DNA of 64,000 nt from a phage. Each line of letters starts with the position of its first letter. Positions within the stretch are counted from its first letter, which is position 1. Location of the stretch: the sequence record PZ445554.1. One strand, 5' to 3'. Positions 1 to 64,000 of the stretch are shown piece after piece. The position numbers and the translations under genes are program-made. A model generated the notes under the pieces. The model saw only the letters and a list, made by a program, of their open reading frames with translations, was not told the DNA's origin and ran no database searches.

Positions 1-32
1 AATATATTAAAGCATATTAAAGAGGATTAAAA

Positions 33-2012
33 ATGACTTTATTATCTCCGGGCATTGAGCTCAAAGAAACTACGGTTCAAAGCACCGTGGTTAATAACTC
101 TACTGGTACAGCAGCTTTGGCCGGTAAATTCCAGTGGGGTCCTGCTTTTCAGATTAAACAGGTTACAAATGAAGTAGATTTAGTTAATACTTTTGGTCAA
201 CCAACCGCTGAAACTGCTGACTATTTTATGTCTGCGATGAATTTCTTGCAGTACGGAAATGACTTACGAGTAGTTCGTGCTGTTGATAGAGATACCGCTA
301 AAAACTCATCACCAATTGCTGGTAATATTGAATACACAATTTCTACCCCAGGTAGTAACTACGCGGTTGGAGATAAAATCACGGTCAAATATGTTTCAGA
401 CGATATTGAAACTGAAGGTAAAATTACTGAAGTAGACGCAGATGGAAAAATTAAGAAAATTAATATTCCTACTGCAAAAATTATCGCTAAAGCAAAAGAA
501 GTCGGTGAATACCCGGAATTAGGTTCTAACTGGACTGCGGAAATTTCTTCATCTTCCTCTGGTTTAGCTGCAGTAATAACTCTTGGAAAAATTATTACTG
601 ATTCTGGTATTTTATTAGCTGAAATTGAAAATGCTGAAGCTGCTATGACAGCGGTTGACTTTCAAGCAAATCTTAAAAAATACGGAATTCCAGGAGTAGT
701 AGCTCTTTATCCAGGCGAATTAGGCGATAAAATTGAAATTGAAATCGTATCTAAAGCTGACTATGCAAAAGGAGCTTCTGCATTACTCCCAATTTATCCA
801 GGTGGTGGTACTCGTGCATCTACTGCCAAAGCAGTGTTTGGATATGGACCGCAAACTGATTCACAGTACGCTATTATAGTTCGTCGCAATGATGCTATTG
901 TTCAAAGCATTGTTCTTTCAACTAAGCGTGGTGAAAAAGATATTTACGATAGTAACATCTATATCGATGACTTTTTCGCAAAAGGCGGCTCAGAATATAT
1001 TTTTGCAACTGCACAAAACTGGCCAGAAGGCTTCTCTGGAATTTTAACTCTGTCTGGTGGATTATCATCAAATGCTGAAGTAACAGCAGGAGATTTAATG
1101 GAAGCTTGGGACTTCTTTGCTGACCGTGAATCCGTTGATGTTCAACTGTTTATTGCGGGTTCTTGTGCCGGTGAATCTTTAGAAACAGCATCTACTGTCC
1201 AAAAACACGTCGTTTCAATTGGGGATGCTCGCCAAGATTGCTTAGTATTGTGCTCTCCTCCGCGTGAAACTGTAGTTGGAATTCCTGTAACTCGTGCAGT
1301 AGATAATTTAGTTAACTGGAGAACTGCGGCAGGTTCATACACTGATAATAACTTTAATATCAGTTCAACCTATGCAGCAATTGATGGTAACTATAAGTAT
1401 CAATATGACAAATATAATGATGTGAATCGTTGGGTTCCATTAGCAGCTGATATTGCTGGTTTATGCGCAAGAACTGATAATGTTTCTCAAACTTGGATGT
1501 CACCAGCTGGTTATAATCGTGGCCAGATTCTTAACGTTATTAAACTGGCTATTGAAACTCGCCAAGCTCAGCGCGACCGTTTATACCAAGAAGCTATCAA
1601 CCCAGTAACTGGTACAGGTGGCGATGGTTACGTATTGTATGGTGATAAAACAGCTACTTCTGTTCCTTCTCCGTTTGATCGTATTAACGTTCGTCGTCTG
1701 TTTAATATGTTAAAAACGAATATCGGACGTAGTTCAAAATATCGTTTGTTCGAATTAAACAACGCGTTTACTCGTTCATCATTCCGCACAGAAACTGCCC
1801 AATACTTGCAGGGAATTAAAGCTCTCGGTGGAATTTATGAATATCGTGTAGTTTGCGATACAACAAATAATACTCCGTCAGTAATTGATAGAAATGAGTT
1901 TGTTGCAACATTCTACATCCAACCGGCTAGAAGCATTAACTACATTACCTTAAACTTCGTAGCAACTGCTACTGGTGCAGATTTCGATGAGTTAACTGGT
2001 CTTGCTGGTTAA
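33..2012 (+). CDS. 18: tail sheath protein gp18
   Basis: 659-aa ORF; AGAGGA SD before ATG; N-terminus MTLLSPGIELKETT recognised as T4 gp18. Confidence 0.95.
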   Translation: MTLLSPGIELKETTVQSTVVNNSTGTAALAGKFQWGPAFQIKQVTNEVDLVNTFGQPTAETADYFMSAMNFLQYGNDLRVVRAVDRDTAKNSSPIAGNIEYTISTPGSNYAVGDKITVKYVSDDIETEGKITEVDADGKIKKINIPTAKIIAKAKEVGEYPELGSNWTAEISSSSSGLAAVITLGKIITDSGILLAEIENAEAAMTAVDFQANLKKYGIPGVVALYPGELGDKIEIEIVSKADYAKGASALLPIYPGGGTRASTAKAVFGYGPQTDSQYAIIVRRNDAIVQSIVLSTKRGEKDIYDSNIYIDDFFAKGGSEYIFATAQNWPEGFSGILTLSGGLSSNAEVTAGDLMEAWDFFADRESVDVQLFIAGSCAGESLETASTVQKHVVSIGDARQDCLVLCSPPRETVVGIPVTRAVDNLVNWRTAAGSYTDNNFNISSTYAAIDGNYKYQYDKYNDVNRWVPLAADIAGLCARTDNVSQTWMSPAGYNRGQILNVIKLAIETRQAQRDRLYQEAINPVTGTGGDGYVLYGDKTATSVPSPFDRINVRRLFNMLKTNIGRSSKYRLFELNNAFTRSSFRTETAQYLQGIKALGGIYEYRVVCDTTNNTPSVIDRNEFVATFYIQPARSINYITLNFVATATGADFDELTGLAG

Positions 2013-2028
2013 TACGGTGCATTCTAAA

Positions 2029-2046
2029 GGCCTGTTTCGGCAGGCC
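2029..2046 (+). terminator. stem-loop after gene 18
   Basis: GGCCUGU-UUCG-GCAGGCC hairpin just after gp18 stop. Confidence 0.5.
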
Positions 2047-2047
2047 A

Positions 2048-2055
2048 TATAAATA
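2048..2055 (+). promoter_or_regulatory. late promoter TATAAATA (gene 19, distal)
   Basis: exact TATAAATA. Confidence 0.7.
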
Positions 2056-2106
2056 CACTATATCCTTAATTCTTTAATTCTATATGCCCTAGGTTAAACA
2101 TAGGGA

Positions 2107-2114
2107 TATAAATA
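2107..2114 (+). promoter_or_regulatory. late promoter TATAAATA (gene 19, proximal)
   Basis: exact TATAAATA 15 nt before ATG. Confidence 0.7.
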
Positions 2115-2128
2115 CTACAGAGGCTAAT

Positions 2129-2620
2129 ATGTTTGTAGATGATGTAACACGAGCGTTTGAATCAGGTGATTTTGCGCGACCTAACTTATTCCAAGTAGAA
2201 ATTTCTTATCTTGGACAAAATTTTACGTTTCAATGTAAAGCCACTGCTTTACCAGCTGGTATTGTAGAAAAAATTCCAGTCGGATTTATGAACCGTAAAA
2301 TTAACGTAGCAGGCGATCGTACATTCGATGACTGGACTGTTACAGTAATGAACGATGAAGCTCATGATGCTCGTCAGAAGTTCGTTGATTGGCAAAGCAT
2401 TGCTGCGGGGCAAGGAAACGAAATTACTGGTGGAAAACCTGCAGAGTATAAAAAGAGCGCTATCGTTCGTCAATATGCTCGTGACGCTAAAACAGTAACA
2501 AAAGAAATTGAAATTAAAGGTCTGTGGCCTACTAACGTGGGTGAACTTCAATTAGATTGGGATTCAAACAATGAAATCCAAACATTTGAAGTAACTCTTG
2601 CTCTCGATTATTGGGAATAA
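2129..2620 (+). CDS. 19: tail tube protein gp19
   Basis: 163-aa ORF recognised as T4 gp19; preceded by two TATAAATA late promoters. Confidence 0.95.
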   Translation: MFVDDVTRAFESGDFARPNLFQVEISYLGQNFTFQCKATALPAGIVEKIPVGFMNRKINVAGDRTFDDWTVTVMNDEAHDARQKFVDWQSIAAGQGNEITGGKPAEYKKSAIVRQYARDAKTVTKEIEIKGLWPTNVGELQLDWDSNNEIQTFEVTLALDYWE

Positions 2621-2626
2621 AATGAA

Positions 2627-2642
2627 TGGGGAGAAATCCCCA
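2627..2642 (+). terminator. stem-loop after gene 19
   Basis: UGGGGA-GAAA-UCCCCA hairpin. Confidence 0.5.
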
Positions 2643-2652
2643 TCCTGCTTAA

Positions 2653-4277
<1,625 letters not shown>

Positions 4278-4278
<1 letters not shown>

Positions 4279-4517
4279 TGGAAGGTTTAATTGAAGCTAT
4301 TAAATCAAACGACCTCGTAGCCGCTCGTAAATTATTTGCTGAAGCCATGGCTGCAAGAACGATTGATTTAATTAAAGAAGAAAAAATCGCTATCGCTCGT
4401 AATTTCTTAATCGAAGGTGAAGAACCTGATGACGAGGATGATGACGAAGACGAAGATAGCGATGATAAAGACGACAAAAAAGACAAAGACTCTGACGAAG
4501 ACGAGGATGATGAATAA
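4278..4517 (+). CDS. 67: prohead core protein gp67 (acidic C-terminal tail)
   Basis: 79-aa ORF overlapping gene 20 stop; poly-Asp/Glu tail; T4 gene order. Confidence 0.85.
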
Positions 4518-4942
4518 TGCTTCTGATCCCTGAAACTCATGAATTAGTTCTCGAGAATGTCGAAGCACTTATTCCTGAAGCACAGGGTCGCTTTGACGAA
4601 TTGTCTTCTGCTTTAAATAAAGACGATATAAATACAATTGTCGAGAATATGCTTGATGATGAAACTGATTTAGCGGTTGCATTAGCTTCTATTAATGAAA
4701 ATATGCCGTTAAATGAATTCATCGTTAAACATGTTTCCGCCCGTGGTGAAATTACTCGTACTAAAGACCGCAAAACGCGTGAACGTAATGCATTTCAAAC
4801 CACTGGGCTGTCTAAAGCAAAACGTAGACAAATTGCTCGTAAAGCTACCAAAACGAAGATTGCCAATCCAGCAGGTCAATCTCGTGCTCAGCGTAAGCGT
4901 AAAAAAGCTCTTAAACGCCGTAAAGCATTAGGATTAAGCTAA
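4517..4942 (+). CDS. 68: prohead core protein gp68
   Basis: 141-aa ORF, ATGA-type coupling with neighbours; T4 synteny. Confidence 0.85.
4627..4634 (+). promoter_or_regulatory. candidate late promoter TATAAATA inside gene 68
   Basis: exact TATAAATA within coding sequence upstream of gene 21. Confidence 0.4.
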
Positions 4943-5580
4943 TGAATGAACCCCAATTACTAATTGAAACTTGGGGTCAACCTGGCGAAATTATTGATGG
5001 CGTACCAATGCTTGAATCTCATGATGGAAAAGACTTAGGTTTAAAACCGGGTTTATACATCGAAGGAATATTCATGCAAGCGGAAGTCGTCAATAGAAAT
5101 AAACGTCTTTATCCAAAACGTATATTAGAAAAAGCGGTAAAAGACTATATTAATGAGCAAGTTTTAACTAAACAAGCTCTCGGAGAATTAAATCATCCTC
5201 CACGCGCTAATGTTGACCCGATGCAAGCCGCTATCATTATAGAAGATATGTGGTGGAAAGGAAATGACGTATACGGACGAGCTCGTGTTATTGAAGGTGA
5301 CCATGGTCCTGGAGATAAATTAGCAGCTAATATTCGTGCCGGATGGATTCCAGGAGTTTCTTCTCGTGGATTAGGTTCATTGACTGACACAAATAAAGGT
5401 TATCGTATCGTAAACGAAGGATTCAAATTAACTGTAGGTGTTGATGCAGTATGGGGTCCAAGTGCTCCAGATGCATGGGTAACTCCTAAGGAAATTACCG
5501 AATCACAGACGGCGGAAGCCGATACAAGTGCCGATGACGCCTATATGGCTCTCGCAGAGGCCATGAAAAAAGCGTTATAA
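4942..5580 (+). CDS. 21: prohead core scaffold protein and protease gp21
   Basis: 212-aa ORF recognised as T4 gp21 prohead protease. Confidence 0.93.
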   Translation: MNEPQLLIETWGQPGEIIDGVPMLESHDGKDLGLKPGLYIEGIFMQAEVVNRNKRLYPKRILEKAVKDYINEQVLTKQALGELNHPPRANVDPMQAAIIIEDMWWKGNDVYGRARVIEGDHGPGDKLAANIRAGWIPGVSSRGLGSLTDTNKGYRIVNEGFKLTVGVDAVWGPSAPDAWVTPKEITESQTAEADTSADDAYMALAEAMKKAL

Positions 5581-5583
5581 ATA
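5576..5583 (+). promoter_or_regulatory. late promoter TATAAATA (gene 22)
   Basis: exact TATAAATA overlapping gene 21 stop, 28 nt before gene 22 ATG. Confidence 0.65.
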
Positions 5584-5610
5584 TTATTATCTAAACAACA
5601 GGACTACAAA

Positions 5611-6420
5611 ATGCTTAAAGAACAACTGATTGCCGAAGCGCAGAAAATTGATGCTTCCGTTGCTCTTGATAGTATTTTCGAATCAGTTAATATTTCTCCG
5701 GAAGCAAAAGAAACTTTCGGCACTGTATTCGAAGCTACCGTCAAGCAGCACGCCGTTAAATTAGCTGAATCTCATATCGCTAAAATTGCTGAAAAAGCAG
5801 AAGAAGAAGTAGAAAAAAATAAAGAAGAAGCCGAAGAAAAAGCTGAGAAGAAAATCGCTGAGCAAGCTTCTAAATTCATTGACCATCTTGCGAAAGAATG
5901 GCTCGCTGAAAATAAATTAGCAGTTGATAAAGGCATCAAAGCCGAACTGTTTGAATCCATGCTTGGTGGATTAAAAGAGCTCTTTGTTGAACACAACGTT
6001 GTTGTTCCAGAAGAATCAGTTGATGTTGTAGCTGAAATGGAAGAAGAGCTGCAAGAACATAAAGAAGAATCAGCTCGTCTGTTCGAAGAACTCAATATGC
6101 GCGACGCATATATCAATTATGTGCAGCGTGAAGTGGCATTGAGCGAAAGTACTAAAGATCTGACTGAGTCTCAAAAAGAAAAAGTCTCTGCTCTGGTCGA
6201 AGGTATGGATTATTCAGATGCATTCTCAAGTAAATTGAGTGCAATCGTAGAAATGGTGAAGAAATCTAATAAAGATGAAAGCACTATTACTGAGAGTATA
6301 AATACTCCTGATACTGAAGCAGCCGGACTGAATTTCGTCACTGAAGCTGTAGAAGATAAAGCTGCACAGGGTGCAGAAGATATTGTAAGTGTATATGCGA
6401 AAGTCGCATCTCGTTTCTAA
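5611..6420 (+). CDS. 22: prohead core scaffold protein gp22
   Basis: 269-aa acidic coiled-coil-like ORF; T4 synteny between 21 and 23. Confidence 0.9.
   Translation: MLKEQLIAEAQKIDASVALDSIFESVNISPEAKETFGTVFEATVKQHAVKLAESHIAKIAEKAEEEVEKNKEEAEEKAEKKIAEQASKFIDHLAKEWLAENKLAVDKGIKAELFESMLGGLKELFVEHNVVVPEESVDVVAEMEEELQEHKEESARLFEELNMRDAYINYVQREVALSESTKDLTESQKEKVSALVEGMDYSDAFSSKLSAIVEMVKKSNKDESTITESINTPDTEAAGLNFVTEAVEDKAAQGAEDIVSVYAKVASRF
6297..6304 (+). promoter_or_regulatory. late promoter TATAAATA (gene 23), inside 3' end of gene 22
   Basis: exact TATAAATA ~135 nt upstream of gene 23 ATG. Confidence 0.65.
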
Positions 6421-6438
6421 TTTTAAAGGTTAACACAA

Positions 6439-7998
6439 ATGACTATCAAAACTAAAGCTGAACTTTTGAACAAATGGAAGCCATTACTGGAAGGTGAAGG
6501 TTTACCGGAAATTGCTAATAGCAAACAAGCGATTATCGCTAAAATCTTTGAAAACCAGGAAAAAGATTTCCAGACAGCTCCGGAATATAAAGACGAAAAA
6601 ATTGCTCAGGCATTCGGTTCTTTCTTAACAGAAGCTGAAATCGGTGGTGACCACGGTTACAATGCTACTAACATCGCTGCAGGTCAGACTTCTGGCGCAG
6701 TAACTCAGATTGGCCCAGCTGTTATGGGTATGGTACGTCGTGCTATTCCTAACCTGATTGCTTTCGATATTTGTGGTGTTCAGCCGATGAACAGCCCGAC
6801 TGGCCAGGTATTCGCTCTGCGCGCAGTATATGGTAAAGACCCGGTCGCTTCCGGTGCTAAAGAAGCATTCCACCCAATGTATGGTCCAGATGCAATGTTC
6901 TCTGGTCAGGGTGCTGCTAAGAAATTCCCAGCTCTGGCTGCTAATACTACTACAGTTGTAGGTGACATCTATTCTCACTTCTTCCAGGAAACTGGCACTG
7001 TATATCTGCAAGCTTCTGCTGTCGTAACACTTGATTCTAGTGCGACTGATGCTGCTAAATTAGATGCCGAAGTTAAGAAACAAATGGAAGCTGGTGCACT
7101 TGTAGAAATCGCTGAAGGCATGGCAACTTCTATCGCTGAACTTCAGGAAGGTTTCAATGGTTCTACCGATAACCCATGGAATGAAATGGGCTTCCGTATC
7201 GATAAACAAGTTATCGAAGCTAAATCTCGCCAGCTGAAAGCTGCTTACTCTATCGAATTAGCACAAGACCTCCGCGCTGTTCACGGTATGGATGCTGATG
7301 CTGAACTGTCTGGTATTCTGGCTACAGAAATTATGCTGGAAATCAACCGTGAAGTTGTTGATTGGATTAACTACTCAGCTCAGGTTGGTAAATCTGGTAT
7401 GACCCTGACTCCGGGTTCTAAAGCTGGTGTATTTGACTTCCAGGACCCAATCGATATTCGTGGTGCTCGCTGGGCAGGTGAATCCTTTAAAGCTCTGTTG
7501 TTCCAGATTGACAAAGAAGCAGTTGAAATTGCTCGTCAGACCGGTCGTGGTGAAGGTAACTTCATTATCGCTTCCCGTAACGTAGTTAACGTTCTGGCTT
7601 CAGTTGATACCGGCATTTCTTATGCTGCACAGGGTCTGGCTACCGGCTTTAACACTGATACTACCAAGTCAGTATTTGCTGGTGTTCTGGGTGGTAAATA
7701 TCGCGTATATATCGATCAGTATGCTAAACAGGATTATTTCACTGTAGGTTATAAAGGTCCGAACGAAATGGATGCTGGTATTTACTATGCTCCATATGTA
7801 GCTCTGACTCCGCTGCGTGGTTCCGATCCGAAGAACTTCCAACCGGTAATGGGATTCAAAACTCGTTACGGTATCGGTATCAACCCATTTGCAGAATCCG
7901 CTGCTCAGGCTTCTCGCATCCAGAGCGGTATGCCTTCTATTCTGAATAGCCTCGGTAAAAACGCTTACTTCCGCCGTGTATATGTTAAAGGTATCTAA
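6439..7998 (+). CDS. 23: major capsid protein gp23
   Basis: 519-aa ORF, N-terminus MTIKTKAELLNKWKPLLEGEG recognised as T4 gp23 precursor; strong UUCG-loop terminator follows. Confidence 0.97.
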   Translation: MTIKTKAELLNKWKPLLEGEGLPEIANSKQAIIAKIFENQEKDFQTAPEYKDEKIAQAFGSFLTEAEIGGDHGYNATNIAAGQTSGAVTQIGPAVMGMVRRAIPNLIAFDICGVQPMNSPTGQVFALRAVYGKDPVASGAKEAFHPMYGPDAMFSGQGAAKKFPALAANTTTVVGDIYSHFFQETGTVYLQASAVVTLDSSATDAAKLDAEVKKQMEAGALVEIAEGMATSIAELQEGFNGSTDNPWNEMGFRIDKQVIEAKSRQLKAAYSIELAQDLRAVHGMDADAELSGILATEIMLEINREVVDWINYSAQVGKSGMTLTPGSKAGVFDFQDPIDIRGARWAGESFKALLFQIDKEAVEIARQTGRGEGNFIIASRNVVNVLASVDTGISYAAQGLATGFNTDTTKSVFAGVLGGKYRVYIDQYAKQDYFTVGYKGPNEMDAGIYYAPYVALTPLRGSDPKNFQPVMGFKTRYGIGINPFAESAAQASRIQSGMPSILNSLGKNAYFRRVYVKGI

Positions 7999-8011
7999 TC
8001 TTTGACGATTT

Positions 8012-8031
8012 AAGGGACCTTCGGGTCCCTT
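8012..8031 (+). terminator. rho-independent terminator after gene 23
   Basis: AAGGGACC-UUCG-GGUCCCUU hairpin followed by U-rich tract. Confidence 0.85.
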
Positions 8032-8046
8032 TAGTTGTTTTTATGG

Positions 8047-8054
8047 TATAAATA
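8047..8054 (+). promoter_or_regulatory. late promoter TATAAATA (gene 24)
   Basis: exact TATAAATA 28 nt before ATG. Confidence 0.75.
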
Positions 8055-8081
8055 AATCATATAAACCAAAAGGAAAGCGCA

Positions 8082-9365
8082 ATGGCTAAAATCAACGAAC
8101 TTCTGCGCGAATCAACCACAACGAATAGCAACTCAATCGGTCGCCCAAATCTCGTTGCTTTGACTCGCGCTACCACTAAATTAATATATTCTGACATTGT
8201 AGCAACGCAAAGAACTAATCAACCTGTTGCTGCTTTTTATGGTATCAAATACCTTAACCCAGACAATGAATTTACATTTAAAACTGGTGCTACTTACGCT
8301 GGCGAAGCCGGATATGTAGACCGAGAACAAATCACAGAATTAACAGAAGAGTCTAAATTAACTCTCAATAAAGGCGATTTATTCAAATATAATAATATCG
8401 TTTATAAAGTATTAGAAGATACTCCATTTGCTGATATTGAAGAAAGCGACTTAGAGCTAGCTCTTCAAATTGCAATCGTTCTTTTAAAGGTTCGTCTATT
8501 TTCTGACGCAGCGTCAACAAGCAAATTTGAAAGCTCTGATAGCGAAATTGCGGATGCTAGATTCCAGATTAATAAATGGCAAACCGCGGTTAAATCTCGT
8601 AAACTTAAAACTGGCATCACAGTTGAATTAGCGCAAGATTTAGAAGCAAATGGATTCGATGCTCCTAATTTCTTGGAAGATTTGCTTGCAACTGAAATGG
8701 CAGATGAAATCAATAAAGATATTCTGCAGTCTTTGATTACAGTGTCAAAACGCTATAAAGTTACAGGAATTACTGATAGTGGATTCATCGATTTGAGTTA
8801 TGCATCTGCACCTGAAGCGGGTCGTTCATTATACCGAATGGTATGTGAAATGGTTTCGCATATCCAAAAAGAATCAACTTATACAGCAACGTTCTGTGTT
8901 GCTTCAGCTCGTGCCGCTGCGATTCTTGCTGCTTCAGGTTGGTTAAAACATAAACCAGAAGATGACAAATATCTTTCACAAAATGCCTATGGGTTCTTAG
9001 CTAATGGTTTACCGCTTTATTGCGATACTAACAGCCCATTAGATTATGTAATCGTTGGCGTAGTAGAAAATATCGGTGAAAAAGAAATTGTTGGGTCAAT
9101 TTTCTATGCTCCGTATACAGAAGGTCTCGACTTAGATGACCCCGAACATGTAGGTGCATTTAAAGTTGTTGTTGATCCAGAAAGCTTACAACCATCTATC
9201 GGTTTATTAGTTAGATATGCTTTATCAGCAAATCCTTATACCGTAGCAAAAGATGAAAAAGAAGCAAGAGTAATTGATGGTGGAGACATGGATAAAATGG
9301 CGGGTCGTTCAGATTTGTCTGTTTTATTAGGTGTTAAGCTACCAAAAATTATCATTGATGAATAA
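8082..9365 (+). CDS. 24: capsid vertex protein gp24
   Basis: 427-aa ORF, gp23 paralog; TATAAATA upstream. Confidence 0.95.
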   Translation: MAKINELLRESTTTNSNSIGRPNLVALTRATTKLIYSDIVATQRTNQPVAAFYGIKYLNPDNEFTFKTGATYAGEAGYVDREQITELTEESKLTLNKGDLFKYNNIVYKVLEDTPFADIEESDLELALQIAIVLLKVRLFSDAASTSKFESSDSEIADARFQINKWQTAVKSRKLKTGITVELAQDLEANGFDAPNFLEDLLATEMADEINKDILQSLITVSKRYKVTGITDSGFIDLSYASAPEAGRSLYRMVCEMVSHIQKESTYTATFCVASARAAAILAASGWLKHKPEDDKYLSQNAYGFLANGLPLYCDTNSPLDYVIVGVVENIGEKEIVGSIFYAPYTEGLDLDDPEHVGAFKVVVDPESLQPSIGLLVRYALSANPYTVAKDEKEARVIDGGDMDKMAGRSDLSVLLGVKLPKIIIDE

Positions 9366-9369
9366 AACA

Positions 9370-9389
9370 AAGGGACCGAAAGGTCCCTT
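9370..9389. terminator. bidirectional terminator between gene 24 and rnlB
   Basis: AAGGGACC-GAAA-GGUCCCUU hairpin with U/A-rich flanks on both strands. Confidence 0.8.
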
Positions 9390-9394
9390 TTTAT

Positions 9395-10399
9395 TTAGCT
9401 CACCAACTCAATCCAAGCTGGACGAAGTACATCTTGTACCATTTTAACTAATTCCTTTTTAATCAAAGAAGGATTATCTGCTTGAGTTAGAGTAATACCT
9501 TCACGAGAAGTTTCTTCCAAAATATCTTGAACAGTTAGCCCCATCACCTTTCCAAAATCCTTTGGACCAATTTCGCCAATTTTAGAAATAACGTTATTTA
9601 CCCGGTTCAGTGTAACGTAACAAGCTAAAATTCCCACCAATTTGTTATCAGCTTCTGATAGTTCAACTTTAGCTTTAATAGGCTTATCAGACTTTTTCTT
9701 TTCACTAAATTTGGAATTCTTGCATTTAATTGCTACACGATTTCCATTACGAAGCCAAGAAGGATAACAAGGTTTCAATACATATCCTTCAGCGGTAAAT
9801 ACTTCGCCTTTTGCTTCGGCATTCCAAACGCATTTATTTGCATCAACTAATCCAGCATGGTCTACTGTAAAATTATAATCTTGGATGACAGAATCTAAAT
9901 CATTTGGCAATTTAATAAGCTCTTCAAATTTACCGCGACCTAAAAGTGGAGCCATTTTAAATTTAAATGTATTGCAGAATGATTCCATCATATAATCGTC
10001 GACATAAGTCACATCGCCGCTTTCTGTAGTGACAATAATGTCAAATACATAAAAATCTTTATCGCCATAATCGACATTCTTCTGAATGCCAGGTCCAGCG
10101 AATTCGCCAAAGACTTGGTAAGATACAACTGCTGAAGTTTCCATAATATCTTGTACTGCTTTAATGGAATCAGCGTAATTCTTTAAAATAATTTCATACC
10201 CAAAGAAATCTTCAGCAGGAAGAATAGGACCAGTACGTTTAGCGCAAGTTACTTTATCACGCTCAATAATCAATGAGAAATTTGTACCATGAATCTTTTC
10301 ACGAGCTACCCACTCCCCACCAGTCAATCCCAAGCTATAAAGTTTTTCAATAAATTTAGAGTTGTAATGATTTTCAAGACTGCTATACTTTTTAAACAT
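9395..10399 (-). CDS. rnlB: RNA ligase 2 (Rnl2)
   Basis: 334-aa ORF, N-terminus [16 protein letters not shown] with KxHGxN ligase motif (EKIHGTN); T4 synteny. Confidence 0.93.
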
Positions 10400-10408
10400 A
10401 ATTAATCC

Positions 10409-10687
10409 TCAAAATGTAATTTCTAACCAATCACCATCACGCTGATCACTATTGACTTTAAAGCTGAATCCTTCTTTTCTCAGCCAATCACCAATTTCTT
10501 CAGTAATCAATTTATCACGAGCAGTACAATAATAACTAAAATATGTTTTACCTTGTTCAGCTGCTTTATTAGCAAGTTCCGAAAAATCTTTAATAAAACA
10601 CTCTAGCTTAAACTGTTTACTTTTGAATGCTTTTTCACGCAATTGATTAGCAAAAGATTCATTTTCATAAAGATCATACTGTTCCAT
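10409..10687 (-). CDS. hypothetical protein (T4 24.2 position)
   Basis: 92-aa ORF, ATG start, synteny. Confidence 0.7.
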   Translation of the reverse strand: MEQYDLYENESFANQLREKAFKSKQFKLECFIKDFSELANKAAEQGKTYFSYYCTARDKLITEEIGDWLRKEGFSFKVNSDQRDGDWLEITF

Positions 10688-10889
10688 TTTTCACCTTTTT
10701 ATTGATATGTCTTTTTCTATAGACGACTTTTTCTCGAGTTTCAAATTTATTCTTAGCAGTCATAGCTCGAGCCCATAATACAGCCACTTCTTTTGCCTGT
10801 AAGTTTAATTCACGAGCAATTTCAATGAATGACTTTCCAGACTCATGAAGAGTAAACACCACAACCTCAGTTCTCATAATCAATCTCAT
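10674..10889 (-). CDS. hypothetical small basic protein with possible HTH (T4 24.3 position)
   Basis: 71-aa ORF; segment ESGKSFIEIARELNLQAKEV resembles a helix-turn-helix; start ambiguous (ATG at 10889 or 10877). Confidence 0.6.
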   Translation of the reverse strand: MRLIMRTEVVVFTLHESGKSFIEIARELNLQAKEVAVLWARAMTAKNKFETREKVVYRKRHINKKVKNGTV

Positions 10890-10956
10890 GTTATCGAGTT
10901 GGTGCCATTATATACATCATTTTCTGATTGTGTTTTGTGTGCTTTTAAAATGAAGA

Positions 10957-10974
10957 AAGGGGCCGAAGCCCCTT
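10957..10974 (-). terminator. terminator downstream of hoc
   Basis: AAGGGGC-CGAA-GCCCCUU hairpin; U-run on minus strand. Confidence 0.7.
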
Positions 10975-10978
10975 ATGA

Positions 10979-12397
10979 TTATGGATAGGTATAGATGATA
11001 CCAGTTTCTAAAGCAGTTTTATGAATGATGTATCCATTACGTGATTCTTGGACATCAACTTCTGGATAGTCTTTCATCATCTTCTGAAGAGTGTAACGAT
11101 GCAGGTAGTATTTACTATCTGGATCTTCAGTTTTCCAATCTTTACCTTCTTCAGTCATTTTTTGGATTTCATCCATAACCCACCAACCGCACCAGATGTA
11201 AGCTGAGCTACGGTGTGGAAGAGGATGAACATAAGGTAATTCACCTTCTGGTTCCGGAGCAACTTTATCAGTCACTTGAACTTGACCTTCTGCCGTAATA
11301 GTTTTGCTATCATAATCAGCAGCAGTAACAGTTGCAGTAACTTCAATAGTTTGACTTCCAATAGATGAGGTATCAACGGTATATACATTAGTTGACCCTT
11401 CTACAGGAGAAGAATCTTTCTTCCATGAATACGCAATTTGCGCTTCTTCTGGAGCATCAGTGACATTAGCGGTAAATGTAGCCGAAGCATCTTGCTGCAC
11501 GTTAATAGAAGGAGGAGTCAATGTAACCTGTGGATTCATTGTCTTTTTATTAACAGTCAGTGACACTTCATTAGAAGTAACTTCTTTTGCATCATAATCT
11601 GTTGCGGTTACTTGGGCTACGCATTTAATTCTTTTTACTCCACTTGTAGTTGGAGTATAGCTAAATGTAGAGTTAGTTTCTCCACCAACTTGTGAATCAT
11701 CTACATACCACTGATACGTAGCAGACGCTCCAACTGGTTGAGAAGCTAAGGCAGCAGTAAATTGAACTGGGGTTCCAATTACTCCAGCTGAAGGACTATC
11801 AGGAGTTACTGCCAAAGTAGTTGTCTGTGTCTTTTTATTAACAGTCAGTGACACTTCATTAGAAGTAACTTCTTTTGCATCATAATCTGTTGCGGTTACT
11901 TGAGCCACACACTTAATTGTTTTAACTCCGCTTGTGGTAGGAGTGTAATTGAATGTAGCAGAAGTTGCTTCGACCACAGGAGAACCGTCAACGTGCCATT
12001 GATACGTAGCAGATGCGCCAGGTGGCTGCGAATCTAAGGCAGCGGTAAATTCAACAGCTGTTCCGATTACTCCTTCCGGAGGACTATTAGGAGTTACAGC
12101 TAAGGTAGTCGTTTGTGTCTTATTTTGAACTGTGATAGTTGTAGTAGCTTCTGCTGTTTCAGCATCAGTATCTGGAACTGTATTTGTTGCAACTACTTTA
12201 ATAGTCTTTTGACCGGCAGGTCCTTTTAATACATAATCAAAAGTTGCTTCAGCTCCATCTTGTGGAGCATCATCTACAGTCCAAGCATATGTAATAGTTC
12301 CGCCTCCAGTTTCACCACTGGGTGTAGCAGTAAACTGCTTAGTTTCATCAATAACCCCTGTTGGTGTTTTAGGAGTTATATCAACTGTAAAAGTCAT
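10979..12397 (-). CDS. hoc: Hoc outer capsid decoration protein with four Ig-like domains
   Basis: 472-aa ORF; N-terminus MTFTVDITPKTPTGVIDETKQF and C-terminal capsid-binding region recognised as Hoc; internal 288-bp tandem repeat. Confidence 0.9.
   Translation of the reverse strand: MTFTVDITPKTPTGVIDETKQFTATPSGETGGGTITYAWTVDDAPQDGAEATFDYVLKGPAGQKTIKVVATNTVPDTDAETAEATTTITVQNKTQTTTLAVTPNSPPEGVIGTAVEFTAALDSQPPGASATYQWHVDGSPVVEATSATFNYTPTTSGVKTIKCVAQVTATDYDAKEVTSNEVSLTVNKKTQTTTLAVTPDSPSAGVIGTPVQFTAALASQPVGASATYQWYVDDSQVGGETNSTFSYTPTTSGVKRIKCVAQVTATDYDAKEVTSNEVSLTVNKKTMNPQVTLTPPSINVQQDASATFTANVTDAPEEAQIAYSWKKDSSPVEGSTNVYTVDTSSIGSQTIEVTATVTAADYDSKTITAEGQVQVTDKVAPEPEGELPYVHPLPHRSSAYIWCGWWVMDEIQKMTEEGKDWKTEDPDSKYYLHRYTLQKMMKDYPEVDVQESRNGYIIHKTALETGIIYTYP
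11541..12116 (-). repeat. tandem 288-bp (96-codon) duplication inside hoc, encoding two Ig-like domains
   Basis: Units start at 11541 and 11829; first ~73 bp identical, remainder ~75-80% identical; a more diverged third unit follows. Confidence 0.85.
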
Positions 12398-12406
12398 AAG
12401 TTATCC

Positions 12407-13087
12407 TTATTTTAATGTTACGAAAGAAGAGTTGCGTGTTTCACGAATTAAAACTGATCCGTCACGGTTAATGTAATAAATTAAGCTAAATAAAGTTTGG
12501 TGTGCTGACGCATGTTCAAAACTAGTTGGGTGAGATTTCCAATCAGGAGTTTCAGCAATCCATTGATAAATCCACCAAGGAACAGTACAGAATCCTGGAT
12601 TTTTTCCAATCAACTGAAGATTCGGGCTAAAGTTTTCCGGAAGAGTAAATACAGACGGCTTTTCAGATTCAATAATCTCAGCTACAGCCTGTTCAAATTT
12701 TTCTTCAACAAATGGAGTATCTTCAATCAAAACATCGGTATTTTCAGGAATTTTGTCTGTTTCTACTACTTCAATTTTAATGTCAGATTTAACCGGAGAA
12801 TCAATCAAAAGTGCTGCTTCTGGATTGACTTCTTCATCGTCATATTTTAACCCCTCTGCAGCATCAGCAGCATCAATTAAGTCTTTAATAGATAACCCAT
12901 CAGTCTCCGGCATAGGTTCACTAGCGAGCTTCTGGAGGGCTTCTTCAATATCAACAACGATATTATCAAAAGATTTATTCTTTTTGACCTTTATACCAAA
13001 CTGTTCAGCATATTCAGCTAATTTAGCTTTAGCTTCTTTGTTATCATCAAGAGCCTTCAGCTCTGCAATATAATCTTTATCTATCAT
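12407..13087 (-). CDS. inh: Inh, inhibitor of prohead protease
   Basis: 226-aa acidic ORF, GAGGAAA SD; T4 synteny between hoc and uvsW. Confidence 0.8.
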   Translation of the reverse strand: MIDKDYIAELKALDDNKEAKAKLAEYAEQFGIKVKKNKSFDNIVVDIEEALQKLASEPMPETDGLSIKDLIDAADAAEGLKYDDEEVNPEAALLIDSPVKSDIKIEVVETDKIPENTDVLIEDTPFVEEKFEQAVAEIIESEKPSVFTLPENFSPNLQLIGKNPGFCTVPWWIYQWIAETPDWKSHPTSFEHASAHQTLFSLIYYINRDGSVLIRETRNSSFVTLK

Positions 13088-13100
13088 AATATTTCCTCAG

Positions 13101-13108
13101 TATAAATA
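13101..13108 (+). promoter_or_regulatory. late promoter TATAAATA (uvsW)
   Basis: exact TATAAATA 30 nt before uvsW ATG. Confidence 0.75.
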
Positions 13109-13137
13109 TAGATATATTTATTACATGGTATTTAGAC

Positions 13138-14649
13138 ATGACTGACATTAAAGTACATTTTTATGATTTTAGTCACGTGAGAATTGATTGTGAAGAAAGT
13201 ACATTTCATGAACTCCGTGATTTCTTTAGCTTTGAAGCTGATGGGTATCGTTTTAATCCGAAATACAAATATGGCCACTGGGATGGACGAATCCGTCTTT
13301 TAGATTATAATCGCCTTCTTCCATTCGGCTTAGTCGGGCAAATTAAAAAGTTCTGTGATAACTTTGGCTATAAAGCCTGGATTGACCCCCAAATTAACGA
13401 AAAAGAAGAATTATCAAGAAAAGATTTTGATGAATGGCTTTCTAAATTAGAAATCTATTCAGGAAATAAAAGAATTGAACCACACTGGTATCAAAAAGAT
13501 GCAGTGTTTGAAGGATTAGTTAATCGTCGTAGAATTCTTAATCTTCCAACATCCGCTGGTAAATCGTTAATTCAAGCTTTGCTTGCGCGATATTATTTGG
13601 AAAATTATGAAGGTAAAATTCTTATCATTGTTCCAACAACTGCTCTGACAACTCAGATGGCTGATGACTTTGTTGATTATCGTCTATTCAGTCATGCAAT
13701 GATAAAGAAAATTGGTGGCGGAGCATCAAAAGATGATAAATATAAAAATGATGCACCAGTCGTTGTTGGTACATGGCAAACTGTAGTTAAACAACCAAAA
13801 GAATGGTTCTCACAGTTTGGAATGATGATGAATGATGAATGCCATCTTGCTACAGGAAAAAGTATTTCATCTATCATATCAGGTTTAAATAACTGCATGT
13901 TCAAATTCGGTTTGTCTGGTTCATTACGTGATGGCAAAGCCAATATCATGCAGTATGTTGGAATGTTTGGTGAAATATTTAAACCAGTAACGACTTCTAA
14001 ATTAATGGAAGATGGACAAGTAACTGAGCTAAAAATTAATAGTATTTTTCTTCGCTATCCCGATGAGTTCACTACTAAATTAAAGGGAAAAACTTATCAA
14101 GAAGAAATAAAAATTATTACTGGGCTTAGTAAAAGAAATAAATGGATCGCTAAATTAGCTATTAAGCTTGCGCAAAAAGATGAAAACGCTTTTGTCATGT
14201 TTAAACATGTATCGCACGGTAAAGCTATTTTCGATTTAATTAAAAATGAATACGATAAAGTTTATTACGTATCAGGGGAAGTTGATACCGAAACCCGCAA
14301 TATAATGAAAACTTTAGCCGAAAATGGTAAAGGAATAATTATAGTAGCTAGTTATGGTGTATTTTCTACTGGTATTTCAGTTAAAAATCTGCATCACATT
14401 GTTTTAGCGCACGGTGTTAAATCAAAAATTATTGTATTACAAACAATCGGTCGTGTATTACGTAAGCATGGTTCTAAAACAATCGCAACGGTCTGGGACC
14501 TCATAGATGATTGTGGTGTTAAGCCAAAATCTACTAATACGAAAAAGAAATATGTTCATTTGAACTATCTTTTAAAACATGGCATTGATCGTATTCAGCG
14601 TTACGCAGATGAAAAATTTAATTACGTAATGAAAACAGTTAATTTATAA
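13138..14649 (+). CDS. uvsW: UvsW RNA-DNA and DNA-DNA helicase
   Basis: 503-aa ORF with helicase motifs (PTSAGKS Walker A, DECH box); late promoter TATAAATA 30 nt upstream. Confidence 0.95.
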   Translation: MTDIKVHFYDFSHVRIDCEESTFHELRDFFSFEADGYRFNPKYKYGHWDGRIRLLDYNRLLPFGLVGQIKKFCDNFGYKAWIDPQINEKEELSRKDFDEWLSKLEIYSGNKRIEPHWYQKDAVFEGLVNRRRILNLPTSAGKSLIQALLARYYLENYEGKILIIVPTTALTTQMADDFVDYRLFSHAMIKKIGGGASKDDKYKNDAPVVVGTWQTVVKQPKEWFSQFGMMMNDECHLATGKSISSIISGLNNCMFKFGLSGSLRDGKANIMQYVGMFGEIFKPVTTSKLMEDGQVTELKINSIFLRYPDEFTTKLKGKTYQEEIKIITGLSKRNKWIAKLAIKLAQKDENAFVMFKHVSHGKAIFDLIKNEYDKVYYVSGEVDTETRNIMKTLAENGKGIIIVASYGVFSTGISVKNLHHIVLAHGVKSKIIVLQTIGRVLRKHGSKTIATVWDLIDDCGVKPKSTNTKKKYVHLNYLLKHGIDRIQRYADEKFNYVMKTVNL

Positions 14650-14663
14650 GGGCTTCGGCCCTT
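14648..14663 (+). terminator. stem-loop between uvsW and uvsW.1
   Basis: AAGGGC-UUCG-GCCCUU hairpin overlapping uvsW stop, followed by GGAG SD. Confidence 0.55.
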
Positions 14664-14674
14664 TGGAGAAAAAG

Positions 14675-14905
14675 ATGTTACTAGAATTTAAACAATTTCT
14701 TTATGAAGCTTCTATTGATGAATTTATGGGTAAAATTGCCTCTTGTCAAACATTAGAAGGTTTAGAAGAACTTGAAGCGTATTATAAGAAAAGAGTTAAA
14801 GAAACTGAATTAAAAGATACTGATGACATCTCAGTCAGAGATGCTTTGGCAGGAAAAAGAGCTGAATTAGAAGATTCAGACGATGAAGTAGAAGAAAGCT
14901 TTTAA
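14675..14905 (+). CDS. uvsW.1: UvsW.1 small acidic protein
   Basis: Track start 14663 is TTG; ATG at 14675 after GGAG gives a 76-aa product. Confidence 0.8.
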   Translation: MLLEFKQFLYEASIDEFMGKIASCQTLEGLEELEAYYKKRVKETELKDTDDISVRDALAGKRAELEDSDDEVEESF

Positions 14906-14960
14906 ATTAAAAAAGGCCCAACCAAAAAGGAAGGGCCAAAACTATAGACTAAAGGTCACA

Positions 14961-15128
14961 CTATAGCAAAAGTTGTGTTTCATTTAATTGTTCTTCCGAA
15001 CTTTCTGAAACTGGTAGTTCTTTAATGTAATTATAGCAAGGCCCAGGATGCACAGGACCTTTGTCTGTTTCAACAACCAATGCAGAATCGATTGGAGTTT
15101 TACAGACAACACAAATCTTATCTGACAT
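14961..15128 (-). CDS. small Cys-rich protein (uvsY.-2 position), 55 aa
   Basis: Not in track (<60 aa). Hand-translated: MSDKICVVCKTPIDSALVVETDKGPVHPGPCYNYIKELPVSESSEEQLNETQLLL; GAGGAGA SD 7 nt before ATG; minus-strand TATAAATA just upstream. Confidence 0.65.
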   Translation of the reverse strand: MSDKICVVCKTPIDSALVVETDKGPVHPGPCYNYIKELPVSESSEEQLNETQLLL

Positions 15129-15153
15129 GATTGTCTCCTCTGAATTATATATC

Positions 15154-15161
15154 TATTTATA
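15154..15161 (-). promoter_or_regulatory. candidate late promoter (minus strand) for uvsY.-2
   Basis: plus-strand TATTTATA = minus TATAAATA, 26 nt upstream of the 55-aa ORF. Confidence 0.45.
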
Positions 15162-15381
15162 CAACTCTCATATGCATATCAATGCCCATATCTTTAGAAT
15201 AAAAATATTCATCAAGATATCCGGCAAATTTTCCTTTAATATAAAGGACATCTTCACCACACGGGTGGTCGGCCAGGATACAAATATCCTGACGCTTAAG
15301 ATTATGCTTTTTCATTAAGAATTGAATTTCCGTTTCAAATTCTTCTTCATAATTAAAAGCATCATCAATGCTATATCTCAT
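15157..15381 (-). CDS. hypothetical protein (uvsY.-1 position)
   Basis: 74-aa ORF directly downstream of uvsY. Confidence 0.75.
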   Translation of the reverse strand: MRYSIDDAFNYEEEFETEIQFLMKKHNLKRQDICILADHPCGEDVLYIKGKFAGYLDEYFYSKDMGIDMHMRVV

Positions 15382-15794
15382 TATTTTCCAGCCTCAAATG
15401 CCCGCATGTCTTGAATATGCTTAATAGCAAATCCACGTGATTTAATAGCATCAAGAGCTCCGCTACAGAAATCTAATAAAATCCCCCAATACTGTAACGA
15501 GGTATCAACCTTTAAAACATCCTTATCAGCTGATAGAACTGTCTTCATTTCTGATTTCTCGTAACGATCCATACTAAATTCATCACCATCTCCTCGTCCC
15601 GAGTAGTAGTCTAATTTAGCTTTAAGAGCAACTTTTTTCTGTGCATCAATTCTAAGCATTTCCTTTTTAATACTTGAATGCTTATTAAGCCATTTACTAT
15701 ATAACATCACATTATTAGCTGCTTCATACTGTAATTTAGTCGAATCTATAAATACATCTTTCTTCAATTCTTCTTGAAGATCTTCTAATCTCAT
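15381..15794 (-). CDS. uvsY: UvsY recombination mediator
   Basis: 137-aa ORF recognised as T4 UvsY; MotA-type middle promoter upstream. Confidence 0.93.
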   Translation of the reverse strand: MRLEDLQEELKKDVFIDSTKLQYEAANNVMLYSKWLNKHSSIKKEMLRIDAQKKVALKAKLDYYSGRGDGDEFSMDRYEKSEMKTVLSADKDVLKVDTSLQYWGILLDFCSGALDAIKSRGFAIKHIQDMRAFEAGK

Positions 15795-15834
15795 ATTGTT
15801 CTCTATTCAATTGTTATTGGATGGACTTAGATTC

Positions 15835-15860
15835 ATTATACCACGTTTATACGTGAAGCA
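15835..15860 (-). promoter_or_regulatory. MotA-dependent middle promoter of uvsY (oriF region)
   Basis: minus strand reads TGCTTCA (MotA box) - 13 nt - TATAAT, ~40 nt upstream of uvsY ATG. Confidence 0.6.
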
Positions 15861-16259
15861 TTATACTCTATTACTGGAAGCCAGTTGTAGTTTTATCTGC
15901 TCAATATCATCAGGGTTATCGATGACTGAAAAGCGTATTTCTACTATCAAAGTATAATCATCATAAACCGGTATTACATTAACTGCTAATTTATCAATAC
16001 GTGGCTCATAGTTTCTTACTGCGCTTTCGATATTACGCTCAACCGTGTCAGCAGTAAGAGGAGTCATATTCTCAAAAAGTTGGTCAGATAAATCGCATCC
16101 AAATTCAGGGTCAAACGGTCTTGAACCTTTTCTTGTTGTAATAATTCCTAAAAGACTATTTTTAATTGACCTTAATCCAAGTGATCTTGAAACGTCTTTG
16201 TTCCAATCCATTTTCATCTCTGGGTCAATATCAGAATAAAGCTTATTAATATTTGCCAT
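15861..16259 (-). CDS. 25: baseplate wedge protein gp25
   Basis: 132-aa ORF recognised as T4 gp25. Confidence 0.93.
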   Translation of the reverse strand: MANINKLYSDIDPEMKMDWNKDVSRSLGLRSIKNSLLGIITTRKGSRPFDPEFGCDLSDQLFENMTPLTADTVERNIESAVRNYEPRIDKLAVNVIPVYDDYTLIVEIRFSVIDNPDDIEQIKLQLASSNRV

Positions 16260-16885
16260 TACAATAGCTCAAAGAATTCTTTGAGTCCTCTTATTACATG
16301 AGCGTGAGTTTTTCCACACTCTGGACATTTAATTGGAACAGCCAAATAAACAGTAGGCTTTAAAAGCATATCTTTTATAGCTACAATATCTGACTCTGTG
16401 ATGATAGAATATAAATCTTCCAGTTCTTTTTCATTTAAGTCTTCAACTGGAATGCTTTCCCCGTTAGCATGAATCGTTTCTATGCATGATACTATCATGT
16501 GGGCTATATTTTTATCATCAAAAATTTTAGGGTATCGGAATTTAATTTTAATGTCACCCAGTGTATACCAGAGGTCTTCTGGTGCATCTATTTGTGTATG
16601 TAATAGATTTATATGGGTTGGTATTTCAGTTCCGCAGGTGCACTTCCAGGAGTTTTCATGATTAACTTCACCGAGAGAATGCGCCCATAAATGAATCAAC
16701 AATAGTTCTGATTCTTGGCGGTTTAAATCTTTTGCATTTGTGCAGTCTTTGATTAGCTTTTTAACAATTACTTCTACGGAACCATTATTTTTAGCAGTAA
16801 TAAGTTCTAGATATTCTTTAAGCGTGAATGCGCGACAATTGATTATTTTAGAACCAACTCTCACATCAAATTTGTATTCATACAT
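16259..16885 (-). CDS. 26: baseplate hub protein gp26
   Basis: 208-aa ORF; AAGGAG SD; T4 synteny. Confidence 0.88.
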
Positions 16886-16907
16886 ATTTTAGCTCCTTTA
16901 TTTATCA

Positions 16908-16919
16908 TATTTATAAATA
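16908..16919. promoter_or_regulatory. overlapping divergent late promoters (gene 26 leftward, gene 51 rightward)
   Basis: TATTTATAAATA contains TATAAATA on both strands. Confidence 0.6.
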
Positions 16920-16936
16920 GAATAAAAGGAGCATCT

Positions 16937-17689
16937 ATGGCAAACATTATTCGTTGTAAATTACCAGATGGTGTTCATCGTTTTAAACCATTTACGGTAG
17001 AAGATTATCGAGATTTTTTGTTAGTTCGAAACGATATAGAGCATCGGTCACCACAAGAACAAAAAGAAATAATTACTGATTTAATTGATGATTATTTTGG
17101 AGACTATCCGAAGACTTGGCAACCATTTATATTTTTGCAGGTATTTGTAGGGTCAATAGGTAAAACTAAAGTACCGGTCACATTTGTATGTCCAAAATGT
17201 AAAAAAGAAAAGACAGTTCCATTTGAAATATATCAAAAAGAATTAAAGGAACCTGTTTTTGATGTAGCTAATGTTAAAATTAAATTAAAGTTTCCTTCTG
17301 AGTTTTATGAAAATAAAGCAAAGATGATTACTGAAAATATTCATTCCGTCCAAGTAGATGAAATTTGGTATGATTGGAAGGAAATTAGTGAATCAAGTCA
17401 AATAGAACTTGTTGATGCTATCGAGATAGAAACATTAGAAAAAATTCTCGATGCAATGAATCCTATTAATTTAACATTGCACATGTCGTGTTGTGATAAG
17501 TACATTAAAAAATACACTGATATAGTAGATGTGTTTAAGCTATTAGTTAATCCAGATGAGATATTTACTTTTTATCAAATTAATCACACGCTTGTAAAAA
17601 GTAATTATAGCTTAAATTCAATAATGAAAATGATTCCTGCCGAGCGCGGATTCGTATTAAAACTGATTGAGAAGGATAAACATCAATGA
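16937..17689 (+). CDS. 51: baseplate hub assembly catalyst gp51
   Basis: 250-aa ORF; late promoter upstream; synteny. Confidence 0.88.
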
Positions 17690-18858
17690 GTATGTTACAA
17701 CGTCCTGGATATCCAAATCTCAGCGTTAAATTATTTGAGAGTTATGACGCTTGGAGTAATAATAGATTTGTTGAATTAGCTGCTACTATTACCACATTAA
17801 CTATGCGTGACTCTCTTTATGGTCGAAATGAAGGAATGCTACAATTTTATGATTCTAAAAACATTCATACAAAAATGGATGGAAATGAAATAATTCAGAT
17901 TTCTGTAGCTAATGCAAACGATATTAATAATGTTAAAACACGAATTTATGGATGCAAGCATTTTTCCGTGTCAGTAGATTCAAAAGGCGATAACATCATT
18001 GCTATTGAATTAGGAACTATTCATTCTATAGAAAATCTTAAATTTGGTAGACCATTTTTCCCTGATGCCGGTGAATCTATAAAAGAAATGCTTGGTGTCA
18101 TTTATCAAGATCGCACATTATTAACTCCAGCAATAAATGCTATAAATGCTTATGTTCCTGATATTCCATGGACTAGCACATTTGAAAACTATTTGTCATA
18201 TGTCAGAGAAGTTGCTCTAGCGGTAGGAAGCGATAAGTTCGTATTTGTATGGCAAGACATCATGGGAGTTAACATGATGGACTATGATATGATGATAAAT
18301 CAAGAACCATATCCAATGATTGTAGGTGAGCCAACTTTAATAGGTCAATTCGTCCAAGAATTGAAATATCCATTAGCATATGATTTTGTTTGGTTGACTA
18401 AATCAAACCCGCATAAACGTGATCCAATGAAAAATGCTACTATCTATGCTCATTCGTTTTTAGATTCTTCACTGCCAATGATTACTACAGGAAAGGGTGA
18501 AAACTCTATTGTAGTGTCAAGGTCAGGTGCTTATTCTGAAATGACTTATAGAAATGGCTATGAAGAAGCTATTCGTCTTCAAACTATGGCGCAATATGAT
18601 GGCTATGCTAAATGTTCTACTGTCGGTAATTTTAACTTGACTCCTGGTGTTAAAATTATTTTTAATGATAGTAAAAACCAATTTAAAACAGAATTTTACG
18701 TTGATGAAGTTATCCATGAATTATCAAATAATAATTCAGTAACTCATCTATATATGTTCACTAATGCGACGAAACTGGAAACAATAGACCCAGTTAAGGT
18801 TAAAAATGAATTTAAATCTGATACTACCACTGAAGAAAGTAGTTCTTCCAATAAGTAA
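17686..18858 (+). CDS. 27: baseplate hub protein gp27
   Basis: 390-aa ORF overlapping gene 51 stop; synteny. Confidence 0.92.
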
Positions 18859-19339
18859 TAAAGAAGTTTCTATTCCTAAGATGGGTCTTAAACATTATAA
18901 CATTTTAAAAGATGTTAAAGGTCCTGATGAAAATTTAAAACTTCTTATTGATTCTATTTGTCCGAATTTATCACCGGCAGAAGTTGATTTCGTTTCTATT
19001 CATTTATTGGAATTTAATGGAAAGATTAAATCTCGTAAAGAAATAGATGGTTATACTTATGATATTAATGACGTTTATGTATGTCAAAGATTGGAATTTC
19101 AATACCAAGGAAATACATTTTATTTTAGACCTCCTGGAAAATTTGAACAATTTTTAACTGTAAGCGATATGTTATCCAAATGCTTGCTTAAGGTCAATGA
19201 TGAAGTTAAAGAAATTAATTTTCTTGAGATGCCAGCATTTGTTTTAAAATGGGCAAATGATATTTCTACAACTTTAGCAATTCCTGGCCCTAATGGTCCA
19301 ATAACCGGAATTGGCAATATTATTGGATTATTTGAATGA
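18806..19339 (+). CDS. 28: baseplate hub distal subunit gp28
   Basis: 177-aa ORF overlapping gene 27 3' end in another frame, as in T4. Confidence 0.85.
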
Positions 19340-21108
19340 AAAAGCCACAAGAAATGCAAACGATGCGTAGAAAAGTTATTTCAGATAATAAACCAACACA
19401 GGAAGCGGCTAAATCCGCTTCTAATACTTTATCTGGTCTTAATGACATTTCTACAAAATTAGATGATGCTCAAGCTGCCTCTGAATTAATAGCTCAGACT
19501 GTTGAAGAAAAATCAAATGAAATAGTTGGAGCAATTGATAACGTTGAAAGCGCAGTAAGTGATACTACTGCCGGTTCTGAGTTAATTGCCGAGACTGTTG
19601 AAATTGGCAATAATATCAATAAAGAAATAGGCGAATCACTCGGAAGCAAATTAGATAAATTAACGAGTTTATTAGAACAAAAAATTCAAACAGCTGGAAT
19701 TCAACAGACTGGAACGAGTTTAGCAGTAGTCGAAAATGCTATTCCTGTTAAAGTCGTCGAGGATGATACAGCTGAATCTGTGGGTCCTTTATTACCGGCT
19801 CCTGAAGCAGTTAATAATGATCCTGATGCTGATTTTTTCCCTACTCCTCAGCCAATTGAACCAAAACAAGAGTCTCCAGAAGAGAAGCAAAAAAGAGACG
19901 CATTTAACTTAAAATTATCTCAAGCTTTAGATAAATTAACAAAGACAGTTGATTTCGGATTTAAGAAATCTATTTCAATTACTGATAAAATATCTAGCAT
20001 GCTATTTAAGTATACCGTCAGTGCTGCTATTGAAGCTGCTAAAATGGTTGCATTGATAATGGCTGTTGTTATTGGAATAGACCTGCTGATGGTTCATTTT
20101 AAATACTGGTCAGATAAATTTTCAAAAGCCTGGGATTTATTTAGCACTGATTTTAAAACTTTCTCAAGCGAAACAGGAACTTGGGGCCCTTTATTACAAA
20201 GCATCTTTGAATCTATTGATGAAATTAAAAAGTTCTGGGAAGCTGGAGATTGGGGCGGATTAACAGTAGCTATTGTTGAAGGGCTTGGAAGTGTTCTTTA
20301 TAATTTAGGAGAGCTTATTCAATTAGGTATGGCTAAATTATCTGCAGCAATTCTTCGAGTCATTCCTGGCATGAAGGATACTGCTGATGAAGTAGAAGGA
20401 AGAGCATTAGAAAATTTCCAAAATTCTACTGGAGCATCTCTTAATAAAGAAGACCAAGAAAAAGTAGCAAATTATCAAGATAAACGAATGAATGATGATC
20501 TTGGCCCAATAGCAAAAGGATTAGACAAAATTGCGAACTGGAAAACTCGTGCATCTAACTGGATTCGTGGTGTAGATAATAAAGAAGCATTGACTACTGA
20601 CGAAGAACGTGCAGCAGAAGAAGAAAAATTAAAACAACTTTCACCGGAAGAAAGAAAAAATGCTTTAATGAAAGCTAATGAAGCTCGTGCTGCGATGATT
20701 CGTTTTGAAAAATACGCTGATTCAGCTGATATGAGCAAAGACTCGACAGTTAAATCAATTGAAGCTGCTCATGAAGACCTTAAAAAACGAATGAATGATC
20801 CGGATTTAAATAATTCACCAGCAGTTAAAAAAGAACTTGCTTCTAGATTTGCTAAAATTGATGCCACTTATCAAGAGCTCAAGAAAAATCAACCTGAAGC
20901 AAAACCTGAAACTTCTGCTAAATCACCAGAAGCAAAACAGGTCCAGGTGATTGAAAAGAACAAAGCACAACAAGCTCCTGTTCAACAAGCATCTCCTTCA
21001 ATCAATAATACTAATAATGTTATTAAGAAAAATACTGTCGTTCATAATATGACACCTGTCACAAGCACAACTGCTCCTGGTGTATTTGGTGCGACGGGAG
21101 TTAATTAA
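19336..21108 (+). CDS. 29: baseplate hub / tail length determinator gp29
   Basis: 590-aa ORF with central hydrophobic segment; synteny. Confidence 0.92.
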   Translation: MKKPQEMQTMRRKVISDNKPTQEAAKSASNTLSGLNDISTKLDDAQAASELIAQTVEEKSNEIVGAIDNVESAVSDTTAGSELIAETVEIGNNINKEIGESLGSKLDKLTSLLEQKIQTAGIQQTGTSLAVVENAIPVKVVEDDTAESVGPLLPAPEAVNNDPDADFFPTPQPIEPKQESPEEKQKRDAFNLKLSQALDKLTKTVDFGFKKSISITDKISSMLFKYTVSAAIEAAKMVALIMAVVIGIDLLMVHFKYWSDKFSKAWDLFSTDFKTFSSETGTWGPLLQSIFESIDEIKKFWEAGDWGGLTVAIVEGLGSVLYNLGELIQLGMAKLSAAILRVIPGMKDTADEVEGRALENFQNSTGASLNKEDQEKVANYQDKRMNDDLGPIAKGLDKIANWKTRASNWIRGVDNKEALTTDEERAAEEEKLKQLSPEERKNALMKANEARAAMIRFEKYADSADMSKDSTVKSIEAAHEDLKKRMNDPDLNNSPAVKKELASRFAKIDATYQELKKNQPEAKPETSAKSPEAKQVQVIEKNKAQQAPVQQASPSINNTNNVIKKNTVVHNMTPVTSTTAPGVFGATGVN

Positions 21109-21116
21109 GGAATAAT

Positions 21117-22211
21117 ATGGCAATTGTTAAAGAAATAACTGCTGATTTAATTAAAAAGTCCGGTGAAACAATTTCAGCCGGACAGAGTACTAAATCAGAA
21201 GTAGGAACTAAAACATACACAGCCCAGTTTCCAACTGGGCGTGCTAGTGGTAATGACACTACAGGGGACTTCCAGGTAACAGATCTATATAAGAATGGAT
21301 TATTATTTACTGCATACAATATGTCATCTAGGGATTCTGGAAGTCTTAGAACGATGAGATCTAACTACTCTTCTTCATCTTCGAGTATTTTACGTACAGC
21401 CAGAAACACTATCAGTAATACAGTATCAAAACTATCAAATGGACTAATATCAGATAATAATTCAGGAACAATAAGTAAAGTTCCTGTTGCAAATATTCTT
21501 TTACCTAGATCTAAATCTGACGTCGATACGTCATCACATAGATTTAATGATGTTCAAGATAGTCTTATTACAAAAGGTGGAGGTACTGCTACTGGTGTGC
21601 TAAGCAATATGGCTTCAACCGCAGTATTTGGAGCGCTGGAAAGTATAACACAAGGTATAATGGCTGATAATAATGAACAGATTTATACGACAGCCAGAAG
21701 CATGTACGGCGGTGCTGAAAATAGAACTAAAGTGTTCACTTGGGATTTGACTCCGCGCTCAACAGAAGATTTAATGGCTATTATTAATATCTATCAGTAT
21801 TTTAACTATTTTTCTTACGGTGAAACTGGTAAATCTCAATATGCTGCTGAAATAAAAGGATATTTAGATGAGTGGTACCGTTCTACTTTTATTGAGCCGT
21901 TAACTCCAGAAGATGCAGTTAAAAATAAGACGTTATTTGAGAAAATGACATCGAGTTTAACTAACGTTCTTGTAGTTTCAAACCCGACAATTTGGATGGT
22001 GAAAAACTTTGGTGCAACATCTAAGTTTGATGGAAAAACGGAAATATTCGGTCCATGTCAAATCCAGAGTATCAGATTTGATAAAACACCTAATGGTAAC
22101 TTTAACGGATTAGCTATTGCTCCAAATCTCCCTAGTACATTTACTCTCGAGATTACTATGAGAGAAATTATCACGTTAAACCGTGCTTCTTTATATGCGG
22201 GGACTTTTTAA
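21117..22211 (+). CDS. 48: baseplate tail tube cap gp48
   Basis: 364-aa ORF; synteny. Confidence 0.9.
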   Translation: MAIVKEITADLIKKSGETISAGQSTKSEVGTKTYTAQFPTGRASGNDTTGDFQVTDLYKNGLLFTAYNMSSRDSGSLRTMRSNYSSSSSSILRTARNTISNTVSKLSNGLISDNNSGTISKVPVANILLPRSKSDVDTSSHRFNDVQDSLITKGGGTATGVLSNMASTAVFGALESITQGIMADNNEQIYTTARSMYGGAENRTKVFTWDLTPRSTEDLMAIINIYQYFNYFSYGETGKSQYAAEIKGYLDEWYRSTFIEPLTPEDAVKNKTLFEKMTSSLTNVLVVSNPTIWMVKNFGATSKFDGKTEIFGPCQIQSIRFDKTPNGNFNGLAIAPNLPSTFTLEITMREIITLNRASLYAGTF

Positions 22212-23176
22212 TGTATTCTTTAGAGGAATTTAATAATCAAGCAATAAACGCAGATTTCCAACGTAATAATATGTTCAGCTGTGTTTTTGCTACAACTCCA
22301 TCAACTAAAAGCTCTTCGTTGATAAGTTCAATTAGCAACTTTTCTTATAATAACTTGGGCCTAAATTCAGATTGGTTAGGATTAACTCAAGGCGATATTA
22401 ATCAGGGAATTACTACGCTAATTACAGCTGGCACACAAAAACTGATAAGAAAATCAGGGGTTAGTAAATATCTTATTGGTGCCATGAGTCAACGTACAGT
22501 TCAAAGTTTATTAGGCTCATTTACAGTTGGTACATATTTAATTGACTTCTTTAACGTGGCATATAACTCATCTGGATTGATGATATACTCTGTAAAAATG
22601 CCAGAGAATAGATTATCCTATGAAACTGACTGGAACTATAATTCTCCTAATATTCGTATAACTGGGAGAGAATTAGACCCTTTGGTTATTTCATTCAGAA
22701 TGGATTCAGAAGCTTGTAACTATCGTGCAATGCAAGACTGGGTTAACGCTGTTCAAGACCCAGTAACTGGATTGCGTGCTTTGCCGCAAGATGTCGAGGC
22801 AGATATTCAGGTTAATCTTCATTCTCGCAATGGATTACCACATACTGCGGTGATGTTCACTGGATGCATTCCAGTGTCCGTAAGCGCTCCTGAGTTATCA
22901 TATGATGGAGATAACCAAATAACTACATTTGATGTTACTTTTGCGTATAGAGTGATGCAGGCTGGAGCAGTTGATAGACAAGCTGCCCTTGAATGGCTTG
23001 AATCTGCTACTATAAATGGTATTCAAAGCGTTCTCGGAAATAGTGGAGGTGTTACTGGACTATCTAATTCGCTTTCACGACTTAGTAGATTAGGGGGAAC
23101 TGCAGGAAGCATTTCAAATATTAATACTATGACAGGAATTGTCAATTCGCAAAGTAAAATATTAGGAGCAATATAA
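22211..23176 (+). CDS. 54: baseplate tail tube initiator gp54
   Basis: 321-aa ORF; synteny; bidirectional terminator follows. Confidence 0.9.
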   Translation: MYSLEEFNNQAINADFQRNNMFSCVFATTPSTKSSSLISSISNFSYNNLGLNSDWLGLTQGDINQGITTLITAGTQKLIRKSGVSKYLIGAMSQRTVQSLLGSFTVGTYLIDFFNVAYNSSGLMIYSVKMPENRLSYETDWNYNSPNIRITGRELDPLVISFRMDSEACNYRAMQDWVNAVQDPVTGLRALPQDVEADIQVNLHSRNGLPHTAVMFTGCIPVSVSAPELSYDGDNQITTFDVTFAYRVMQAGAVDRQAALEWLESATINGIQSVLGNSGGVTGLSNSLSRLSRLGGTAGSISNINTMTGIVNSQSKILGAI

Positions 23177-23179
23177 CAA

Positions 23180-23199
23180 TGGGGACCGAAAGGTCCCCA
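23180..23199. terminator. bidirectional terminator between gene 54 and alt.-3
   Basis: UGGGGACC-GAAA-GGUCCCCA hairpin followed by U-rich tract. Confidence 0.8.
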
Positions 23200-23204
23200 T
23201 ATTT

Positions 23205-23495
23205 TTATTTACGGAATGAAATAAAAGCAGCAACTGAAGCAACAGAGGTTTCTTCAATATAAACCTCAATTTTTACCGGAGCTTCTGACTCAAATTTACC
23301 TGTTACTACACCTTGGAAAATACTTTCAGTCTGTTCTGGCTTTGAAAAATTTTCAGAAGGAAAAATTCCGAACTTTTTATCTGTTCCAAAAATTTTGATA
23401 AATTCATCGTAAACTGCTTCATTAAAAGCATTATCAGCAGGAATAACGCCTTCAACTACAAGTTCTTGACCTAAAAAGCGCAAAGAAGATTTCAT
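23205..23495 (-). CDS. hypothetical protein (alt.-3 position)
   Basis: 96-aa ORF; GAGGAA SD; own early promoter. Confidence 0.75.
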   Translation of the reverse strand: MKSSLRFLGQELVVEGVIPADNAFNEAVYDEFIKIFGTDKKFGIFPSENFSKPEQTESIFQGVVTGKFESEAPVKIEVYIEETSVASVAAFISFRK

Positions 23496-23526
23496 TTTGT
23501 GTTCCTCATGTTATGTCAGTAAGATT

Positions 23527-23556
23527 ACTATAACACAACACGAGTGACTTGTAAAC
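23527..23556 (-). promoter_or_regulatory. early promoter (alt.-3)
   Basis: minus strand GTTTACAAGTCACTCGTGTTGTGTTATAGT: -35 TTTACA, 17-bp spacer, TGn-extended -10 TATAGT. Confidence 0.7.
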
Positions 23557-25613
23557 TACATCTTGAACTTTTTAGACATTCCGTTGATGTTAACCAAAGA
23601 AGCTAAGATTTGAGAAACTTCGTTTTCCTCTTCTTTTGATTCTTCTACAAGGAATTGATTAAATCCAGCCATTGGACGAACTTCACCAGTTTCCATCAAA
23701 TGATCGCCATCATATACTGATTCTTCTAATTGCTCAGAAGGAGGAACGATTGTACCTTCGATTAGATACTTGTTATAAGCAGTTTCTTTCATAAAGTAAG
23801 TACTTACTTTATTAATCTTCAGTAAAATTCCACGTGGTAGAATAACTTCAGCTTCTGATGGAAATCCTGATAAATGACCCGGAACGATAACTTTGATTCG
23901 CTCAGCTCCTTTAATTACCATACCCACGCTAGTTTCTGCATCTTCATTAGCATATGTAGAATGACTACCCATATGCATCAAATCTTCTGCATCAACGGAA
24001 CCTTCTCCTTCACCAGAAAATACTGCGCCGGAATCATCTAGAGCCATATAGTTTTTACCATGCTCACCGAAGATATTTGGTTTAAGCGATGTGGATACGA
24101 AGTTCTTGAAATAGAACATTTTGTTTTCAATGTTATGACGCAAAGTTTTAAATGTAACTTCTTGTCCACGGTAAAGTGTAGTTCCTGGAGGAAGAACTGA
24201 ACCTTTAGCGAATGCAGAATCAAGCGTCTCGATGTGCTTAATAGCACGTTCCATATATTCTTCACGAGTAGAATCAGGTTTACCTAAAAGGAACGAGTTC
24301 ATTTCAACATATGAATCTGCGCAATAATCTTCAATTACATCAGATTCAGCCTGAGTCAGTCCTTTTGGAGTTACTTCGGTGCTTGCGTATTCATATGCCT
24401 GAGCGGCAGATTCATTAATCAATTTATAAATGCCATTCATGACAAATTGAATAATAGCTGTCTTTTCATCTGGCGTAGCTTTAGAACCTTTAACTAAATC
24501 ATTAATAATTTTCTTAATAACATCAAAGCTATTAGAAATATTAATGTCAGCAAGATCGCTTAAAATTTTATCAGTTTTATAATCAAAGAATTCTTTATTC
24601 TTTAAATATTCTTGAGAACCTTGATATGTTATATCGCTCTGCAACTTGATAGATGGATCACGTAAACGCGCATGGGCTAATGCAATATGATTTCGGAAGT
24701 TTTCTAGTTCATAATCGCTAGATTTAAAACGAGAAGCACTTCTCATACCACCGATAGCTCCTTTGCTAAAGTTTGAACCAATCTGAATAACGCCAGAGTT
24801 CATCGGACCTTCTGCTTTATATACCGGAACTTTAGATTCAAACTCTTGATATTTCTTAGCAGCGAAGCTATCACCCTGAAGTGAAGCATCGACAGTAGAG
24901 TATTGAGCTTGTGCTGCTAATCGACGACTAATTTTAGTTTTCTGAATAACAGCTTGATCCGTGCGCTTATCATTTTCTAAGGCAATAGAAGCAGCAACAG
25001 CAACAGCTTTAGGAACAGCATTACCTGTTTTAACGTCTACATAAACATCACCAATCTTTGATTCAACTTTTGTGAATAACTCAGTTGAAATAGGAGGTAC
25101 ACCTGGAATGTCTTCTAATTTGGCATTTTTACGGTAAACCATAATATATGCGTACTTTTTATCATAATCCCAGATTTCCTTTAAAAGAACATATCGACCT
25201 GCTCCTTTAGTACGTACTAAACGGTCAGCAATAACTTGCATTTGACGAGCAGCGCCATTTGTTTTACTTTTTAGTACGCGGAATAGGCATGCGTCGATTT
25301 TATACTGTTTCATTGTTTGAAGAGCAGTATCAAAAACAGCATTAATGACGCCAATTGGATTTCCACCCAAGTTTCTAAGCTTGACTAACGATAATTTCTC
25401 GTTGACACCTATCATTACGATATGCATCATTTTATCGCCTGGCTTAACGTTTTTATTCGTATCACCGCCAGAGGTGTATGTACAAAATCTAAATCCAGGA
25501 AGCACGCTTTCTTCACCGGCTTGAATAGCAAAAATTTGTGGTATTTTATGCTTAGGATTTAAGTTAACAACCGGCGCCGAAGCGCCGTCAAATAATTCTG
25601 TAATAAGTTCCAT
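23556..25613 (-). CDS. Alt-like ADP-ribosyltransferase paralog
   Basis: 685-aa ORF, 3 nt downstream of alt; shares N-terminal block (MELITELFD, CTYTSGGDTN, KYAY) and ART core motifs (TLYRGQ, NFVSTSL, EAEVILPRG) with alt; AAGGA SD. Confidence 0.85.
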   Translation of the reverse strand: MELITELFDGASAPVVNLNPKHKIPQIFAIQAGEESVLPGFRFCTYTSGGDTNKNVKPGDKMMHIVMIGVNEKLSLVKLRNLGGNPIGVINAVFDTALQTMKQYKIDACLFRVLKSKTNGAARQMQVIADRLVRTKGAGRYVLLKEIWDYDKKYAYIMVYRKNAKLEDIPGVPPISTELFTKVESKIGDVYVDVKTGNAVPKAVAVAASIALENDKRTDQAVIQKTKISRRLAAQAQYSTVDASLQGDSFAAKKYQEFESKVPVYKAEGPMNSGVIQIGSNFSKGAIGGMRSASRFKSSDYELENFRNHIALAHARLRDPSIKLQSDITYQGSQEYLKNKEFFDYKTDKILSDLADINISNSFDVIKKIINDLVKGSKATPDEKTAIIQFVMNGIYKLINESAAQAYEYASTEVTPKGLTQAESDVIEDYCADSYVEMNSFLLGKPDSTREEYMERAIKHIETLDSAFAKGSVLPPGTTLYRGQEVTFKTLRHNIENKMFYFKNFVSTSLKPNIFGEHGKNYMALDDSGAVFSGEGEGSVDAEDLMHMGSHSTYANEDAETSVGMVIKGAERIKVIVPGHLSGFPSEAEVILPRGILLKINKVSTYFMKETAYNKYLIEGTIVPPSEQLEESVYDGDHLMETGEVRPMAGFNQFLVEESKEEENEVSQILASLVNINGMSKKFKM

Positions 25614-25616
25614 GAT

Positions 25617-27674
25617 TTATCCTTGAACGAACTTGTAAGGCATGTTTGCAATATCTATGCAAGACGCAATAATTCCAAGAGATGATTCTACTTTCTGTTT
25701 AACATTTGATGAAACAAATGATGCAAAGTCAACTCTGTCTTCTATTTCAATATCACCTGTCATTGTAACCAATTCACCAGTTTCCATTAAATGGTCACCG
25801 TCATAAATTACCGATTCGGTGAGTTCTTCTGTGGTCATAACTTCAGCTTGAATAAGCTTGTTGTTAGTTTTAACTGTTCCATCATTGTAAGATGCATCGG
25901 TTATTTTATTAACTTTGACCATTAATCCACGTGGCAAAATGACTTCCATTTCATTTGAAGGCGCTAAACTTCCACCGGGTAAAACAACATTGACCTTATC
26001 AGCCCCAGTAATAACCCATCCAATTCCAACTAAATTATCGCTAGAATTTACTAGTCCTTCATCAGTTTTATCAATAGAAACGCTTAGACGCTTTTCGTCT
26101 GGTAAAACACCTATAGATGAATCAGTCATCCAAGTACCAAAAATATTTGGATATAATGATGTTGACACAAAGTTTCTAAAATAAAAAACTCGATTTTTTA
26201 CCATTGCTTCGTATATTGAAGGTAACATTCGTTGTGAACGATACAAAGTAATACCTTTTGGTAATCGTTCACCATTTTTAAAGGCTGAATCTAAATTATC
26301 AATAGCTTTTTCTATGTCAGATGCTGTCAAAATACTTGTACGCTCATCTGGATTATATAATCCCAAAAGAGCATTATTTATGTCTACATATCCTGAACCT
26401 ACGTATTCACGAATTCCGCGTTTTTGTGCTGGTGTGTATTTAGATGAATCTTTATTTTCGACTATAGGATGTAATGACCATCCAGCGGTAAGAGCATATC
26501 CACGTAATTCTCTTCGAATAATCTTTGTTTTTATTGCATTCCAAGAATTTTGTACTAACTCATTTGCAGCATCTTGGTTTAAATGCGAATGTTTGTTAAT
26601 ATTTCTTTCAAACCAAGCACCTTTATATTTTTCTAAAGTATCATCGACGATAGAAGCAATAGTTTCTAAGGTTTTTATTGAAGTAATAGATTCTTTTCGT
26701 AATTTTTCTAAAGCTTTATTTTTTATTTCTGCATTAATAATGAATTCTTTATCTTCAGGAATTATAGAAGCTTCTCTGAATGCCATCCCAGCTGTAACAC
26801 TGCTAAGAGCATTCTCTAGTGCAAATCCTGAAGTAGAAATTACCGTTAATTCATTAGAATCAGAAATTAAAGGAGCGTCCGCTGGTTTATTTAATTCTGC
26901 CGCTGAAGCCTCAAATTTTTGAAACATCGGTGTTTCAAATCTAGAAGATTCCAATGATTGACTTTGCGCAATTGCTCTACGTGAAATTTTAACTTTAACG
27001 ATTACAGCTTGATCAGAACGTTTATCATTTTCTTGCGCAATAGATGCTGCAATTGCCTCATTTTTAGTTACTTGGGCTCCAGTATCTTTATTGATATAAA
27101 CATCACCGACCTTCGATTCAACTTTAGTAAAGAGCTCAGTACTAATTTCCGGAACTCCCGGAATGTCTTCTAGTGATACATTTTTGCGATGTATAAGAAT
27201 ATATGCATACTTTTTATCGTAATCCCATAGTTCCTTAAGAAGGACGTATCTGCCACCTGAACGACTACGGATAAGTCTATCAGCAATAACTTGAATTTGT
27301 CGAGCTTGACCAGCGGTTTTAGACTTAAGAATACGAAGCATACAGGCATCAATTTTATACTGACGCATTGTTTGCATCGCAACAGTAAAAACTGAATTGA
27401 TATAATTAATTGGGCTTGGACCAAGACCTTTTAATTTAGCAATTGAACCTTTAGCAGTTAATGTAAAAGGAACAATATGCATCATTTTATCGCCCATCTT
27501 TAAATCACGATTAGTATCACCTCCAGATGTATAGGTACATAAACGAAAGCCTGGTTGTTCAATTGCATCATCAACATGAACTGAAAAAATTTGTGGTATT
27601 TTCTTCTTTGGATTTAAGTTTGTAATCGGAAGAGTAGTATCTTCGTCAAATAATTCTGTAATGAGTTCCATCAT
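25617..27674 (-). CDS. alt: Alt ADP-ribosyltransferase (head-packaged)
   Basis: 685-aa ORF with R / S-T-S / E-x-E ART motifs (TLYRSQ, NFVSTSL, EMEVILPRG); minus-strand late promoter upstream; true start may be the second ATG (27671). Confidence 0.92.
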   Translation of the reverse strand: MMELITELFDEDTTLPITNLNPKKKIPQIFSVHVDDAIEQPGFRLCTYTSGGDTNRDLKMGDKMMHIVPFTLTAKGSIAKLKGLGPSPINYINSVFTVAMQTMRQYKIDACMLRILKSKTAGQARQIQVIADRLIRSRSGGRYVLLKELWDYDKKYAYILIHRKNVSLEDIPGVPEISTELFTKVESKVGDVYINKDTGAQVTKNEAIAASIAQENDKRSDQAVIVKVKISRRAIAQSQSLESSRFETPMFQKFEASAAELNKPADAPLISDSNELTVISTSGFALENALSSVTAGMAFREASIIPEDKEFIINAEIKNKALEKLRKESITSIKTLETIASIVDDTLEKYKGAWFERNINKHSHLNQDAANELVQNSWNAIKTKIIRRELRGYALTAGWSLHPIVENKDSSKYTPAQKRGIREYVGSGYVDINNALLGLYNPDERTSILTASDIEKAIDNLDSAFKNGERLPKGITLYRSQRMLPSIYEAMVKNRVFYFRNFVSTSLYPNIFGTWMTDSSIGVLPDEKRLSVSIDKTDEGLVNSSDNLVGIGWVITGADKVNVVLPGGSLAPSNEMEVILPRGLMVKVNKITDASYNDGTVKTNNKLIQAEVMTTEELTESVIYDGDHLMETGELVTMTGDIEIEDRVDFASFVSSNVKQKVESSLGIIASCIDIANMPYKFVQG

Positions 27675-27694
27675 ATCCTCTCTAGTGTTTATTC

Positions 27695-27702
27695 TATTTA
27701 TA
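27695..27702 (-). promoter_or_regulatory. late promoter TATAAATA (alt)
   Basis: minus-strand TATAAATA ~20 nt upstream of alt ATG. Confidence 0.7.
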
Positions 27703-27707
27703 AAATT

Positions 27708-27725
27708 AAAGGCCCGAAGGCCTTT
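27708..27725 (-). terminator. stem-loop upstream of alt late promoter
   Basis: AAAGGCC-CGAA-GGCCUUU hairpin. Confidence 0.55.
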
Positions 27726-27912
27726 AATAATCTATAGGTAAGAGAGTACGATATATTTCAAACTTTGGACCTTTTTCATAAGCATCAAAAGTTTCTGTGA
27801 ATTTATTATAAGCATATGCATCGATAAATTCAATCATGATTTGTGATACAGAAGTAGAAACATCTCCACCTTCTTTTTGAGCCACGACAATTGTTTCTAA
27901 GTAAGCTTTCAT
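27724..27912 (-). CDS. hypothetical small protein between gene 30 and alt
   Basis: 62-aa ORF, ATG start overlapping gene 30 stop (ATGA). Confidence 0.6.
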   Translation of the reverse strand: MKAYLETIVVAQKEGGDVSTSVSQIMIEFIDAYAYNKFTETFDAYEKGPKFEIYRTLLPIDY

Positions 27913-29372
27913 AGACCAGTTACCTCATGAAAATCACCAAATACATCCTCGAATGTATTAGCTTTAGTTTTATCTTCACGTAAACGAATCGCAATCGGAA
28001 GAAATAATTTAACATAATCAGTGCGGCCATCAGATTTTAACCAACCGTTGCATTCGCACTCTAGAATTTTTCCAATATAATAATTTTGGTTTTCCATAAT
28101 GCGAGTACGGTCAAGTTCATGCGATTTTACACCGGCTTTATCTTTTAAGCCTGAACCAGCATTTACTTTAATTTTTCCACACTCTGACTCAAGAATAAAT
28201 CCACCTGCTTTAGTAGGGTCTTTACGGTGAGGATAAATTCCTACAATTTTTAAATCAACATCAATTACTTCTTTAAATTTATAGAGATTTTTTGAACGAG
28301 CATTTTCCCATAATCCATCGATATTTTTGAGAATAATACCTTCAAGACCTTGGTCAATATACTTTTTATAAATTACCTTAGCTTCATCTAGGTTATTTAC
28401 TACCTGGTTTTCAATTAAAATTACTTTATCATATCCAGATGTCATTTGTTCTAGTTTAGAAAAACGTACATCATACTTCAAACGAAATGCAGGAAGACCG
28501 TATATTTCTACCAACGGGACATAATCCCAGACCTGAAACTTCATGCATTGTGCTTCTTTTTCAGAAATGGTTCCCTTTAAAGATTTATTGGCGATTCCAT
28601 TAGAAGCAGTACGTGATTCAGCTACTTCGGCGAATTCTTTAGCTTTACTAATTTCAGGATAAGCATCAAAAAGAAAATCTAGGCCTTCTGGCTCCTTTTT
28701 AACTTGCTCATGGTATACCAATTCGCCATCAATTAACACACCTTCTGGATGAATCTGGCGGGCTTCAGCGGTCATTTTGATTAACTCTTCCTTAAGAAGA
28801 TCTAATCCTAGATATTCATTACCGGCTCGTGATAAAAGACGAACATCATCTAATTCATCACCTCTGACTTCAGCAAAGCACCGAGCTCCATCAGCCTTTA
28901 ACTGTGCAAAAGCTGGAAATTTGATATTCTTATTAATGCCTTTTTCATCATAAGAACTTGCCAGCATTTGAGGTTGTTCAGGAATTAAACCTGGCCAAAC
29001 TTTATTTGCAATAGATACTGATGCACCGCATTCAAGGTCTCGCATCATCACCCGACGCAAAACTTCAACATCATCTTTTTTACCGTCAGTAATATATCCA
29101 GTTAATTCCTCAATTGCCGCATTTCCAGTCAATTTCCGAGTAGCTAACGTGAATTCAATGAAGTCAAGCATATCGGTAAGAGTCAACATTCCAAAACTCT
29201 GGGTAGCAATACCAGGTTTAGGCCATTTCTTGATATAATACTGTAACCCACGAGAATAAGTCAGACGATATACCCGTTTAAGCAATTCATTATCTTTATT
29301 CTTTTCAAGAATTGCTTGCTTTTGTTTAGTTGAACCAATAGATGCTATTTCATTCAGAATTTTAAGAATCAT
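27909..29372 (-). CDS. 30: ATP-dependent DNA ligase gp30
   Basis: 487-aa ORF with adenylation motif KADGAR; N-terminus MILKILNEIASIGSTKQK recognised as T4 DNA ligase. Confidence 0.97.
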   Translation of the reverse strand: MILKILNEIASIGSTKQKQAILEKNKDNELLKRVYRLTYSRGLQYYIKKWPKPGIATQSFGMLTLTDMLDFIEFTLATRKLTGNAAIEELTGYITDGKKDDVEVLRRVMMRDLECGASVSIANKVWPGLIPEQPQMLASSYDEKGINKNIKFPAFAQLKADGARCFAEVRGDELDDVRLLSRAGNEYLGLDLLKEELIKMTAEARQIHPEGVLIDGELVYHEQVKKEPEGLDFLFDAYPEISKAKEFAEVAESRTASNGIANKSLKGTISEKEAQCMKFQVWDYVPLVEIYGLPAFRLKYDVRFSKLEQMTSGYDKVILIENQVVNNLDEAKVIYKKYIDQGLEGIILKNIDGLWENARSKNLYKFKEVIDVDLKIVGIYPHRKDPTKAGGFILESECGKIKVNAGSGLKDKAGVKSHELDRTRIMENQNYYIGKILECECNGWLKSDGRTDYVKLFLPIAIRLREDKTKANTFEDVFGDFHEVTGL

Positions 29373-29638
29373 TGTTCATCCTTCAGAGTTTGATTTACAG
29401 CTCTATTATAAATCAATTCATCATTAAGCTCAGTCAAAGACCTATGATATGTGGTTCTAACTTTATTTCCTTGCATCCAGTGCTTGACGTAAATGAAACC
29501 TTGCTCTACACATTTTTTAAAAATTCGTTCGTCTTTTTGAGCTCGGAATTCTGGATTGCATCTAAAAAATTGATTTACGTGACCGTAATCACGCGTAGTA
29601 TTACCTTCATTTTCATAAATAGTGTGAACAACAAACAT
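29369..29638 (-). CDS. hypothetical protein (30.1 position)
   Basis: 89-aa ORF, ATGA coupling. Confidence 0.7.
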   Translation of the reverse strand: MFVVHTIYENEGNTTRDYGHVNQFFRCNPEFRAQKDERIFKKCVEQGFIYVKHWMQGNKVRTTYHRSLTELNDELIYNRAVNQTLKDEQ

Positions 29639-30492
29639 TAGAATGCTCCTTGAAAAATATTATCACCACTACCACTAGTAAGTCTATTAAAATACCCTGC
29701 ATCGCCAGGCTTAATATAACTCCACGTATGGAATGGATGCATCTGGTGTGAGTGTGTATAATATGGATGATATGGATTATAAGGATTAAATCCAGGAGTT
29801 CTCCAGGTAGTGTTCCAGCGAAAAGAATCGTTTTTAATCATCTTCTCAATTACATCTTTTATAGCTTTTTCACTATCAAAACTTTCTTTATTTTCCTTCA
29901 ATGGAAAAAGCTTATTCTCTACATCATTCCATGTATAAACTCGCTGGGCAGTTTTTGGAATACTGTCACGCTCCCCTCGAGCCATCCAATAAACAGGCAC
30001 ATTTAATATTTCACTTGCGTGATCGCAATGGTGAGCGAGATCGTCAATATAACAAATTACGTTATATTTCTCTTTTGCCTTTTTGAACAACTCTTCTTTT
30101 GAAGAATCATGACTACACATCAGTACTTCTGAGAAGGCACCAGGAAAAAGAGCATTCAAATTAAATTGACGATTCAACAGAGCGTCAATAGAATCACCCA
30201 GTGCTGTAACAGCTACAAAATTATAATCTTCTTTTAATTTGTTAATTACACACAGAGCATCTTTATATGGAGACAAGTAACGAATAAAATCCGAACGATT
30301 GTATTTTTCAATTAACTTGACGCCAAGTTCTTCATCACAATTAAAAAGTTTACCTGGAGAAATAAATTTCTCATCTTGGATCATTTTTAAAATATGTTCC
30401 AACGGAAGGTTATATTTCTGGGCAAAATAAGGAAGGCCTGATTGCCAGCTTAAACATACTCCATCAATATCAGTTAAAATAGTAGGCTTCAT
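29638..30492 (-). CDS. HAD-superfamily hydrolase-like protein (30.2 position)
   Basis: 284-aa ORF; N-terminal DIDGV (HAD motif I), K...YIDD (motifs III/IV); aromatic/His/Pro-rich C-terminal tail. Confidence 0.7.
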   Translation of the reverse strand: MKPTILTDIDGVCLSWQSGLPYFAQKYNLPLEHILKMIQDEKFISPGKLFNCDEELGVKLIEKYNRSDFIRYLSPYKDALCVINKLKEDYNFVAVTALGDSIDALLNRQFNLNALFPGAFSEVLMCSHDSSKEELFKKAKEKYNVICYIDDLAHHCDHASEILNVPVYWMARGERDSIPKTAQRVYTWNDVENKLFPLKENKESFDSEKAIKDVIEKMIKNDSFRWNTTWRTPGFNPYNPYHPYYTHSHQMHPFHTWSYIKPGDAGYFNRLTSGSGDNIFQGAF

Positions 30493-30947
30493 AGAGAGTC
30501 TCTTAATAGGTTTAACACATCAATAAATTCAGCTTCGGTTAGTATTGTATCATCTTTTGTTAGACCACTAGCCATGCTGTGCTTCAAAACTTTTCCTTTC
30601 GAGGCTTGTAATGCATCGCGAAAGCCCCTATTTTGGATCGCTGCTTCAAAATATGCATTTGTGTATAATTCTTTCCACGCCGGGGAGTATCTTGAAAATG
30701 GAACTCCAAGCCAGAAGAGGGTCCCACGGTCCTGAGCTCTAGCATAAGACCTTCCAGCTTGTTGGGCGGCAAGCCCAGATAACCCAAATATACGACGTTG
30801 TTGTTCAACGTTTTTCACCTTGCATCCTTGGAGGAATCCTTCAAGACCTCCAAATTGAATACCATCCATAACGAAAGGCCAATGGGCGAAATTACTTAAT
30901 GCGCATGATGGCCACCTAAAATTGCTTCTAATCTCTAACTCAGACAT
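30489..30947 (-). CDS. NADAR (YbiA-like) domain protein (30.3 position)
   Basis: Track start is TTG; ATG at 30947 gives 152 aa. Motifs SNFAHWP..MDG and EGFLQGCK resemble NADAR/YbiA signature as I recall it. Confidence 0.6.
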   Translation of the reverse strand: MSELEIRSNFRWPSCALSNFAHWPFVMDGIQFGGLEGFLQGCKVKNVEQQRRIFGLSGLAAQQAGRSYARAQDRGTLFWLGVPFSRYSPAWKELYTNAYFEAAIQNRGFRDALQASKGKVLKHSMASGLTKDDTILTEAEFIDVLNLLRDSL

Positions 30948-31146
30948 TTTCAATGCTTATAATTTCAACATCAGCCCAATGACCATAGCAAGGAAGACGA
31001 AATTCAACTGGCCAGTTAGGGTCCTTTTCTAATATAATAGACTCAACTTGTGGTTCTTCGTGTTCATCAGTATACGGATTTTTATCTGTTACTTTATATG
31101 TGACCTTAATGTACTGAATTCCAAAAATCTTATTAATTATATTCAT
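30940..31146 (-). CDS. hypothetical protein (30.4 position)
   Basis: 68-aa ORF. Confidence 0.65.
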   Translation of the reverse strand: MNIINKIFGIQYIKVTYKVTDKNPYTDEHEEPQVESIILEKDPNWPVEFRLPCYGHWADVEIISIENV

Positions 31147-31340
31147 ACTAATTCCTTTAATCCGTAGATAGGAGATAATTCATCGCCCATATGAAGGTCT
31201 TCATTTCCATCTACCCAAGAAACAATATAAGCCTCTTTTACTTGAACATCTCCCAATTTAAATGCGGGTAAAACCTTAGAAATTAATCCAGGTATACCAA
31301 CTCCCTTTAATTCAACAGTTTGGCCTAAAAAGAATTTCAT
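31143..31340 (-). CDS. hypothetical protein (30.5 position)
   Basis: 65-aa ORF. Confidence 0.65.
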   Translation of the reverse strand: MKFFLGQTVELKGVGIPGLISKVLPAFKLGDVQVKEAYIVSWVDGNEDLHMGDELSPIYGLKELV

Positions 31341-31627
31341 TAGAACCTCATCTGAAAACCATGTGATTTAACATTACCGCCATTAATATCAGAACTATTA
31401 ATTTCACGTGCAATTGAGGGGTCAATGTCAATTTCGCCATTAAGTTTAATGATAGACAAAGTATCACGCCCATTTACTGTGCGGAACTCTAAAGGACAAA
31501 CCACATCAACGTAGTTTTTAATCGATTCACTGGTAGGCTGCAAATGAGCAGGAAGGTCTTTAGGCGCCTTTGAGAAAACTACTTCACAGAAGTTTTTACG
31601 AGTATCAAAATAAGTGGTCATAAACAT
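31340..31627 (-). CDS. hypothetical protein (30.6 position)
   Basis: Track start lies inside a hairpin; ATG at 31627 after GAGGAAA SD gives 95 aa. Confidence 0.65.
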   Translation of the reverse strand: MFMTTYFDTRKNFCEVVFSKAPKDLPAHLQPTSESIKNYVDVVCPLEFRTVNGRDTLSIIKLNGEIDIDPSIAREINSSDINGGNVKSHGFQMRF

Positions 31628-31643
31628 AGTATTTTCCTCAGTA

Positions 31644-31659
31644 AGGGGCCGAAGCCCCT
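31644..31659. other. GC hairpin between 30.7 and 30.6
   Basis: AGGGGC-CGAA-GCCCCU; U-run only on plus strand although flanking genes are minus. Confidence 0.5.
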
Positions 31660-31667
31660 GTTTTATT

Positions 31668-32033
31668 TTAAATATCAAATTCGTTAAGAACTACATCAAA
31701 GATTGCTTCAAGATGCTCAGGTTTAGCTCTGTTACTCAAAATATGACGAATCCAAGTTTTAACCAGAAGCTTACGATTGACGCCATTCCAGCAAGGATGA
31801 GTCCCTAAATCACGTTGACGAAAATCATCATCTAATGCGATTTTAAAAGAAGAACCTTCTTTCGTGATTGAAACCGTGATGCCATTTTCAAATCGCATAT
31901 AAACGTAGTTAGGAGTCATATACTGTTCAATTTCGCATACTGATCCATTTTGATGTTTCCAAAGGCAGATGGTATCAATAGAACCTGCAATACCATTAGA
32001 AACATATTTACGTTCAAAGTTAATGTAGTTCAT
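31668..32033 (-). CDS. hypothetical protein (30.7 position)
   Basis: Track start is TTG; ATG at 32033 after GGAG SD gives 121 aa; own early promoter. Confidence 0.65.
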   Translation of the reverse strand: MNYINFERKYVSNGIAGSIDTICLWKHQNGSVCEIEQYMTPNYVYMRFENGITVSITKEGSSFKIALDDDFRQRDLGTHPCWNGVNRKLLVKTWIRHILSNRAKPEHLEAIFDVVLNEFDI

Positions 32034-32068
32034 TTTATTCTCCAAGATGTTTAATTGCGGTACAGGTA

Positions 32069-32098
32069 TATAATATCATGTCCTGTACCAAAGTAAAC
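32069..32098 (-). promoter_or_regulatory. early promoter (30.7)
   Basis: minus strand GTTTACTTTGGTACAGGACATGATATTAT: -35 TTTACT, 16-bp spacer, TGn + TATTAT. Confidence 0.6.
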
Positions 32099-32100
32099 AA

Positions 32101-32433
32101 TTATTTTACTACTTTCCAATGCTGCATGTCAAGTTTACCAACTTTTTTCATCTTCTCAATTAAGCGTTCGGCGCGTTGGCGAGCTGTAACATAATACCAT
32201 TCACCTAATTCATTTTGTTCAATTTTTCCAACGATTACTGTATTCAATTCATAAATCCAACCAGTAAAGAAATTATGAACTTGAATTGTAAAGGTGAAAT
32301 CTGTTCCCATACCTTCTGTTGTTTCTACTTCAATAATATCACCTTCAACTGCCATTAAAAACCACATAGTTTCATTATATTTACCATTGAAGCATTTAGT
32401 TTTAACTGTAGCGTTCAGATTAATCGTTTTCAT
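32101..32433 (-). CDS. hypothetical protein (30.8 position)
   Basis: 110-aa ORF; AAGGAG SD; own early promoter. Confidence 0.7.
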   Translation of the reverse strand: MKTINLNATVKTKCFNGKYNETMWFLMAVEGDIIEVETTEGMGTDFTFTIQVHNFFTGWIYELNTVIVGKIEQNELGEWYYVTARQRAERLIEKMKKVGKLDMQHWKVVK

Positions 32434-32460
32434 TTTATTCTCCTTTGTTTGTGTAAGATA

Positions 32461-32490
32461 ATACTATCACAAAGGAACCGTACTGTAAAC
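32461..32490 (-). promoter_or_regulatory. early promoter (30.8)
   Basis: minus strand GTTTACAGTACGGTTCCTTTGTGATAGTAT: -35 TTTACA, 17 bp, TGn + TAGTAT. Confidence 0.6.
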
Positions 32491-32504
32491 AACTTTGTGC
32501 AATC

Positions 32505-32539
32505 TTTGGAAAATAAAAAAGGACTCCCGAAGGAGTCCT
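32505..32539 (-). terminator. rho-independent terminator downstream of 30.9
   Basis: AGGACUCC-CGAA-GGAGUCCU hairpin followed on minus strand by UUUUUUAUUUU. Confidence 0.8.
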
Positions 32540-32543
32540 CAAC

Positions 32544-32762
32544 TTATGCTTTCTGCTTACCAAAACGAGAAGCATCATCTCGAAGAACCGCACGTGCTCG
32601 ACGCATGATCTTCTCAACAGTTTGATTAATACGAGAGTTCGACCCACGCTTGTAGCCAGCGCGTTTAGAATCACCAACTTTCTTTTCAACTGCTTTCTTT
32701 GCTTTAGCTTGTTTTGCCATTATAAATTCTCTTTTAAATGAAAATGCAGGACTTATTGGCAT
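32544..32762 (-). CDS. hypothetical basic protein (30.9 position)
   Basis: 72-aa ORF (alternative ATG at 32720); rho-independent terminator downstream. Confidence 0.65.
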   Translation of the reverse strand: MPISPAFSFKREFIMAKQAKAKKAVEKKVGDSKRAGYKRGSNSRINQTVEKIMRRARAVLRDDASRFGKQKA

Positions 32763-32839
32763 TGCCTGCGCAAGCCCTCAAGGGGTACTTAGGTTTTGAA
32801 TATTTACCGACAGGATAACCATAAACCTCGTCAACATAA

Positions 32840-33088
32840 TTACTTCAGTGTTACCACAAAGTGACGAACTGCTTTTCGTGCAGCAGAAGCCAAAGGCTTA
32901 GCATATTTAAGCTCATCTTTTTCCTGGAGCTCAGCGGCTAATGCAGTTTGAGCAGGATTCAGATGTTTGAAATAACGCAGGATTTCAAGAGCTTCGGCTT
33001 CAACATCAATAGATGCGCCATAGTTTTCGTGACCATTATTCCATGCGTTTCGTTGCAGTTCAAGAGCGTGTTGTAATTGTTTAATCAT
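32840..33088 (-). CDS. rIII: RIII lysis-inhibition accessory protein
   Basis: 82-aa ORF at the T4 rIII position (between 30.9 and 31). Confidence 0.8.
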   Translation of the reverse strand: MIKQLQHALELQRNAWNNGHENYGASIDVEAEALEILRYFKHLNPAQTALAAELQEKDELKYAKPLASAARKAVRHFVVTLK

Positions 33089-33227
33089 TTAAAAATTCTC
33101 GTTAGAGATTAAAACTCGGTAGTCACGTTCTTCTGAATTTCATCTTCTTTCGACAGATCTCTCAGTTGTAGACTACCACATAGAATTGTTCGGTTAACTT
33201 ATTATTCCGACACCCAATTCATATTAT

Positions 33228-33235
33228 TATTTATA
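33228..33235 (-). promoter_or_regulatory. candidate late promoter TATAAATA upstream of rIII
   Basis: minus-strand TATAAATA just downstream of gene 31 stop, ~140 nt upstream of rIII ATG. Confidence 0.45.
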
Positions 33236-33571
33236 TCACTTATAAAGACACGGAATAGCTTTATAGTGACAGGTAACGAATTTTTGTTTAATTTCTTTTG
33301 GCTGCTTAAGACCCAGAGCTACAAAAGGATGCGGAACATTTCGAATTTGACCAACTGGAAGAGAAGTCAAATCACCAACTTCGCAGAAACCTTCAGGAAC
33401 ATCAGGACCGACAGAGTGAACTACACACAGTTCAGGAACTTCACCTTGAACACGTTTACCGATAATAAGTCCTGATTCTGTGACTTCTTCATCACCAGCT
33501 TGTGCAGGTTCAGAAACTAAAATAACATATTCACCGACAGCACGAATTGGTAGCTGTTGTACTTCAGACAT
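33236..33571 (-). CDS. 31: co-chaperonin gp31 (GroES analogue)
   Basis: 111-aa ORF recognised as T4 gp31. Confidence 0.93.
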
Positions 33572-33627
33572 TGTTTTTCCTTTTTGTTAACAGATGAATT
33601 AATAATAACAAATAATTCTTAAAGCAT

Positions 33628-33936
33628 TTATTTACCAATAAATTGGAGTAAATGCTCAACTTTCATACCATTAACAGAAATCAATTTGTCAATAGAAAAA
33701 CCTCGCCATGCACCAAGTTCAACATCAAATACTGGAATCATGTCAGTAGATTCTTTCCGAGTAGATTCAGTCAATTTGCCGGTTTGCATGGTTGGCATAA
33801 AGTCCGCATCACGAGTACCTTTCATAATACGAATAGTACCATCAGACTTTTCAAAAACTACGTTTGAAACACCCATGGACAATTTAGTTTTCAAAATTTC
33901 ACGAATTGCTACTTTCTGCTCAGTTGTCAGTTTCAT
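33628..33936 (-). CDS. hypothetical protein (31.1 position)
   Basis: 102-aa ORF. Confidence 0.7.
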   Translation of the reverse strand: MKLTTEQKVAIREILKTKLSMGVSNVVFEKSDGTIRIMKGTRDADFMPTMQTGKLTESTRKESTDMIPVFDVELGAWRGFSIDKLISVNGMKVEHLLQFIGK

Positions 33937-34176
33937 TTATTTACCTATCACAGTTTTAATATGAGTTGTTCCACGTTCTTTAAGGGTGGAAAGTAATTTT
34001 TGGCATTTTTCTAAATCAGATTTCCAACTATATGGTCTATCAATACTAGTCCAATCAGTTTTATAATACTGTTTCCATTTAGAGAAAAAATATTTCTTAT
34101 ACTCTACAGCAAATGAGATGTTCTCATTAGAATAAGAACTAATTGCTGTGAGCTTTACCAAACGAAATTTCATCAT
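33937..34176 (-). CDS. hypothetical protein (31.2 position)
   Basis: 79-aa ORF. Confidence 0.65.
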   Translation of the reverse strand: MMKFRLVKLTAISSYSNENISFAVEYKKYFFSKWKQYYKTDWTSIDRPYSWKSDLEKCQKLLSTLKERGTTHIKTVIGK

Positions 34177-34754
34177 TCACCACAGAATTCGTTGATATTT
34201 TCCCAGTTTAACTTATTCAAGTTTTTCTTAGGAACATTAAACACTTCAATACCTGCATTTCGCAAAATATCATCCCAACCAGGTTTATTTTTGTCGTATG
34301 TTTCGCAATAAACTAGTTTTTTAATTCCAGATTGAGCTATCGCTTTTGCGCAATCCGGACATGGAGAAAGTGTTACATACATAGTAGCACCTTCAATAGA
34401 AGAACCATTTCGTGCAGCAAACAAAATTGCATTTAATTCAGCATGAATTTCATTTTTAGATGACCATTCCGAGTGAGCGCTGCGGTGTTCTTTCGCCAAG
34501 ACAAAACGATCAGTTGAACCAAATGATACACATTCAGGCTTATGGCCTTGAATGATAGTATGTTTAGGCTTATTCAGCAACCAACATTGCTCAGCAGCAT
34601 AATCACAACAGTTCACACCCCCTGCGGGTGAACCATTATACCCAGTAGAAATAATACGTCCATTCTTTTCAATTACTGCTCCTACCTTCCATGAGCAACA
34701 TTTTGATTCCTGCGATACTAAATATGCAATTTGAAGTACTGTACTCGCTTTCAT
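34173..34754 (-). CDS. cd: dCMP deaminase
   Basis: 193-aa ORF with zinc-binding deaminase motifs HAELNA and PCPDCA. Confidence 0.93.
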   Translation of the reverse strand: MKASTVLQIAYLVSQESKCCSWKVGAVIEKNGRIISTGYNGSPAGGVNCCDYAAEQCWLLNKPKHTIIQGHKPECVSFGSTDRFVLAKEHRSAHSEWSSKNEIHAELNAILFAARNGSSIEGATMYVTLSPCPDCAKAIAQSGIKKLVYCETYDKNKPGWDDILRNAGIEVFNVPKKNLNKLNWENINEFCGE

Positions 34755-35089
34755 TTCATAATCACCAGATAAGCAGATTTAGCAGTTTCAACACGATAAA
34801 TTTCGTGACGAAGTTTAGTTATACTTTTAATAACAGAACTAATTATATTCTGCCCATCTTTAAAGCGGTTTTTCTTATCAATAAAAACTGCGCCAGTCAT
34901 CTTTTTGTGAAGCTCAACTGGATACTTCGTCACAATAATAGCATCATACACAGAAGGATGAATACTATTCACTAGAGTATCATTCATTAAAGTTATTCTA
35001 ATGAACTTTGCTGTTTCAGAATCAAGCGCTCTATGATCGCCAGTATCATTTTCAAGACAATTATCAATTATATCAGTTAAATTCATCAT
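34751..35089 (-). CDS. hypothetical protein (cd.1 position)
   Basis: 112-aa ORF. Confidence 0.65.
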   Translation of the reverse strand: MMNLTDIIDNCLENDTGDHRALDSETAKFIRITLMNDTLVNSIHPSVYDAIIVTKYPVELHKKMTGAVFIDKKNRFKDGQNIISSVIKSITKLRHEIYRVETAKSAYLVIMK

Positions 35090-35322
35090 AGTACGCCATA
35101 CACCCTTTGTGCTTCAACTAATCCATCGAAATCCAGTTTAAGATGCGATATTTGATCGCCATCACCTGGATTCACAATTACTAATACTGAACGAGGAGTT
35201 TCGGTAATAACACGAACCGATGTTTCAGGAAATCGTTCAGAAACCCTATTTACTAATTCCTGTGCAAATAGTTTAACTTTTTCTTGGAATTCTTTAACAG
35301 TAATTGGTTTTTCACTTAGCAT
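35086..35322 (-). CDS. hypothetical protein (cd.2 position)
   Basis: 78-aa ORF. Confidence 0.65.
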   Translation of the reverse strand: MLSEKPITVKEFQEKVKLFAQELVNRVSERFPETSVRVITETPRSVLVIVNPGDGDQISHLKLDFDGLVEAQRVYGVL

Positions 35323-35843
35323 GTTGATCCCAGCTCCTTACTTTCAACGTTTTTAACTAATTTGACAGAAACTAATTCAGCATCTTGAGTAATCATTACC
35401 GGACCTTCTTCATACTCTTCAAGATATTCTAGAGCTTTCTTTTTAGCTTCTTCCTTCGTATCAGTTTGAGCATAGATATAAAACATACAACCAGTAATAC
35501 CTACTACTTTCCACTTAATTTCTTTATCAGCTTTAATTTCAAATTTACTGACAGAATCATCTTTTTGAACTTCTTCGAAAAAAGAATATTCTAACATATA
35601 AGCAATTGAAAATAACGGGCTAACTTTATAGGATTCGCCCATTACATCAACAGCTTTATACCAGCAATCATCAATTTCGCGTTTAATGCTAATAACATTT
35701 TTCGCAGGATCTATTTTTACTTTAAATGAATTTTCCCCAATAAACTGGGCAATTCGTTTATTAGCCCCGCAAGTTTCATTAAAAATATCTTTATATCCAG
35801 TTTTAAAGCGATAAACCTTATCTTCTTCAAACCATTCGCTCAT
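35316..35843 (-). CDS. hypothetical protein (cd.3 position)
   Basis: 175-aa ORF; GAGGAAA SD; own early promoter. Confidence 0.7.
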   Translation of the reverse strand: MSEWFEEDKVYRFKTGYKDIFNETCGANKRIAQFIGENSFKVKIDPAKNVISIKREIDDCWYKAVDVMGESYKVSPLFSIAYMLEYSFFEEVQKDDSVSKFEIKADKEIKWKVVGITGCMFYIYAQTDTKEEAKKKALEYLEEYEEGPVMITQDAELVSVKLVKNVESKELGSTC

Positions 35844-35872
35844 TTCAATTTCCTCATTTGTTTGGTAGAGCT

Positions 35873-35902
35873 ATAATATCACAACTCTACCGTAAAGTAA
35901 AC
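35873..35902 (-). promoter_or_regulatory. early promoter (cd.3)
   Basis: minus strand GTTTACTTTACGGTAGAGTTGTGATATTAT: 17 bp, TGn + TATTAT. Confidence 0.6.
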
Positions 35903-35904
35903 TA

Positions 35905-36180
35905 TTAAATCGCTTTGAATTCTGCTGTCTGCGATTTAAAACGAATGTCGCCTTGGATAACTAGCTCAGCATCAAGACCGAATACAACAATGATATGCGC
36001 GGAACCTGGATACAGTGTAATGGCAATAGAATCCACCTGGTCTGGAAGCAAAGTGTTCAATACATGAGTCACTTGAGCATGGATTCGAAGCTCAGCTGCG
36101 TTATCAAGTTTTTCAAACATATTATTAGCGATAATTTGGCTAAACACTACTTCTACGATTTTAGAGTAAGTCGGAAACAT
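35905..36180 (-). CDS. hypothetical protein (cd.4 position)
   Basis: 91-aa ORF. Confidence 0.65.
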   Translation of the reverse strand: MFPTYSKIVEVVFSQIIANNMFEKLDNAAELRIHAQVTHVLNTLLPDQVDSIAITLYPGSAHIIVVFGLDAELVIQGDIRFKSQTAEFKAI

Positions 36181-36244
36181 ATTTACCTCACATAATTTTC
36201 TTCAAGCCAATTAATAATAGTCCAAGTTTCATGGTGCCAAGCCA

Positions 36245-37463
<1,219 letters not shown>

Positions 37464-37467
<4 letters not shown>

Positions 37468-37694
37468 TTATTTTTCTCAACTAATGATTGAATATAATCA
37501 TGCAAGTCTTTAGATGCTTTACCCCACTTATTTTGATATTCATTTTTGAGATTAGCACGTGATTGAGCTAATAAAACATCATTAGTTGGAGGTAAAGATT
37601 CTAACCGCTGAATCTGGCGTCCATAAATCATTGCAGCCATCTCGGATTCATAAATCAATCCTTTGAGATGTTCAAATTGATGCCATGAAATCAT
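37464..37694 (-). CDS. hypothetical protein
   Basis: 76-aa ORF. Confidence 0.65.
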
Positions 37695-37990
37695 TTACAT
37701 TTATCCTCTTTTAACTCTTGACGATAATAACATATCATAGTTTTCTGGTCATGTACATATCGTTTTACATCATTAAGCCAAATACGAAATTCCTGAGAAT
37801 CTTCAAATGGCATACCTACCCAAGCTTTACCATCAATAACTTTAACTTGCCAAGATAGTTTAGCTTCGTCATATGACTTTATTTGTACAGGCCAATTAGG
37901 ATGAACTGTTTCTTTCTTTACTTCTAGAGGCTTTGTCGAACAACCAACTAGAAGACCAATAGATAATATTACTGCTGATAGTTTAATCAT
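37691..37990 (-). CDS. pseT.2: o-spanin (outer-membrane lipoprotein, Rz1 equivalent)
   Basis: 99-aa ORF with lipoprotein signal MIKLSAVILSIGLLVGC (lipobox LVGC) and C-terminal Cys residues. Confidence 0.75.
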   Translation of the reverse strand: MIKLSAVILSIGLLVGCSTKPLEVKKETVHPNWPVQIKSYDEAKLSWQVKVIDGKAWVGMPFEDSQEFRIWLNDVKRYVHDQKTMICYYRQELKEDKCK

Positions 37991-38340
37991 TTAGAAAGGT
38001 CCTGGATGTCTTCTGCGAACTTGTTGAAGGAGTTGTTGATTTGTTTTTCAACCAATCCTGGCTTATGAGCCACCACATCCGCCTTCTTTGCGTCTTTGCG
38101 CAGTTTTTCATTTTCACGCTCAATAGCAGCAATTGCCTCACGATTTTTATTATTCATCGCATCAATATAATTATACTGAATTCGCAAATTATTTAATGCT
38201 AAGGCGTTTTCATTGGCTGTTTTTGTAATTTCAGTAACTGATGTTTCTAATCTTTCTACCTTATTTTTTAAAATAATAGATGTTCCGCCAAATGCTATTA
38301 CAAGTAATAGCAATCCAGCTGTAAAATTACTTACATGCAT
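37987..38340 (-). CDS. pseT.3: i-spanin (inner-membrane, Rz equivalent)
   Basis: 117-aa ORF with N-terminal transmembrane helix followed by coiled-coil-like region; overlaps o-spanin start. Confidence 0.75.
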   Translation of the reverse strand: MHVSNFTAGLLLLVIAFGGTSIILKNKVERLETSVTEITKTANENALALNNLRIQYNYIDAMNNKNREAIAAIERENEKLRKDAKKADVVAHKPGLVEKQINNSFNKFAEDIQDLSK

Positions 38341-38834
38341 AAAGTTTTAATAACCTCTATAATATCGTCTTGAGAAAGACCGTTAATTAAAATATGATGT
38401 TCAGCTGGAGATTTAGAAATTTTAAAGCATGCCTCAACATCTTCTGCCATATCCGATGCACTACGATTTGGATTACTAATACCAAGGCGGTGTTTTCCCG
38501 TCAAAGGATTAACGATGATATAGCATTTGCAGCTATTGATATGAACATTGGGTTGAGTCTGATTAATGAACACTTCACAATCATACTTAGCGAGTTGATT
38601 TTCTAAAAAGACTTTCATCTCTTCAACCGCATCAGGAAGCATATCACGGGCTTGCTCAAGACGACGATTTCGATATTCTTTAATGGTCGTTTTCCGCTTG
38701 ACTTGCTTAGCTAAATCTTTCTTAAGATCAGTGATATATCCAACTCGACGATTTCCTTTGAATACAGAAATCCCATCTGTAGTATCACCGTATGCTTCAA
38801 CGACCATTTCAGTAGTAATAAGCTGCAAATCCAT
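38331..38834 (-). CDS. alc: Alc, inhibitor of host transcription on cytosine DNA
   Basis: 167 aa from second ATG (GAGGA SD); T4 position between pseT cluster and rnlA. Confidence 0.88.
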   Translation of the reverse strand: MDLQLITTEMVVEAYGDTTDGISVFKGNRRVGYITDLKKDLAKQVKRKTTIKEYRNRRLEQARDMLPDAVEEMKVFLENQLAKYDCEVFINQTQPNVHINSCKCYIIVNPLTGKHRLGISNPNRSASDMAEDVEACFKISKSPAEHHILINGLSQDDIIEVIKTLCM

Positions 38835-38865
38835 CATAAAGTCCTCATGTTATGTCAGTAAGACT

Positions 38866-38895
38866 ACTATAACACAACACGAGGGACTTGTAAAC
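38866..38895 (-). promoter_or_regulatory. early promoter (alc)
   Basis: minus strand GTTTACAAGTCCCTCGTGTTGTGTTATAGT, near-identical to the alt.-3 promoter. Confidence 0.7.
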
Positions 38896-38898
38896 AGC

Positions 38899-40486
<1,588 letters not shown>

Positions 40487-40493
40487 AATAAAA

Positions 40494-40509
40494 TGGGCCT
40501 TGCGGCCCA
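40494..40509 (-). terminator. stem-loop between nrdB and denA
   Basis: UGGGCC-GCAA-GGCCCA on minus strand followed by UUUUAUU, directly before denA ATG. Confidence 0.65.
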
Positions 40510-40513
40510 CTCC

Positions 40514-41692
40514 TTAAAAGTATTTTTTAAAACTCATCATAACTTTATCATCAACATCATTATCAATCTGTGCAACAAGGTAAGATGACAGTTCTACTTC
40601 TTGTGGCGCGGATTGAACATTATCAGAATTAAGATATTCACGAATCCAAGGATATGGATGTTTAACCGGAGCATCGGTAATTGGGCATGGAAGACCACAC
40701 TGTTTCATACGAGATACAGTTAAGTAATCAATAAAGCTCCACATGCTATTTGTATTTAATCCAGGAACATCGCCATCTTTAAATAAATGAACTGCCCAAT
40801 CTTTTTCTTGGCGGTTAACTTCCATGAAAATATCAACTGCTTCTTGTTCACACTCTTGAGCAATTTTAACCCATTCATCACCATCAGTACCGGATTGAAG
40901 TTGACGAATAATATATTGAGTGCCTTTAAGGTGAAGCTGCTCATCGCGTGCAATGAACTTCATAATCTTGGCATTACCTTCCATGATTTCCATGTTTTTA
41001 TGGAAGTTAAAGGTACATGCGAAAGATACATAAAAACGAATAGCTTCCAATGCGTTGATTACATGCAAACAGAGGTAAAGAGATTTCATTAGCTCACGCT
41101 TCCAATATGTCTCATGCTCAATAGCATCTTCAATAACGTCTTCGTCTGCATTAATTTCTTTTTGGTATTCGATATCAGCTTTAGCGTTTTCCCAATAACG
41201 AGTTTTAATCAGAACATCATCATAATAGCGACCGATAGATTCAGCGCGTTTCATAATAGCTTCATCTAATACAATCTCATCAAACACCTTTGACGGATCA
41301 GTATAAAGATTTCGCATGATATGTGTATATGAACGACTGTGAATAGTTTCACTAAAAGTCCATGTAGCAACCCATGTATCAAGACTTGGGTCTGAAATTA
41401 ATGACATAAGTACAGCAGATGGCGCACGACCCTGAATGCTATCCAAAAGTGATTGATACTTCAGATTATTAGTAAAAATATTTTGCTGATACTGAGGAAG
41501 CTTATTAAACTGTGCAGCATCCATCATTAAGTTTACTTCTTCCGGGCGCCAGAAGAATGACAATTGCTTTTCGGTCAAATCTTCAAAAACTTTATGGCGT
41601 TGAATATCATAACGCGCAATACCAAGACCTGAACCAAAAAACATGGGTTCTTTTAAAACATCAACTGGATTTGTATTAAAAACTGTGCTCAT
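40514..41692 (-). CDS. nrdB: ribonucleotide reductase small subunit (continuous, no intron)
   Basis: 392-aa uninterrupted ORF with di-iron/tyrosyl radical protein features. Confidence 0.95.
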   Translation of the reverse strand: MSTVFNTNPVDVLKEPMFFGSGLGIARYDIQRHKVFEDLTEKQLSFFWRPEEVNLMMDAAQFNKLPQYQQNIFTNNLKYQSLLDSIQGRAPSAVLMSLISDPSLDTWVATWTFSETIHSRSYTHIMRNLYTDPSKVFDEIVLDEAIMKRAESIGRYYDDVLIKTRYWENAKADIEYQKEINADEDVIEDAIEHETYWKRELMKSLYLCLHVINALEAIRFYVSFACTFNFHKNMEIMEGNAKIMKFIARDEQLHLKGTQYIIRQLQSGTDGDEWVKIAQECEQEAVDIFMEVNRQEKDWAVHLFKDGDVPGLNTNSMWSFIDYLTVSRMKQCGLPCPITDAPVKHPYPWIREYLNSDNVQSAPQEVELSSYLVAQIDNDVDDKVMMSFKKYF

Positions 41693-41718
41693 AAATTTTC
41701 CGCTTAGTTAATAGATAG

Positions 41719-41736
41719 TGACTCGTCCGTGAGTCA
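41719..41736 (-). other. hairpin in nrdA-nrdB intergenic spacer
   Basis: TGACTC-GTCCGT-GAGTCA inverted repeat in a 51-bp spacer. Confidence 0.4.
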
Positions 41737-41743
41737 AATTATA

Positions 41744-44008
41744 TCATAATTTACAGGATGAACAATCTTCAGCTTTTGGAGTTTCTATTTCATAATCATC
41801 AGTACCAGAACCATCACGGGTATTATGATAATAGAAATTTTTTCCGCCAAAATACCAAAAATACAAAAGGTCATCAATCATTATTGACATTGGAACCTTG
41901 CCTTTAGGGAAGATTTGGGGGTCATAATATGTATTTGCTGAAGCTGATTGACATACCCATTTCAACATAATAGCTACCTGTGTAAGATAAGGTTTATTAC
42001 CTTTCTTAGCTAATTTCCATGTATAATCATAGAGGTCTATGTTATGCTCAATATTGGGCACGACTTGATTAAAGGAGCCCTCTTTTGATTCTTTAACAGA
42101 GACTGGTCCACGTGGAGGCTCGATACCGTTTGTACTGTTAGAAACTTGGGAAGATGACTCACATGGCATAAGTGCTGATAATGTGCTATTACGGATGCCA
42201 AAGAGCTTAAGGTCTTCCCGCAGCGACGACCAGTCACAAACGTATTTTGGAGCTGCGATTTGGTCAATCTTTTTATTGTACCAGTCGATAGGTAATTCGC
42301 CTCGAGACCAACGAGTGTCTGAATAATATTCGCAAGGTCCTTTTTCTTTGGCGAGCTTAATGGATGCTTTAATGAGTCCATACTGTAATCTCTCAAATAG
42401 TTCATGTGTTAAATCGTTAGCATCTTCATAAGAAGCAAAGTTACTTGCCAGCCAAGCTGCATAGTTGGTAACACCTACACCGAGGTTACGACGCTTTTTG
42501 GCTTTTTCTGCTTCAGGAACCGGATATCCTTGGTAATCCAAAAGATTATCAAGAGCACGAACTTGGACTTCTGCCAATTCATTAATTTTATCTTGGTCTT
42601 GCCAATCAAAGTTATCCAGCACAAATGCTGATAACGTGCACAATCCAATTTCAGCATCAGGACTATTCACATCATTTGTTGGAATAGCAATTTCACAGCA
42701 CAAGTTACTCTGACGAATAGGTGCCTTTTCACGAATAAACGGAGTATAGTTATTCGTATTATCAATGAACTGTACATAAATCCTTGCTGTTCCTGAACGT
42801 TCAGTCATGAGCAATTCAAATAGTTCACGGGCTTTAATACGCTTTTTACGAATATTAGGGTCTTTTTCTGCTGCTTCGTACAATTCACGGAAACGGTCTT
42901 GGTCTTTAAAATAAGAATAATAAAGCTCGCCACCCATTTCATGCGGACTGAACAAAGTAATGTAATCGTTCTTTCCAAAACGTTCCATCATCAAATCATT
43001 CAGCTGAACACCATAATCCATATGACGAATGCGGTTTTCTTCTACACCTTTGTTATTTTTCAAAACAAGAAGATTTTCAACTTCCAAATGCCAAATAGGA
43101 TAATAAGCAGTAGCAGCGCCGCCACGAATTCCACCCTGTGAACATGATTTAACAGCAGTCTGAAAATGTTTCCAAAAAGGAATAACCCCAGTATGGCGTA
43201 CTTCACCCATGCCAATCTTAGAACCTTCGGCACGAATCATACCAACGTTAATACCAATTCCAGCACGTTTGGAGATATATTCAACAATTGAAGCGGAAGC
43301 CTTATTGATAGACTTTAGTGAATCACCTGCCTCAATAACAACGCATGAACTAAACTGCCGAGTTGGAGTACGGCAACCAGCCATAATAGGAGTTGGTAAT
43401 GAAATCTGTCGAGTAGATACTGCTTCATAAAAACGAATAACATGTTTTAATCTATCAACAGGTTCATCTTGATGCAATGCCATTCCAATAGTCATAAATG
43501 CAAACTGTGGAGTTTCATAAATTTGACCAGTGGTTTTATCTTTAACTAGATATTTTTCTTTTAATTGCATCGCCCCGGAATAAGTAAATTCCATATCCCG
43601 CTCGTGCTTAATTTTTGATTCTAAAAATGTAATTTCTTCTGCTGAATATTTTGACAATAATTCAGGGTCATATTTACCTTCATTTACACAGTAAGAAATA
43701 TGGTCAATAAATGAACGTGGTTCATATTGCCCGTAAACATGCTTACGAAGAGCAAACATTAAACAGCGTGCAGCTACGTATTGATAATCAGGCTCTTCAA
43801 CTGAAATAGAATTCGCAGCAGCCTTAATGACAATAGTCTGAATGTCATCAGTGGTCATTCCATCACGGAGATATGATTTAATATTTTCATATAATTCATA
43901 AGGATCTACAGATGTTCCTTCAGCTGCCCAAGATAAAACTTTAATAATTTTTTGTGGATCAAAGCTCTGAGAAACACCACTACTTTTGATAACATTAATT
44001 AATTGCAT
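41744..44008 (-). CDS. nrdA: ribonucleotide reductase large subunit
   Basis: 754-aa ORF with class Ia RNR features. Confidence 0.97.
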   Translation of the reverse strand: MQLINVIKSSGVSQSFDPQKIIKVLSWAAEGTSVDPYELYENIKSYLRDGMTTDDIQTIVIKAAANSISVEEPDYQYVAARCLMFALRKHVYGQYEPRSFIDHISYCVNEGKYDPELLSKYSAEEITFLESKIKHERDMEFTYSGAMQLKEKYLVKDKTTGQIYETPQFAFMTIGMALHQDEPVDRLKHVIRFYEAVSTRQISLPTPIMAGCRTPTRQFSSCVVIEAGDSLKSINKASASIVEYISKRAGIGINVGMIRAEGSKIGMGEVRHTGVIPFWKHFQTAVKSCSQGGIRGGAATAYYPIWHLEVENLLVLKNNKGVEENRIRHMDYGVQLNDLMMERFGKNDYITLFSPHEMGGELYYSYFKDQDRFRELYEAAEKDPNIRKKRIKARELFELLMTERSGTARIYVQFIDNTNNYTPFIREKAPIRQSNLCCEIAIPTNDVNSPDAEIGLCTLSAFVLDNFDWQDQDKINELAEVQVRALDNLLDYQGYPVPEAEKAKKRRNLGVGVTNYAAWLASNFASYEDANDLTHELFERLQYGLIKASIKLAKEKGPCEYYSDTRWSRGELPIDWYNKKIDQIAAPKYVCDWSSLREDLKLFGIRNSTLSALMPCESSSQVSNSTNGIEPPRGPVSVKESKEGSFNQVVPNIEHNIDLYDYTWKLAKKGNKPYLTQVAIMLKWVCQSASANTYYDPQIFPKGKVPMSIMIDDLLYFWYFGGKNFYYHNTRDGSGTDDYEIETPKAEDCSSCKL

Positions 44009-44325
44009 AAGTCCTCAACTTGAAAATCGTCTTTAAACAATCGGTTAACTATATGAGCTATTATATCACCATGACACGGCTTTGGTTTACATGTGCATCC
44101 TAGCCTCATTCCACGTAAAGGCTCTAAATGTGCTTTAGTTATTTCTCCGGATTTAATTCGACGTATAAAATCTTTTTTGAATAATTCAATGGCAGCCTCC
44201 CGGCTGCCAGCATCTTTACCGACGTAATTTCCCCAAAATGTACCACGGTGAATATTAACATCAAAGTCGGATTTATATTTATTCACTACCTGGCATAGAC
44301 GGCCCGCGCGGTGATAATTCGTCAT
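43999..44325 (-). CDS. DUF4326-like small protein (nrdA.1 position)
   Basis: 108-aa ORF; C-terminal [13 protein letters not shown] motif. Confidence 0.65.
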
Positions 44326-44542
44326 ATTGTTTTTCCGTTAAAACAGTAATATCATAGTAACAATCTGAAGAAGTTTTAACTGTAGAAATTTTATTATCAA
44401 AATACTCACGAGTCATTTTATGAGTATAATATTTTTTGCCATAAATGACAATAGGCTGATTTGGTCCTGGAACTTCTAACTCACTTGGGTTAGGAAGTAT
44501 AAAAAGAACGACACCAGAAGTATCTTTAAATCGTAAAATCAT
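44279..44542 (-). CDS. hypothetical protein (nrdA.2 position)
   Basis: Track start is TTG; ATG at 44542 gives 87 aa. Confidence 0.6.
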
Positions 44543-44565
44543 ATATCCTCGCAATTAAATTAAAA

Positions 44566-45425
44566 TTATACCGCCATTTTTCCTTTCAAGACGCCGTGGG
44601 ACTGATAATCTTTGAGAACGAAATCTTTAGGCCTGAGTTTAAGAATGTATTCCAATTGTTCTTTAGTAGAAAGATAGCGGAATTTATAAGGCAATCCGCC
44701 TATTACCAGTTCACAAAGCTCTTTAGGTTCACGACGCAAAATTTCTTTACATTGTTCTACGTGATTCATATAGATATGAGTATTACCACCAGAAAATATC
44801 AAATCTCCCGGAATAAGATTACACATCTTAGCTACAATATGAACTAACGCAGCATATGATGCAATATTAAATGGAAGACCGAGGAAAACATCTACTGATC
44901 GTTGATACCACTGAAGGTCAAGGTATCCATTACGAACATTAAATTGATAGAACATATGACAAGGTGGTAATGCCATCTGCTTGAGTTCAGCTGGATTCCA
45001 TGCTGAAACAATTTGACGCCTATCATTTGGCAGTTTTTTAATACGATCAATAACTTCTATAATTTGGTCTACACCACCAAAATCACGCCACTGTTTTCCA
45101 TAAATTGGACCAAGTTCACCGCTATGGTATCCTAAATCTTTTGCTTGATTTTCGTAATTTTCATCCCAAACTGTTTTGCCTTGGATTAACGAATCATGTT
45201 GAATTAATCGCAAATCATTGACATTTGTGCTTCCCGATAAAAACCAAAGCAGCTCAGCAATGCAAGCTTTCCAGGCGAGCTTCTTAGTTGTTACTGCAGG
45301 AAAACCTTTAGTTAAATCCCAGCGTAATTTAGTACCGAACAAAGCAATTGTTCCTGTGCCTGTTCGGTCATCGGTTTCGTAGCCATTTTCCAGGATATCT
45401 TTAATTAAAAATTGGTATTGTTTCA

Positions 45426-45426
<1 letters not shown>
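44566..45426 (-). CDS. td: thymidylate synthase (continuous, no intron)
   Basis: Track start is TTG; ATG at 45426 gives 286 aa beginning MKQYQ; active-site PCH present. Confidence 0.95.
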
Positions 45427-46455
<1,029 letters not shown>

Positions 46456-46466
46456 ATTGCCTCCTA

Positions 46467-46799
46467 TTAAAAAGGATCAGGAACATATCCGCTAGCTTTA
46501 ATCATTTTAATTAACGTTAACATTCCTTTGTTAACTGCTCGTGAGATTTCATCAAAAACTTCATCACTAAAAAGTTCTAACACGCCCTTCTGAACTTTTA
46601 ATTTACAGCCAACAATTTCGTCATCGCCTATAGTAAATTCGCTTCCGCCAATTCCGCCGAAAAACTTAATTACGCCAGTTAACTGTCTTCCACGAGAATA
46701 TGGGTCGTGTGATAAAGTAATATGAGTCACCCCAGGTACAGTTTTAAATTGGCAGCGGATGTTTACTTGAGCAATTCCAGTTACATGAATGTCAGACAT
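46467..46799 (-). CDS. hypothetical protein (frd.2 position)
   Basis: 110-aa ORF. Confidence 0.65.
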   Translation of the reverse strand: MSDIHVTGIAQVNIRCQFKTVPGVTHITLSHDPYSRGRQLTGVIKFFGGIGGSEFTIGDDEIVGCKLKVQKGVLELFSDEVFDEISRAVNKGMLTLIKMIKASGYVPDPF

Positions 46800-46809
46800 A
46801 TTATTTTCC

Positions 46810-47052
46810 TCAAACAGACTTTTTCACAATTTTCCAATCAGCTTTAAACTGCTCGACATCAGAATGGTAAATCCAGAATCCTGCGCTTTCTCCGTCTTCA
46901 TAAAGAGGACATCCATCACATTCATCTTCCCACCCCATATCGCGTAAAAGATGTTCAGCTTTTTCAACAAGCCCAGAATCTTTACCGATGATATTAAAAT
47001 ACCATTTACCTTTAACTTCTGAATCTTTGATGCTCTGGCGTTGTAATCTCAT
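46810..47052 (-). CDS. hypothetical protein (frd.3 position)
   Basis: 80-aa ORF. Confidence 0.65.
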   Translation of the reverse strand: MRLQRQSIKDSEVKGKWYFNIIGKDSGLVEKAEHLLRDMGWEDECDGCPLYEDGESAGFWIYHSDVEQFKADWKIVKKSV

Positions 47053-47061
47053 TTATTCTCA

Positions 47062-47130
47062 TTAGCAAGCTTTAATCAAAAGATATAAACAGACCAACAT
47101 AACTGCTGCCATAATATAAGGTGCGAACAT
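47062..47130 (-). CDS. candidate 22-aa hydrophobic micropeptide
   Basis: Hand-translated MFAPYIMAAVMLVCLYLLIKAC; GGAG SD 8 nt upstream; early promoter 30 nt upstream; below track size cutoff. Confidence 0.35.
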   Translation of the reverse strand: MFAPYIMAAVMLVCLYLLIKAC

Positions 47131-47160
47131 TTTCTTTTCTCCATTAGTTTTGATAGGGTA

Positions 47161-47190
47161 ATAGTATCACACTACTACCCTGTTGTAAAC
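47161..47190 (-). promoter_or_regulatory. early promoter (micropeptide ORF / frd.3)
   Basis: minus strand GTTTACAACAGGGTAGTAGTGTGATACTAT: 17 bp, TGn + TACTAT. Confidence 0.55.
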
Positions 47191-47576
47191 TACTTTTTGA
47201 AAGTTTTTCGCAAAAGTTCAATGATTTCATCTACATTATTTTCGTCAACAATGCAGTGAATTTTTGTTACGCCAGAAACCTTGTCTTTAACTTCATCCTC
47301 TTCAGAAGTAGGTTCTTTATATTCGCGGAAACAATAAAACTCTTCTTCACTAAGTTCAAAATAATCATCACCCATACCATCATCATTATAGATTTCACCA
47401 TTAGCACAAATGATTTCGGTTACATAATCAAAGCCATCTAAACTTGATATTGATTTAACTTCAAACCAACCACCATTTTCTTGAATGATGCCGACCATAT
47501 TAGCATTTGATGAACTAATATCAATGAAAGATTTAATACGGTGTGGATTTAACTCGTATTTTTTGCCGATTTCCAT
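47190..47576 (-). CDS. hypothetical acidic protein
   Basis: Track ORF 133 aa; second ATG (47576) has GAGGAAA SD and gives 128 aa. Confidence 0.65.
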   Translation of the reverse strand: MEIGKKYELNPHRIKSFIDISSSNANMVGIIQENGGWFEVKSISSLDGFDYVTEIICANGEIYNDDGMGDDYFELSEEEFYCFREYKEPTSEEDEVKDKVSGVTKIHCIVDENNVDEIIELLRKTFKK

Positions 47577-47597
47577 TTTGATTTTCCTCATTTTAAT

Positions 47598-47615
47598 AGG
47601 GGCTTAATAGCCCCT
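47598..47615 (-). other. hairpin between the two orphan ORFs upstream of gene 32
   Basis: AGGGGC-UUAAUA-GCCCCU stem-loop. Confidence 0.45.
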
Positions 47616-47621
47616 TGATAA

Positions 47622-47849
47622 TTATTGTTCAATCATTCCCATGTAAAATTCTGTGTCTTCAGCATCCATACCATCACAATATTCATTAGCCATAAACCGC
47701 TCAAGAACTTCTAAAGGACCTTCAATAACGATTTGAATGCTCCAAAACTTAGAATCTTGTACACTTGTGATACTAAGTTCAGGATAACGATTACGAATAA
47801 TTTCTTCAATATATTCAAAATCAACGATGTCAATATCAACTTTAGCCAT
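47622..47849 (-). CDS. hypothetical acidic protein
   Basis: Track TTG start lies between -35 and -10 of an early promoter; ATG at 47849 after AGAGGA gives 75 aa. Confidence 0.6.
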
Positions 47850-47892
47850 ATTGTTTTCCTCTTTAATCGTCAGCAGTATTGCTGATAGTTGT

Positions 47893-47922
47893 ATAGTACC
47901 ATGGAAGGACAAGGATGTAAAC
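47893..47922 (-). promoter_or_regulatory. early promoter (75-aa ORF)
   Basis: minus strand GTTTACATCCTTGTCCTTCCATGGTACTAT: 17 bp, TGn + TACTAT. Confidence 0.55.
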
Positions 47923-47940
47923 AGTTTTGTGAAAAAATTT

Positions 47941-47971
47941 TTAAAATAAAAAGGGGACCTCTAGGGTCCCC
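47941..47971 (-). terminator. rho-independent terminator downstream of gene 32
   Basis: GGGGACC-loop-GGUCCCC hairpin followed on minus strand by UUUUUAUUUU. Confidence 0.8.
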
Positions 47972-47993
47972 AATTAATTAGTAATATAATCTA

Positions 47994-48902
47994 TTAAAGG
48001 TCATTCAAAAGGTCATCCAGGTCCGTGTCATCAGCACTAGATGAACTGCCAGAGCTTGAGCTCATAAAATCATCTTCAGTTTTTGTATTGAAGTCATCAA
48101 CATTGAATGCATCCAAATCATCAGCAACTTTATCAGCTTTCTTAGCAGCAGTTGCAGCGGCACCGCCCATCACAGCAGTTCCCATAACTTGACCGAATTT
48201 AGTATTCAGTTCTTCAAATGATTTGAATTTATCTTTAGAAGTCATTTCAGAAAGGTCAACCATTTGTTCGAACAGTTCTTTCTGGAAAGATTCATCATCA
48301 ATGTTTGGAATCGCAGATTGATTCAGGAATTTAGATTCATCGTAGTTACTAAATCCGGAAACTTGTTTAACTTTCAGTACAAAGTTAGCACCTTCCCACG
48401 GACAAGTTACATCAACCGGAGTTTCACCCATTTCAACATCAACCGCAATCATTGCATTGATTTTATCCCAGATTTTCTTACCGAAACGGTATTTAAATAC
48501 TTTACCTTCATTTTCTGGAGCAGCTGGGTCTTTTACAACAAGAATATTAGCCCAGTAAGAAGTTTTACGTTTAACAAGACTGTACTCTTTATTGTCAGTG
48601 TTGTACAGATCATTTTTACTGATGTATTGACATACTGGGCAAGAATCGTAATCACCGTGGGTAGATGAACAGTTTTCAATATACCATTTACCATTTTTCT
48701 TGAAACCGTGATTTACAAGAATTGCAAATGGTGCTTGTTCATCATTTTTAGACGGAAGAAAACGAATTACTGCTTGACCGTTACCCGCATTGTCGAGTTT
48801 CAGTTTCCACTCGCCTTTATCTTCAGAAGAAAAACCACCTTTATTTCCAGCCAGTTTAGCCATTTGTGCAGCGAGTTCAGCAGTAGATTTACGTTTAAAC
48901 AT
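47994..48902 (-). CDS. 32: single-stranded DNA-binding protein gp32
   Basis: 302-aa ORF recognised as T4 gp32; acidic C-terminal tail; 5' leader pseudoknot operator. Confidence 0.97.
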
Positions 48903-48937
48903 TTTTATTTCCTTTTTAATTTAATTAACAGTTGGTG

Positions 48938-48968
48938 CTATGACGATGTATGACCTCATAGCTGGTCA
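48938..48968 (-). promoter_or_regulatory. gene 32 translational operator pseudoknot
   Basis: minus strand UGACC-AG-CUAUGA-GGUCA-UACAUCG-UCAUAG: two interleaved stems, followed by A/U-rich unstructured leader to the ATG. Confidence 0.7.
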
Positions 48969-48985
48969 GTGAGATAATTATAATC

Positions 48986-48993
48986 TATTTATA
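48986..48993 (-). promoter_or_regulatory. late promoter TATAAATA (gene 32)
   Basis: minus-strand TATAAATA ~85 nt upstream of gene 32 ATG. Confidence 0.65.
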
Positions 48994-49001
48994 ATAAGCA
49001 A

Positions 49002-49655
49002 TTAATACTTGCAAGATTTCACAGTTTCAATGAAAACATTTTTAGCTTTCTGTGAATCAATATTTAAAATTTTTCTATAAGCCTTTAACTTTATAGAATA
49101 ATTATTCCAGACTAAATTATCAGTCTGTTCATCGTGTTTATCAATTATATTTAAAAACGAATCAAGCAAGATAAACGTTTCAAACGAAATTATATTCGAT
49201 TGAAGTAGTTTAAAAATATAACTTGATTGAACTTTTGGATTATACTCAAAGATTTCTTTAAAAGCAGAAACTTCAACTTTTTTACTAAAATAGTAAATAT
49301 TGCGAATATCTTCTTCAAACTTAAATTTAATTTGCTTTAAGCGTCCGATATATTCACGATAAAACACAAGTGCATCAGCGTCAGAGATGTCGCCAATCCA
49401 AGCATCTTGGTTAGCAACCAAATTACTTATAAAGATTAAAGCAAGTTCCTTTAATTTATATTTTTCTGATAACTTCTGGAAAAAATACTTATCCCTTCGC
49501 TTTTGATAAGCGGCATCAGACACCCGCATGCACCAATTATACTTAATAACATCATACTTTCCATTCATATGCTGTTTTATCATTAAGTATAATTTATAAA
49601 CTGATTTACCATCAATGTATCTTTCACCACCAGCAGGCATGCGGAGTTTAATCAT
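49002..49655 (-). CDS. 59: helicase loader gp59
   Basis: 217-aa ORF recognised as T4 gp59. Confidence 0.93.
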   Translation of the reverse strand: MIKLRMPAGGERYIDGKSVYKLYLMIKQHMNGKYDVIKYNWCMRVSDAAYQKRRDKYFFQKLSEKYKLKELALIFISNLVANQDAWIGDISDADALVFYREYIGRLKQIKFKFEEDIRNIYYFSKKVEVSAFKEIFEYNPKVQSSYIFKLLQSNIISFETFILLDSFLNIIDKHDEQTDNLVWNNYSIKLKAYRKILNIDSQKAKNVFIETVKSCKY

Positions 49656-49990
49656 AGTAGAAAATCTAATGTATTAGTTTTTTCACAACGAACAACAGAA
49701 GGACGTAAAAGATTTTCGTCAATAGCTTCTGACTGGATTTTTTCAATTATCCCCGAAGGAATAAATTTAGCAAATTGAGTTTCAGGAATAGAGTTTTCTT
49801 CCAAGAATGCTGTCGTAGCTTCAAGATAACTCATTCCAAACTCTTCTACCATTTTTTCAATAATAAATCCGTTTTCTTGACGATCAAGAAGCTTTGCTAT
49901 TTCATCCTTTTCTTTCTTGATTGAAAGTTCTTTTTCTGAAAGACCGGTCTCATCGACCGGACGAATATCATTTAGAGAAAACTGTGTCAT
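49652..49990 (-). CDS. 33: late transcription co-activator gp33
   Basis: Track start is TTG; ATG at 49990 gives 112 aa. Confidence 0.85.
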   Translation of the reverse strand: MTQFSLNDIRPVDETGLSEKELSIKKEKDEIAKLLDRQENGFIIEKMVEEFGMSYLEATTAFLEENSIPETQFAKFIPSGIIEKIQSEAIDENLLRPSVVRCEKTNTLDFLL

Positions 49991-50237
49991 AAAGTTCAAC
50001 TACCTCTTCAGTTTCAGCTTCAAACACATCACGATTATCTTTATGATACAAAGCTAATAGACGATTAAACATCTTACCATCAACGCCAAGTTCATCTTTG
50101 GCACGAATTCGAATATCTTTAATCAGTTCATTATAACCGGAAATTTTCAGTTTATGGTCAGATGCTTCTTTAATAAATTTAGCCAAGTCTTCGCCATGGA
50201 TAGCTTCATCAAATTCAACCATTTCTTTTTTAGCCAT
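49968..50237 (-). CDS. dsbA: dsDNA-binding protein DsbA (late transcription enhancer)
   Basis: 89-aa ORF; T4 synteny. Confidence 0.85.
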   Translation of the reverse strand: MAKKEMVEFDEAIHGEDLAKFIKEASDHKLKISGYNELIKDIRIRAKDELGVDGKMFNRLLALYHKDNRDVFEAETEEVVELYDTVFSK

Positions 50238-50245
50238 TATTCACC

Positions 50246-51163
50246 TCAAAATTCATTAATGCTATTAGTTAATTTAGAAAGACCCGCTTTTACAAAATAT
50301 GAATAAATTTTGCCACGCGGTGGTAATTTATATGAATTATAGTAATTCACAATGTTTGAAGCAATATTATCAGGAATATAATCAAAATCAATTAGAACTA
50401 AATTTTCTTTATAACGATTATACTCAGATTCTGAGAGAAGCACCTTAGCTTGCTCACGATCATTAGCAATAGCTTCAACGATTGAAGTTTTCATTGAAGG
50501 AGTTCGTTCACCTTCAACTCTGGTAAACCAAAAGTCAGATCGTACTTTAACTGAAGCAACGTTATCCTTTTTGTCGCCTTTAAGGATTTTAGTCATACAG
50601 TCAATTTCAGCAGAACCGCTTTTAATTTTAACCCATTTCTTATGCATCGGTGACCATTGCTTAACATTTGGATATTTGTGAAGCTGTGTAAAGTCACCAT
50701 CCGATGAAATGATTAAAATCTTATGTCCTTCTAAAGAGAACTTTTTAACAAGAACAGCAATGTGGTCATCTGCTTCATACTTATCAATATCCATAACAAT
50801 GTATGGCATATAAGCTTTCAATTCATCTATAACTTTATGGCTGGATTCAAAATAACCTTCCCAGTCCCAAGTAGATTCTTCTCGTGCTTTTCCACGGTTT
50901 TTCTTATAATAATAAGCGAAATCACGACGCCAGTATCCAGATTTCGCGTTATCAATACATAGTACAATTTTAGTGTATCCAAGCGTTTTTGCTTTTTTGA
51001 CATTAAACTTAATTGAGTTCAATATCAAATGACGAACCATTGATAAATTAATTTTTTCTTTATCTGGGAAGTTTACAAGAGCAGTTGAAAGCGCAATTTG
51101 ACTAAAGTCAATAAAGCAAATTCCTTCTTTATAATCTTCATCCAGCATCATTTCTAAATCCAT
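50246..51163 (-). CDS. rnh: RNase H / 5'-3' exonuclease
   Basis: Track start is TTG; ATG at 51163 after GAGG gives 305 aa (FEN-family acidic residues). Confidence 0.93.
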   Translation of the reverse strand: MDLEMMLDEDYKEGICFIDFSQIALSTALVNFPDKEKINLSMVRHLILNSIKFNVKKAKTLGYTKIVLCIDNAKSGYWRRDFAYYYKKNRGKAREESTWDWEGYFESSHKVIDELKAYMPYIVMDIDKYEADDHIAVLVKKFSLEGHKILIISSDGDFTQLHKYPNVKQWSPMHKKWVKIKSGSAEIDCMTKILKGDKKDNVASVKVRSDFWFTRVEGERTPSMKTSIVEAIANDREQAKVLLSESEYNRYKENLVLIDFDYIPDNIASNIVNYYNSYKLPPRGKIYSYFVKAGLSKLTNSINEF

Positions 51164-51192
51164 ATGAACCTCGTTCAATTAGTGAGATTTCT

Positions 51193-51222
51193 ATTATATA
51201 CTATCTAAATCTTAAAGTAAAC
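51193..51222 (-). promoter_or_regulatory. early promoter (rnh)
   Basis: minus strand GTTTACTTTAAGATTTAGATAGTATATAAT: 17 bp, perfect TATAAT. Confidence 0.6.
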
Positions 51223-51225
51223 AGG

Positions 51226-51233
51226 TATAAATA
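51226..51233 (+). promoter_or_regulatory. late promoter TATAAATA (gene 34)
   Basis: exact TATAAATA 35 nt before gene 34 ATG. Confidence 0.75.
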
Positions 51234-51267
51234 CTTATTATTGAAAACACAATAGGAGCCCGGGAGA

Positions 51268-54200
51268 ATGGCCGAGATTAAAAGAAAGTTCAGAGCAGAA
51301 GATGGTCTGGACGCAGGTGGTGATAAAATAATCAACGTAGCTTTAGCTGATCGTACCGTAGGAACTGACGGTGTTAACGTTGATTACTTAATTCAAGAAA
51401 ACACAGTTCAGCAATATGATCCAACTCGTGGATATTTAAAAGATTTTGTAATCATTTATAATAATCGTTTTTGGGCAGCAACGGATAATATTCCAAAACC
51501 TGCTGGAAATTTTAATAGAATTCGTTGGAAAGCATTACGTACTGATGCCGTATATACAACCGTATCATCTGGACCATATCAATTAAAATCCGGAGAAGCA
51601 ATTTCAGTAGATACATCAGTTGGCAATGACATTGAGTTTACTTTACCACCTTCTCCGCTTGATGGAGAAACCGTAATAATTCAAGATATCGGTGGAAAAC
51701 CTGGCATAAATCAGGTTAAAATAAATTCTTCAAATCAGAGTATTGTCAATTTTAGAGGTGAACAGGTACGTTCAGTTTTAATGACTCATCCAAAGTCACA
51801 GATGGTATTCATTTTTAATAACCGTTTGTGGCAAATGTATATTGCTGATTATAGCAGAGAAGCTGCAATTGTTACTCCATCGACTGCATATCAAGCACAA
51901 TCTAATGATTTTATCGTACGTAGATTTACTTCTGCCGCACCGATTAATGTTAAACTTCCAAGATTTGCCAATCATGGAGATATCATTAATTTCGTTGATT
52001 TAGATAAATTAAATCCACTTTATCATACAATTGTTACGACATATGATGAAACGACGTCAGTGCAAGAAGTTGGAACTCATTCCATTGAAGGCCGTACATC
52101 GATTGACGGTTTCTTGATGTTTGACGATAATGAGAAATTGTGGAGATTGTTTGACGGGGATAGTAAAGCACGTTTACGCATTATAACAACTAATTCAAAT
52201 ATTCGTCCAAATGAAGAAGTCATGGTATTTGGTGCGAATAATGGAACAACCCAAACAATTGAACTTCAGCTTCCGACTGATATTTCTGTTGGTGATACTG
52301 TTAAAATTTCCATGAATTACATGAGAAAAGGACAAACAGTTAAAATCAAAGCTGCCGGTGAAGATAAAATTGCTTCTTCAGTTCAATTGCTGCAATTCCC
52401 AAAACGTTCAGAATATCCGCCTGAAGCTGAATGGGTAACAGTTCAAGAATTAGTTTTTAATGGTGAAACTAATTATGTACCAGTTTTGCAACTTGCTTAT
52501 ATAGAAGATTCTGATGGAAAATACTGGGTTGTACAGCAAAACGTTCCAACAGTTGAAAGAGTCGATTCTTTAAATAATTCTACTAGAGCAAGATTAGGCG
52601 TAATTGCTTTAGCTACACAAGCTCAAGCAAATGCTGATTTAGAAAATTCTCCGCAAAAAGAATTGGCAATTACTCCAGAAACGTTAGCTAATCGTACTGC
52701 TACTGAAACTCGCAGAGGTATTGCAAGAATAGCAACTACTGCTCAAGTAAATCAGAACACCACATTCTCTTTTGCAGATGACCTTATCATCACTCCTAAA
52801 AAGCTGAATGAAAGAACTGCTACAGAAACTCGTAGAGGTGTAGCTGAAATTGCTACGCAGCAGGAAACTAATACAGGTACTGATGATACTACAATCATCA
52901 CTCCTAAAAAGCTTCAAGCTCGTCAAGGTTCTGAATCATTATCTGGTATTGTAACTTTTGTATCTACCGCAGGAGCTACTCCAGCTTCTAGTCGTGAATT
53001 AAATGGTACGAATGTTTATAATAAAAACACTAATAATTTAGTTGTTTCACCTAAAGCTTTGGATCAGTATAAAGCTACTCCAACGCAACAAGGCGCAGTA
53101 ATTTTAGCAGTTGAAAGTGAAGTAATTGCTGGACAAAGCCAAGAAGGATGGGCAAATGCGGTTGTAACGCCAGAAACGTTACATAAAAAGACATCAACTG
53201 ATGCAAGAATTGGTTTAATTGAAATTGCTACACAAAGTGAAGTTAATACAGGAACTGATTATACTCGTGCAGTCACTCCTAAAACTTTAAATGACCGTAG
53301 AGCAACTGAAAGTTTAAGTGGTATAGCTGAAATTGCTACACAGGTTGAATTCGACGCAGGCGTCGACGATACTCGTATCTCTACACCATTAAAAATTAAA
53401 ACCAGATTTAATAGTACTGATCGTACTTCTGTTGTTGCTCTATCTGGATTAGTTGAATCAGGAACTCTCTGGGACCATTATACCCTTAATATTCTTGAAG
53501 CAAATGAGACACAGCGTGGTACACTTCGTGTAGCTACACAAGTTGAAGCTGCTGCAGGAACATTAGATAATGTTTTAATAACTCCTAAAAAGCTTTTAGG
53601 TACTAAATCTACTGAAGCACAGGAAGGTGTCATTAAAGTTGCAACTCAGTCTGAAACTGTGGCTGGAACGTCAGCAAATACTGCTGTATCTCCAAAAAAT
53701 TTAAAATGGATTGTGCAGAGTGAACCTACTTGGGCAGCTACTACTGCAATAAGAGGTTTTGTTAAAACTTCATCTGGTTCAATTACATTCGTTGGTAATG
53801 ATACGGTAGGTTCAACACAGCCATTAGAATCATATGAGAAAAATGGTTATGCAGTATCACCATATGAATTAAATCGCGTATTAGCAAATTATTTGCCATT
53901 AAAAGCAAAAGCTGTAGATAGTAATTTATTAGATGGTCTAGATTCGCTCCAGTTCATTCGTAGGGACATTGCACAAACAGTTAATGGTTCACTAACCTTA
54001 ACCCAACAAACGAATCTGAGTGCCCCTCTTGTATCATCTAGTACTGCTACATTCGGTGGATCAGTTTCAGCAAATAGTGTACTAACTATTTCTAATACTG
54101 GAACGGCAACTCGTCTGATTTTTGAGAAAGGACCTCAAACTGGAACAAACCCGGCTCAAACGATGACTGTCAGAGTGTGGGGAAATCAATTTAGTGGGGA

Positions 54201-55137
54201 ATCAGACACAACACGTTCTACCGTATTTGAAGTTAGTGATGAAACGTCTAGTCATTTTTATTCTCAGCGTAATAAAGCTGGAAATATAACATTTAATATT
54301 AACGGTACAGTAACACCGATAAATGTTAATGCTTCAGGAACATTGAATGCAAATGGTGTAGCAACATTTGGTAATTCAGTCACTGCAACTGGTGAAATTA
54401 TTTCTCGAAGCGCAAATGCTTTCCGTGCTATTAACGGAAATTATGGTTTCATTGTTCGCAATGATGGGTCAGTAACGAATTTTATGCTTACTGCATCGGG
54501 TGATCAAACTGGCGTATTTAATGGATTGCGTCCTTTAGCTATTAATAATGCATCTGGCCAAGTAACGATTGGTGAAAGCTTAATCATTGCAAAAGGTGCT
54601 ACTATAAGTTCGGGTGGTTTGACTGTTAACTCGAGAATTCGTTCTCAGGGTACTAAAACCTCTGATTTATATACCCGTGCGCCAACATCTGATACAGTAG
54701 GATTCTGGTCAATCGATATTAATGATTCAGCCACTTATAACCAGTTCCCGGGTTATTTTAAAATGGTTGAAAAAACTAATGAAGTGACTGGACTTCCATA
54801 CTTAGAACGTGGTGAAGAAGTTAAATCTCCTGGTACATTGACTCAGTTTGGTAACACACTTGATTCACTTTACCAAGATTGGATTACTTATCCAACGACC
54901 CCAGAAGCACGTACCACTCGCTGGACACGTACATGGCAGAAAACCAAAAACTCTTGGTCAAGTTTTGTTCAGGTATTTGACGGAGGTAACCCTCCTCAAC
55001 CTTCAGATATAGGAGCGATCCCATCTGATAATGGAATAATAGGTAATCTTACTATTCGCGATTTCTTGCGAATTGGTAATGTTCGCATTATTCCTGACCC
55101 AGTGAATAAAACTGTTAAATTTGAGTGGATTGAATAA
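51268..55137 (+). CDS. 34: long tail fiber proximal subunit gp34
   Basis: 1289-aa ORF; late promoter upstream; internal TETRRGxAxIAT repeat motifs. Confidence 0.95.
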   Translation: MAEIKRKFRAEDGLDAGGDKIINVALADRTVGTDGVNVDYLIQENTVQQYDPTRGYLKDFVIIYNNRFWAATDNIPKPAGNFNRIRWKALRTDAVYTTVSSGPYQLKSGEAISVDTSVGNDIEFTLPPSPLDGETVIIQDIGGKPGINQVKINSSNQSIVNFRGEQVRSVLMTHPKSQMVFIFNNRLWQMYIADYSREAAIVTPSTAYQAQSNDFIVRRFTSAAPINVKLPRFANHGDIINFVDLDKLNPLYHTIVTTYDETTSVQEVGTHSIEGRTSIDGFLMFDDNEKLWRLFDGDSKARLRIITTNSNIRPNEEVMVFGANNGTTQTIELQLPTDISVGDTVKISMNYMRKGQTVKIKAAGEDKIASSVQLLQFPKRSEYPPEAEWVTVQELVFNGETNYVPVLQLAYIEDSDGKYWVVQQNVPTVERVDSLNNSTRARLGVIALATQAQANADLENSPQKELAITPETLANRTATETRRGIARIATTAQVNQNTTFSFADDLIITPKKLNERTATETRRGVAEIATQQETNTGTDDTTIITPKKLQARQGSESLSGIVTFVSTAGATPASSRELNGTNVYNKNTNNLVVSPKALDQYKATPTQQGAVILAVESEVIAGQSQEGWANAVVTPETLHKKTSTDARIGLIEIATQSEVNTGTDYTRAVTPKTLNDRRATESLSGIAEIATQVEFDAGVDDTRISTPLKIKTRFNSTDRTSVVALSGLVESGTLWDHYTLNILEANETQRGTLRVATQVEAAAGTLDNVLITPKKLLGTKSTEAQEGVIKVATQSETVAGTSANTAVSPKNLKWIVQSEPTWAATTAIRGFVKTSSGSITFVGNDTVGSTQPLESYEKNGYAVSPYELNRVLANYLPLKAKAVDSNLLDGLDSLQFIRRDIAQTVNGSLTLTQQTNLSAPLVSSSTATFGGSVSANSVLTISNTGTATRLIFEKGPQTGTNPAQTMTVRVWGNQFSGESDTTRSTVFEVSDETSSHFYSQRNKAGNITFNINGTVTPINVNASGTLNANGVATFGNSVTATGEIISRSANAFRAINGNYGFIVRNDGSVTNFMLTASGDQTGVFNGLRPLAINNASGQVTIGESLIIAKGATISSGGLTVNSRIRSQGTKTSDLYTRAPTSDTVGFWSIDINDSATYNQFPGYFKMVEKTNEVTGLPYLERGEEVKSPGTLTQFGNTLDSLYQDWITYPTTPEARTTRWTRTWQKTKNSWSSFVQVFDGGNPPQPSDIGAIPSDNGIIGNLTIRDFLRIGNVRIIPDPVNKTVKFEWIE
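52650..53710 (+). repeat. ~7 copies of a 30-40-aa motif (TETRRGxAxIAT...TPKKL) in gp34
   Basis: Visible in translation (ANRTATETRRGIARIAT, NERTATETRRGVAEIAT, TDARIGLIEIAT, ...); DNA copies degenerate. Confidence 0.7.
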
Positions 55138-55145
55138 GAGGTATT

Positions 55146-56261
55146 ATGGAAAAATTTATGGCAGAGTTTGGACAAGGATATGTCCAAACGCCATTTTTAT
55201 CGGAAAGCAATTCAGTAAGATATAAAATAAGCATAGCGGGTTCTTGCCCGCTTTCTACTGCGGGGCCATATGTTAAATTTCAGGATAATCCCGTTGGAAA
55301 TCAAACATTTAGTGCAGGTCTTCATTTAAGAGTTTTTGACCCTTCTACGGGAGCATTAGTTGATAGCAAGTCATATGCTTTTTCTGCTTCAAACAATACA
55401 ACATCTGCCGCTTTTGTCAGTTTCATGAATTCTTTGTCAAACAATAGACTTGTTGCTATATTAACTAGCGGAAAGGTTAATTTTCCTCCTGAAGTGGTAT
55501 CTTGGTTAAGGGGAGCAGGAACTTCAGTTTTTCCATCAGATTCAGTATTGTCAAGATTTGACGTGTCATATGCTGCTTTTTATACTTCTTCTAAAAGAGC
55601 TATTGCATTAGAGCATGTTAAACTAAGTAATAGAAAAAGCACAGATGATTATCAAACTATTTTAGATGTTGTATTTGATAGTTTAGAAGACGTCGGAGCT
55701 ACAGGATTTCCTAAAAGAACATACGAAAGCGTTGAGCAATTTATGTCTGCGGTTGGAGGAACTAATAATGAAATTGCGCGATTGCCAACTTCAGCTGCTA
55801 TAAGTAAACTTTCTGACTACAATTTAATTCCTGGTGATGTTCTTTATCTTAAAGCACAACTATATGCTGATGCTGATTTACTTGATCTTGGAACTACAAA
55901 TATATCTATTCGTTTTTATGATGCATCAAATGGATATATTTCCTCGACCCAAGCTGAGTTTACTGGGCAAGCTGGGTCTTGGGAATTAAAAGAAGATTAT
56001 GTAGTTGTTCCTGAAAATGCAGTAGGATTTACGATATATGCACAAAGAACTGCCCAAGCAGGTCAAGGCGGCATGAGAAATTTAAGCTTTTCTGAAGTAT
56101 CAAGAAATGGCGGCATTTCAAAACCTGCTGAATTTGGCGTCAACGGTATTCGCGTTAATTATGTCTGCGAATCGGCTTCACCTCCAGATATAATGGTACT
56201 TCCTACACAAGCCTCTTCTAAAACTGGCAAAGTGTTTGGGCAAGAATTTAGAGAAGTTTAA
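55146..56261 (+). CDS. 35: long tail fiber hinge connector gp35
   Basis: 371-aa ORF; synteny. Confidence 0.9.
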   Translation: MEKFMAEFGQGYVQTPFLSESNSVRYKISIAGSCPLSTAGPYVKFQDNPVGNQTFSAGLHLRVFDPSTGALVDSKSYAFSASNNTTSAAFVSFMNSLSNNRLVAILTSGKVNFPPEVVSWLRGAGTSVFPSDSVLSRFDVSYAAFYTSSKRAIALEHVKLSNRKSTDDYQTILDVVFDSLEDVGATGFPKRTYESVEQFMSAVGGTNNEIARLPTSAAISKLSDYNLIPGDVLYLKAQLYADADLLDLGTTNISIRFYDASNGYISSTQAEFTGQAGSWELKEDYVVVPENAVGFTIYAQRTAQAGQGGMRNLSFSEVSRNGGISKPAEFGVNGIRVNYVCESASPPDIMVLPTQASSKTGKVFGQEFREV

Positions 56262-56265
56262 ACTG

Positions 56266-56285
56266 AGGGAGCCTTCGGGTTCCCT
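56266..56285 (+). terminator. terminator after gene 35
   Basis: AGGGAGCC-UUCG-GGUUCCCU hairpin (one G-U pair) then UUUUUCUUU. Confidence 0.75.
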
Positions 56286-56292
56286 TTTTCTT

Positions 56293-56300
56293 TATAAATA
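56293..56300 (+). promoter_or_regulatory. late promoter TATAAATA (gene 36)
   Basis: exact TATAAATA 24 nt before gene 36 ATG. Confidence 0.75.
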
Positions 56301-56323
56301 ATATTAAAATAAAGGGGCATATA

Positions 56324-56974
56324 ATGGCTGATTTAAAAGTAGGTTCAACTGTAGGTGGATCTGTCATTTGGCATCAAGGAAATTTTCCATTGAATTCAGC
56401 CGGTGACGATGTACTCTACAAATCATTTAAAATATATTCAGAATATAATAAACCACAGGCAGCTGATAACGATTTCGTTTCTAAAGCTAATGGTGGTACT
56501 TACACCGGTCCAATTACTATTAATTACGGGGTAAATAGTTATCTTCAATTAAGTAATAATGAAACCCCCATTCGAATTCGTTCTGGTGGCGGTACCGGTA
56601 ATACTCTTGTAGTTGGCGGCTCTTCCGGCGGTATTAGTTTTAGACCTGCAGGTAGTGAAATCACTACTGGACAAATTACTATTACACCAGAAGGTTTGAC
56701 AACATTTACCAGGGCTGTAACGGCTCCATCGATAACTGTTACATCTACTCCTTCCGCAGCATCTGATGTTACTCGTAAAGATTATGTTGATGGAGCAATA
56801 AATACTGTTACAGCAAATGCAAACTCTAGGGTATTACGCTCTGGAGACACTATGACAGGAAATTTAACTGCGCCAAACCTTTTTTCACAGAATCCTGCAT
56901 CTCAACCTTCACACGTTCCACGATTTGACCAAATCGTAATTAAGGATTCTGTTCAAGATTTCGGCTATTATTAA
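56324..56974 (+). CDS. 36: long tail fiber distal connector gp36
   Basis: 216-aa ORF; late promoter upstream. Confidence 0.9.
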
Positions 56975-56982
56975 GAGGACTT

Positions 56983-59967
56983 ATGGCTACTTTAAAACAA
57001 ATACAATTTAAAAGAAGCAAAACTGCAGGTCAACTTCCTGCTGCTTCAGTATTAGCCGAAGGTGAATTGGCTATTAATTTAAAAGATAAAACAATTTTCA
57101 CAAAAGATGACTCAGGCAATGTTATAGAATTAGGTTTAAAATATGGAGGAACAATTGATGGTTCTTTAACTGTTAATGGAAATATAATTGGAAATTTAAC
57201 AGGTAACGCTGCAACTGCAACGAAATTAAAAACAGCACGAAAAATTAATGGTATATCCTTTGATGGGTCAAAAGATATCACGCTAACTCCATCTGACATA
57301 AATGTCAATAGCACAACGTTTATAAAAAATAATGGCGAATTACCTGTTGATGCTAATTTAGATACGTATGGGCCTGTTGAAGAATATCTTGGAGTTTGGT
57401 CGAAAGCAACTTCAACCAACGCTCAACCAGCAAATAAATTTCCAGAAGAAAATGCTGTAGGTGTGCTAGAAGTATTTGTGGCCGGTCAATTTGCTGGTAC
57501 TCAGAGATATACAACTAGATACGGAAATGTTTATATTCGTTCCTTGACTGCTACATGGAACGGAGTAAATGGTCCGTGGAGTGTGTGGCGAAATATTCAA
57601 TCCGGTACTCGTCCACTGTCAACAACAATTGATCTTAATGATCTAGGAGGCGCTGAACACTTTGGTTTGTGGCGAAATAGTTCAAATTCCATTGCTACCT
57701 TTGACAGAAATTTCCCAGAAGAGGGGTCGTCAGCTCAAGGTCTTTTGGAAGTATATGAAGGTGGAAACTATTCTCGTACACAAAGATATACAACCAGATT
57801 TGGTGTTGTATATACTCGTTGTCTTGCTGCCGCATGGGATGCTTCCGCGCCTAAATGGGGACCGTGGCAACAAGTCGGTAATGTCACACCAGCGACTTTC
57901 TATGACGGAGATCTGAATGATTTTAAAACCCCTGGGTTATATAATATTTTAGGCACTGATGCCGTTATTAACTGTCCTACAGGTGAAGGTTTGCCGACTG
58001 TTATTGTTGGTTTGCTGGAAGTTAAACAACGTGCTTCTGGCGGTGCTATTTTCCAAAAATTTACTACTGCCGGAACGGGTGCAACTACTCGCGATCGTAT
58101 TTTTGAGCGTGCATATACTGGTGGTGTGTGGGGTGCATGGAACGAAGTATATACATCTTACTCTCTGCCAATTACTTTAGGTATGGGTGGTATTAAAACT
58201 CAATTAGCGGAGCTAGATTGGCAAACATTTGATTTTGTTCCTGGTAGTATGTTTAGCGTTCCTTTGAACAAAATAAAGAACATGCCAGCTAATATGAATT
58301 GGGGCACGATTGACGGAAACTTAATTATGTTTTCTGTTGGTCCTAGCGAGCACACCAGCACAGGACGTACTGTTCAGGTTTGGCGTGGTACTGTATCCCA
58401 GACAAACTACCGTTATTTTGTCGTTCGTGTGTTCGGTAATTCTGGAAATAGAACTTGTACAGTTCGCCGTGTTGTTCTTGAAGATGGTCGCCACACATGG
58501 ACAGCTCAACAAGATTTTAATGGTGCTGTTAACTTCGGTGCTCCTACCAATTTTAACTCTACTGTTAACCTTAATAACACTACCACATTTAAAACAGAAG
58601 TTAAATTTCGCTCATTGAATGCATTCCGTATGTATGGCGGAAAATTTGGTACATTTTTACGTAATGATGGAGAGAGTCTTTATATTCTTTCCACCGACGA
58701 AGATGATCAAGATGGAAACTTTAATACAAATAGACCTTTCCGTTATGAATTAAGAACTGGTGATGTTACTTTGGGTGGTGCTAGTGGTGCTAACGTTTTA
58801 AAATTAAAACGTGATTCTCTCACCGCATTTTTTGGCGGTGATATTAACATTAAAGGCACGATGACTTTTGACGCCGGACGTTTAGGATCACGAGATTATT
58901 TTAAATTTAACCATTGGGGTGATAGTAATAATGCGCGTGATAACATTATTCAGTTAGAAGACAGCAAAGGCGCTCATTTTTCCACTGAACGTACTTTAGC
59001 GACTGGTGCAATTAAGACTAAATTTTTTGGTGAAATTGAATCCGATGGTAAATTGGTTATTAAACGTCCGGGTGATTCTATTGTATTATCAACAACTGCT
59101 AGTAATTCTTTGCATATTCGTGGTGACATAGACGGGACTGGTAACTGGTATATTGGTAAGGGTGGTGCTGATAATGGATTAGCGTTATATAGTTATGCTA
59201 CTAATGCTGGTGTATACATTACAAACGCAGGAGATATCACGCTAAGTCCAAAAGGCGTCGAAATGGCCCATGTCAATAACGTTCGATTATATGTTCATGG
59301 TGAACGTTGGACTGCTAGTCAACCAGGTGATTGGGGTAGTCAGTGGCAAGTGGAAGCGCCAATATTCGTCGATCATGGTTATGTTTCACAGGATTGTTAT
59401 TATCCAATTATTAAAGGAAGAAGTGTAATCACCAATCAAGGGTTTGTAACTGCCGTCGATCTTGGTATTCGTCGTGTCAATAACAATTGGGGACAAGCAA
59501 TTATTCGTGTTGGATCTGCGGAGGCATCGCCAGCGGCTGGACACCCTAACGCGGTATTTGAATTTCATTACGACGGTACTTTCTATTCTCCTGGTAATGG
59601 TAACTTTAGCGATGTGTATATTCGTTCCGATGGTCGTCTTAAGATTAATAAAAAAGAGCTAGAAAACGGAGCACTTGAAAAAGTATGCCGACTGAAAGTT
59701 TATACATACGATAAGGTTAAGTCTATTAAAGATCGTAGTGTTATTAAACGTGAAGTTGGTATTATTGCTCAGGATCTTGAAAAAGAATTACCGGAAGCTG
59801 TGTCTAAAGTTGAAGTTGATGGATCTGATGTTCTGACAATTTCTAACTCCGCTGTGAATGCTCTTTTAATTAAGGCTATCCAAGAAATGAGCGAAGAAAT
59901 TAAAGAATTAAAAACGCCTTTCTTCACTAAAATTGCTCGCAAAATTAGTAAATATTTTAAATTCTAA
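56983..59967 (+). CDS. 37: long tail fiber distal subunit gp37 with C-terminal chaperone-like domain
   Basis: 994-aa ORF; N-terminus conserved; last ~113 aa ([13 protein letters not shown]...[15 protein letters not shown]...[16 protein letters not shown]) resemble an intramolecular chaperone auto-processing domain. Confidence 0.92.
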
Positions 59968-59973
59968 CAACAA

Positions 59974-59986
59974 GGGGCAACGCCCC
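59974..59986 (+). terminator. weak stem-loop between genes 37 and 38
   Basis: GGGGC-AAC-GCCCC then CUUU, followed by GGAG SD of gene 38. Confidence 0.4.
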
Positions 59987-60001
59987 CTTTGGAGATAAAT
60001 T

Positions 60002-60802
60002 ATGGCAGTAGTTGGTGTTCCTGGTTGGATTGGTAGTTCATCCGTAAATGAAACAGGACAACGATGGATGAGTCAAGCGGCTGGTCAATTAAGATTGGGT
60101 GTTCCTTGCTGGATGAGTCAATTTGCAGGTCGCTCACGAGAAATTATTCATACACTTGGAGCAGACCATAACTTCAATGGTCAATGGTTCCGAGATAGAT
60201 GTTTTGAGGCCGGTAGTGCACCTATAGTGTTTAATATTACAGGTGATTTAGTATCATATTCTAAAGATGTTCCTTTATTCTTCATGTACGGGGATACGCC
60301 TAATGAATATGTTGTTCTTAATATTCATGGTGGTGTTCATATGTGGGGTCGTGGTGGTAATGGTGGATACACTCACTCGGGAGGCGACGGTAACGGTACA
60401 CAAGGCGGTCATGTTATTCAAAATGATATCGGTGGACGGCTTCGTATTTGGAACTACGGTGTTATAGCTGCTGGCGGTGGCGGCGGTGGTGGTATTGCAT
60501 ATCGTCCACACTCAGGGGCAAAATGGCAAGATATCGGTGGCGGTGGTGGTCGACCTTTCGGTGGCGCTGGCGGTGGCGGTTATTCCGGTGGTGCTGCTTC
60601 GTATGAAGGTCCGGGTGGTGGTTATGACTATGGTAACGCACACTCCGGCGCTGGTGGTAATGCTGGTGCTGCTGGTCAGAATGCATGGTCTGACGGCGGT
60701 AAAGTTCTTAAAGTTGGTGTTGGTGGTGCGTCTGGTCATGCAGTGTTTGGATCTTCTCCAACTTGGGGTGTTGTTGGAACAATTTACGGACCAAGAGTAT
60801 AA
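60002..60802 (+). CDS. 38: gp38 receptor-recognising adhesin (T2 type, glycine-rich)
   Basis: 266-aa ORF; N-terminus [13 protein letters not shown]; C-terminal half has poly-Gly motifs separating variable segments. Confidence 0.9.
60300..60750 (+). repeat. glycine-rich motifs of gp38 flanking variable segments
   Basis: GGT/GGC-rich runs encoding [47 protein letters not shown]. Confidence 0.8.
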
Positions 60803-60832
60803 TGTGAATAAATACCCTTAAAAGGAGGGTCT

Positions 60833-61489
60833 ATGGCAGCACCTAGAATATCATTTTCGCCCTCTGATATTCTATTTGGTGTTCTAGATCGCTTGTTCAA
60901 AGATAATGCTACCGGGAAAGTTCTTGCTTCCCGGGTAGCTGTCGTAATTCTTTTGTTTATAATGGCGATTGTATGGTATAGGGGAGATAGTTTCTTTGAG
61001 TACTATAAGCAATCAAAGTATGAAACATACAGTGAAATTATTGAAAAGGAAAGAAATGCACGCTTTGAATCTGTCGCCCTGGAACAACTCCAGATAGTTC
61101 ATATATCATCTGAGGCAGACTTTAGTGCGGTGTATTCTTTCCGCCCTAAAAACTTAAACTATTTTGTTGATATTATAGCATATGAAGGAAGATTACCTTC
61201 AACAATAACTGAAAAATCACTTGGAGGATATCCTGTTGATAAAACTATGGATGAATATACAGTTCATTTAAATGGACGTCATTATTATTCCAACTCAAAA
61301 TTTGCTTTTTTACCAACTAAAAAGCCTACTCCCGAAATAAACTACATGTACAGTTGTCCATATTTTAATTTGGATAATATCTATGCTGGAACGATAACCA
61401 TGTACTGGTATAGAAATGATCATATAAGTAATGACCGCCTTGAATCAATATGTGCTCAGGCGGCCAGAATATTAGGAAGGGCTAAATAA
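60833..61489 (+). CDS. t: holin T
   Basis: 218-aa ORF with single N-proximal TMD (VAVVILLFIMAIVWY) and large periplasmic domain. Confidence 0.93.
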   Translation: MAAPRISFSPSDILFGVLDRLFKDNATGKVLASRVAVVILLFIMAIVWYRGDSFFEYYKQSKYETYSEIIEKERNARFESVALEQLQIVHISSEADFSAVYSFRPKNLNYFVDIIAYEGRLPSTITEKSLGGYPVDKTMDEYTVHLNGRHYYSNSKFAFLPTKKPTPEINYMYSCPYFNLDNIYAGTITMYWYRNDHISNDRLESICAQAARILGRAK

Positions 61490-61762
61490 TTATTTGTTCG
61501 TATACATCTCTAGATATCGATATACACCCTCAAAACCCTCGTTGAATTCGTCGATGAGGGTTTTCTTATCTTCTTGAGTTAATTCAGAAACAATTTTACG
61601 GAATGAATTCTGATTTAACTTTCTACCTTCATGTGTTACTCCAATCTCATTCAGAAATGCAATAAAATTAGCACGATTCTCAACAATATCTTCTCTGGAA
61701 AATTTAATCAAAATAGACGCAACAGTAATAATTTCACGAACTGTATCAATATTTTTATTCAT
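61490..61762 (-). CDS. asiA: anti-sigma70 factor AsiA
   Basis: 90-aa ORF, N-terminus MNKNIDTVREIITVASILIKF recognised as AsiA; early promoter upstream. Confidence 0.93.
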   Translation of the reverse strand: MNKNIDTVREIITVASILIKFSREDIVENRANFIAFLNEIGVTHEGRKLNQNSFRKIVSELTQEDKKTLIDEFNEGFEGVYRYLEMYTNK

Positions 61763-61774
61763 TAACTATACCAC

Positions 61775-61927
61775 TCAATTAGTTGACTTTGTTATAATAT
61801 CATCAGACGCTTGATTTGTAAACTGGTCTGTGTTATTTTCTTCAAAAATTTTTTCTACGAATTCTTTGAACGACTCACGTTCCTGAGTTACATTGTGCTC
61901 GATTACCATTTCAAGATTATAACTCAT
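61775..61927 (-). CDS. hypothetical acidic protein (asiA.1 position), 50 aa
   Basis: Not in track. Hand-translated MSYNLEMVIEHNVTQERESFKEFVEKIFEENNTDQFTNQASDDIITKSTN; ATG overlaps arn stop (ATGA). Confidence 0.55.
   Translation of the reverse strand: MSYNLEMVIEHNVTQERESFKEFVEKIFEENNTDQFTNQASDDIITKSTN
61794..61823 (-). promoter_or_regulatory. early promoter (asiA)
   Basis: minus strand GTTTACAAATCAAGCGTCTGATGATATTAT: 17 bp, TGn + TATTAT, ~30 nt upstream of asiA ATG. Confidence 0.65.
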
Positions 61928-62202
61928 TCGAAATAATCTTCAATTTCGTAATCATGGACATAAATCATTATAGTTTCTAATACATCATCAATACTTTTTC
62001 CTGGAGCTGGAATTACGTAAAAATATCCTGCTTTTGAGAGGTCTTTATAAGTTCCAACCAAGAAATCATTATTCTCAAGATGTAGTTCTTCAACTAATTC
62101 ATTAACAATTAAGTGGTATAAATTTGGTAGAAACTTATATAGCTTTTCTAGAATATCAATTTTGATTGTGTATTGAACCACAGATTGAGAATCAATAATC
62201 AT
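61924..62202 (-). CDS. arn: Arn anti-restriction nuclease inhibitor
   Basis: 92-aa acidic ORF at the T4 arn position; AAGGGGAAGG SD. Confidence 0.8.
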   Translation of the reverse strand: MIIDSQSVVQYTIKIDILEKLYKFLPNLYHLIVNELVEELHLENNDFLVGTYKDLSKAGYFYVIPAPGKSIDDVLETIMIYVHDYEIEDYFE

Positions 62203-62285
62203 AGACCTTCCCCTTATGTTTCTGTTTGCGATTAGATTCTTTAAACGCTTTCTTCTTATCCTTATGAACAGAAGCTTTATTAAAA

Positions 62286-62504
62286 TTATGCTTTGCGACT
62301 AAATTGTTCATAGTGCTGAATTACCTCTCTTAAACATTTGCATGTGAATGAAAACTTTTTAGCTACACCACATTCAAATATATGTTCTCTTAAATCACGT
62401 GTGTCAGTATATCCCATCTCAACAATAAAATGCCGTATTAGATTTTTATCTTTATCGTTGAGAGAATTAAAATAATCGGATTTTGAATTAATTTCCCTGG
62501 CCAA
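62286..62504 (-). CDS. hypothetical protein (arn.1 position)
   Basis: 72-aa ORF; TTG start preceded by AAGGTGA SD; Cys-rich C-terminus. Confidence 0.55.
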   Translation of the reverse strand: MAREINSKSDYFNSLNDKDKNLIRHFIVEMGYTDTRDLREHIFECGVAKKFSFTCKCLREVIQHYEQFSRKA

Positions 62505-62784
62505 ATTGAATCACCTTCAGTTGACGTTTTAGCTCTTTTATCATCTCTTCGTTCATCGCAATATAAAGATCGCGTAAAGCAGGTTTTATCATTCCATTTA
62601 TTGGGGAACTAAATGGGCATACATAATCTTTTCCTACGAGCTTTTTAGTGAATTCCATATCACAAAACTGAAATGCAGGTTCATTAGCATAAATTCCCCA
62701 ATTGGTTGACATCATTTTATTGGCATATTCCAATGCTTGGATTTGATTAGTAATTCCATCAATTTGAAACTTTTTAATATTCAT
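62488..62784 (-). CDS. hypothetical protein (arn.2 position)
   Basis: 98-aa ORF. Confidence 0.65.
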   Translation of the reverse strand: MNIKKFQIDGITNQIQALEYANKMMSTNWGIYANEPAFQFCDMEFTKKLVGKDYVCPFSSPINGMIKPALRDLYIAMNEEMIKELKRQLKVIQFGQGN

Positions 62785-63251
62785 TAGTAAAGGTCCTCGG
62801 AGTAAAGTTCTTTTTCACTACCACCACGTTCAATACGCACTTGTCCAGCGTAAGTTGCAATAATCATTGCTTCTTCACGTGTCCAGTAATTGCTATACTG
62901 GTCAATAAATCCTTGGTCTTCACCACAAACATGGTCTGATACAAGTTTATCACTTACCTGGTCAAGAACTTCAGCCATATCTTTAGAATAATGACGAGCA
63001 CCAGGAATAACCAGAGTCCCACCATCTTTTAACTTAAAGCGGTTGGCTGCACACACAATTCGACGTTGATATTTTTCATTATTGTTCCAATGAGCTACTT
63101 GCCAACAGATTTCAGGAACCTCTTCTAAAACATCCTCTTCCGTATATTCGGTGTAGTCGCCATAGGCCTGTAATTTAGCTGCTAGACTTTCTGGAGTTTC
63201 ACGTAATAAAGCCAGGTCTAATAATTCAAGACGCTCTTTGAAGGTTTTCAT
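62784..63251 (-). CDS. hypothetical protein (arn.3 position)
   Basis: 155-aa ORF. Confidence 0.7.
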
Positions 63252-63403
63252 TTGGTTTCCTCAACACTTTTAATTTTTATAGCTTGTTTAGAACTTTCAA
63301 AGCATTGACAATATACTCTTACCGCATCAAACTGGTTGGCCGCTTTAAGATGGACTACACCTTCGCCGTTATAAAATTCTACAACAATTTTAAATGTTTT
63401 CAT
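63248..63403 (-). CDS. hypothetical small protein, 51 aa (arn.4 position)
   Basis: Not in track. Hand-translated [51 protein letters not shown]; AAGGA SD 9 nt upstream; ATGA overlaps at both ends. Confidence 0.6.
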
Positions 63404-63729
63404 TTAAACCATCCTTTAATACGTTGCCATAAAGTTTTCTGTTGAGCTTTGTTAACACCAATTGAGCGAATAACTGGTTGAGATTCATGGAATTCTTTAT
63501 AATCAGCAAGGTAAATTTCGTAAGCTGAATCCATAAAGGAACTTATAGCTGCCATGAAATTATTGCGAATACCTACTGGAGCATCTTTACTTTCACGAAT
63601 AATCATGTATTTACCAGTCTTAATCTTTACAATAGTTCCAAGATAAGCCCCATGGTACCAGATGTCCCATCCCTCTTGAGTGGGTTCTGCGCAACGACGA
63701 AGTTCATTAATAATTTCTAACTTGTTCAT
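63400..63729 (-). CDS. hypothetical protein (motA.1 position)
   Basis: 109-aa ORF; AGGAA SD. Confidence 0.7.
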   Translation of the reverse strand: MNKLEIINELRRCAEPTQEGWDIWYHGAYLGTIVKIKTGKYMIIRESKDAPVGIRNNFMAAISSFMDSAYEIYLADYKEFHESQPVIRSIGVNKAQQKTLWQRIKGWFK

Positions 63730-63739
63730 TATTTATTCC

Positions 63740-64000
63740 TCACAGTTCAGACGCTACGGTGATTACTGCTTCAATGTTTTCTGCCGAGCGTTTAATGTCA
63801 AGATACACATTACCGTTTTTAGCGATTTTACATGACATTCCGATATCAGTAAATTTCTGAATATGATGTTCCATCATTTTGTATCCAAAAATTCGCATAT
63901 TTCCATTGTTGTTAATTTCAAAATTACGAATTCCGTGAGTGCGTTTTTCTAAAATAGCGAGATAGTTACTGCGGTAAGTTTCAACCTTTTTAAGAACAAA
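63740..64000 (-). CDS. motA: MotA middle-transcription activator, C-terminal part (runs off window)
   Basis: Open frame to window edge; hand-translated C-terminus ...NIEAVITVASEL matches my recollection of the MotA DNA-binding domain end. Confidence 0.8.
   Translation of the reverse strand, partial: FVLKKVETYRSNYLAILEKRTHGIRNFEINNNGNMRIFGYKMMEHHIQKFTDIGMSCKIAKNGNVYLDIKRSAENIEAVITVASEL

Follow-up and report, generated by a model that had tools for sequence, protein, structure and literature searches.

The hoc locus

The DNA analysed here, referred to as the window, is a stretch of 64,000 nucleotides from a phage (PZ445554.1). On the minus strand, positions 10979-12397 form a single open reading frame of 472 aa. 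The neighbouring reading frames are inh (12407-13087), 24.3 (10674-10889), 24.2 (10409-10687) and rnlB (9395-10399). The order inh-hoc-24.3-24.2-rnlB is identical to that of phage T4, i.e., this is a T4-type locus. A phmmer search finds the T4 Hoc chain 5vf3_Z as PDB match with an E-value of 7.5e-222, and residues 189-472 of the window protein align with residues 93-376 of T4 Hoc (NP_049793, 376 aa; PDB 5vf3, 8t1x, 8t9r).

On mature capsids of the T4 type, every gp23* hexamer has a single Hoc copy in its middle. In T4, Hoc is anchored at the centres of the capsid hexamers by its C-terminal domain, and the string of Ig-like domains points outward. The capsid contacts are Y293, H295, R300, W309, W310 and the ESRNG loop 355-359 (PMC10385173). 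The window Hoc's domain for capsid binding at the C-terminus, aa 377-472 plus the stop codon (10979-11269, minus strand), aligns with T4 residues 281-376. All contact residues are present at an offset of 96 positions, Y389, H391, R396, W405, W406 and the loop E451-S-R-N-G455 corresponding to T4 Y293, H295, R300, W309, W310 and E355-S-R-N-G359, and they are invariant in the alignment of relatives. The 472 aa reading frame is hoc, with one Ig-like module more than T4 Hoc. A sequence-only reading of this DNA had named it hoc, 472 aa long and with four Ig-like modules, and the reading frame, the match to T4 Hoc and the structural model described below agree on this. The size which it gave for T4 Hoc was likewise right: T4 hoc has 1131 bp, encodes 376 aa and possesses a single middle module.

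Two peculiarities of the surroundings may be mentioned. Between inh (minus strand) and uvsW (13138-14649, plus strand) lie only about 50 bp (13088-13137). In T4 the homing endonuclease gene segE is located between these two genes, and the window has no segE there. The uvsW reading frame of the window has 503 aa compared to 587 aa annotated in NC_000866. In the intergenic region between hoc and 24.3, at about 10920-10927 (gene +1471 to +1478), five differences from Shigella phage SHFML-11 are crowded into 8 nt, in surroundings which are otherwise about 99% identical to this phage. This cluster downstream of hoc might stem from the replacement of a small patch or from a multi-nucleotide change.

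Domain composition of the window Hoc

In gene orientation the protein consists of Ig-like domain 1, two modules designated A and B, Ig-like domain 3 and the capsid-binding domain. Ig-like domain 1 (aa 1-94, 12116-12397, minus strand) is a predicted β-sandwich with pLDDT values of 85-94 and aligns with T4 domain 1. Module A (aa 95-190, 11828-12115, minus strand) is the upstream unit of a tandem repeat and is absent from T4. Module B (aa 191-286, 11540-11827, minus strand) is the downstream repeat unit and orthologous to domain 2 of T4 Hoc. Ig-like domain 3 (aa 287-376, 11270-11539, minus strand), again a β-sandwich in the model, aligns with T4 domain 3. Thus, T4 Hoc, which lacks module A, has three Ig-like domains compared to four in the window protein.

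An AlphaFold model of the window Hoc, generated with 26 relatives, shows four β-sandwich modules in residues 1-376 with a pLDDT of about 90, which form a string of Ig-like domains. Confidence is lower for the C-terminal domain. In a Foldseek search of the PDB with this model, four-Ig fragments from Sidekick, Dscam1 and ICAM-5 rank highest, with E-values of about 1e-14 to 1e-13. Pfam PKD matches the protein with 32.8 bits, above its cut-off of 23.5 bits. The matches of Ig_3, I-set and PKD_4 are below their respective cut-offs, those of Ig_3 and I-set being located at residues 289-373. With the model and the fold search, the presence of four Ig-like domains in the window Hoc is confirmed.

The 288-bp tandem repeat

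Modules A and B are encoded by a direct tandem repeat of 288 bp (11540-11827 and 11828-12115). Two tools report 2.0 copies and an identity of 81-82%; the TRF score is 796. Each unit is an in-frame module of 96 codons. The identity is distributed unevenly. At the plus-strand start of both copies 75 nt are 100% identical, compared to 74.6% over the 213 nt which follow. Read in the direction of the gene, this tract forms the 3' end, or tail, of the two modules, i.e., gene nt 496-570 in module A (11828-11902, minus strand) and gene nt 784-858 in module B (11540-11614, minus strand). When the 54 differences between the units were permuted, none of 200,000 permutations yielded an identical run of 75 nt. 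The result was again 0 of 200,000 when the permutation was limited to the 132 sites which are polymorphic among all modules. The sequence-only reading had spotted the repeat and its length correctly and was one base off in its starts (11541 and 11829 instead of 11540 and 11828). It put the identical stretch at about 73 bp and the remainder at about 75-80% identity, close to the 75 nt and 74.6% reported here.

The four-module gene is widespread

A megablast search of 50,697 phage records with the window hoc yielded 657 matching records, nearly all of them Tequatrovirus. For a census of three- and four-module genes, 60 rows were taken at even steps down the ranking of the 657 matches, and representatives of clusters at 90% identity were used in addition. 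The sampled matches fall into two lengths, about 1419 bp and about 1131 bp. Among the 54 informative records about 21 carry a four-module and about 33 a three-module hoc, i.e., about 40% are of the four-module type. In a protein collection the relatives have 376, 472 or 568 aa, exact steps of 96 aa, and several clusters of 472-aa proteins comprise dozens and up to 167 member sequences. The window reading frame is an ordinary hoc of a widespread A-B four-Ig class in Tequatrovirus.

The best matches are Shigella phage SHFML-11 (NC_030953) and Salmonella phage vB_Sen_BCPSen_003 (PV368562), both 98.2% identical over the full 1419 bp. Both possess the same A-B four-module gene. Their module A is 99-100% identical to that of the window (99.1% for the A body of SHFML-11, the body being the module without its tail), and their B body is 98.6% identical. 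The Escherichia phages UGKSEcP1 and UGKSEcP2 and related metagenomic contigs have a Hoc of 568 aa in which A is followed by B as in the window; an extra module of a type C comes after B, which results in five Ig-like domains.

Hoc proteins beyond this circle follow the same plan. Strings of Ig-like domains occur in 650 Hoc homologs, with a maximum of 10 domains in Serratia phage Muldoon, and these domains differ greatly even among closely related phages of the T4 family (PMC10385173). Hoc of phage PNJ-9 is one Ig domain short (PMC11853027). The PNJ-9 and Muldoon proteins are more distant from the window Hoc, yet share with it a conserved C-terminal capsid anchor combined with a variable number of Ig-like domains.

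Several related records show irregularities in the hoc reading frame. SHFML-11, BCPSen_003 and PST have GGGGG at hoc codon 13 (locus nt ~336-341) where the window (about 12357-12361), T4 and RB14 have GGGG. Because this constitutes a +1 frameshift, the three records annotate a 309-aa hoc starting from an internal ATG; the window gene is intact. The gene is dispensable, and the frameshift may reflect either a true hoc-null variant or an error in sequencing the homopolymer. In T6 (NC_054907) hoc is split into two CDS at gene nt ~480 by an extra base in an A-run (AAAAAGAAT versus AAAAA-AAT in RB14). Shigella phage SSE1 (MK639187), classed as Mosigvirus JS09, carries at the start of its record (1-300) the 3' part of a Tequatrovirus-like hoc which shares 97% identity with the window across 180 nt. 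This suggests either an exchange of hoc between genera or a misclassified record.

Modules A and B are old

The sequence-only reading took the repeat for a recent duplication within the gene. Such a duplication in the window lineage, with copies which diverged rapidly except for the tail or which are being homogenised at present, would account for a repeat which is tandem, exactly in frame and contains a perfect stretch of 75 nt, and T4 has only one copy. The comparison of modules across phages gives a different picture. Modules of 288 nt were taken from 25 and later from 31 alleles; all of them are in register and free of indels. In a neighbour-joining tree of the module bodies every first-position module falls into a clade A with a bootstrap value of 99. 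This clade also takes in the single modules of RB14 and of the IMG/VR contig IMG_L005. The T4-like B modules, including module B of the window, form a separate group, clade B. The last modules of A-C and A-B-C genes represent the third type, C. Accordingly, the single module of T4 is 94.8% identical to the B body of the window and only 75.6% identical to its A body. The two copies in the window are not each other's closest relatives, and the nearest relatives carry both of them: SHFML-11 and BCPSen_003 possess the same array with equally diverged bodies (75.6% identity between A and B), as do hundreds of records. An array of this kind in the closest relatives is what the sequence-only reading itself had named as the finding that would speak against it.

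The synonymous divergence leads to the same conclusion. Between the A and B bodies dS is 1.13-1.31, i.e., synonymous sites are saturated, and dN is 0.14. Between alleles dS has a median of 0.23 and a maximum of 0.45 for Ig1, and a median of 0.31 and a maximum of 0.54 for Ig3. The dS between A and B is several times that between alleles, therefore the split of A and B goes back several times further than the diversity sampled in the genus and came before the sampled hoc alleles of Tequatrovirus diversified. Both modules are under purifying selection. The A-B array arose either by a duplication within a genome or by unequal recombination of diverged single-module alleles; it is old either way. 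The view of a recent duplication in the window lineage has to be abandoned: next to the separate clades and the saturated dS, the tails of the nearest relatives are only 81% identical, so that the identity in the window is a derived state. We regard this explanation as scarcely tenable.

A probable conversion patch in the tail of module B

What is recent is the tail. The window differs from SHFML-11 and BCPSen_003 at 26 positions within the gene, and 14 of these are located at gene nt 792-852; elsewhere the difference is about 0.9%. On both sides the flanks of this patch are SHFML-11-like with about 99% identity. The B tail of the window encodes TATDYDAKE. In SHFML-11 and BCPSen_003 the B tail reads AENYNEKE, the commonest type of B tail, with the 14 differences in 61 nt, and in T4 the tail of the middle module is of a DYDALS type. 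The A tails of the window, SHFML-11 and BCPSen_003 have one and the same sequence, which is also that of the B tail of the window. In numbers, the window B tail has 0 mismatches in 75 against its own A tail, 3 against the B-context tail of SSE1, and 14 against the B tail of SHFML-11 (81% identity). Among the other sampled alleles no B-context tail has fewer than the 3 mismatches of SSE1. The three signs of a gene conversion are all found: raised identity compared with the flanks, incongruence with the orthologous modules, and an identical donor in the same genome, with no better one among the sampled alleles. The polarity is from A to B, and it is module B which departs from its orthologs.

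In the nearest relatives the A and B tails are 81% identical, thus the identity over 75 nt is a derived state and no remnant. It is most simply read as the result of a short, recent and non-reciprocal copying of the A tail (11828-11902) onto the B tail (11540-11614) after the split from SHFML-11-like phages. The minimum converted tract is gene nt 792-852 (11546-11606, minus strand), and the tract length is 61-75 nt. The idea of a gene conversion, also raised in the sequence-only reading, is borne out by the clustering of 14 of 26 differences and by the match of 75 out of 75 nt to the own A tail. We infer that the donor was the resident module A rather than a foreign allele, and a recombination machinery of the T4 type probably made the patch.

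The converted patch appears to be private to the window lineage. The exact window Hoc protein was not found in a collection of 15 billion proteins. Among phage records the best match to the converted junction is 97.2%, and the exact junction string of 60 nt has no match in IMG/VR or in JGI metagenomes. In 32 other pairs of modules from one gene the tails never exceed 95% identity; the values range from 67 to 95%, and the longest identical run is at most 44 nt (14-44 nt in the relatives, 20 nt in the SHFML-11-like gene). Three Hoc proteins with identical tails of 25 aa (P0001, P0006, P0044) and one with a single difference (P0020) were considered as further fresh conversions and dismissed. Their tails are 87-95% identical in DNA sequence, which points to older homogenisation or to shared tail types.

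At the protein level, four residues in the F-G loop of module B would be altered by the conversion. For domain 2 of PNJ-9 Hoc, S183, L184 and T185 were reported to be critical for binding of MUC2, and a mutant in A165-Y172 retained MUC2 binding (PMC11853027). The converted tract, aa 166-190 of a module, takes in both A165-Y172 and N180-T185 of PNJ-9. A link between the tract and the MUC2 site was considered and dropped: S183, L184 and T185 are the same in every module, and MUC2 is still bound by the A165-Y172 mutant, therefore no functional change is claimed.

Other origins of the identical tail

T4-type phages recombine freely in co-infections. The tail of module B might thus have been replaced by that of a foreign hoc allele during a mixed infection, and in the family as a whole tail types are indeed shuffled among module types, TATDYDA tails being found on B-type modules in 15 homolog clusters. 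The tails of SSE1, ESH35 and UFV-AREG1 come within 3-5 mismatches of that of the window (SSE1, 96%). Yet among the sampled alleles a match of 75 out of 75 exists exclusively in the A tails of the window, SHFML-11 and BCPSen_003, and the donor resides 288 bp away on the same molecule. Further, the sequence which borders the patch on either side has stayed SHFML-11-like. We consider an import to be improbable, yet it is the likeliest of the alternatives. Even less can be said for an artefact of assembly, in which a short-read graph was mis-threaded across the repeats or two co-cultured phages were mixed. Repeats of this kind trouble assemblers, homopolymer frameshifts occur in hoc of several related records, and KNP5 (NC_055713) has a gap of 990 N over the same region. 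This gap, at 533-1522, begins where Ig1 ends and runs up to the last module; it shows that the hoc repeat region is hard to assemble; it also disposes of the 2072-bp hoc match of KNP5 as a candidate for a longer array or an insertion. The window gene, however, has exactly 1419 bp, is in frame, and both distinct module bodies are intact. Mis-threading would leave reads of a true AENYNEKE tail unplaced, and the patch ends inside a homologous region, which is how a true conversion tract would behave. An artefact is therefore very unlikely.

Finally, the identity of the 75 nt might be maintained by selection at the nucleotide level, e.g., by an RNA structure or a regulatory signal which is needed twice. 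Beyond the identity itself nothing speaks in favor of this. None of the other 32 pairs of modules from one gene, among them the pairs of the nearest relatives, shows this identity, therefore it is not a conserved feature, and the probability of such a selection is close to nil. With these alternatives weighed, we consider it highly probable that the window carries an ordinary A-B four-Ig hoc with old paralogous modules in a recombining array, which has received one fresh patch from the tail of A in the tail of B.

Shuffling of modules across the family

A crude motif classifier applied to 120 homolog clusters shows that Hoc proteins of 376, 472 and 568 aa contain one, two and three middle modules, respectively. 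Those of 376 aa have one A, B or C module; T4 has only B, RB14 only A. Those of 472 aa are chiefly A-B (23 clusters), with some A-C (3 clusters), and those of 568 aa are chiefly A-B-C. When modules were painted at the 17 sites which separate A from B, hybrids became visible. The module of UFV-AREG1 turns from A to B about two thirds along its length; in bov9_1, KNP5 and IMG_L003 the change from A to B occurs near the start of the module. Hybrids of this kind are to be expected after unequal crossing-over of the A and B modules in a parent with four modules. Small A patches within B modules are present in PST, YOKO, ABZCBI and UGKSEcP1. In some alleles the B and C tails are about 95% identical on bodies of about 75% identity, which suggests an older homogenisation.

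The alleles of 376, 472 and 568 aa together with the A/B hybrids characterize hoc as a recombining module array of variable copy number. Thus, the unequal recombination which the sequence-only reading had suspected is active in this gene family. A variable number of Ig domains in Hoc is already known. We found no description in the literature of an A/B/C module series or of intragenic conversion in Tequatrovirus hoc. The series and the exchange of modules are a comparative detail and do not constitute a new kind of system.

Proposed mechanism and implications

We propose that the tandem module array serves as a substrate for homologous recombination. Unequal crossovers would alter the number of modules and leave A-to-B hybrids, and short non-reciprocal exchanges would deposit patches. 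In the window lineage the last 61-75 nt of A would have been copied onto B. This patch would have swapped an AENYNEKE-type F-G loop for TATDYDAKE and created the perfect repeat. The extra module probably lengthens the Hoc fibre by one Ig domain, about 45 Å; the four-domain Hoc fibre of T4 measures 180 Å (PMC10385173).

The patch may have consequences for the stability of the gene. Singer et al. reportedly observed in 1982 that recombination in T4 requires about 50 bp of homology. The perfect repeat of 75 bp exceeds this length, therefore losses and gains of a module should come about more easily in the window allele than in its relatives, in which the longest identical runs measure 14-44 nt. 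Repeat-mediated instability is to be expected where long identical tracts occur, as in the window allele.

One can carry the argument further. In Tequatrovirus the middle of hoc may be a recombination-driven cassette array in which the old module types A, B and C are kept in a fixed order and in one to three copies, with the tails (the 3' 75 nt, encoding the F-G hairpin) as preferred site of exchange, so that phage populations would continually vary fibre length and loops; the window would then have been caught just after such an event. We put this forward as a speculation which is rather unlikely to hold in full. If it were true, it would by analogy resemble the variation of adhesins and antigens by repeat recombination, and the 75-bp repeat would make the window unusually prone to a next change in copy number.

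For the window itself these considerations matter little. Its gene belongs, as an ordinary representative, to a Hoc class which is annotated in hundreds of phage genomes. The implications concern the genus. The three-Ig Hoc of T4, which is the reference in work on display and mucus adherence, is one of several architectures, and module number and loop content are reshuffled via repeat recombination. In the engineering of Hoc for display and in comparisons of mucus binding by T4-like therapeutic phages the architecture, A, B, A-B, A-C or A-B-C, should be checked beforehand.

A change in the number of Ig-like modules is also seen in a distant T4-like lineage (IMG/VR contigs L006, L007, L008 and L012), where hoc has two, three or four Ig modules with lengths of 281, 376 and 470-471 aa. 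In the four-module genes of this lineage an Ig3-type module (KKTMSGVSVTLTP...) is tandemly duplicated. This duplication is independent and involves another module.

Follow-up and report, generated by a model that had tools for sequence, protein, structure and literature searches.

PeSL (promoter-early stem-loop) cassettes of T4-type phages, as described by Arbiol et al. 2010 (PMC2839356) and Comeau et al. 2014 (PMC4122927), are composed of an upstream stop codon, AT-rich DNA, a -35 and a -10 element, a stem-loop that often overlaps the -10 element, a Shine-Dalgarno (SD) sequence and an ATG. In both studies, termination or attenuation of transcription is the function ascribed to the stem-loop, while the cassette as a whole is regarded as a module for recombination, and it has been proposed that PeSLs move or recombine between genes as units. 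A related arrangement is represented by the T4 genes e, soc, 49 and I-TevI, in which a helix masks the SD and only the transcript from a promoter within that helix can be translated (Uzan & Miller 2010, PMC3014915); alc and alt.-3 are absent from the list of gated genes in that review. The early promoters of T4, i.e., the Pe class (Hinton 2010, PMC2988021), represent the third point of comparison for the locus described here.

The analyzed stretch of phage DNA (64,000 nucleotides, hereafter the window) is that of a Tequatrovirus that is near to, yet distinct from, T4, and the genes surrounding the cassettes are located on the minus strand. An initial annotation of this stretch had reported a 54-bp promoter and leader cassette, duplicated with two mismatches upstream of alt.-3 (copy A) and alc (copy B), and its coordinates proved to be exact. 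Copy A, which reads GTTTACAAGTCACTCGTGTTGTGTTATAGTAATCTTACTGACATAACATGAGGA on the minus strand (23556 to 23503), is identical to copy B, also on the minus strand, at 52 of 54 positions, the mismatches (minus-strand reading) being located at cassette position 12 (A in copy A, C in copy B) and position 32 (A and G, respectively), while similarity in the flanks ends abruptly on both sides. No match to the cassette with three or fewer mismatches was found in 100 dinucleotide shuffles of the window, and Rfam searches of both copies returned nothing, even at E≤1. The repeats are direct, with a spacing of 15,339 bp. Since copy A overlaps the stop codon of the distal alt gene by one base, copy B starts 3 nt past the rnlA stop codon and the ATG follows 7 nt past the cassette end in both cases, each copy represents essentially the whole intergenic region.

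The genes downstream, of which alt.-3 carries a name that agrees with the T4 annotation, are unrelated, as had been claimed: Alt.-3 and Alc belong to different Pfam families (DUF5498 and PF17527, respectively), and BLASTP returned no alignment between them. Duplication of a gene together with its promoter was therefore rejected.

A promoter scan identified TTTACA-17-TATAGT with a TG ahead of the -10 hexamer in both copies, matching the E. coli consensus at 10 of 12 positions, and the GAGGA SD sequence makes up the final 5 nt of the repeat, 7 nt ahead of the alt.-3 ATG (23495) and the alc ATG (38834). Each copy thus appears to span an early promoter, a leader and an SD sequence, in agreement with the initial annotation. 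From the usual sigma-70 geometry, transcription would start near cassette position 37; a literature search for a genome-wide map of T4 transcription start sites did not return one. The positions of these features, together with the corresponding regions in other phages, are collected in Table 1.

Table 1. Position of the two cassette copies, their elements and the adjacent genes in the window, and of the alc upstream regions in related phages
Feature	Position	Strand	Remarks
Copy A	23503..23556	-	spans the alt/alt.-3 gap; its first G completes the alt stop codon TAG (23556-23558)
-35 TTTACA, copy A	23550..23555	-	preceded by G, giving GTTTACA
Extended -10 (TGT + TATAGT), copy A	23527..23535	-	in the apical part of the predicted hairpin
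Putative transcription start, copy A	23519..23521	-	sigma-70 geometry, ~7 nt past the -10; falls within the hairpin's 3' half
Shine-Dalgarno GAGGA of alt.-3	23503..23507	-	paired with the spacer in the predicted hairpin
Predicted hairpin, copy A	23501..23548	-	dG -21.2 kcal/mol, z -4.1
alt.-3	23205..23495	-	96 aa, DUF5498; downstream of copy A
Copy B	38842..38895	-	spans the rnlA (gene 63)/alc gap; rnlA TAA at 38899-38901
-35 TTTACA, copy B	38889..38894	-	promoter scan
Extended -10 (TGT + TATAGT), copy B	38866..38874	-	promoter scan; apical in the predicted hairpin
Putative transcription start, copy B	38858..38860	-	sigma-70 geometry
Shine-Dalgarno GAGGA of alc	38842..38846	-	paired with spacer UCC(C)UC in the predicted hairpin
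Predicted hairpin, copy B	38839..38889	-	5' arm AAGUCC.CUCGUGUUGUGUU..AGUA, loop GUCU, 3' arm UACUGACAUAACAUGAGGACUU
alc	38331..38834	-	167 aa, PF17527 (ALC); downstream of copy B
IME08 (Dhakavirus)	rnlA-alc gap		complementary arms UCUCCUCAU/AUGAGGAGA
Pet-CM3-4 (Karamvirus)	rnlA-alc gap		complementary arms UCUCCAUUUGGUU/AACCAAAUGGAGA
R3_1 (Marfavirus)	rnlA-alc gap		complementary arms CCUCGUUUGUU/AACAAACGAGG
Vettismorki (Winklervirus)	rnlA-alc gap		spacer complementary to SD region
Cronus (Roskildevirus)	rnlA-alc gap		spacer complementary to SD region
CF-SP2 (Gelderlandvirus)	rnlA-alc gap		spacer complementary to SD region
KEN25_2 and UTI-K1 (both Jiaodavirus)	rnlA-alc gap		spacer complementary to SD region

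The likeness of the two copies exceeds that expected of two members of one promoter family. When the nine GTTTAC-type early promoters of the window, all on one strand, were compared across the 54 positions of the cassette (36 pairs), copies A and B agreed at 52 of 54 positions and the other 35 pairs at a mean of 24.4 ± 5.5, the runner-up among them agreeing at 34. Outside the hexamers, the two copies agree at 36 of 38 positions and the other promoter pairs at 20 at most. The claim that the seven other early promoters share the motif and not the flanks thus holds in that this pair is an outlier, although the copies are less singular than it implied, as six or seven of the nine promoters possess hairpins that enclose the -10 box.

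RNA folding of copy B predicts a hairpin of 22 bp (dG -24.4 kcal/mol, z -5.3), and none of 200 shuffled sequences was as stable. Positions 7-12 and 14-25, which represent the promoter spacer, together with positions 28-31 are predicted to pair with positions 36-57, which encompass the leader, GAGGA and CUU; the spacer accounts for the pairing of all five SD bases, while the -10 hexamer is located near the tip. Three pairs of the helix are G-U, and the fold of the sense strand exceeds that of the antisense strand in stability by 9 kcal/mol. The copy A hairpin uses, in its basal register, the alt.-3-specific sequence GAGGAAC, and the C12>A change in the window disrupts one basal pair; alt.-3 copies of relatives that carry U11 form hairpins of up to -27.9 kcal/mol. 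According to this model, the 54 bp correspond almost exactly to one hairpin, with the promoter spacer as the 5' arm and the leader plus SD as the 3' arm. The initial annotation had set a conserved structured RNA against its reading of the repeat; the hairpin turned out instead to be part of the answer, as its constraint would explain, beyond recent copying, why spacer and leader are conserved beside the hexamers. As a transcript from the cassette's own promoter would start within the 3' half of the hairpin, it would lack the anti-SD arm, and the helix could form only in RNA arriving from upstream. The leader alone, folded from the putative start, gave no significant structure (z -0.7 for copy B and +0.9 for copy A).

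Within Tequatrovirus, the cassette is widespread and both of its copies are present in T4. A blastn search with the 54-mer returned at least 999 places in at least 500 phage records, and the matches listed, with two per genome, all belong to T4-like coliphages and their Shigella, Yersinia, Salmonella and Citrobacter relatives. Among 29 cassette copies from approximately 15 Tequatrovirus genomes or contigs, only some of which contribute both copies, the consensus is the same 54-mer at both loci. Copy B matches this consensus at 54 of 54 positions, so that both mismatches in the window represent derived changes in copy A, and the two copies of some genomes are identical throughout. Of ten variant types, four retain pairing (C-G to U-G, or G-U to A-U), three are located at unpaired positions and three break a pair. 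One pair-breaking change, G50>A, is offset by C15>U in the same copy, forming a compensatory pair in that single copy, while C11>U, present in alt.-3 copies, turns GUCCCUC into GUUCCUC, a perfect match to the alt.-3-specific GAGGAAC. Furthermore, G-U pairs render the sense strand of the Tequatrovirus copies 6-10 kcal/mol more stable than the antisense strand. A 16-mer scan for further cassette copies yielded mainly chance matches in unrelated phages.

Pairing between spacer and SD upstream of alc was observed in at least eight genera, with sequences that differ between genera and are complementary within each genome. Outside Tequatrovirus, the hairpin (z -2.6 to -6.1) is found in Dhaka-, Karam-, Marfa-, Winkler-, Roskilde-, Gelderland- and Jiaodavirus, the orthologous helices being 16-21 bp long with bulges. 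As loop lengths and SD type vary, the 3' arms of the orthologous cassettes at alc were not brought into register by MAFFT for column-wise covariation, and a permutation test on duplex energies was used instead, in which each 17-nt spacer was combined with each 24-nt leader of nine genomes. Cognate duplexes averaged -19.6 kcal/mol versus -11.3 kcal/mol for non-cognate ones, a cognate mean reached by none of 100,000 permutations, and for seven genomes the cognate duplex ranked first across its row as well as down its column, while for the remaining two it did so in one of these. Helices outside Tequatrovirus and Jiaodavirus lack G-U pairs, so that the comparison of sense and antisense strands is uninformative there. 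The combination of covariation and G-U pattern fits a structure in the sense RNA, rather than a protein operator or chance. The alc promoters of RB69, TG1 and PM2 lack an SD-masking helix, while TG1 and Acinetobacter phage Berthold exhibit a hairpin around the -10 box only; the predicted gate therefore appears dispensable in some lineages. In a separate observation, phage DK-13 (Gaprivervirus, L011) carries an extra 88-aa ORF between rnlA and alc (17177-17495), preceded by the GC-rich hairpin AAAAAGGGGTGTACAAGCCCCTTCTTT without a GTTTAC promoter, and alc would accordingly have lost its own cassette in this phage.

When compared with the described systems, the cassette most closely resembles the PeSLs, with which it shares the flanking stop codon and ATG, a sigma-70-like early promoter (the T4/PST consensus being TTTACW-N17-TAYWAT, from which TATAGT deviates by one base), a stable predicted stem-loop that encloses the -10 box in both copies and an SD at the 3' end. 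It differs in that its stem is of unusual length and the SD itself forms the 3' arm, a role not discussed in PMC2839356 or PMC4122927, and in that its copies, which lie at a distance of 15.3 kb with essential genes in the interval, are located in a region that is conserved for the most part, rather than flanking ORFans in a hyperplastic region. With e, soc, 49 and I-TevI it has in common a promoter inside the structure, an SD predicted to be masked in the long transcript and a geometry that, from the putative start, fits an own transcript without the 5' arm. By analogy the cassette may work like this family, of which it is strictly no member: the internal promoter of those genes is late (TATAAATA), whereas that of the cassette is an early sigma-70 promoter, so that the logic of the gate would be inverted to early-only. 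The T4 Pe class shares the GTTTAC-type -35, the 17-bp spacer, the TGn extended -10, A-rich upstream DNA and early downstream genes (alt.-3 and alc, as judged from the T4 orthologues), yet membership of this class accounts for the hexamers and neither for the 36 of 38 identities outside them nor for the complementarity of spacer and leader. Given that most early promoters of the window possess hairpins enclosing the -10 box, the kind of cassette is already known; what is particular to this one is the length of the helix, the masking of the SD that is conserved at alc, and the probable transfer of the cassette as a unit.

In T4, alt.-3 and alc are classed as early RNAs and early proteins, while alt, alt.-1 and alt.-2, located just upstream of alt.-3, are classed as middle RNAs, and RnlA and Alt accumulate as late proteins (PMC9697503 supplement). 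The early class of alt.-3 beside the middle class of its upstream neighbours supports, from the T4 orthologues, an active early promoter at the alt.-3 site. T4 possesses middle promoters upstream of both genes (PI-TevIII, PnrdB and PnrdA above alc; P30 and P30.2 above alt.-3; PMC2988021), which are expected to give read-through RNA across the cassettes, and the timing classes fit early-only translation of alc and alt.-3.

The explanation that best accounts for these observations as a whole, and which we regard as reasonably probable, is that the cassette is a compact PeSL-type early control module, ancestral at alc and copied to alt.-3, which combines a strong sigma-70 promoter with a spacer that doubles as an anti-SD arm. 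In read-through RNA both arms would be present and fold into a hairpin of ~22 bp that buries GAGGA, while RNA from the cassette's own promoter would start in the 3' half, lack the anti-SD arm and leave the ribosome-binding site free. Alc and Alt.-3 would thus be translated essentially only while the early promoter fires, and middle or late read-through messages would be silent for both genes. The module would have been copied, from the -35 to the SD, over the alt.-3 promoter in the ancestor of Tequatrovirus, probably by short-patch recombination or gene conversion, and promoter and hairpin constraints would since have jointly kept the copies near-identical. The more specific statement that alc, which encodes a host shutoff function, carries a previously undescribed early-only gate, conserved in at least eight genera and moved intact to alt.-3 in that ancestor, is put forward tentatively, as its chances are somewhat short of even. 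The feature itself is real and conserved and its structural explanation is well supported, while the regulatory role predicted from the folding model is plausible.

The proposed direction of transfer is based on the distribution of the hairpin, which upstream of alt.-3 was found in Tequatrovirus only among the genera compared. In five other genera the alt.-3 promoters are of another type: those of RB69, IME08, DK-13 and Pet-CM3-4 possess the spacer CACA(A/T)GGA(A/T)GTG, which is shared by the corresponding, MotA-box-like region of TG1. No hairpin was predicted upstream of alt.-3 in RB69, IME08, Pet-CM3-4 and TG1 (fold z -1.8 to +0.4), DK-13 having been assessed by eye only, and the spacer:leader duplexes of the same four phages reached -5 to -11.5 kcal/mol versus -19.2 kcal/mol in Tequatrovirus. 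As the hairpin is present at alc in many genera and at alt.-3 in Tequatrovirus alone, these data point to transfer from alc to alt.-3, the alc cassette probably having replaced the original alt.-3 promoter in a Tequatrovirus ancestor. Raw identity did not single out a donor locus, since the identity of the T4 cassette to promoters of other genera is 63-80% for the alc type and the alt.-3 type alike, and the direction consequently rests on one character, i.e., the presence or absence of the hairpin. The cassette transfer suggested in the initial annotation is favoured by this distribution, as a transfer of the whole cassette, although the hairpin constraint offers a further explanation for the conservation of the repeat. 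As a separate observation, the alt.-3 homologue of TG1 (Tegunavirus, L012) carries, upstream of 33422, the MotA-box-like TGCTTTAA and no GTTTAC, which suggests that an early promoter has been exchanged for a middle one.

The initial annotation had further considered the repeat capable of mediating deletion or inversion, neither of which was borne out. Inversion is impossible between direct repeats, and the 15.3-kb interval contains, among others, gene 30 (DNA ligase), gene 31, cd and pseT, of which genes 30 and 31 are essential, so that deletion between the copies would be lethal. A 15-kb tandem duplication is judged to be above the headful packaging limit. Non-crossover conversion would therefore be the only viable outcome, in agreement with the observations: no rearrangement joining the two copies was seen, and the derived variants G16>A, T27>C and C15>T occur at both loci, twice inside one genome, which is compatible with occasional gene conversion between the loci. 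These shared variants are mostly structure-neutral transitions, and parallel change is thus also possible. Scans of IMG/VR and JGI metagenomes, performed to sample such conversion, yielded only a handful of T4-like contigs.

Several other explanations of the hairpin were weighed against the early-only gate. A PeSL stem-loop of RB49 lowered lacZ expression to the same extent as the rrnB T1 terminator (PMC2839356), and the hairpin could likewise serve chiefly to terminate or attenuate upstream transcription and thereby shield alc and alt.-3 from it, the SD pairing being incidental. The stem is strong and CUUUAU is located directly past the alc copy, but a U-tract is absent and a scan of both loci returned no terminator-like site, no intrinsic terminator being predicted at either copy, and the sequence past the alt.-3 copy and most orthologues is A-rich. 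Moreover, the 3' arm ends on the SD in all eight genera, which a terminator would not need, and this explanation is considered unlikely. Translational coupling, whereby ribosomes stopping at the alt or rnlA stop codon would melt the anti-SD arm and the output of Alc and Alt.-3 would follow upstream translation, is a little less likely again. Helices that mask an SD until ribosomes from the preceding gene open them are a classical means of coupling. In every genus, GTTTACA directly adjoins or overlaps the stop codon, whose position 8-12 nt ahead of the 5' arm means that terminating ribosomes might open the helix, resulting in coupling rather than silencing. However, RnlA and Alt of T4 are late proteins while Alc and Alt.-3 are early, and a terminating ribosome would be expected to reach only the basal 0-4 bp of the 22-bp helix.

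It is improbable that the repeat has no special function and reflects a recent neutral duplication or repeated gene conversion, with a palindrome that is due to chance or acts at the DNA level as a cruciform or protein operator. The variants common to both loci would agree with such an origin, and T4 recombines on ~50 bp of homology (Singer 1982, as cited in PMC2839356); those variants may nevertheless have arisen in parallel, while the arms remain complementary across genera as their sequences change, which speaks against both an operator and chance, and the G-U pairs and compensatory changes in Tequatrovirus favour a structure in the sense RNA. More improbable still is that the ~22-bp helix is a processing site at which RNase III, or another nuclease, would cut alc or alt.-3 off from the upstream message. 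Intergenic RNase III hairpins are in use in phage T7, and the length of the helix approaches two turns; on the other hand, the orthologous helices are only 16-21 bp long with bulges, and evidence for such a site in T4 was not found in PMC3014915.

The early-only gate offers a reason for the base-for-base conservation of spacer and leader in a phage that has been studied very intensively, as the 54 bp would constitute promoter, anti-SD arm and ribosome-binding site at once. If correct, it would explain why synthesis of Alc and Alt.-3 is confined to the first minutes despite middle-mode transcripts that cross both genes, and it would add an early-promoter version to the textbook gates based on late promoters. 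The cassette would furthermore represent a natural example of a regulatory element that moves between genes as a unit and, for engineering, a ready 54-bp part that ties expression to the promoter from which the message originated.

A number of minor observations concern neighbouring promoters and genes. The minus-strand promoters at 47190, 35902, 32490, 32098 and 47922 possess hairpins around the -10 box (z -2.0 to -3.8), and the 3' arm of that at 32490 takes in the SD AAGGAG, making this a second possible promoter with an anti-SD sequence in its spacer. Just upstream of the latter (32505-32588, minus strand), a sub-threshold Rfam match to Atu_C8 (31 bits versus a gathering threshold of 50, E 0.007) is probably due to chance. 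The window also contains two tandem alt paralogues of 685 aa each (23556-25613 and 25617-27674, minus strand), while T4 possesses alt plus the remnants alt.-1 and alt.-2 (L002 1066-1451). As the last ~20 nt of these remnants are identical to the 3' end of the distal alt of the window, they look like an internally deleted second copy of alt. Lastly, a further duplicated promoter cassette was noted in IME08 (L010, 9032 and 9741), in which a 32-nt identical block, CTTTAAACATGATACTATAGACCTATCAACTA, is located upstream of two genes of the frd region, and the same type of promoter cassette is present in RB69 (L003) at 34000.

Follow-up and report, generated by a model that had tools for sequence, protein, structure and literature searches.

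Textbooks use Alt to illustrate how a phage enzyme injected with the DNA reprograms the host, and work on it has been carried out almost wholly in T4. About 40 copies are present in the mature head, and the enzyme ADP-ribosylates Arg265 of the RNA polymerase alpha subunit as well as other host proteins. T4 Alt (gpAlt, NP_049811), a head-packaged and injected NAD+:arginine mono-ADP-ribosyltransferase, is of the same family (phrog_802; PF26846 plus PF03496) as the gene referred to here as alt2. The T4 alt gene is a late gene (PMC9697503), and cleavage of its product between LTE-619 and SVIYDGDHLMETGE has been mapped by mass spectrometry (PMC5694885).

The window, the whole stretch of DNA that was analysed (64,000 nt), is from a Tequatrovirus (T4-like) phage. 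Two minus-strand open reading frames of 685 codons each, reported in an earlier note on this DNA, were confirmed at 25617..27674 (alt) and 23556..25613 (alt2), separated by a 3-nt gap (ATC). The pair is flanked by gene 30/alt.1 and by alt.-3/gene 54, and the baseplate genes are on the other strand; the adjacent gene alt.-3 is a CmdTAC-escape locus. BLASTP bore out the claimed relationship between the two frames, aligning them end to end at 41% identity (E = 3e-159). The description of a conserved N-terminal block and an unrelated centre held with changed boundaries: the block, of ~70% identity, extends over ~238 aa rather than ~220 aa, and the unalignable stretch is ~180 aa rather than ~250 aa long. 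Identity was ~70% in aa 1-238, fell to 3-23% in aa ~239-415 and was 20-57% in the ART domain. The quoted motifs were all found (TLYRSQ/TLYRGQ, NFVSTSL in both, and EMEVILPRG/EAEVILPRG). The length of 685 aa given for both products was correct for alt2; for alt, a 684-aa product is favoured. The alt frame has two in-frame ATG codons, with a GAGG Shine-Dalgarno spacing of 2 nt versus 5 nt, and the second ATG (27671) was preferred because this spacing, the start annotated in T4 and the published numbering of the ITE-6 cleavage all point to it.

Judged by their sequences, alt is the ortholog of T4 Alt, from which it differs at 5 positions, and both genes belong at full length to the T4 Alt family and have a common layout, in which an N-domain is followed by a helical centre, an R-S-E ART domain and a C-terminal tail. 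The alt product matched phrog_802 over its full length (E = 6e-262) and PF03496 (E = 5.9e-36, 124.1 bits). The mass computed for its mature form, residues 7-619, was 68.2 kDa, the same as the value measured for T4 Alt (PMC5694885). The alt2 product matched phrog_802, 'Alt-like RNA polymerase ADP-ribosyltransferase', over residues 1-685 (E = 1.7e-255) and Pfam PF03496, ADPrib_exo_Tox, at 71.9 bits (E = 5.8e-20), the curated gathering cut-off being 23.4 bits. Precomputed assignments placed PF26846, Tevenvirinae_ADPRT, on a 98%-identical alt2 representative (P0001) and also on two fusion proteins (P0005 and P0003) that bear the alt2 centre and ART domain.

Table 1. Features of the alt and alt2 genes and their surroundings (window coordinates)
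Feature	Position	Strand	Remarks
alt	25617..27671	-	684 aa from second ATG; ORF from first ATG begins at 27674
alt layout			N-domain aa 1-238; centre 239-410; ART 411-619; C-propeptide 620-684
alt motifs			R478; S503-T-S505; E574-M-E576; ITE-6; LTE-619
alt2, downstream full-length Alt paralog	23556..25613	-	685 aa; intact counterpart of T4 alt.-1/alt.-2
alt2 N-terminal domain, aa 1-238	24900..25613	-	~70% identical to N-domain of Alt
alt2 N-propeptide MELITE with ITE-6	25596..25604 (ITE-6)	-	within N-terminal domain
alt2 central region, aa 239-415	24369..24899	-	all-helical; without detectable homology to Alt centre
alt2 ART catalytic domain, aa 416-631	23721..24368	-	from Pfam, profile alignment, Foldseek, motifs, dN/dS
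alt2 R482	24168..24170	-	catalytic Arg
alt2 S507-T-S509	24087..24095	-	S-T-S motif
alt2 E587-A-E589	23847..23855	-	E-x-E motif in ARTT loop HLSGFPSEAE
alt2 cleavage motif L629-E-E631 (23721..23729) and C-propeptide, aa 632-685	23559..23729	-	predicted gp21 site
Left CTAAAAAGT copy	25266..25274	-	left boundary of T4-type deletion
Right CTAAAAAGT copy	23567..23575	-	right boundary of 1,699-nt T4-type deletion
T4 late-promoter box TATAAATA	27695..27702	-	24 nt 5' of alt ATG
Hairpin AAAGGCCTTCGGGCCTTT between alt.1 and alt	27708..27725	-	read from sequence; terminator annotated there in NC_054919
alt stop codon TAA	25617..25619	-	read from sequence
Shine-Dalgarno AAGGA for alt2	25620..25624	-	within last alt codons, 6 nt 5' of alt2 ATG
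Bidirectional terminator hairpin between gene 54 and alt.-3	23179..23200	.	terminator in NC_054919 too

The alt2 N-domain was modelled by AF2 with a pLDDT of 84.5 and a pTM of 0.82. Its homologues formed only 69 clusters (at 50% identity), in which it was N-terminal without exception, and an ART domain was present in 56 of the 58 N-domain-bearing proteins. For the alt2 centre, hhalign detected no homology to the T4 or T6 Alt centres (probability 1.1%); against Alt centres from other genera, the probability was 98.2%. The centre, for which AF2 predicted helices (pLDDT about 75-90), is a candidate substrate-selection module. Natural single-gene fusions were also observed, in which the alt2 cargo (centre and ART) is kept and that of Alt dropped.

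The suspicion that T4 alt.-1/alt.-2 represent a degraded version of the downstream gene proved correct: alt2 is the ancestral state of T4 alt.-1/alt.-2, which are the remnant of a full-length alt2. The T4 nucleotides are colinear with alt2 and 97.7% identical to its first ~348 nt and last ~20 nt. Relative to the window gene, T4 has lost one nucleotide from an A5 run and, out of frame, a further 1,699 nt between two 9-bp direct repeats (CTAAAAAGT). PHROG families from T4 alt.-1 and alt.-2 scored 138 and 129 bits on alt2 versus 78 and 70 bits on alt. The RefSeq note on these two genes (NP_049810, NP_049809) reads 'old duplication of the first part of gene alt'. Partial duplication of alt was rejected as their origin, and genome annotations should present them as what is left of a full-length paralog.

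The downstream copy is an intact paralog under selection, as indicated by its full-length family match and a dN/dS of 0.044 in a sample of 12 phages (mean dS 0.19, dS up to 0.29). Purifying selection was strong in all four parts of alt2, with dN/dS values of 0.013 for the N-domain, the part under most constraint, 0.093 for the centre, 0.035 for the ART domain and 0.031 for the tail. The intact 2,058-nt frame and the same 3-nt spacing were found in 12/12 phages. Between alt and alt2, dS was 1.1-1.7 in every region; since the synonymous sites are saturated, the duplication is old, and alt2 is an old paralog of alt. The two genes formed separate clades in the tree, each joined by relatives from other clusters. 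The alt2 centre, intact, was found in 402 phage records (identity of at least 93%) and the T4-type deletion junction in 91, counts that include duplicate and lab-derived entries and therefore do not equal independent lineages. Loss of alt2 from T4 and from roughly a fifth of its sequenced relatives indicates that the gene is conditionally dispensable, and the presence of the loss allele in those 91 records, many of them natural isolates, that it is not essential. The spread of the deletion could also be taken to mean that the window copy is a transiently intact duplicate heading for loss, with T4 as its fate. This explanation is extremely improbable, as it is contradicted by the selection analysis (dN/dS 0.044 at dS up to 0.29), by a frame that is intact at every one of the 12 loci, by the persistence of the centre in the 402 records and by the age of the duplication.

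Both copies keep the catalytic Arg, STS and ExE motifs, in agreement with the earlier note. In alt2, R482, S507, S509, E587 and E589 were invariant, with conservation of at least 90% across 58 diverse family members. The family profile alignment placed YR and ExE onto YR and QxE of C3cer, and YR onto the YR of BECa. The AF2 model predicts an ART fold for the downstream copy: Foldseek matched the alt2 ART domain to Vis, C3, Certhrax, CDTa and VIP2 at a probability of 1.0 and a target TM of about 0.6, with the lowest E-value for Vis (4xzk, E = 1.5e-7, target TM 0.65). AF2 confidence was low for the insert at aa 517-555 of the ART domain and for the C-tail. We infer the Arg/Ser/Glu geometry of alt2 only from the fold match and the motif alignment. 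The ARTT loops differ, alt2 having GFPSEAE with an aromatic-Pro as in C3cer (AYPGQYE), and Alt having LAPSNEME. In T4 Alt, the substitution E577A in the ExE region abolished activity (PMC11404850). Alt is described as part of the head core besides its enzymatic role, and more DNA is packaged by alt- mutants (PMC11404850, PMC3012670); together with the strong constraint on the N-domain, this could suggest that alt2 is kept for the head core or for DNA packaging, with its ART activity lost or irrelevant. Such a role is very improbable, since a structural function alone leaves the conservation of R, STS and ExE unexplained, all catalytic residues are kept and dN/dS is low in the ART domain itself.

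Packaging of alt2 is predicted from its processing motifs. The ITE-6 motif is identical in alt2 and alt, and LEE-631 of alt2, followed by a C-terminal propeptide that begins SVYDGDHLMETGE, aligns column for column with LTE-619 and SVIYDGDHLMETGE of T4 Alt. For T4 Alt, mass spectrometry has located both of these head-protease cleavage motifs (PMC5694885), and the P1 glutamates E6 and E631 were at least 90% conserved in the 58 family members. With ITE-6 and an LxE motif ~60 residues from the C-terminus, alt2 has the features predictive of processing by the gp21 prohead protease. Literature searches found no virion proteomics of a two-copy phage and no proteomics or biochemistry on alt2.

The TATAAATA element before alt was the sole late-promoter box on the minus strand of the locus, and a scan of the alt-alt2 intergenic stretch found no promoter-like box or terminator. 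The hairpin AAAGGCCTTCGGGCCTTT probably ends the gene 30/alt.1 transcript, and the hairpin at 23179..23200 is likely to be where the alt-alt2(-alt.-3) transcription unit ends. The separate translation start of alt2 would be compatible with an active but unpackaged ART that works late inside the infected cell and is not injected, comparable to ModA and ModB, which act early to mid infection. However, alt2 retains the N-propeptide and the N-domain, and its two gp21 P1 glutamates match those mapped in packaged Alt; moreover, co-transcription from a late promoter fits the timing of prohead assembly, which makes this alternative improbable.

We therefore consider it likely that alt2 is a late-made, head-packaged and injected arginine ADP-ribosyltransferase with a substrate range different from that of Alt. 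The gene would be co-transcribed with alt from the sole late promoter (27702-27695) and would rely on its own Shine-Dalgarno sequence for translation, and the product would enter the prohead core by means of the shared N-terminal propeptide and N-domain. Cleavage by gp21 after E6 and after E631 would give a mature protein of ~69 kDa, which would be injected along with the DNA and, using NAD+, transfer ADP-ribose to arginine residues in host proteins at the very onset of infection. Its substrate set is most likely at least partly different from that of Alt, because the centre is non-homologous and the ARTT loop differs. Some overlap in targets is nevertheless likely, since many substrates have been reported for T4 Alt (Depping 2005, as described in citing papers).

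If that overlap were complete for the main targets (e.g. Arg265 of RNA polymerase alpha), alt2 would be a packaged and active, but redundant, back-up or dosage copy; the common architecture, processing motifs and ExE (arginine) signature agree with this, and T4 copes without alt2, as expected under overlapping functions. The non-homologous centres, the different ARTT loop and the ~40% identity of the ART domains argue against it. Furthermore, both genes are under purifying selection in the same genomes despite saturated dS, which is unexpected for pure redundancy, and the fusions retain the alt2 cargo and lose that of Alt, so that alt and alt2 are not simply additive. Redundancy was accordingly judged unlikely, and an at least partly different substrate range for alt2 remains the preferred reading.

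More tentatively, the alt locus as a whole might be a cassette system with two slots, driven by recombination, that supplies injected effectors, although we regard this wider reading as doubtful. A constant N-terminal head-incorporation domain and a constant C-propeptide may flank a swappable 'centre + ART' cargo, of which at least three ancient types exist (T4-Alt, T6-Alt and alt2). T-even phages would then shuffle, fuse or drop modules to suit host targets or defences. The alt2 cargo may be the most widely retained and may act on a substrate class new for Alt, possibly a defence component. The N-domain fold may also be shared with large proteins from other myoviruses that carry Zeta-toxin, deaminase or ParB/Srx domain annotations.

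As T4 is in the minority of Tequatroviruses with the second gene deleted, most of its sequenced relatives, including T6, inject or at least encode an unstudied Alt-family enzyme. The value of the locus lies in this effector, carried by most T-even phages and absent from the model phage. Phages with both genes, the T4-type deletion, fusions with the alt2 cargo only and two upstream alleles provide natural genetic contrasts for finding targets, and the same variants offer a route to any role in host range or counter-defence.

The gene counts as already known, because annotated orthologs exist without any difference of substance: they are 97-99% identical, 685 aa long and identically placed, again with 3 nt between the genes. 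The T6 ortholog (AXN58232) is annotated 'apparent insertion in alt.-2; also similar to alt', and others are RB32ORF194c and Sf23 gp43 ('distinct from ... T4 Alt'). RefSeq names both members of the pair 'Alt-like RNA polymerase ADP-ribosyltransferase'; the pair is annotated in hundreds of records and was mentioned in papers of 2006 and 2026.

T4 Alt resembles alt2 in locus, four-part layout, R/STS/ExE motifs, ITE-6, late transcription unit and a processing motif in which LxE is followed by S(V)(I)YDGDHLMETGE. It differs in its overall sequence (41% identity), its centre, which has no detectable homology to that of alt2 (aa 239-415), its ARTT loop and the insert between STS and the ARTT loop. 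The T6/RB32-type Alt (697 aa) is an alternative allele of the upstream slot. It shares the N-domain and C-tail with the window alt (dS about 0.13, as within allele types), whereas its centre and most of its ART domain are an ancient alternative cassette (dS about 1.16, dN 0.26-0.66), the third 'cargo' type besides T4-type Alt and alt2. The R-S-E clade of toxins (C3-like exoenzymes, Vis, Certhrax and the iota/CDT/VIP2 enzymatic components) has the ART fold that is predicted for alt2, with the catalytic Arg, STS and (Q/E)xE in common at 14-21% identity, but these toxins are secreted by bacteria and have delivery domains of other kinds. The first turn of the alt2 ARTT loop has the aromatic-Pro of C3cer, and its ExE (arginine) contrasts with the QxE (asparagine) of C3. 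T4 ModA and ModB are also R-S-E ARTs, with host transcription and translation proteins as targets, and are made after infection without packaging in the head. Unlike alt2, they are ~200 aa long and have no N-domain, centre or propeptides.

Two tandem ORFs of 685 codons each, separated by three bases (ATC), were located on the minus strand, as the earlier note had claimed. For the upstream gene the first ATG (27674) was taken as the start in the ORF listing; the second ATG (27671), with GAGG 5 nt upstream, was favoured instead and is most likely the alt start, giving a protein of 684 aa. Only five positions differ from T4 Alt (three substitutions and a two-residue insertion) and the upstream gene is therefore alt itself. 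BLASTP analysis of alt and its downstream paralog, here called alt2, revealed 41% identity over the full length (E 3e-159). In a codon-level comparison the amino-acid identity was ~70% in residues 1-238 (N-domain), 3-23% in residues ~239-415 (centre) and 20-57% in the catalytic domain and tail. The N-terminal conservation and the unrelated centre that had been described were both recovered, but the unalignable part was ~180 aa long, not ~250 aa. All of the quoted ADP-ribosyltransferase (ART) motifs were found in both proteins (TLYRSQ in alt and TLYRGQ in alt2; NFVSTSL; EMEVILPRG and EAEVILPRG, respectively). An antisense ORF of 202 aa inside alt (26314..26922, plus strand) was without any support and is probably spurious.

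Features of the alt locus and of the loci compared with it
Feature	Location	Strand	Description
alt.-3	23205..23495	minus	96 aa, DUF5498, phrog_1739, directly downstream of the pair
alt2 ORF	23556..25613	minus	685 codons, ORF listing
alt ORF, from first ATG	25617..27674	minus	685 codons, ORF listing
alt.1	27724..27912	minus	62 aa, Pfam PF24647 'Phage blade protein', E 7.5e-29
Two alt alleles of centre + ART	window 25815..26957 vs L003 (T6), L004, L010-L014, L016		T4-type, 682-685 aa; T6/RB32-type, 697 aa
Fusion locus L018	4001-6055 (Logan SRR24155011)		single-gene locus
Fusion locus L019	4001-6061 (ENA ERZ27282683)		single-gene locus

The region shared 97% identity with many Tequatrovirus (T4-like) genomes. 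The minus-strand order was alt.-3, the two ART genes, alt.1, gene 30 (DNA ligase) and 30.1-30.3, with genes 29, 48 and 54 as plus-strand neighbours of the pair. In T4, mutants in which Alt.-3 is extended at its C-terminus evade CmdTAC defence (PMC11618068); alt.-3 of the window is of wild-type length and has its own early-type promoter-like site (TTTACA-17-TATAGT, 23555..23527). The locus of HP3 (NC_041919) was that of a syntenic Tequatrovirus, yet its taxonomy line reads Rosemountvirus, and phages labelled 'Pseudomonas' or 'Proteus' were ~97% identical here to T4-like phages of E. coli; the host or taxonomy labels of NC_041919, PV654520 and OL741432 look doubtful.

In RefSeq and in many GenBank entries the two genes are both named Alt-like ADP-ribosyltransferases; alt2 is described as 'apparent insertion in alt.-2; also similar to alt' in the T6 record and as 'distinct from ... 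T4 Alt' in that of Sf23. Nolan et al. (2006) listed alt.-1/alt.-2 and a full-length alt duplicate in 44RR (PMC1524935), and the same pair, at 43% identity, was reported in 6phi13/SHFML-11 in a 2026 paper in which target divergence was speculated (PMC13600099). The pair was therefore already known at the annotation level, and the earlier observation, real and correctly interpreted, is not new to that extent. What is added here is where exactly the T4 deletion came from and how far it has spread, the evidence of selection on alt2, the conserved processing sites, a three-cassette picture of the alt locus and the natural fusions.

The earlier note had placed small alt.-1 and alt.-2 ORFs at this position in T4, possibly a degraded version, and both RefSeq and the alignment agree. 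RefSeq lists alt.-1 (61 aa) and alt.-2 (67 aa) and regards them as the start of alt, duplicated long ago. Colinearity of T4 with the window (97.7%) extended across alt and ~348 nt at the start of alt2; from there the alignment jumped to the last ~20 nt of alt2. Two lesions were found: the loss of 1 nt from an A5 run, which separates alt.-1 from alt.-2, and an out-of-frame deletion of 1,699 nt between two copies of CTAAAAAGT (25274-25266 and 23575-23567). Together they account for the T4 state. PHROG families derived from alt.-1 and alt.-2 scored about double on alt2 compared with alt. From the colinearity, the two lesions and these scores, T4 therefore holds the remnant of a full-length paralog.

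The exact T4 deletion junction occurred in 91 phage records, many of them from environmental isolates (among them ACG-C40, HY03, slur03, SG1, F1, G8, RB55 and RB59). The T4-type deletion is a natural allele in circulation rather than a laboratory artefact. A longer junction query, aimed at linkage between the T4-type deletion and the T4-type upstream allele, did not resolve the classes. Of two 'T4_ev' records, T4_ev240 (LR597657) carried an intact alt2 at 99.3% identity and T4_ev151 (LR597660) carried the deletion junction, which makes these evolved or hybrid phages mosaic at the locus.

Counted as database records, duplicates included, rather than as independent lineages, the alt2 centre (23900-24900) was present at at least 93% identity in 402 records and the T4-type Alt centre in only 177. 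By the same count, a translated search recovered the Alt family in 1,222 records, ~403 of which had an alt2 ortholog at at least 90% identity, with two copies in all those sampled; most other genera had one Alt-family copy at ~30-35% identity. The 'second' gene, alt2, is clearly the more widespread of the two. With only the alt2 centre as query, a protein homologue search produced a single 112-aa fragment, reflecting a word-index limit.

Selection on alt2 was assessed with 11 loci in addition to the window (G4507, T6, wV7, Sfk20, FL33, OES_C-2, Nami, HY01, KNP5, Sf23 and HP3), which span 93-98% nucleotide identity; these annotated phage records were used in place of an IMG/VR scan that yielded five loci. 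The 2,058-nt alt2 ORF was intact, with the same 3-nt spacing, in all 11. Its dN/dS (Nei-Gojobori) was 0.044 overall at a mean dS of 0.19, and 0.013, 0.093, 0.035 and 0.031 in the N-domain, centre, ART domain and C-terminal propeptide (C-tail), respectively. Every part of alt2, including the catalytic domain, is under strong purifying selection. Between alt and alt2, dS was saturated (1.1-1.7) in all regions, including the N-domain, which makes the duplication an old one. The paralog N-domain dS of ~1.47 ruled out recent gene conversion as the source of the N-domain likeness; the likeness is kept by selection. A rough NJ tree put alt2 and Alt into different clades, and each clade also contained relatives of its own from other clusters.

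The upstream slot is itself variable: a 697-aa Alt occupies it in T6, wV7/RB32 and many other phages. Between this T6/RB32-type and the T4-type, dS in the N-domain and C-tail was ~0.13, the same as within each type, whereas in the centre and ART domain it was ~1.16, with dN of 0.26-0.66. The T6/RB32-type is an ancient alternative 'centre + ART' cassette in homogenised flanks; with two Alt alleles and alt2 there are therefore three cargo types. Homology of the alt2 centre to the T4 and T6 Alt centres was undetected (hhalign 1.1%); in contrast, it was homologous to the JS10- and KM16-type Alt centres of other genera (98.2%).

Four database proteins (P0003-P0006) join an Alt N-terminus to the remainder of alt2, with junctions at about aa 54, 108, 190 and 224, all inside the N-domain. 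Two of the four were traced to contigs, where the fusion was the sole ART gene between alt.1 and alt.-3 and the nucleotide breakpoints were clean. Assembly collapse as the origin of these single-gene fusions is unlikely because alt and alt2 share no exact match longer than 20 nt, a length below assembler k-mers. The fusions look like unequal-crossover products in which the alt2 cargo was kept and the Alt cargo lost.

T4 alt is a late gene (PMC9697503). At the locus, the sole T4 late-promoter box (TATAAATA) on the minus strand lay 24 nt before the alt ATG; neither a late-promoter box nor a terminator was found between alt and alt2. An AAGGA preceded the alt2 ATG by 6 nt, and a bidirectional terminator followed alt.-3. 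The alt.1 stop codon overlaps a hairpin that precedes the alt late promoter. In the whole window the box occurred 18 times against 8.4 expected from shuffles (0/100 reached 18), mostly on the plus strand between 2 and 17 kb, in keeping with a block of late structural genes.

Cleavage of T4 Alt by the gp21 prohead protease was mapped by mass spectrometry to ITE-6 and LTE-619, and leaves a 68.2 kDa product (Ali et al. 2017, PMC5694885). The computed mass of residues 7-619 of the window Alt was 68.2 kDa, exactly equal to the T4 product. ITE-6 is also present in alt2, where the aligned columns hold L629-E-E631 followed by SVYDGDHLMETGE, and both P1 glutamates were at least 90% conserved across the Alt family. 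By sequence, alt2 would be expressed, packaged and processed by gp21 as Alt is, with a predicted mature form of residues 7-631 (69.2 kDa). Literature searches found no virion proteomics, biochemistry or other experimental work on the second copy.

Both proteins matched phrog_802 ('Alt-like RNA polymerase ADP-ribosyltransferase') end to end and exceeded the Pfam PF03496 threshold, with PF26846 ('Tevenvirinae_ADPRT') on the N-terminal part (precomputed Pfam, near-identical database proteins); neither matched in NCBIfam, nor did a single-sequence search of the PDB yield a match. The N-domain model (ma93af7d3794c, 24900..25613) gave strong Foldseek matches to Alt-family models in BFVD and weaker ones (E 1e-8 to 1e-4, TMq ~0.5) to large uncharacterised myovirus proteins from Dickeya RC-2014, Erwinia phiEa2809, Shigella MK-13, Vibrio VP-1/Kuja and Agrobacterium Atu_ph07; the annotation of some of these lists Zeta-toxin, deaminase or ParB/Srx domains. 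A shared N-terminal fold with other cargo may lie behind these weak, fold-level hints. At the sequence level, a general delivery module for varied cargo was rejected, as 56 of the 58 carriers were ARTs.

Profile alignment and a model-based fold check, both named in the earlier note, pointed to an ART. In the family profile, YR and ExE aligned with the catalytic YR and QxE of C3cer (4xsg), and YR with that of BECa; R482, S507, S509, E587 and E589 of alt2 were at least 90% conserved among 58 homologs from 50%-identity clusters. The AF2 model of alt2 (pLDDT 71.7, pTM 0.60) predicted an alpha/beta N-domain, an all-helical centre and an ART domain, the last matching Vis, C3, Certhrax, CDTa and VIP2 (probability 1.0, target TM ~0.6); sequence and fold searches of the PDB found no Alt structure. 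Mutation E577A in the ExE region of T4 Alt abolishes ADP-ribosylation (PMC11404850); its one-residue offset from RefSeq E576 is assumed to reflect the authors' numbering. The substrate range of alt2 is likely to differ from that of Alt, because the ARTT loop, the non-homologous centre and the insert after STS, which in alt2 is unlike that of Alt, all differ. The ARTT loop governs substrate choice among C3-like ARTs. That of Alt reads LAPSNEME, whereas that of alt2 (GFPSEAE) has an aromatic-Pro pair, as in C3cer (AYPGQYE).

Follow-up and report, generated by a model that had tools for sequence, protein, structure and literature searches.

Results

We analyzed a stretch of 64,000 nucleotides of phage DNA (sequence record PZ445554.1), referred to here as the window. 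The window is a genome of T4-like type (Tequatrovirus): with 4 kb around gene 30.3, the gene of interest here, as query, 927 phage records matched, mainly of Escherichia Tequatrovirus phages, with a top identity of 97.4%. The local gene order, which runs alt, alt.1, 30 (ligase), 30.1, 30.2, 30.3, 30.4 and on to rIII, 31 and cd, is exactly that of the T4 annotation, and 30.3 has rIII and 31 upstream of it and ligase gene 30 and alt downstream, as in T4.

The coding sequence of gene 30.3, or adfN, occupies 30489..30947 on the minus strand and consists of 152 codons and a TGA stop. The ORF list gives a minus-strand ORF at 30489..30953 that begins with TTG and would encode 154 amino acids. The ATG at 30947, two codons downstream of that TTG, yields the 152-aa product and agrees with the annotation of T4 gene 30.3 (459 nt). 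An earlier note on this DNA had placed a 152-aa ORF of the gene-30 cluster at 30489-30947, and the ORF list, the ATG and the T4 annotation bear this out. We annotate the product as a single-domain, phage-type NADAR ADP-ribosylglycohydrolase.

Gene 30.3 begins within the end of the upstream gene 30.4 (30940..31146 in the ORF list, minus strand; 99% identical to its T4 ortholog): the two share 8 nt, ATGTCTGA, at 30940..30947 on the minus strand, which hold the 30.3 start codon and the 30.4 stop codon. At the other end, ATGA at 30489..30492, again on the minus strand, combines the 30.3 stop codon TGA (30491..30489) with the ATG (30492..30490) that opens gene 30.2, the downstream gene (29638..30492, minus strand). 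Both overlaps are laid out alike in T4, and we infer that the one with 30.4 reflects co-transcription or translational coupling.

The downstream product, gp30.2 (284 aa), had no Pfam match. Its N-terminus, MKPTILTDIDGV, contains a HAD-phosphatase-like DxDG motif, and in one related phage record a feature of the 30.2 region is named "5' nucleotidase, deoxy pyrimidine cytosolic type". With 92% identity to its T4 ortholog, gp30.2 is clearly more diverged than its neighbors.

The DNA ligase gene 30 (PF01068) lies at 27909..29372. Two tandem genes for Alt-like proteins of 685 aa, each with a PF03496 ADP-ribosyltransferase domain, are found on the 30.3 strand at 25617..27674 and 23556..25613, 2.8-6.9 kb away from 30.3; the nearer is 2.8 kb off. 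This agrees with the earlier note, which had put two Alt ADP-ribosyltransferases (ARTs) within a few kb of the gene. The two proteins are 41% identical to each other. T4 Alt is 99% identical to the protein encoded at 25617..27674, while the first 116 residues of the one encoded at 23556..25613 match the small T4 ORFs alt.-1 and alt.-2 at 95-97%, from which T4 alt.-1 and alt.-2 seem to be what is left of a second alt gene, one that is whole in the window phage. T4 thus has one Alt and a remnant, whereas the window phage has two full-length Alt paralogs.

We scanned 29300..33300 for promoters and terminators and found nothing particular to 30.3. There were 16 promoter-like sites against 13.7 ± 4.0 in shuffled sequence, which is no excess, and terminator-like sites were somewhat commoner than in shuffled sequence (5 against 2.1 ± 1.4). 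One strong terminator-like hairpin at 32519..32540 on the minus strand has a 9-bp stem with 5 GC pairs, a TTCG loop and a T-run. It sits in the 30.8/30.9 region, upstream of the string of 30.x genes, and may delimit transcription units of the early region.

The product is identical to T4 gp30.3 at 149 of 152 residues (98%) in a gap-free alignment, with the substitutions Q22H, K107R and I125M. All three fall at positions that vary in the family (alignment of 61 members), including Q22H, which adjoins the SNFA motif described below. At the nucleotide level, 13 of the 459 positions differ from T4, 10 of them synonymously and 3 non-synonymously. With this excess of synonymous changes, the 30.3 frame is under purifying selection and therefore belongs to a real gene, no chance ORF. 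Pfam assigned the product to PF08010 (Phage_30_3, "Bacteriophage protein GP30.3") with E=1.7e-69; the score of 232.4 bits exceeds the cutoff of 36, and the match extends over the whole profile (positions 1-138 of 138). The PHROGs match was to phrog_652 alone, listed as "unknown function". The ORF is the ortholog of T4 gene 30.3 (adfN), by sequence and by synteny.

An overlapping ORF annotated in T4 as 30.3' has a counterpart inside 30.3, at 30584..30808 on the minus strand (74 aa, TTG start, +1 frame). It is 89% identical to its T4 version, against 98% for 30.3. The span holds 7 nucleotide differences from T4, and all 7 are non-synonymous in the 30.3' frame; read in the 30.3 frame, 6 of them are synonymous. 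With 0 synonymous and 7 non-synonymous changes, 30.3' was ruled out as part of the feature; it shows no sign of protein-level constraint and is probably no true gene.

The earlier note had described the product as a NADAR (YbiA-like) domain protein and had expected a match to PF08719, the Pfam NADAR family. For the protein alone that match did not appear in the Pfam scan even at E<=1, PF08010 being found instead. The single sequence also had no match in NCBIfam, the 30.3 protein had none in PADLOC, and phmmer against the PDB returned 3RJZ alone, a chance match with E=0.58. The single-sequence searches gave no NADAR match, and the assignment therefore rests on profile and structure evidence.

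A database search gave 94 homologs, all with PF08010 and 1 with PF08719 as well; several are named "YbiA (DUF1768 family)" by JGI. We aligned 61 full-length members, down to about 35% identity. Invariant in this alignment are P13, L17, S18, N19, F20, F25, E36, G37, F38, Q40, H123, T134, L136 and T137, and at least 90% of the 61 have K43. The family profile matched the YbiA sequence of PDB entry 2B3W with E=0.002, aligning SNFA..DG..E..FLQ..K with SNFAAWP..DG..E..FQAQK, and in hhalign the same profile aligned with YbiA of E. coli MG1655 over 91 columns (probability 94.4%, E=9.3e-8). When members were scanned singly, 8 of 60 matched PF08719, the best with E=1.5e-7 and 32.3 bits, just under the cutoff of 35.1. 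In the reciprocal direction, YbiA matched PF08010 at E=0.004.

We predicted the structure with AlphaFold2 from the family alignment, with the T4 row left out of the input. The model has a mean pLDDT of 93.4 and a pTM of 0.89, and it consists of a helical core with beta-hairpins at residues 25-32 and 76-85 and strands at 3-6 and 120-123, which is the NADAR fold of an alpha-helical core flanked by two small beta-sheets. The comparison with YbiA proposed in the earlier note came out in its favor, as YbiA (2B3W) was the top Foldseek match in the PDB (E=7.5e-5, TMq 0.67). The other credible matches were the Phytophthora nicotianae NADAR with ADP-ribose (8BAU, probability 1.00) and the DarG1 NADAR of Geobacter lovleyi (8BAT, probability 0.99). 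Beyond these three entries the next probability in the PDB search was 0.04, with none above 0.06.

The segments in which the earlier note had seen a NADAR signature, SNFAHWP, MDG and EGFLQGCK, are all in the sequence, at residues 18-24, 27-29 and 36-43. The N-terminal signature S18-N19-F20-A21-H22-W23-P24 is encoded at 30876..30896 on the minus strand; it follows the invariant L17, begins with the invariant S18, N19 and F20, and aligns with "SNFAAWP" of YbiA. MDG, read from the DNA, is M27-D-G29 on the same strand. The active-site helix E36-G-F-L-Q-G-C-K43 is encoded at 30819..30842 on the minus strand, with GAA for E36 at 30842..30840 and AAG for K43 at 30821..30819. The catalytic Glu and Lys of NADARs (E43 and K50 in PnNADAR; E88 and K95 in the E. 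coli C7 NADAR) are thus present as E36 and K43, which align with the E..Q..K motif of YbiA.

The last beta-strand of the model (E120-123) ends in H123, an invariant residue with the codon CAC at 30579..30581 on the minus strand. The residue of the last strand separates the NADAR clades, being His in phages, Glu in the YbiA family and Asp in the DarT1-associated BC4488/DarG1 proteins (PMC11125620; PMC11543638). Judged by its sequence, the predicted product belongs to the phage NADAR clade, as defined by H123. The C-terminal alpha-helix (residues 138-152, encoded at 30492..30536 on the minus strand; helix H138-151 in the model) is identical to that of T4. This helix is missing from the RB69 allele and intact in the window allele. 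By fold, profile and active-site residues together, the 30.3 product is a member of the NADAR superfamily.

We also looked at the surroundings of distant homologs (38-41% identity) in two lineages of large phage contigs, L002/L003 and L004/L005. Within ±10 kb there was no homolog of Alt (PF03496), of 30.2 or of 30.4 in either. In the two lineages sampled, ligase was the sole recurring neighbor, found in L004/L005; in L004 an ATP-dependent DNA ligase gene lies at 4690..6186, about 4 kb upstream of the 30.3 homolog, and its product is 28% identical to gp30 of the window. A loose linkage of ligase and 30.3 may be older than the linkage with alt, as far as gene order in these contigs indicates. 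In the L002 lineage, the 7 kb upstream of the 30.3 homolog include a gene resembling PRPP synthetase and one with a GGDEF domain (3060..4022 and 7819..8316).

Shortened or fused forms of the product occur in other phages. The 30.3 product of SV76 has 109 aa and is without E36 and K43, that of record P0013 ends after residue 82, and that of phage NR1 begins in the 30.3' frame and goes on in the 30.3 frame.

Discussion

Work published between 2012 and 2025 already describes this gene, the NADAR fold of its product, the hydrolase activity on guanine-ADP-ribose and the role against DarTG1. The classification of NADARs by de Souza and Aravind, as cited in two later papers (PMC11125620; PMC11543638), already includes phage gp30.3 proteins. 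Schuller et al. 2023 found that the ADP-ribose which DarT1 links to guanine is hydrolyzed by NADARs; they also determined the structures 8BAT and 8BAU and pointed out the His variant of phage NADARs (PMC11543638). T4 gp30.3 was then cloned by the Suskiewicz group (Toxins 2024); in vitro it takes G-ADPr, and not T-ADPr, off DNA, and it gave E. coli no protection against DarT1 (PMC11125620). According to a 2026 follow-up, cytidine-ADPr is not removed by the T4 NADAR either (PMC12945103), so that its reported activity is on guanine-ADPr in DNA and RNA only, with thymidine-ADPr and cytidine-ADPr untouched (PMC11125620; PMC12945103).

The genetics came from Johannesman et al., who crossed RB69 with T2 and T4, identified gene 30.3 as the source of the resistance that T-even phages show to DarTG1 (bioRxiv 2024, PMC11257639; Nat Commun 2025, PMC11825919) and renamed the gene adfN, for anti-DarT factor NADAR. 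Deletion of adfN from T2 or T4 costs about 10^4-fold in plating on DarTG1 hosts. The RB69 allele has a frameshift by which the last 15 aa are lost, which goes with DarTG1 sensitivity, and RB69 is rescued by ectopic AdfN. Purified AdfN takes ADP-ribose off DarT1-modified DNA and does not bind DarT1 (PMC11257639; PMC11825919 for all of these results). E36A, K43A and C-terminal truncation all impair T4 AdfN, with partial activity kept by the catalytic mutants (PMC11825919). Against DarT1, AdfN gives no protection to E. coli and very little to phages outside the T-even group; it is fully effective in T-even infections only (PMC11825919). DNA modification is not the reason, as T4-GT7, whose DNA is unmodified, remains dependent on adfN, and the authors propose a T-even factor (PMC11825919).

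We consider it very probable that the window gene is adfN in this functional sense: its NADAR N-glycosidase would clear phage DNA of the ADP-ribose that DarT1 attaches to guanine, and replication could then resume in DarTG1 hosts. Its product would be an early-expressed, minimal, core-only N-glycosidase of NADAR fold. The DarT1 toxin of the host's DarTG1 toxin-antitoxin defense would ADP-ribosylate guanines in replicating phage DNA, and AdfN would hydrolyze the guanine-ADP-ribose bond and restore replicable DNA, by which the phage would escape abortive infection. AdfN would act as an "orphan antitoxin" that, like bacterial DarG1, works on the modified DNA and not by binding the toxin.

The window phage and T4 share the neighborhood of the gene, the start and stop overlaps with 30.4 and 30.2, the catalytic residues and the C-terminal helix, and their alleles differ by the three substitutions Q22H, K107R and I125M. 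On the strength of 98% identity, and because the three substitutions are at variable positions, function can safely be transferred from the T4 allele, and the window allele should function as T4 AdfN does. The suggestion in the earlier note that the protein counters host ADP-ribosylating defense toxins is therefore published fact for a 98%-identical protein, T4 gp30.3/AdfN acting against DarTG1 (PMC11125620; PMC11825919). Its motif-based assignment was accurate and its inference correct, if already in the literature.

Comparison with other NADARs narrows down what kind of NADAR this is. E. coli YbiA (PF08719; 2B3W) has the motifs SNFAxWP...DG and E..(F/Y)xQxxK in common with the 30.3 product and also cleaves G-ADPr in vitro (PMC11125620). 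However, the two are only 18% identical, the last-strand residue is Glu in YbiA and H123 in the 30.3 product, and YbiA is a housekeeping N-glycosidase of riboflavin intermediates from a LexA-controlled operon (PMC11125620). The label "NADAR (YbiA-like)" given in the earlier note thus holds for the fold, the profiles and the residues E36, K43 and H123, but not for the YbiA subfamily: with His123 and not Glu, the 30.3 product is YbiA-like in fold and lies outside that subfamily in the sense of de Souza and Aravind.

The DarG1 antitoxins (BC4488 family, e.g. those of G. lovleyi, 8BAT, and E. coli C7) share the NADAR fold, as the Foldseek result for 8BAT indicates, and for the T4 protein they share published chemistry, namely hydrolysis of guanine-N2-ADP-ribose on DNA without toxin binding. 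DarG1 genes sit beside the DarT1 toxin gene, whereas the neighbors of 30.3 in the window are the orthologs of 30.2 and 30.4. DarG1 has an N-terminal beta1-beta2-alpha1 extension and an Asp in the last strand, whereas the 30.3 product has the core only (PMC12945103) and His123, and the T4 protein is no substitute for DarG1 in cells without infection. Having no DarT neighbor, no N-terminal extension and no last-strand Asp, the 30.3 product is no DarG1 antitoxin. The NADARs of Bas32 and Bas60 are, like AdfN, phage-encoded orphan NADARs that counter DarTG1 (PMC11257639). These belong to other clades, however, and they neutralize DarT1 outside infection and rescue unrelated phages, neither of which T4 AdfN does (PMC11257639).

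The nearness of the Alt genes raises another reading, in which the main job of the protein would be to undo or modulate modifications set by transferases of the phage itself (the pair of Alt paralogs, ModA/ModB), for example arginine-ADP-ribose on RNA polymerase or off-target modification of nucleic acids. The earlier note had offered such tuning as a possible role. The two PF03496 genes on the same strand, 2.8-6.9 kb off, would fit it, as would the report of Iyer et al. 2022 that T4-like phage NADARs are early genes expressed along with ARTs (PMC9503650). However, the T4 enzyme is reported to act on guanine-ADPr only, the deletion phenotype reported for adfN is specific to DarTG1, and no Alt or other ART homolog lies within ±10 kb in the two distant homolog lineages; tuning found no support here, and we think it very improbable as the main job. 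Alt is missing beside the distant homologs, so the adjacency looks like Tequatrovirus synteny and not like a conserved functional pairing. A conserved NADAR-ART pairing, with Alt adjacency as a functional signal, was dropped on the same count, Alt being missing in both distant lineages sampled. No more credit is due, in our view, to a main role in degrading soluble molecules, be they derivatives of ADP-ribose (immune signals, by-products of RNA repair) or intermediates of the riboflavin pathway. YbiA, an N-glycosidase, is the best structural match, Iyer et al. 2022 suggest a possible preference of phage NADARs for ADPr derivatives of low molecular weight (PMC9503650), and one distant homolog is near a PRPP-synthetase-like gene. 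Yet the glutamate that defines YbiA is replaced by His123, and direct biochemistry and genetics show that the T4 ortholog works on ADP-ribosylated DNA and account for the DarTG1 resistance. As a side activity, action on such small molecules may still occur.

Given that other phages have truncated or frame-fused 30.3 products (P0007, P0013, P0016, P0017) and that RB69 has a frameshift, one may ask whether the window allele could likewise be inactive or decaying. The chance of this is close to nil in our estimate, since the frame is full length and co-linear with T4, the catalytic residues and the C-terminal helix are all present, and 10 synonymous substitutions stand against 3 non-synonymous ones. 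A further reading concerns the restriction of AdfN to T-even infections. It is unlikely, although less so than the readings above, that AdfN needs a T-even partner or has a further substrate during infection; the candidates would be the translationally coupled neighbors gp30.2, with its HAD-like DxDG N-terminus, or gp30.4 as partner, and guanine ADP-ribosylation by the phage's own transferases as substrate. Homologs of 30.2 and 30.4 are absent beside the sampled distant 30.3 homologs, which argues against an obligatory partnership with these neighbors.

Removal of DarT1-installed ADP-ribose from phage DNA, the reading that we prefer, has practical consequences. Related phage records still list 30.3 as "hypothetical protein", and the label adfN can be applied to them. 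An intact adfN allele predicts DarTG1 resistance, and truncated or frameshifted alleles would predict sensitivity; if the truncated and fused 30.3 alleles are real, and not errors of sequencing or annotation, their phages are predicted to be DarTG1-sensitive, like RB69. The state of the adfN allele is thus relevant to the prediction of host range for therapeutic T4-like phages.

In reading the published work we came across one discrepancy of length. Methods section 4.2 of PMC11125620 lists the construct as "E. coli T4 phage NADAR (gp30.3; residues 1-208)", and T4 30.3 encodes 152 aa; "1-208" may be a typographical error, the length of a tagged protein, or the protein of a different phage.

Follow-up and report, generated by a model that had tools for sequence, protein, structure and literature searches.

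An Ox2-type tail-fibre tip module, with a predicted self-cleaving gp37 and a gp38 adhesin, in a Tequatrovirus genome

The window, a 64,000-nucleotide stretch of phage DNA (record PZ445554.1), contains a long-tail-fibre operon in which the open reading frame listing gives the order g34 (1289 aa), g35 (371 aa), g36 (216 aa), g37, g38 and the t holin gene. Gene 38 lies directly 3′ of g37 (stop at 59967), from which it is separated by a gap of 34 bases, and 5′ of t (Table 1). Because the first codon of the SDGRLK motif is base 59626, the segment 59626–60802 runs exactly from the Ser882 codon of gp37 through the g38 stop. The preliminary description had given gp37 a length of 994 residues, with a tail of about 113 residues starting at SDGRLK near residue 882, and these figures proved to be exact (Ser882, 113 residues, base 59626). 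Gene order, domain content and conserved residues can all be read directly in the sequence. A GC-rich hairpin in the g37/g38 gap (approximately 59974–59989) was rejected as a feature, as it folded no better than shuffled sequences (z = -0.06), and neither tRNAs nor Rfam families were found in the whole window. The rest of the genome is that of a typical Tequatrovirus, with about 96–98% identity to many sequenced relatives.

Table 1. Features of the g37–g38 region and the adjoining holin gene, in window coordinates. GRM, glycine-rich motif; HVS, hypervariable segment.
Feature	Coordinates	Strand	Basis
g37, distal long-tail-fibre subunit precursor, 994 aa	56983..59967	+	ORF; phrog_1699
Predicted mature gp37, residues 1–881, ending DVYIR	56983..59625	+	cleavage-site alignment
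Predicted scissile bond, R881-S882	59623..59628	+	cleavage-site alignment
C-terminal intramolecular chaperone / autocleavage domain, residues 882–994 (113 aa)	59626..59964	+	Pfam Peptidase_S74
g38, tail-fibre tip adhesin, 266 aa, Ox2 allele with G193	60002..60802	+	Pfam GP38, phrog_2056, Ox2 identity
gp38 N-terminal attachment domain, residues 1–42	60002..60127	+	Pfam Gp38_N (PF21721), 69 bits, E 3.2e-19
GRM1, residues 115–122, WGRGGNGG, approximate boundaries	60344..60367	+	invariant G116 R117 G118 G119 G121
GRM2, residues 158–164, GGGGGGG	60473..60493	+	invariant G158–G163
HVS2, residues 165–178 (14 aa)	60494..60535	+	variable block in alignment
GRM3, residues 179–187, GGGGGRPFG	60536..60562	+	invariant G179–G183 R184 P185 F186 G187
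HVS3, residues 188–215, with codon 193 (60578–60580) inside	60563..60646	+	alignment, Ox2 comparison
GRM4, residues 216–225, GAGGNAGAAG	60647..60676	+	invariant G216 G218 G219 G222 G225
GRM5, residues 241–250	60722..60751	+	invariant G241 G242 A243 G245 A247 V248 G250
t holin	60833–61489		Phage_holin_T match, E 4e-117

The gp37 precursor is matched along residues 1–989 by phrog_1699, the long tail fiber protein distal subunit family (E 3.7e-224), and shares 97% amino-acid identity with gp37 of phage ph0021. Three tandem repeats at residues 121–392 gave no Pfam match even at relaxed thresholds. An exact look-up among 15 billion proteins found neither gp37 nor gp38; both are new alleles, by one residue or a few.

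The extreme C terminus of this distal subunit (882–994 of 994) is occupied by a chaperone domain. The Peptidase_S74 profile (PF13884) matched residues 882–940 over 57 of its 58 positions (1–57) with 45.4 bits (E 1e-11), about double the curated cut-off of 22 bits, and its first position aligns at Ser882; the earlier suggestion that the tail resembles an intramolecular chaperone auto-processing domain is thus borne out. Thirty-four PHROG tail-fibre families match this segment of gp37 alone. A profile built from five T-even gp37 C termini finds gp37 of phage S16 (6f45_A, E 7e-9), another tail fibre (8jov, 1.6e-5) and the self-cleaving ICA domain of MyRF (7dc3, E 1.7e-4). An AlphaFold2 model of residues 852–994, computed from the single sequence without an alignment, is mostly helical and of low confidence (mean pLDDT 48.7, pTM 0.34).

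The predicted cleavage site of T6-like gp37, DVYIR^SDGRLKI, has been aligned to the autocleavage site of S16, DLNVS^SDRRIKK, and S16 gp37 is itself autocleaved, with an intramolecular chaperone of 113 residues (PMC7917993). In the alignment, the VYIRSD.RLK block, with its Ser and Lys, is invariant in gp37 of T6, T2, RB32 and fFiEco06. Ser882 and Lys887 are the predicted catalytic pair, in which Ser882 would be the scissile serine and Lys887 its activator, and their spacing is that of the T5 fibre chaperone (pb1), where the activating Lys1269 lies five residues downstream of the scissile Ser1264 (PMC4690869). The DVYIR end of the mature subunit is the predicted docking surface for gp38. It could be argued that the last 113 residues are instead a degenerate S74-like domain that stays uncleaved, with gp38 binding elsewhere or serving in assembly only. 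This appears very improbable given the invariance of the cleavage block, a Peptidase_S74 score at twice the curated cut-off and the reported autocleavage of S16 gp37, and PMC3157838, citing Drexler 1986, also reports gp37 processing for T2 and T6.

Gene 38 encodes a protein that is matched over its full length by known adhesin families. Downstream of the attachment domain, Pfam GP38 (PF05268) covers residues 47–266 with 228 bits (E 1.7e-67; profile 1–218 of 218), and phrog_2056 covers residues 1–266 (E 1.9e-109). The search of known structures returned the receptor-binding domain of PP01 gp38 (9v85, E 2e-65) and gp38 of S16 (6f45_D, E 5e-43), in agreement with the adhesin-like character claimed for the protein in the preliminary description. 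Because Peptidase_S74, GP38 and Gp38_N were matched at E values of 1e-11, 1.7e-67 and 3.2e-19, respectively, the features of gp37 and gp38 are not due to chance. Within the attachment domain, Trp9, Trp22 and Trp37 are invariant in an alignment of six phages (this phage with Ox2, RB32, fFiEco06, T6 and T2), and the attachment-domain tryptophans of gp38 have been described as prongs into gp37 (PMC7917993).

Glycine makes up 26% of gp38 overall and 38% of residues 110–250. Four poly-Gly motifs had been counted earlier, and four runs of at least three glycines are indeed present (158–164, 179–183, 190–193 and 205–207), but by the convention of the field gp38 has five glycine-rich motifs (GRMs) and four hypervariable segments (HVSs) (PMC3157838, PMC12032242). 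The runs at 190–193 and 205–207 fall inside HVS3, and GRM1, GRM4 and GRM5 contain Gly pairs only. The six-phage alignment revealed invariant Gly blocks at 116–121, 158–163, 179–187, 216–225 and 241–250, with variable stretches between them, and a conserved C-terminal strand follows GRM5 up to residue 266.

Several database records label g38 as a distal long tail fiber assembly catalyst, and a shorter gp38-like family, phrog_1121, likewise matches gp38 over its first ~60 residues. Both would fit a gp38 of the T4 type, namely an assembly chaperone that is released once gp37 has folded and leaves the receptor site on gp37 itself. Against this, gp38 matches the adhesin profile over its full length and also the solved adhesin structures, and gp37 ends in a predicted cleavable chaperone. 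A PDB sequence search with the whole of gp37 returned T4 gp34 fragments, S16 gp37 and others, with no T4 gp37 entry, and no match to the T4 gp37 tip structures. Furthermore, amber mutants of T6 gp38 produce virions of normal morphology that do not adsorb (PMC3157838), and receptor-specificity variants of Ox2 are reported to map to the hypervariable regions of gp38 (PMC12892980). The T4-type arrangement was rejected on the Peptidase_S74 end of gp37 and the outcome of the PDB search, as the preliminary description had anticipated, and a T4-type role for gp38 is extremely improbable.

The closest relative of the adhesin region is phage Ox2, and this near-identity is likewise a direct observation. 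The Ox2 record X05675.1 (3′ end of g37, 38 and t; 1987, Henning laboratory), which provides 1.7 kb of Ox2 sequence for the comparison, is identical to window positions 59212–60950 at 1737 of 1739 bases, and its genes have the same order and spacing. Identity is complete over the last 251 residues of gp37 (251/251), and gp38 is identical at 265 of its 266 residues (99.6%), residue 193 being the sole difference. At 60523 the record has G and the window A, which from the codon position is silent at Lys174, and at 60578 the record has C and the window G, giving CGT (Arg193) in Ox2 and GGT (Gly193) here. In practice, therefore, the module is that of phage Ox2, already known and a new allele by one residue. 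Gly193 is also found in gp38 of ph0021, RB32 and fFiEco06, and since every other close relative examined has it, the Arg193 of the 1987 record is more probably a sequencing error or a stock variant. A natural Gly193/Arg193 polymorphism that changes the OmpA variants or secondary receptors used seems distinctly unlikely; if it were true, the window would come from a relative of Ox2 whose host range differs subtly, the two together forming a natural one-residue specificity switch.

An alignment of the gp38 variable segments had been put forward in the preliminary description. Run with T2, T6 and Ox2, it showed segments that differ from those of T2 and T6 and match Ox2 except at residue 193. Given that gp38 here has the hypervariable loops of Ox2, Escherichia coli OmpA is the most likely receptor, and recognition would depend to some extent on LPS: Ox2 binds the loops of OmpA (PMC12032242), and RB32, whose gp38 is 89% identical to the one here, requires OmpA and LPS (PMC3157838). 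HVS2 moreover contains an R-x-H-S-G-A motif with a resemblance, but no more, to the OmpA contacts predicted for "type 1" OmpA-binding gp38, where R165 V166 H167 S168 G169 A170 are the key predicted residues (PMC12032242). The module could be as described here and yet recognize a receptor other than OmpA, or not OmpA alone, if Gly193 or other host factors redirected it to a porin, OmpC or another, or to LPS. Residue 193, which differs from the 1987 record, is part of HVS3, Ox2 and RB32 are said to require at least two host factors (PMC3157838), and Ox2 variants from Henning's group with altered receptor specificity are reported to carry changes in the gp38 hypervariable regions, with single gp38 substitutions changing receptor use (PMC12892980, citing Drexler 1989, 1991). 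However, Arg193 is the outlier among the relatives, the remaining HVS residues are all those of Ox2 and the HVS2 motif points to OmpA, so that another receptor is considered unlikely.

Taken together, the locus very probably encodes the distal tip of a T2/T6/Ox2-type long tail fibre in a Tequatrovirus, formed by a predicted self-cleaving gp37 and a gp38 adhesin with OmpA as its most likely receptor, and the sequence contains nothing that speaks against the Ox2-type reading. For cleavage, docking, the monomeric stoichiometry of gp38 and the receptor, the following model is inferred from homologues; the place of gp38 at the virion fibre tip is likewise predicted from its 265/266 identity to Ox2 gp38 and from the literature on Ox2, T6 and S16. 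Gp37 would be synthesized as the 994-residue precursor, with its last 113 residues acting as a Peptidase_S74-family intramolecular chaperone that helps three chains to fold as a trimeric fibre. After correct trimerization, Ser882, activated by Lys887, would cut the Arg881-Ser882 bond and the chaperone would leave, so that mature gp37 would expose its flat DVYIR tip. By analogy with the S16 structure, a single copy of gp38 would then dock on this tip by its N-terminal domain through Trp9, Trp22 and Trp37. The five glycine-rich motifs in its C-terminal half would form a polyglycine-II sandwich, from which four hypervariable loops would project to bind the outer-membrane receptor.

The module fixes the likely primary receptor of the phage (OmpA), and it places the phage in the T6/Ox2 gp37–gp38 compatibility group, an assignment that can help to predict host range or to engineer adhesin swaps. 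It amounts to a classical Ox2 tip sequence within a genome that is otherwise typical of Tequatrovirus; as a textbook module, long known, it is of little import beyond annotation and raises no new question.

Among other known systems, T6 and T2 share the architecture and the cleavage motif. The T2 type assigned to the module in the preliminary description therefore holds at the level of the T2/T6/Ox2 group, but the subtype is T6/Ox2 and not T2. T6 gp37 is also 994 residues long, with 87% identity over the last 194 residues, and T6 gp38, which binds Tsx, is 75% identical with different HVSs. In contrast, gp38 of T2, which binds FadL/OmpF, is only 49% identical, again with different HVSs, and T2 gp37 is 38% identical over the last 194 residues, its pre-cut region being unrelated except for the VYIR block and its chaperone lacking the last 13 residues. 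PP01 gp38 (PDB 9V85, PMC12892980) is nearly identical at residues 38–115 and has the GRM scaffold in common, but its hypervariable loops differ and its receptor is OmpC of Escherichia coli O157.

The gp37–gp38 pair of S16 (PDB 6F45, Dunne et al. 2018) likewise has a 113-residue C-terminal intramolecular chaperone cut before SD..(I/L)K, and a gp38 that attaches by the Trp prongs of its N-terminal domain and has a polyglycine-II sandwich with variable loops. It is distant in sequence, with other gp38 loops and a gp37 whose alignable part begins only about seven residues ahead of the cleavage site; the cut follows Ser in S16 and would follow Arg in this gp37, and the S16 receptor is Salmonella OmpC. 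The Peptidase_S74 domains of the K1F endosialidase and the T5 L-shaped fibre pb1 also sit at the C terminus of a trimeric fibre and have a scissile Ser followed five residues later by a Lys. In those proteins, however, receptor binding or degradation falls to the mature tip itself, whereas here the departure of the chaperone would open a site at which a separate adhesin docks.

The ORF listing revealed a standard T-even long-tail-fibre operon at 51268-61489 on the + strand. The boundaries first proposed for the host-range module, 59626-60802, proved exact, with 59626 opening the Ser882 codon of gp37 and 60802 being the final base of the g38 stop codon. A motif scan placed the late-promoter motif TATAAATA ahead of g34 (51226) and g36 (56293) and, because none was found ahead of g38, this gene is presumably co-transcribed with g36-g37. 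The g36 motif directly follows a hairpin and T run after g35 (together 56265-56300). In gp35, the hinge protein, residues 58-112 scored above threshold for the Pfam family ILEI (interleukin-like EMT inducer; 33 bits, cut-off 27), an unexpected family name for such a protein.

Features of the long-tail-fibre operon and segments within it
Feature	Coordinates	Strand	Detail
g34		+	1289 aa
g35	55146-56261	+	371 aa
Hairpin	56265-56286		GC-rich, then T run
g36		+	216 aa
g37	56983-59967	+	994 aa
gp37 shaft repeats	~57343-58158		three in tandem, ~86 aa each
gp37 insertion	58531-58548		NFGAPT, residues 517-522
gp37 Gp34_trimer domain (Pfam)	~58546-58743		residues 522-587
g38	60002-60802	+	266 aa
t (holin gene)	60833-61489	+	Pfam Phage_holin_T, E 4e-117

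The preliminary description held that gp37 ends in a chaperone-like domain, and profile comparison bears this out. The tail comprises 113 residues, with SDGRLK starting at residue 882, and Peptidase_S74 ("chaperone of endosialidase") matches residues 882-940 from profile position 1 (Pfam; 45.4 bits, curated cut-off 22, E 1e-11). The C termini of 34 PHROG families, the majority with tail-fibre or tail-protein annotations, match this 113-residue segment alone. In a PDB sequence search the tail matched the distal subunit of the S16 long tail fibre (6f45_A), starting a few residues before the Ser; with a profile built from the gp37 tails of five phages (this phage, T6, T2, RB32, and fFiEco06) that match rose to E 7e-9, and 8jov, another tail fibre (1.6e-5), and 7dc3, the self-cleaving ICA domain of human MyRF (1.7e-4), were also matched. 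VYIRSD.RLK is invariant in the five-phage alignment, and the stretch just upstream is unrelated in T2 and RB32. In S16 gp37, the intramolecular chaperone is the last 113 residues and is autocleaved at DLNVS^SDRRIKK, to which DVYIR^SDGRLKI of T6-like gp37 has been aligned (PMC7917993); the latter predicted site is literally present in this gp37. The predicted catalytic pair, S882/K887, has the same five-residue spacing as in the T5 L-shaped fibre, where Lys1269 activates the scissile Ser1264 (PMC4690869). Single-sequence AlphaFold2 of residues 852-994, without an alignment, gave an unusably poor model (pLDDT 48.7).

The accompanying gp38 is, as proposed, of the glycine-rich adhesin type. Gp38_N matches residues 1-42 and GP38 residues 47-266 (Pfam; whole GP38 profile, 228 bits), with phrog_2056 ("tail fiber protein; host specificity") matching the full length. 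Among solved structures, gp38 matched 9v85 (E 2e-65), the receptor-binding domain of PP01 gp38 (PMC12892980), and S16 gp38 (6f45_D, E 5e-43). Glycine accounts for 26% of residues overall and 38% in residues 110-250. Alignment with Ox2, RB32, fFiEco06, T6, and T2 revealed three invariant tryptophans of the attachment domain (W9, W22, and W37) and five invariant glycine blocks (~115-122, 158-164, 179-187, 216-225, and 241-250) with four variable stretches between them, the same pattern as the field's scheme of five glycine-rich motifs (GRMs) and four hypervariable segments (HVSs) (PMC3157838, PMC12032242). The four poly-Gly motifs initially counted do exist as runs of at least three Gly, where the field counts five GRMs; two of these runs fall within HVS3, and thus the count differs by convention only.

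The top tblastn match was gp38 of phage Ox2, in a 1739-base record from 1987 (X05675.1). Direct comparison showed 59212-60950 to be identical to it at 1737/1739 bases, and the last 251 residues of gp37 to be identical as well. The two base differences lie in gp38, at 60523 (codon 174), which by codon-position reading appears silent at K174, and at 60578 (codon 193), the sole protein difference, where this gp38 has G and the record R. Because the related complete genome ph0021, RB32, and fFiEco06 all have G193, R193 is the outlier and may reflect a variant stock or a sequencing error of the time; between ph0021 gp38 and that of the window, residue 174 (N in ph0021) is the single difference. Exact look-up found neither the gp37 nor the gp38 sequence in a collection of 15 billion proteins. 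Taken together, the comparisons leave two possibilities for the window, namely Ox2 or a very close relative lacking a complete genome in the collections searched.

The best complete genome over g37-g38 is ph0021 (97.0% DNA identity; gp37 97% identical in protein, with a six-residue indel), and many Tequatrovirus genomes share 96-98% identity with the window over other 25-kb parts of it. Relative to ph0021, gp37 carries the six-residue NFGAPT insertion, and its substitutions concentrate in residues 700-815, differences that read as mosaicism on a small scale within the shaft. Identity between shaft repeats 1 and 2 is 38%, and LLEV, TQRYTTR, and W..W motifs are common to both; no Pfam family matches the repeats (residues ~121-392), phrog_4618 ('tail collar fiber protein') covers residues 106-325, and the repeats may be knob-like domains. 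The Gp34_trimer region (wider match 440-630) aligns to solved C-terminal fragments of T4 gp34 (5nxf and 4uxe, E ~1e-10), so the proximal and distal half-fibres have a module in common. Over 39001-64000 (25.0 kb), the best genome matches fall in 3-6 pieces spanning ~26.2-26.8 kb in relatives, which therefore carry ~1.2-1.8 kb of extra DNA that the window lacks, possibly mobile endonuclease genes. OR584013.1 ('Pseudomonas phage PsgM02F', host label Pseudomonas coronafaciens) is a Tequatrovirus, 97% identical over g37-g38, with an Ox2-like gp38 (99.6% identity) that is presumably OmpA-binding; its host label looks doubtful.

By homology, gp37 would be assisted in trimerising by the chaperone at its own C terminus; in a correct trimer, S882/K887 would cut the R881-S882 bond and the chaperone would leave. 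The exposed DVYIR tip would then receive one gp38, with HVS loops projecting from a polyglycine sandwich to bind the receptor. OmpA is the best inference for the receptor of this allele, since the OmpA extracellular loops are the binding target of Ox2 (PMC12032242), RB32 depends on OmpA and is affected by LPS composition (PMC3157838), and in this gp38 HVS2 (YRPHSGA) is similar to a stretch of predicted OmpA contacts, R-V-H-S-G-A, in "type 1" OmpA-binding gp38. RB32 gp38 is 89% identical to the present one. Ox2 is listed with the phages requiring more than one host factor (PMC3157838).

The arrangement differs from that of T4, as the preliminary description had maintained: no T4 gp37 tip structure matched gp37 in the PDB sequence search, and gp38 is of the adhesin type. 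The observation in that description is confirmed and its interpretation supported. The module is already known, and the allele is new by one residue: the processing, capping, GRM/HVS design, and Ox2 sequence have all been known for years, much of this since 1986-1989, and structures followed in 2018 and 2026. Among adhesin-bearing phages, the gp37 and gp38 alignments group the module with T6 and Ox2, as the T6/Ox2 subtype, and not with T2 itself.
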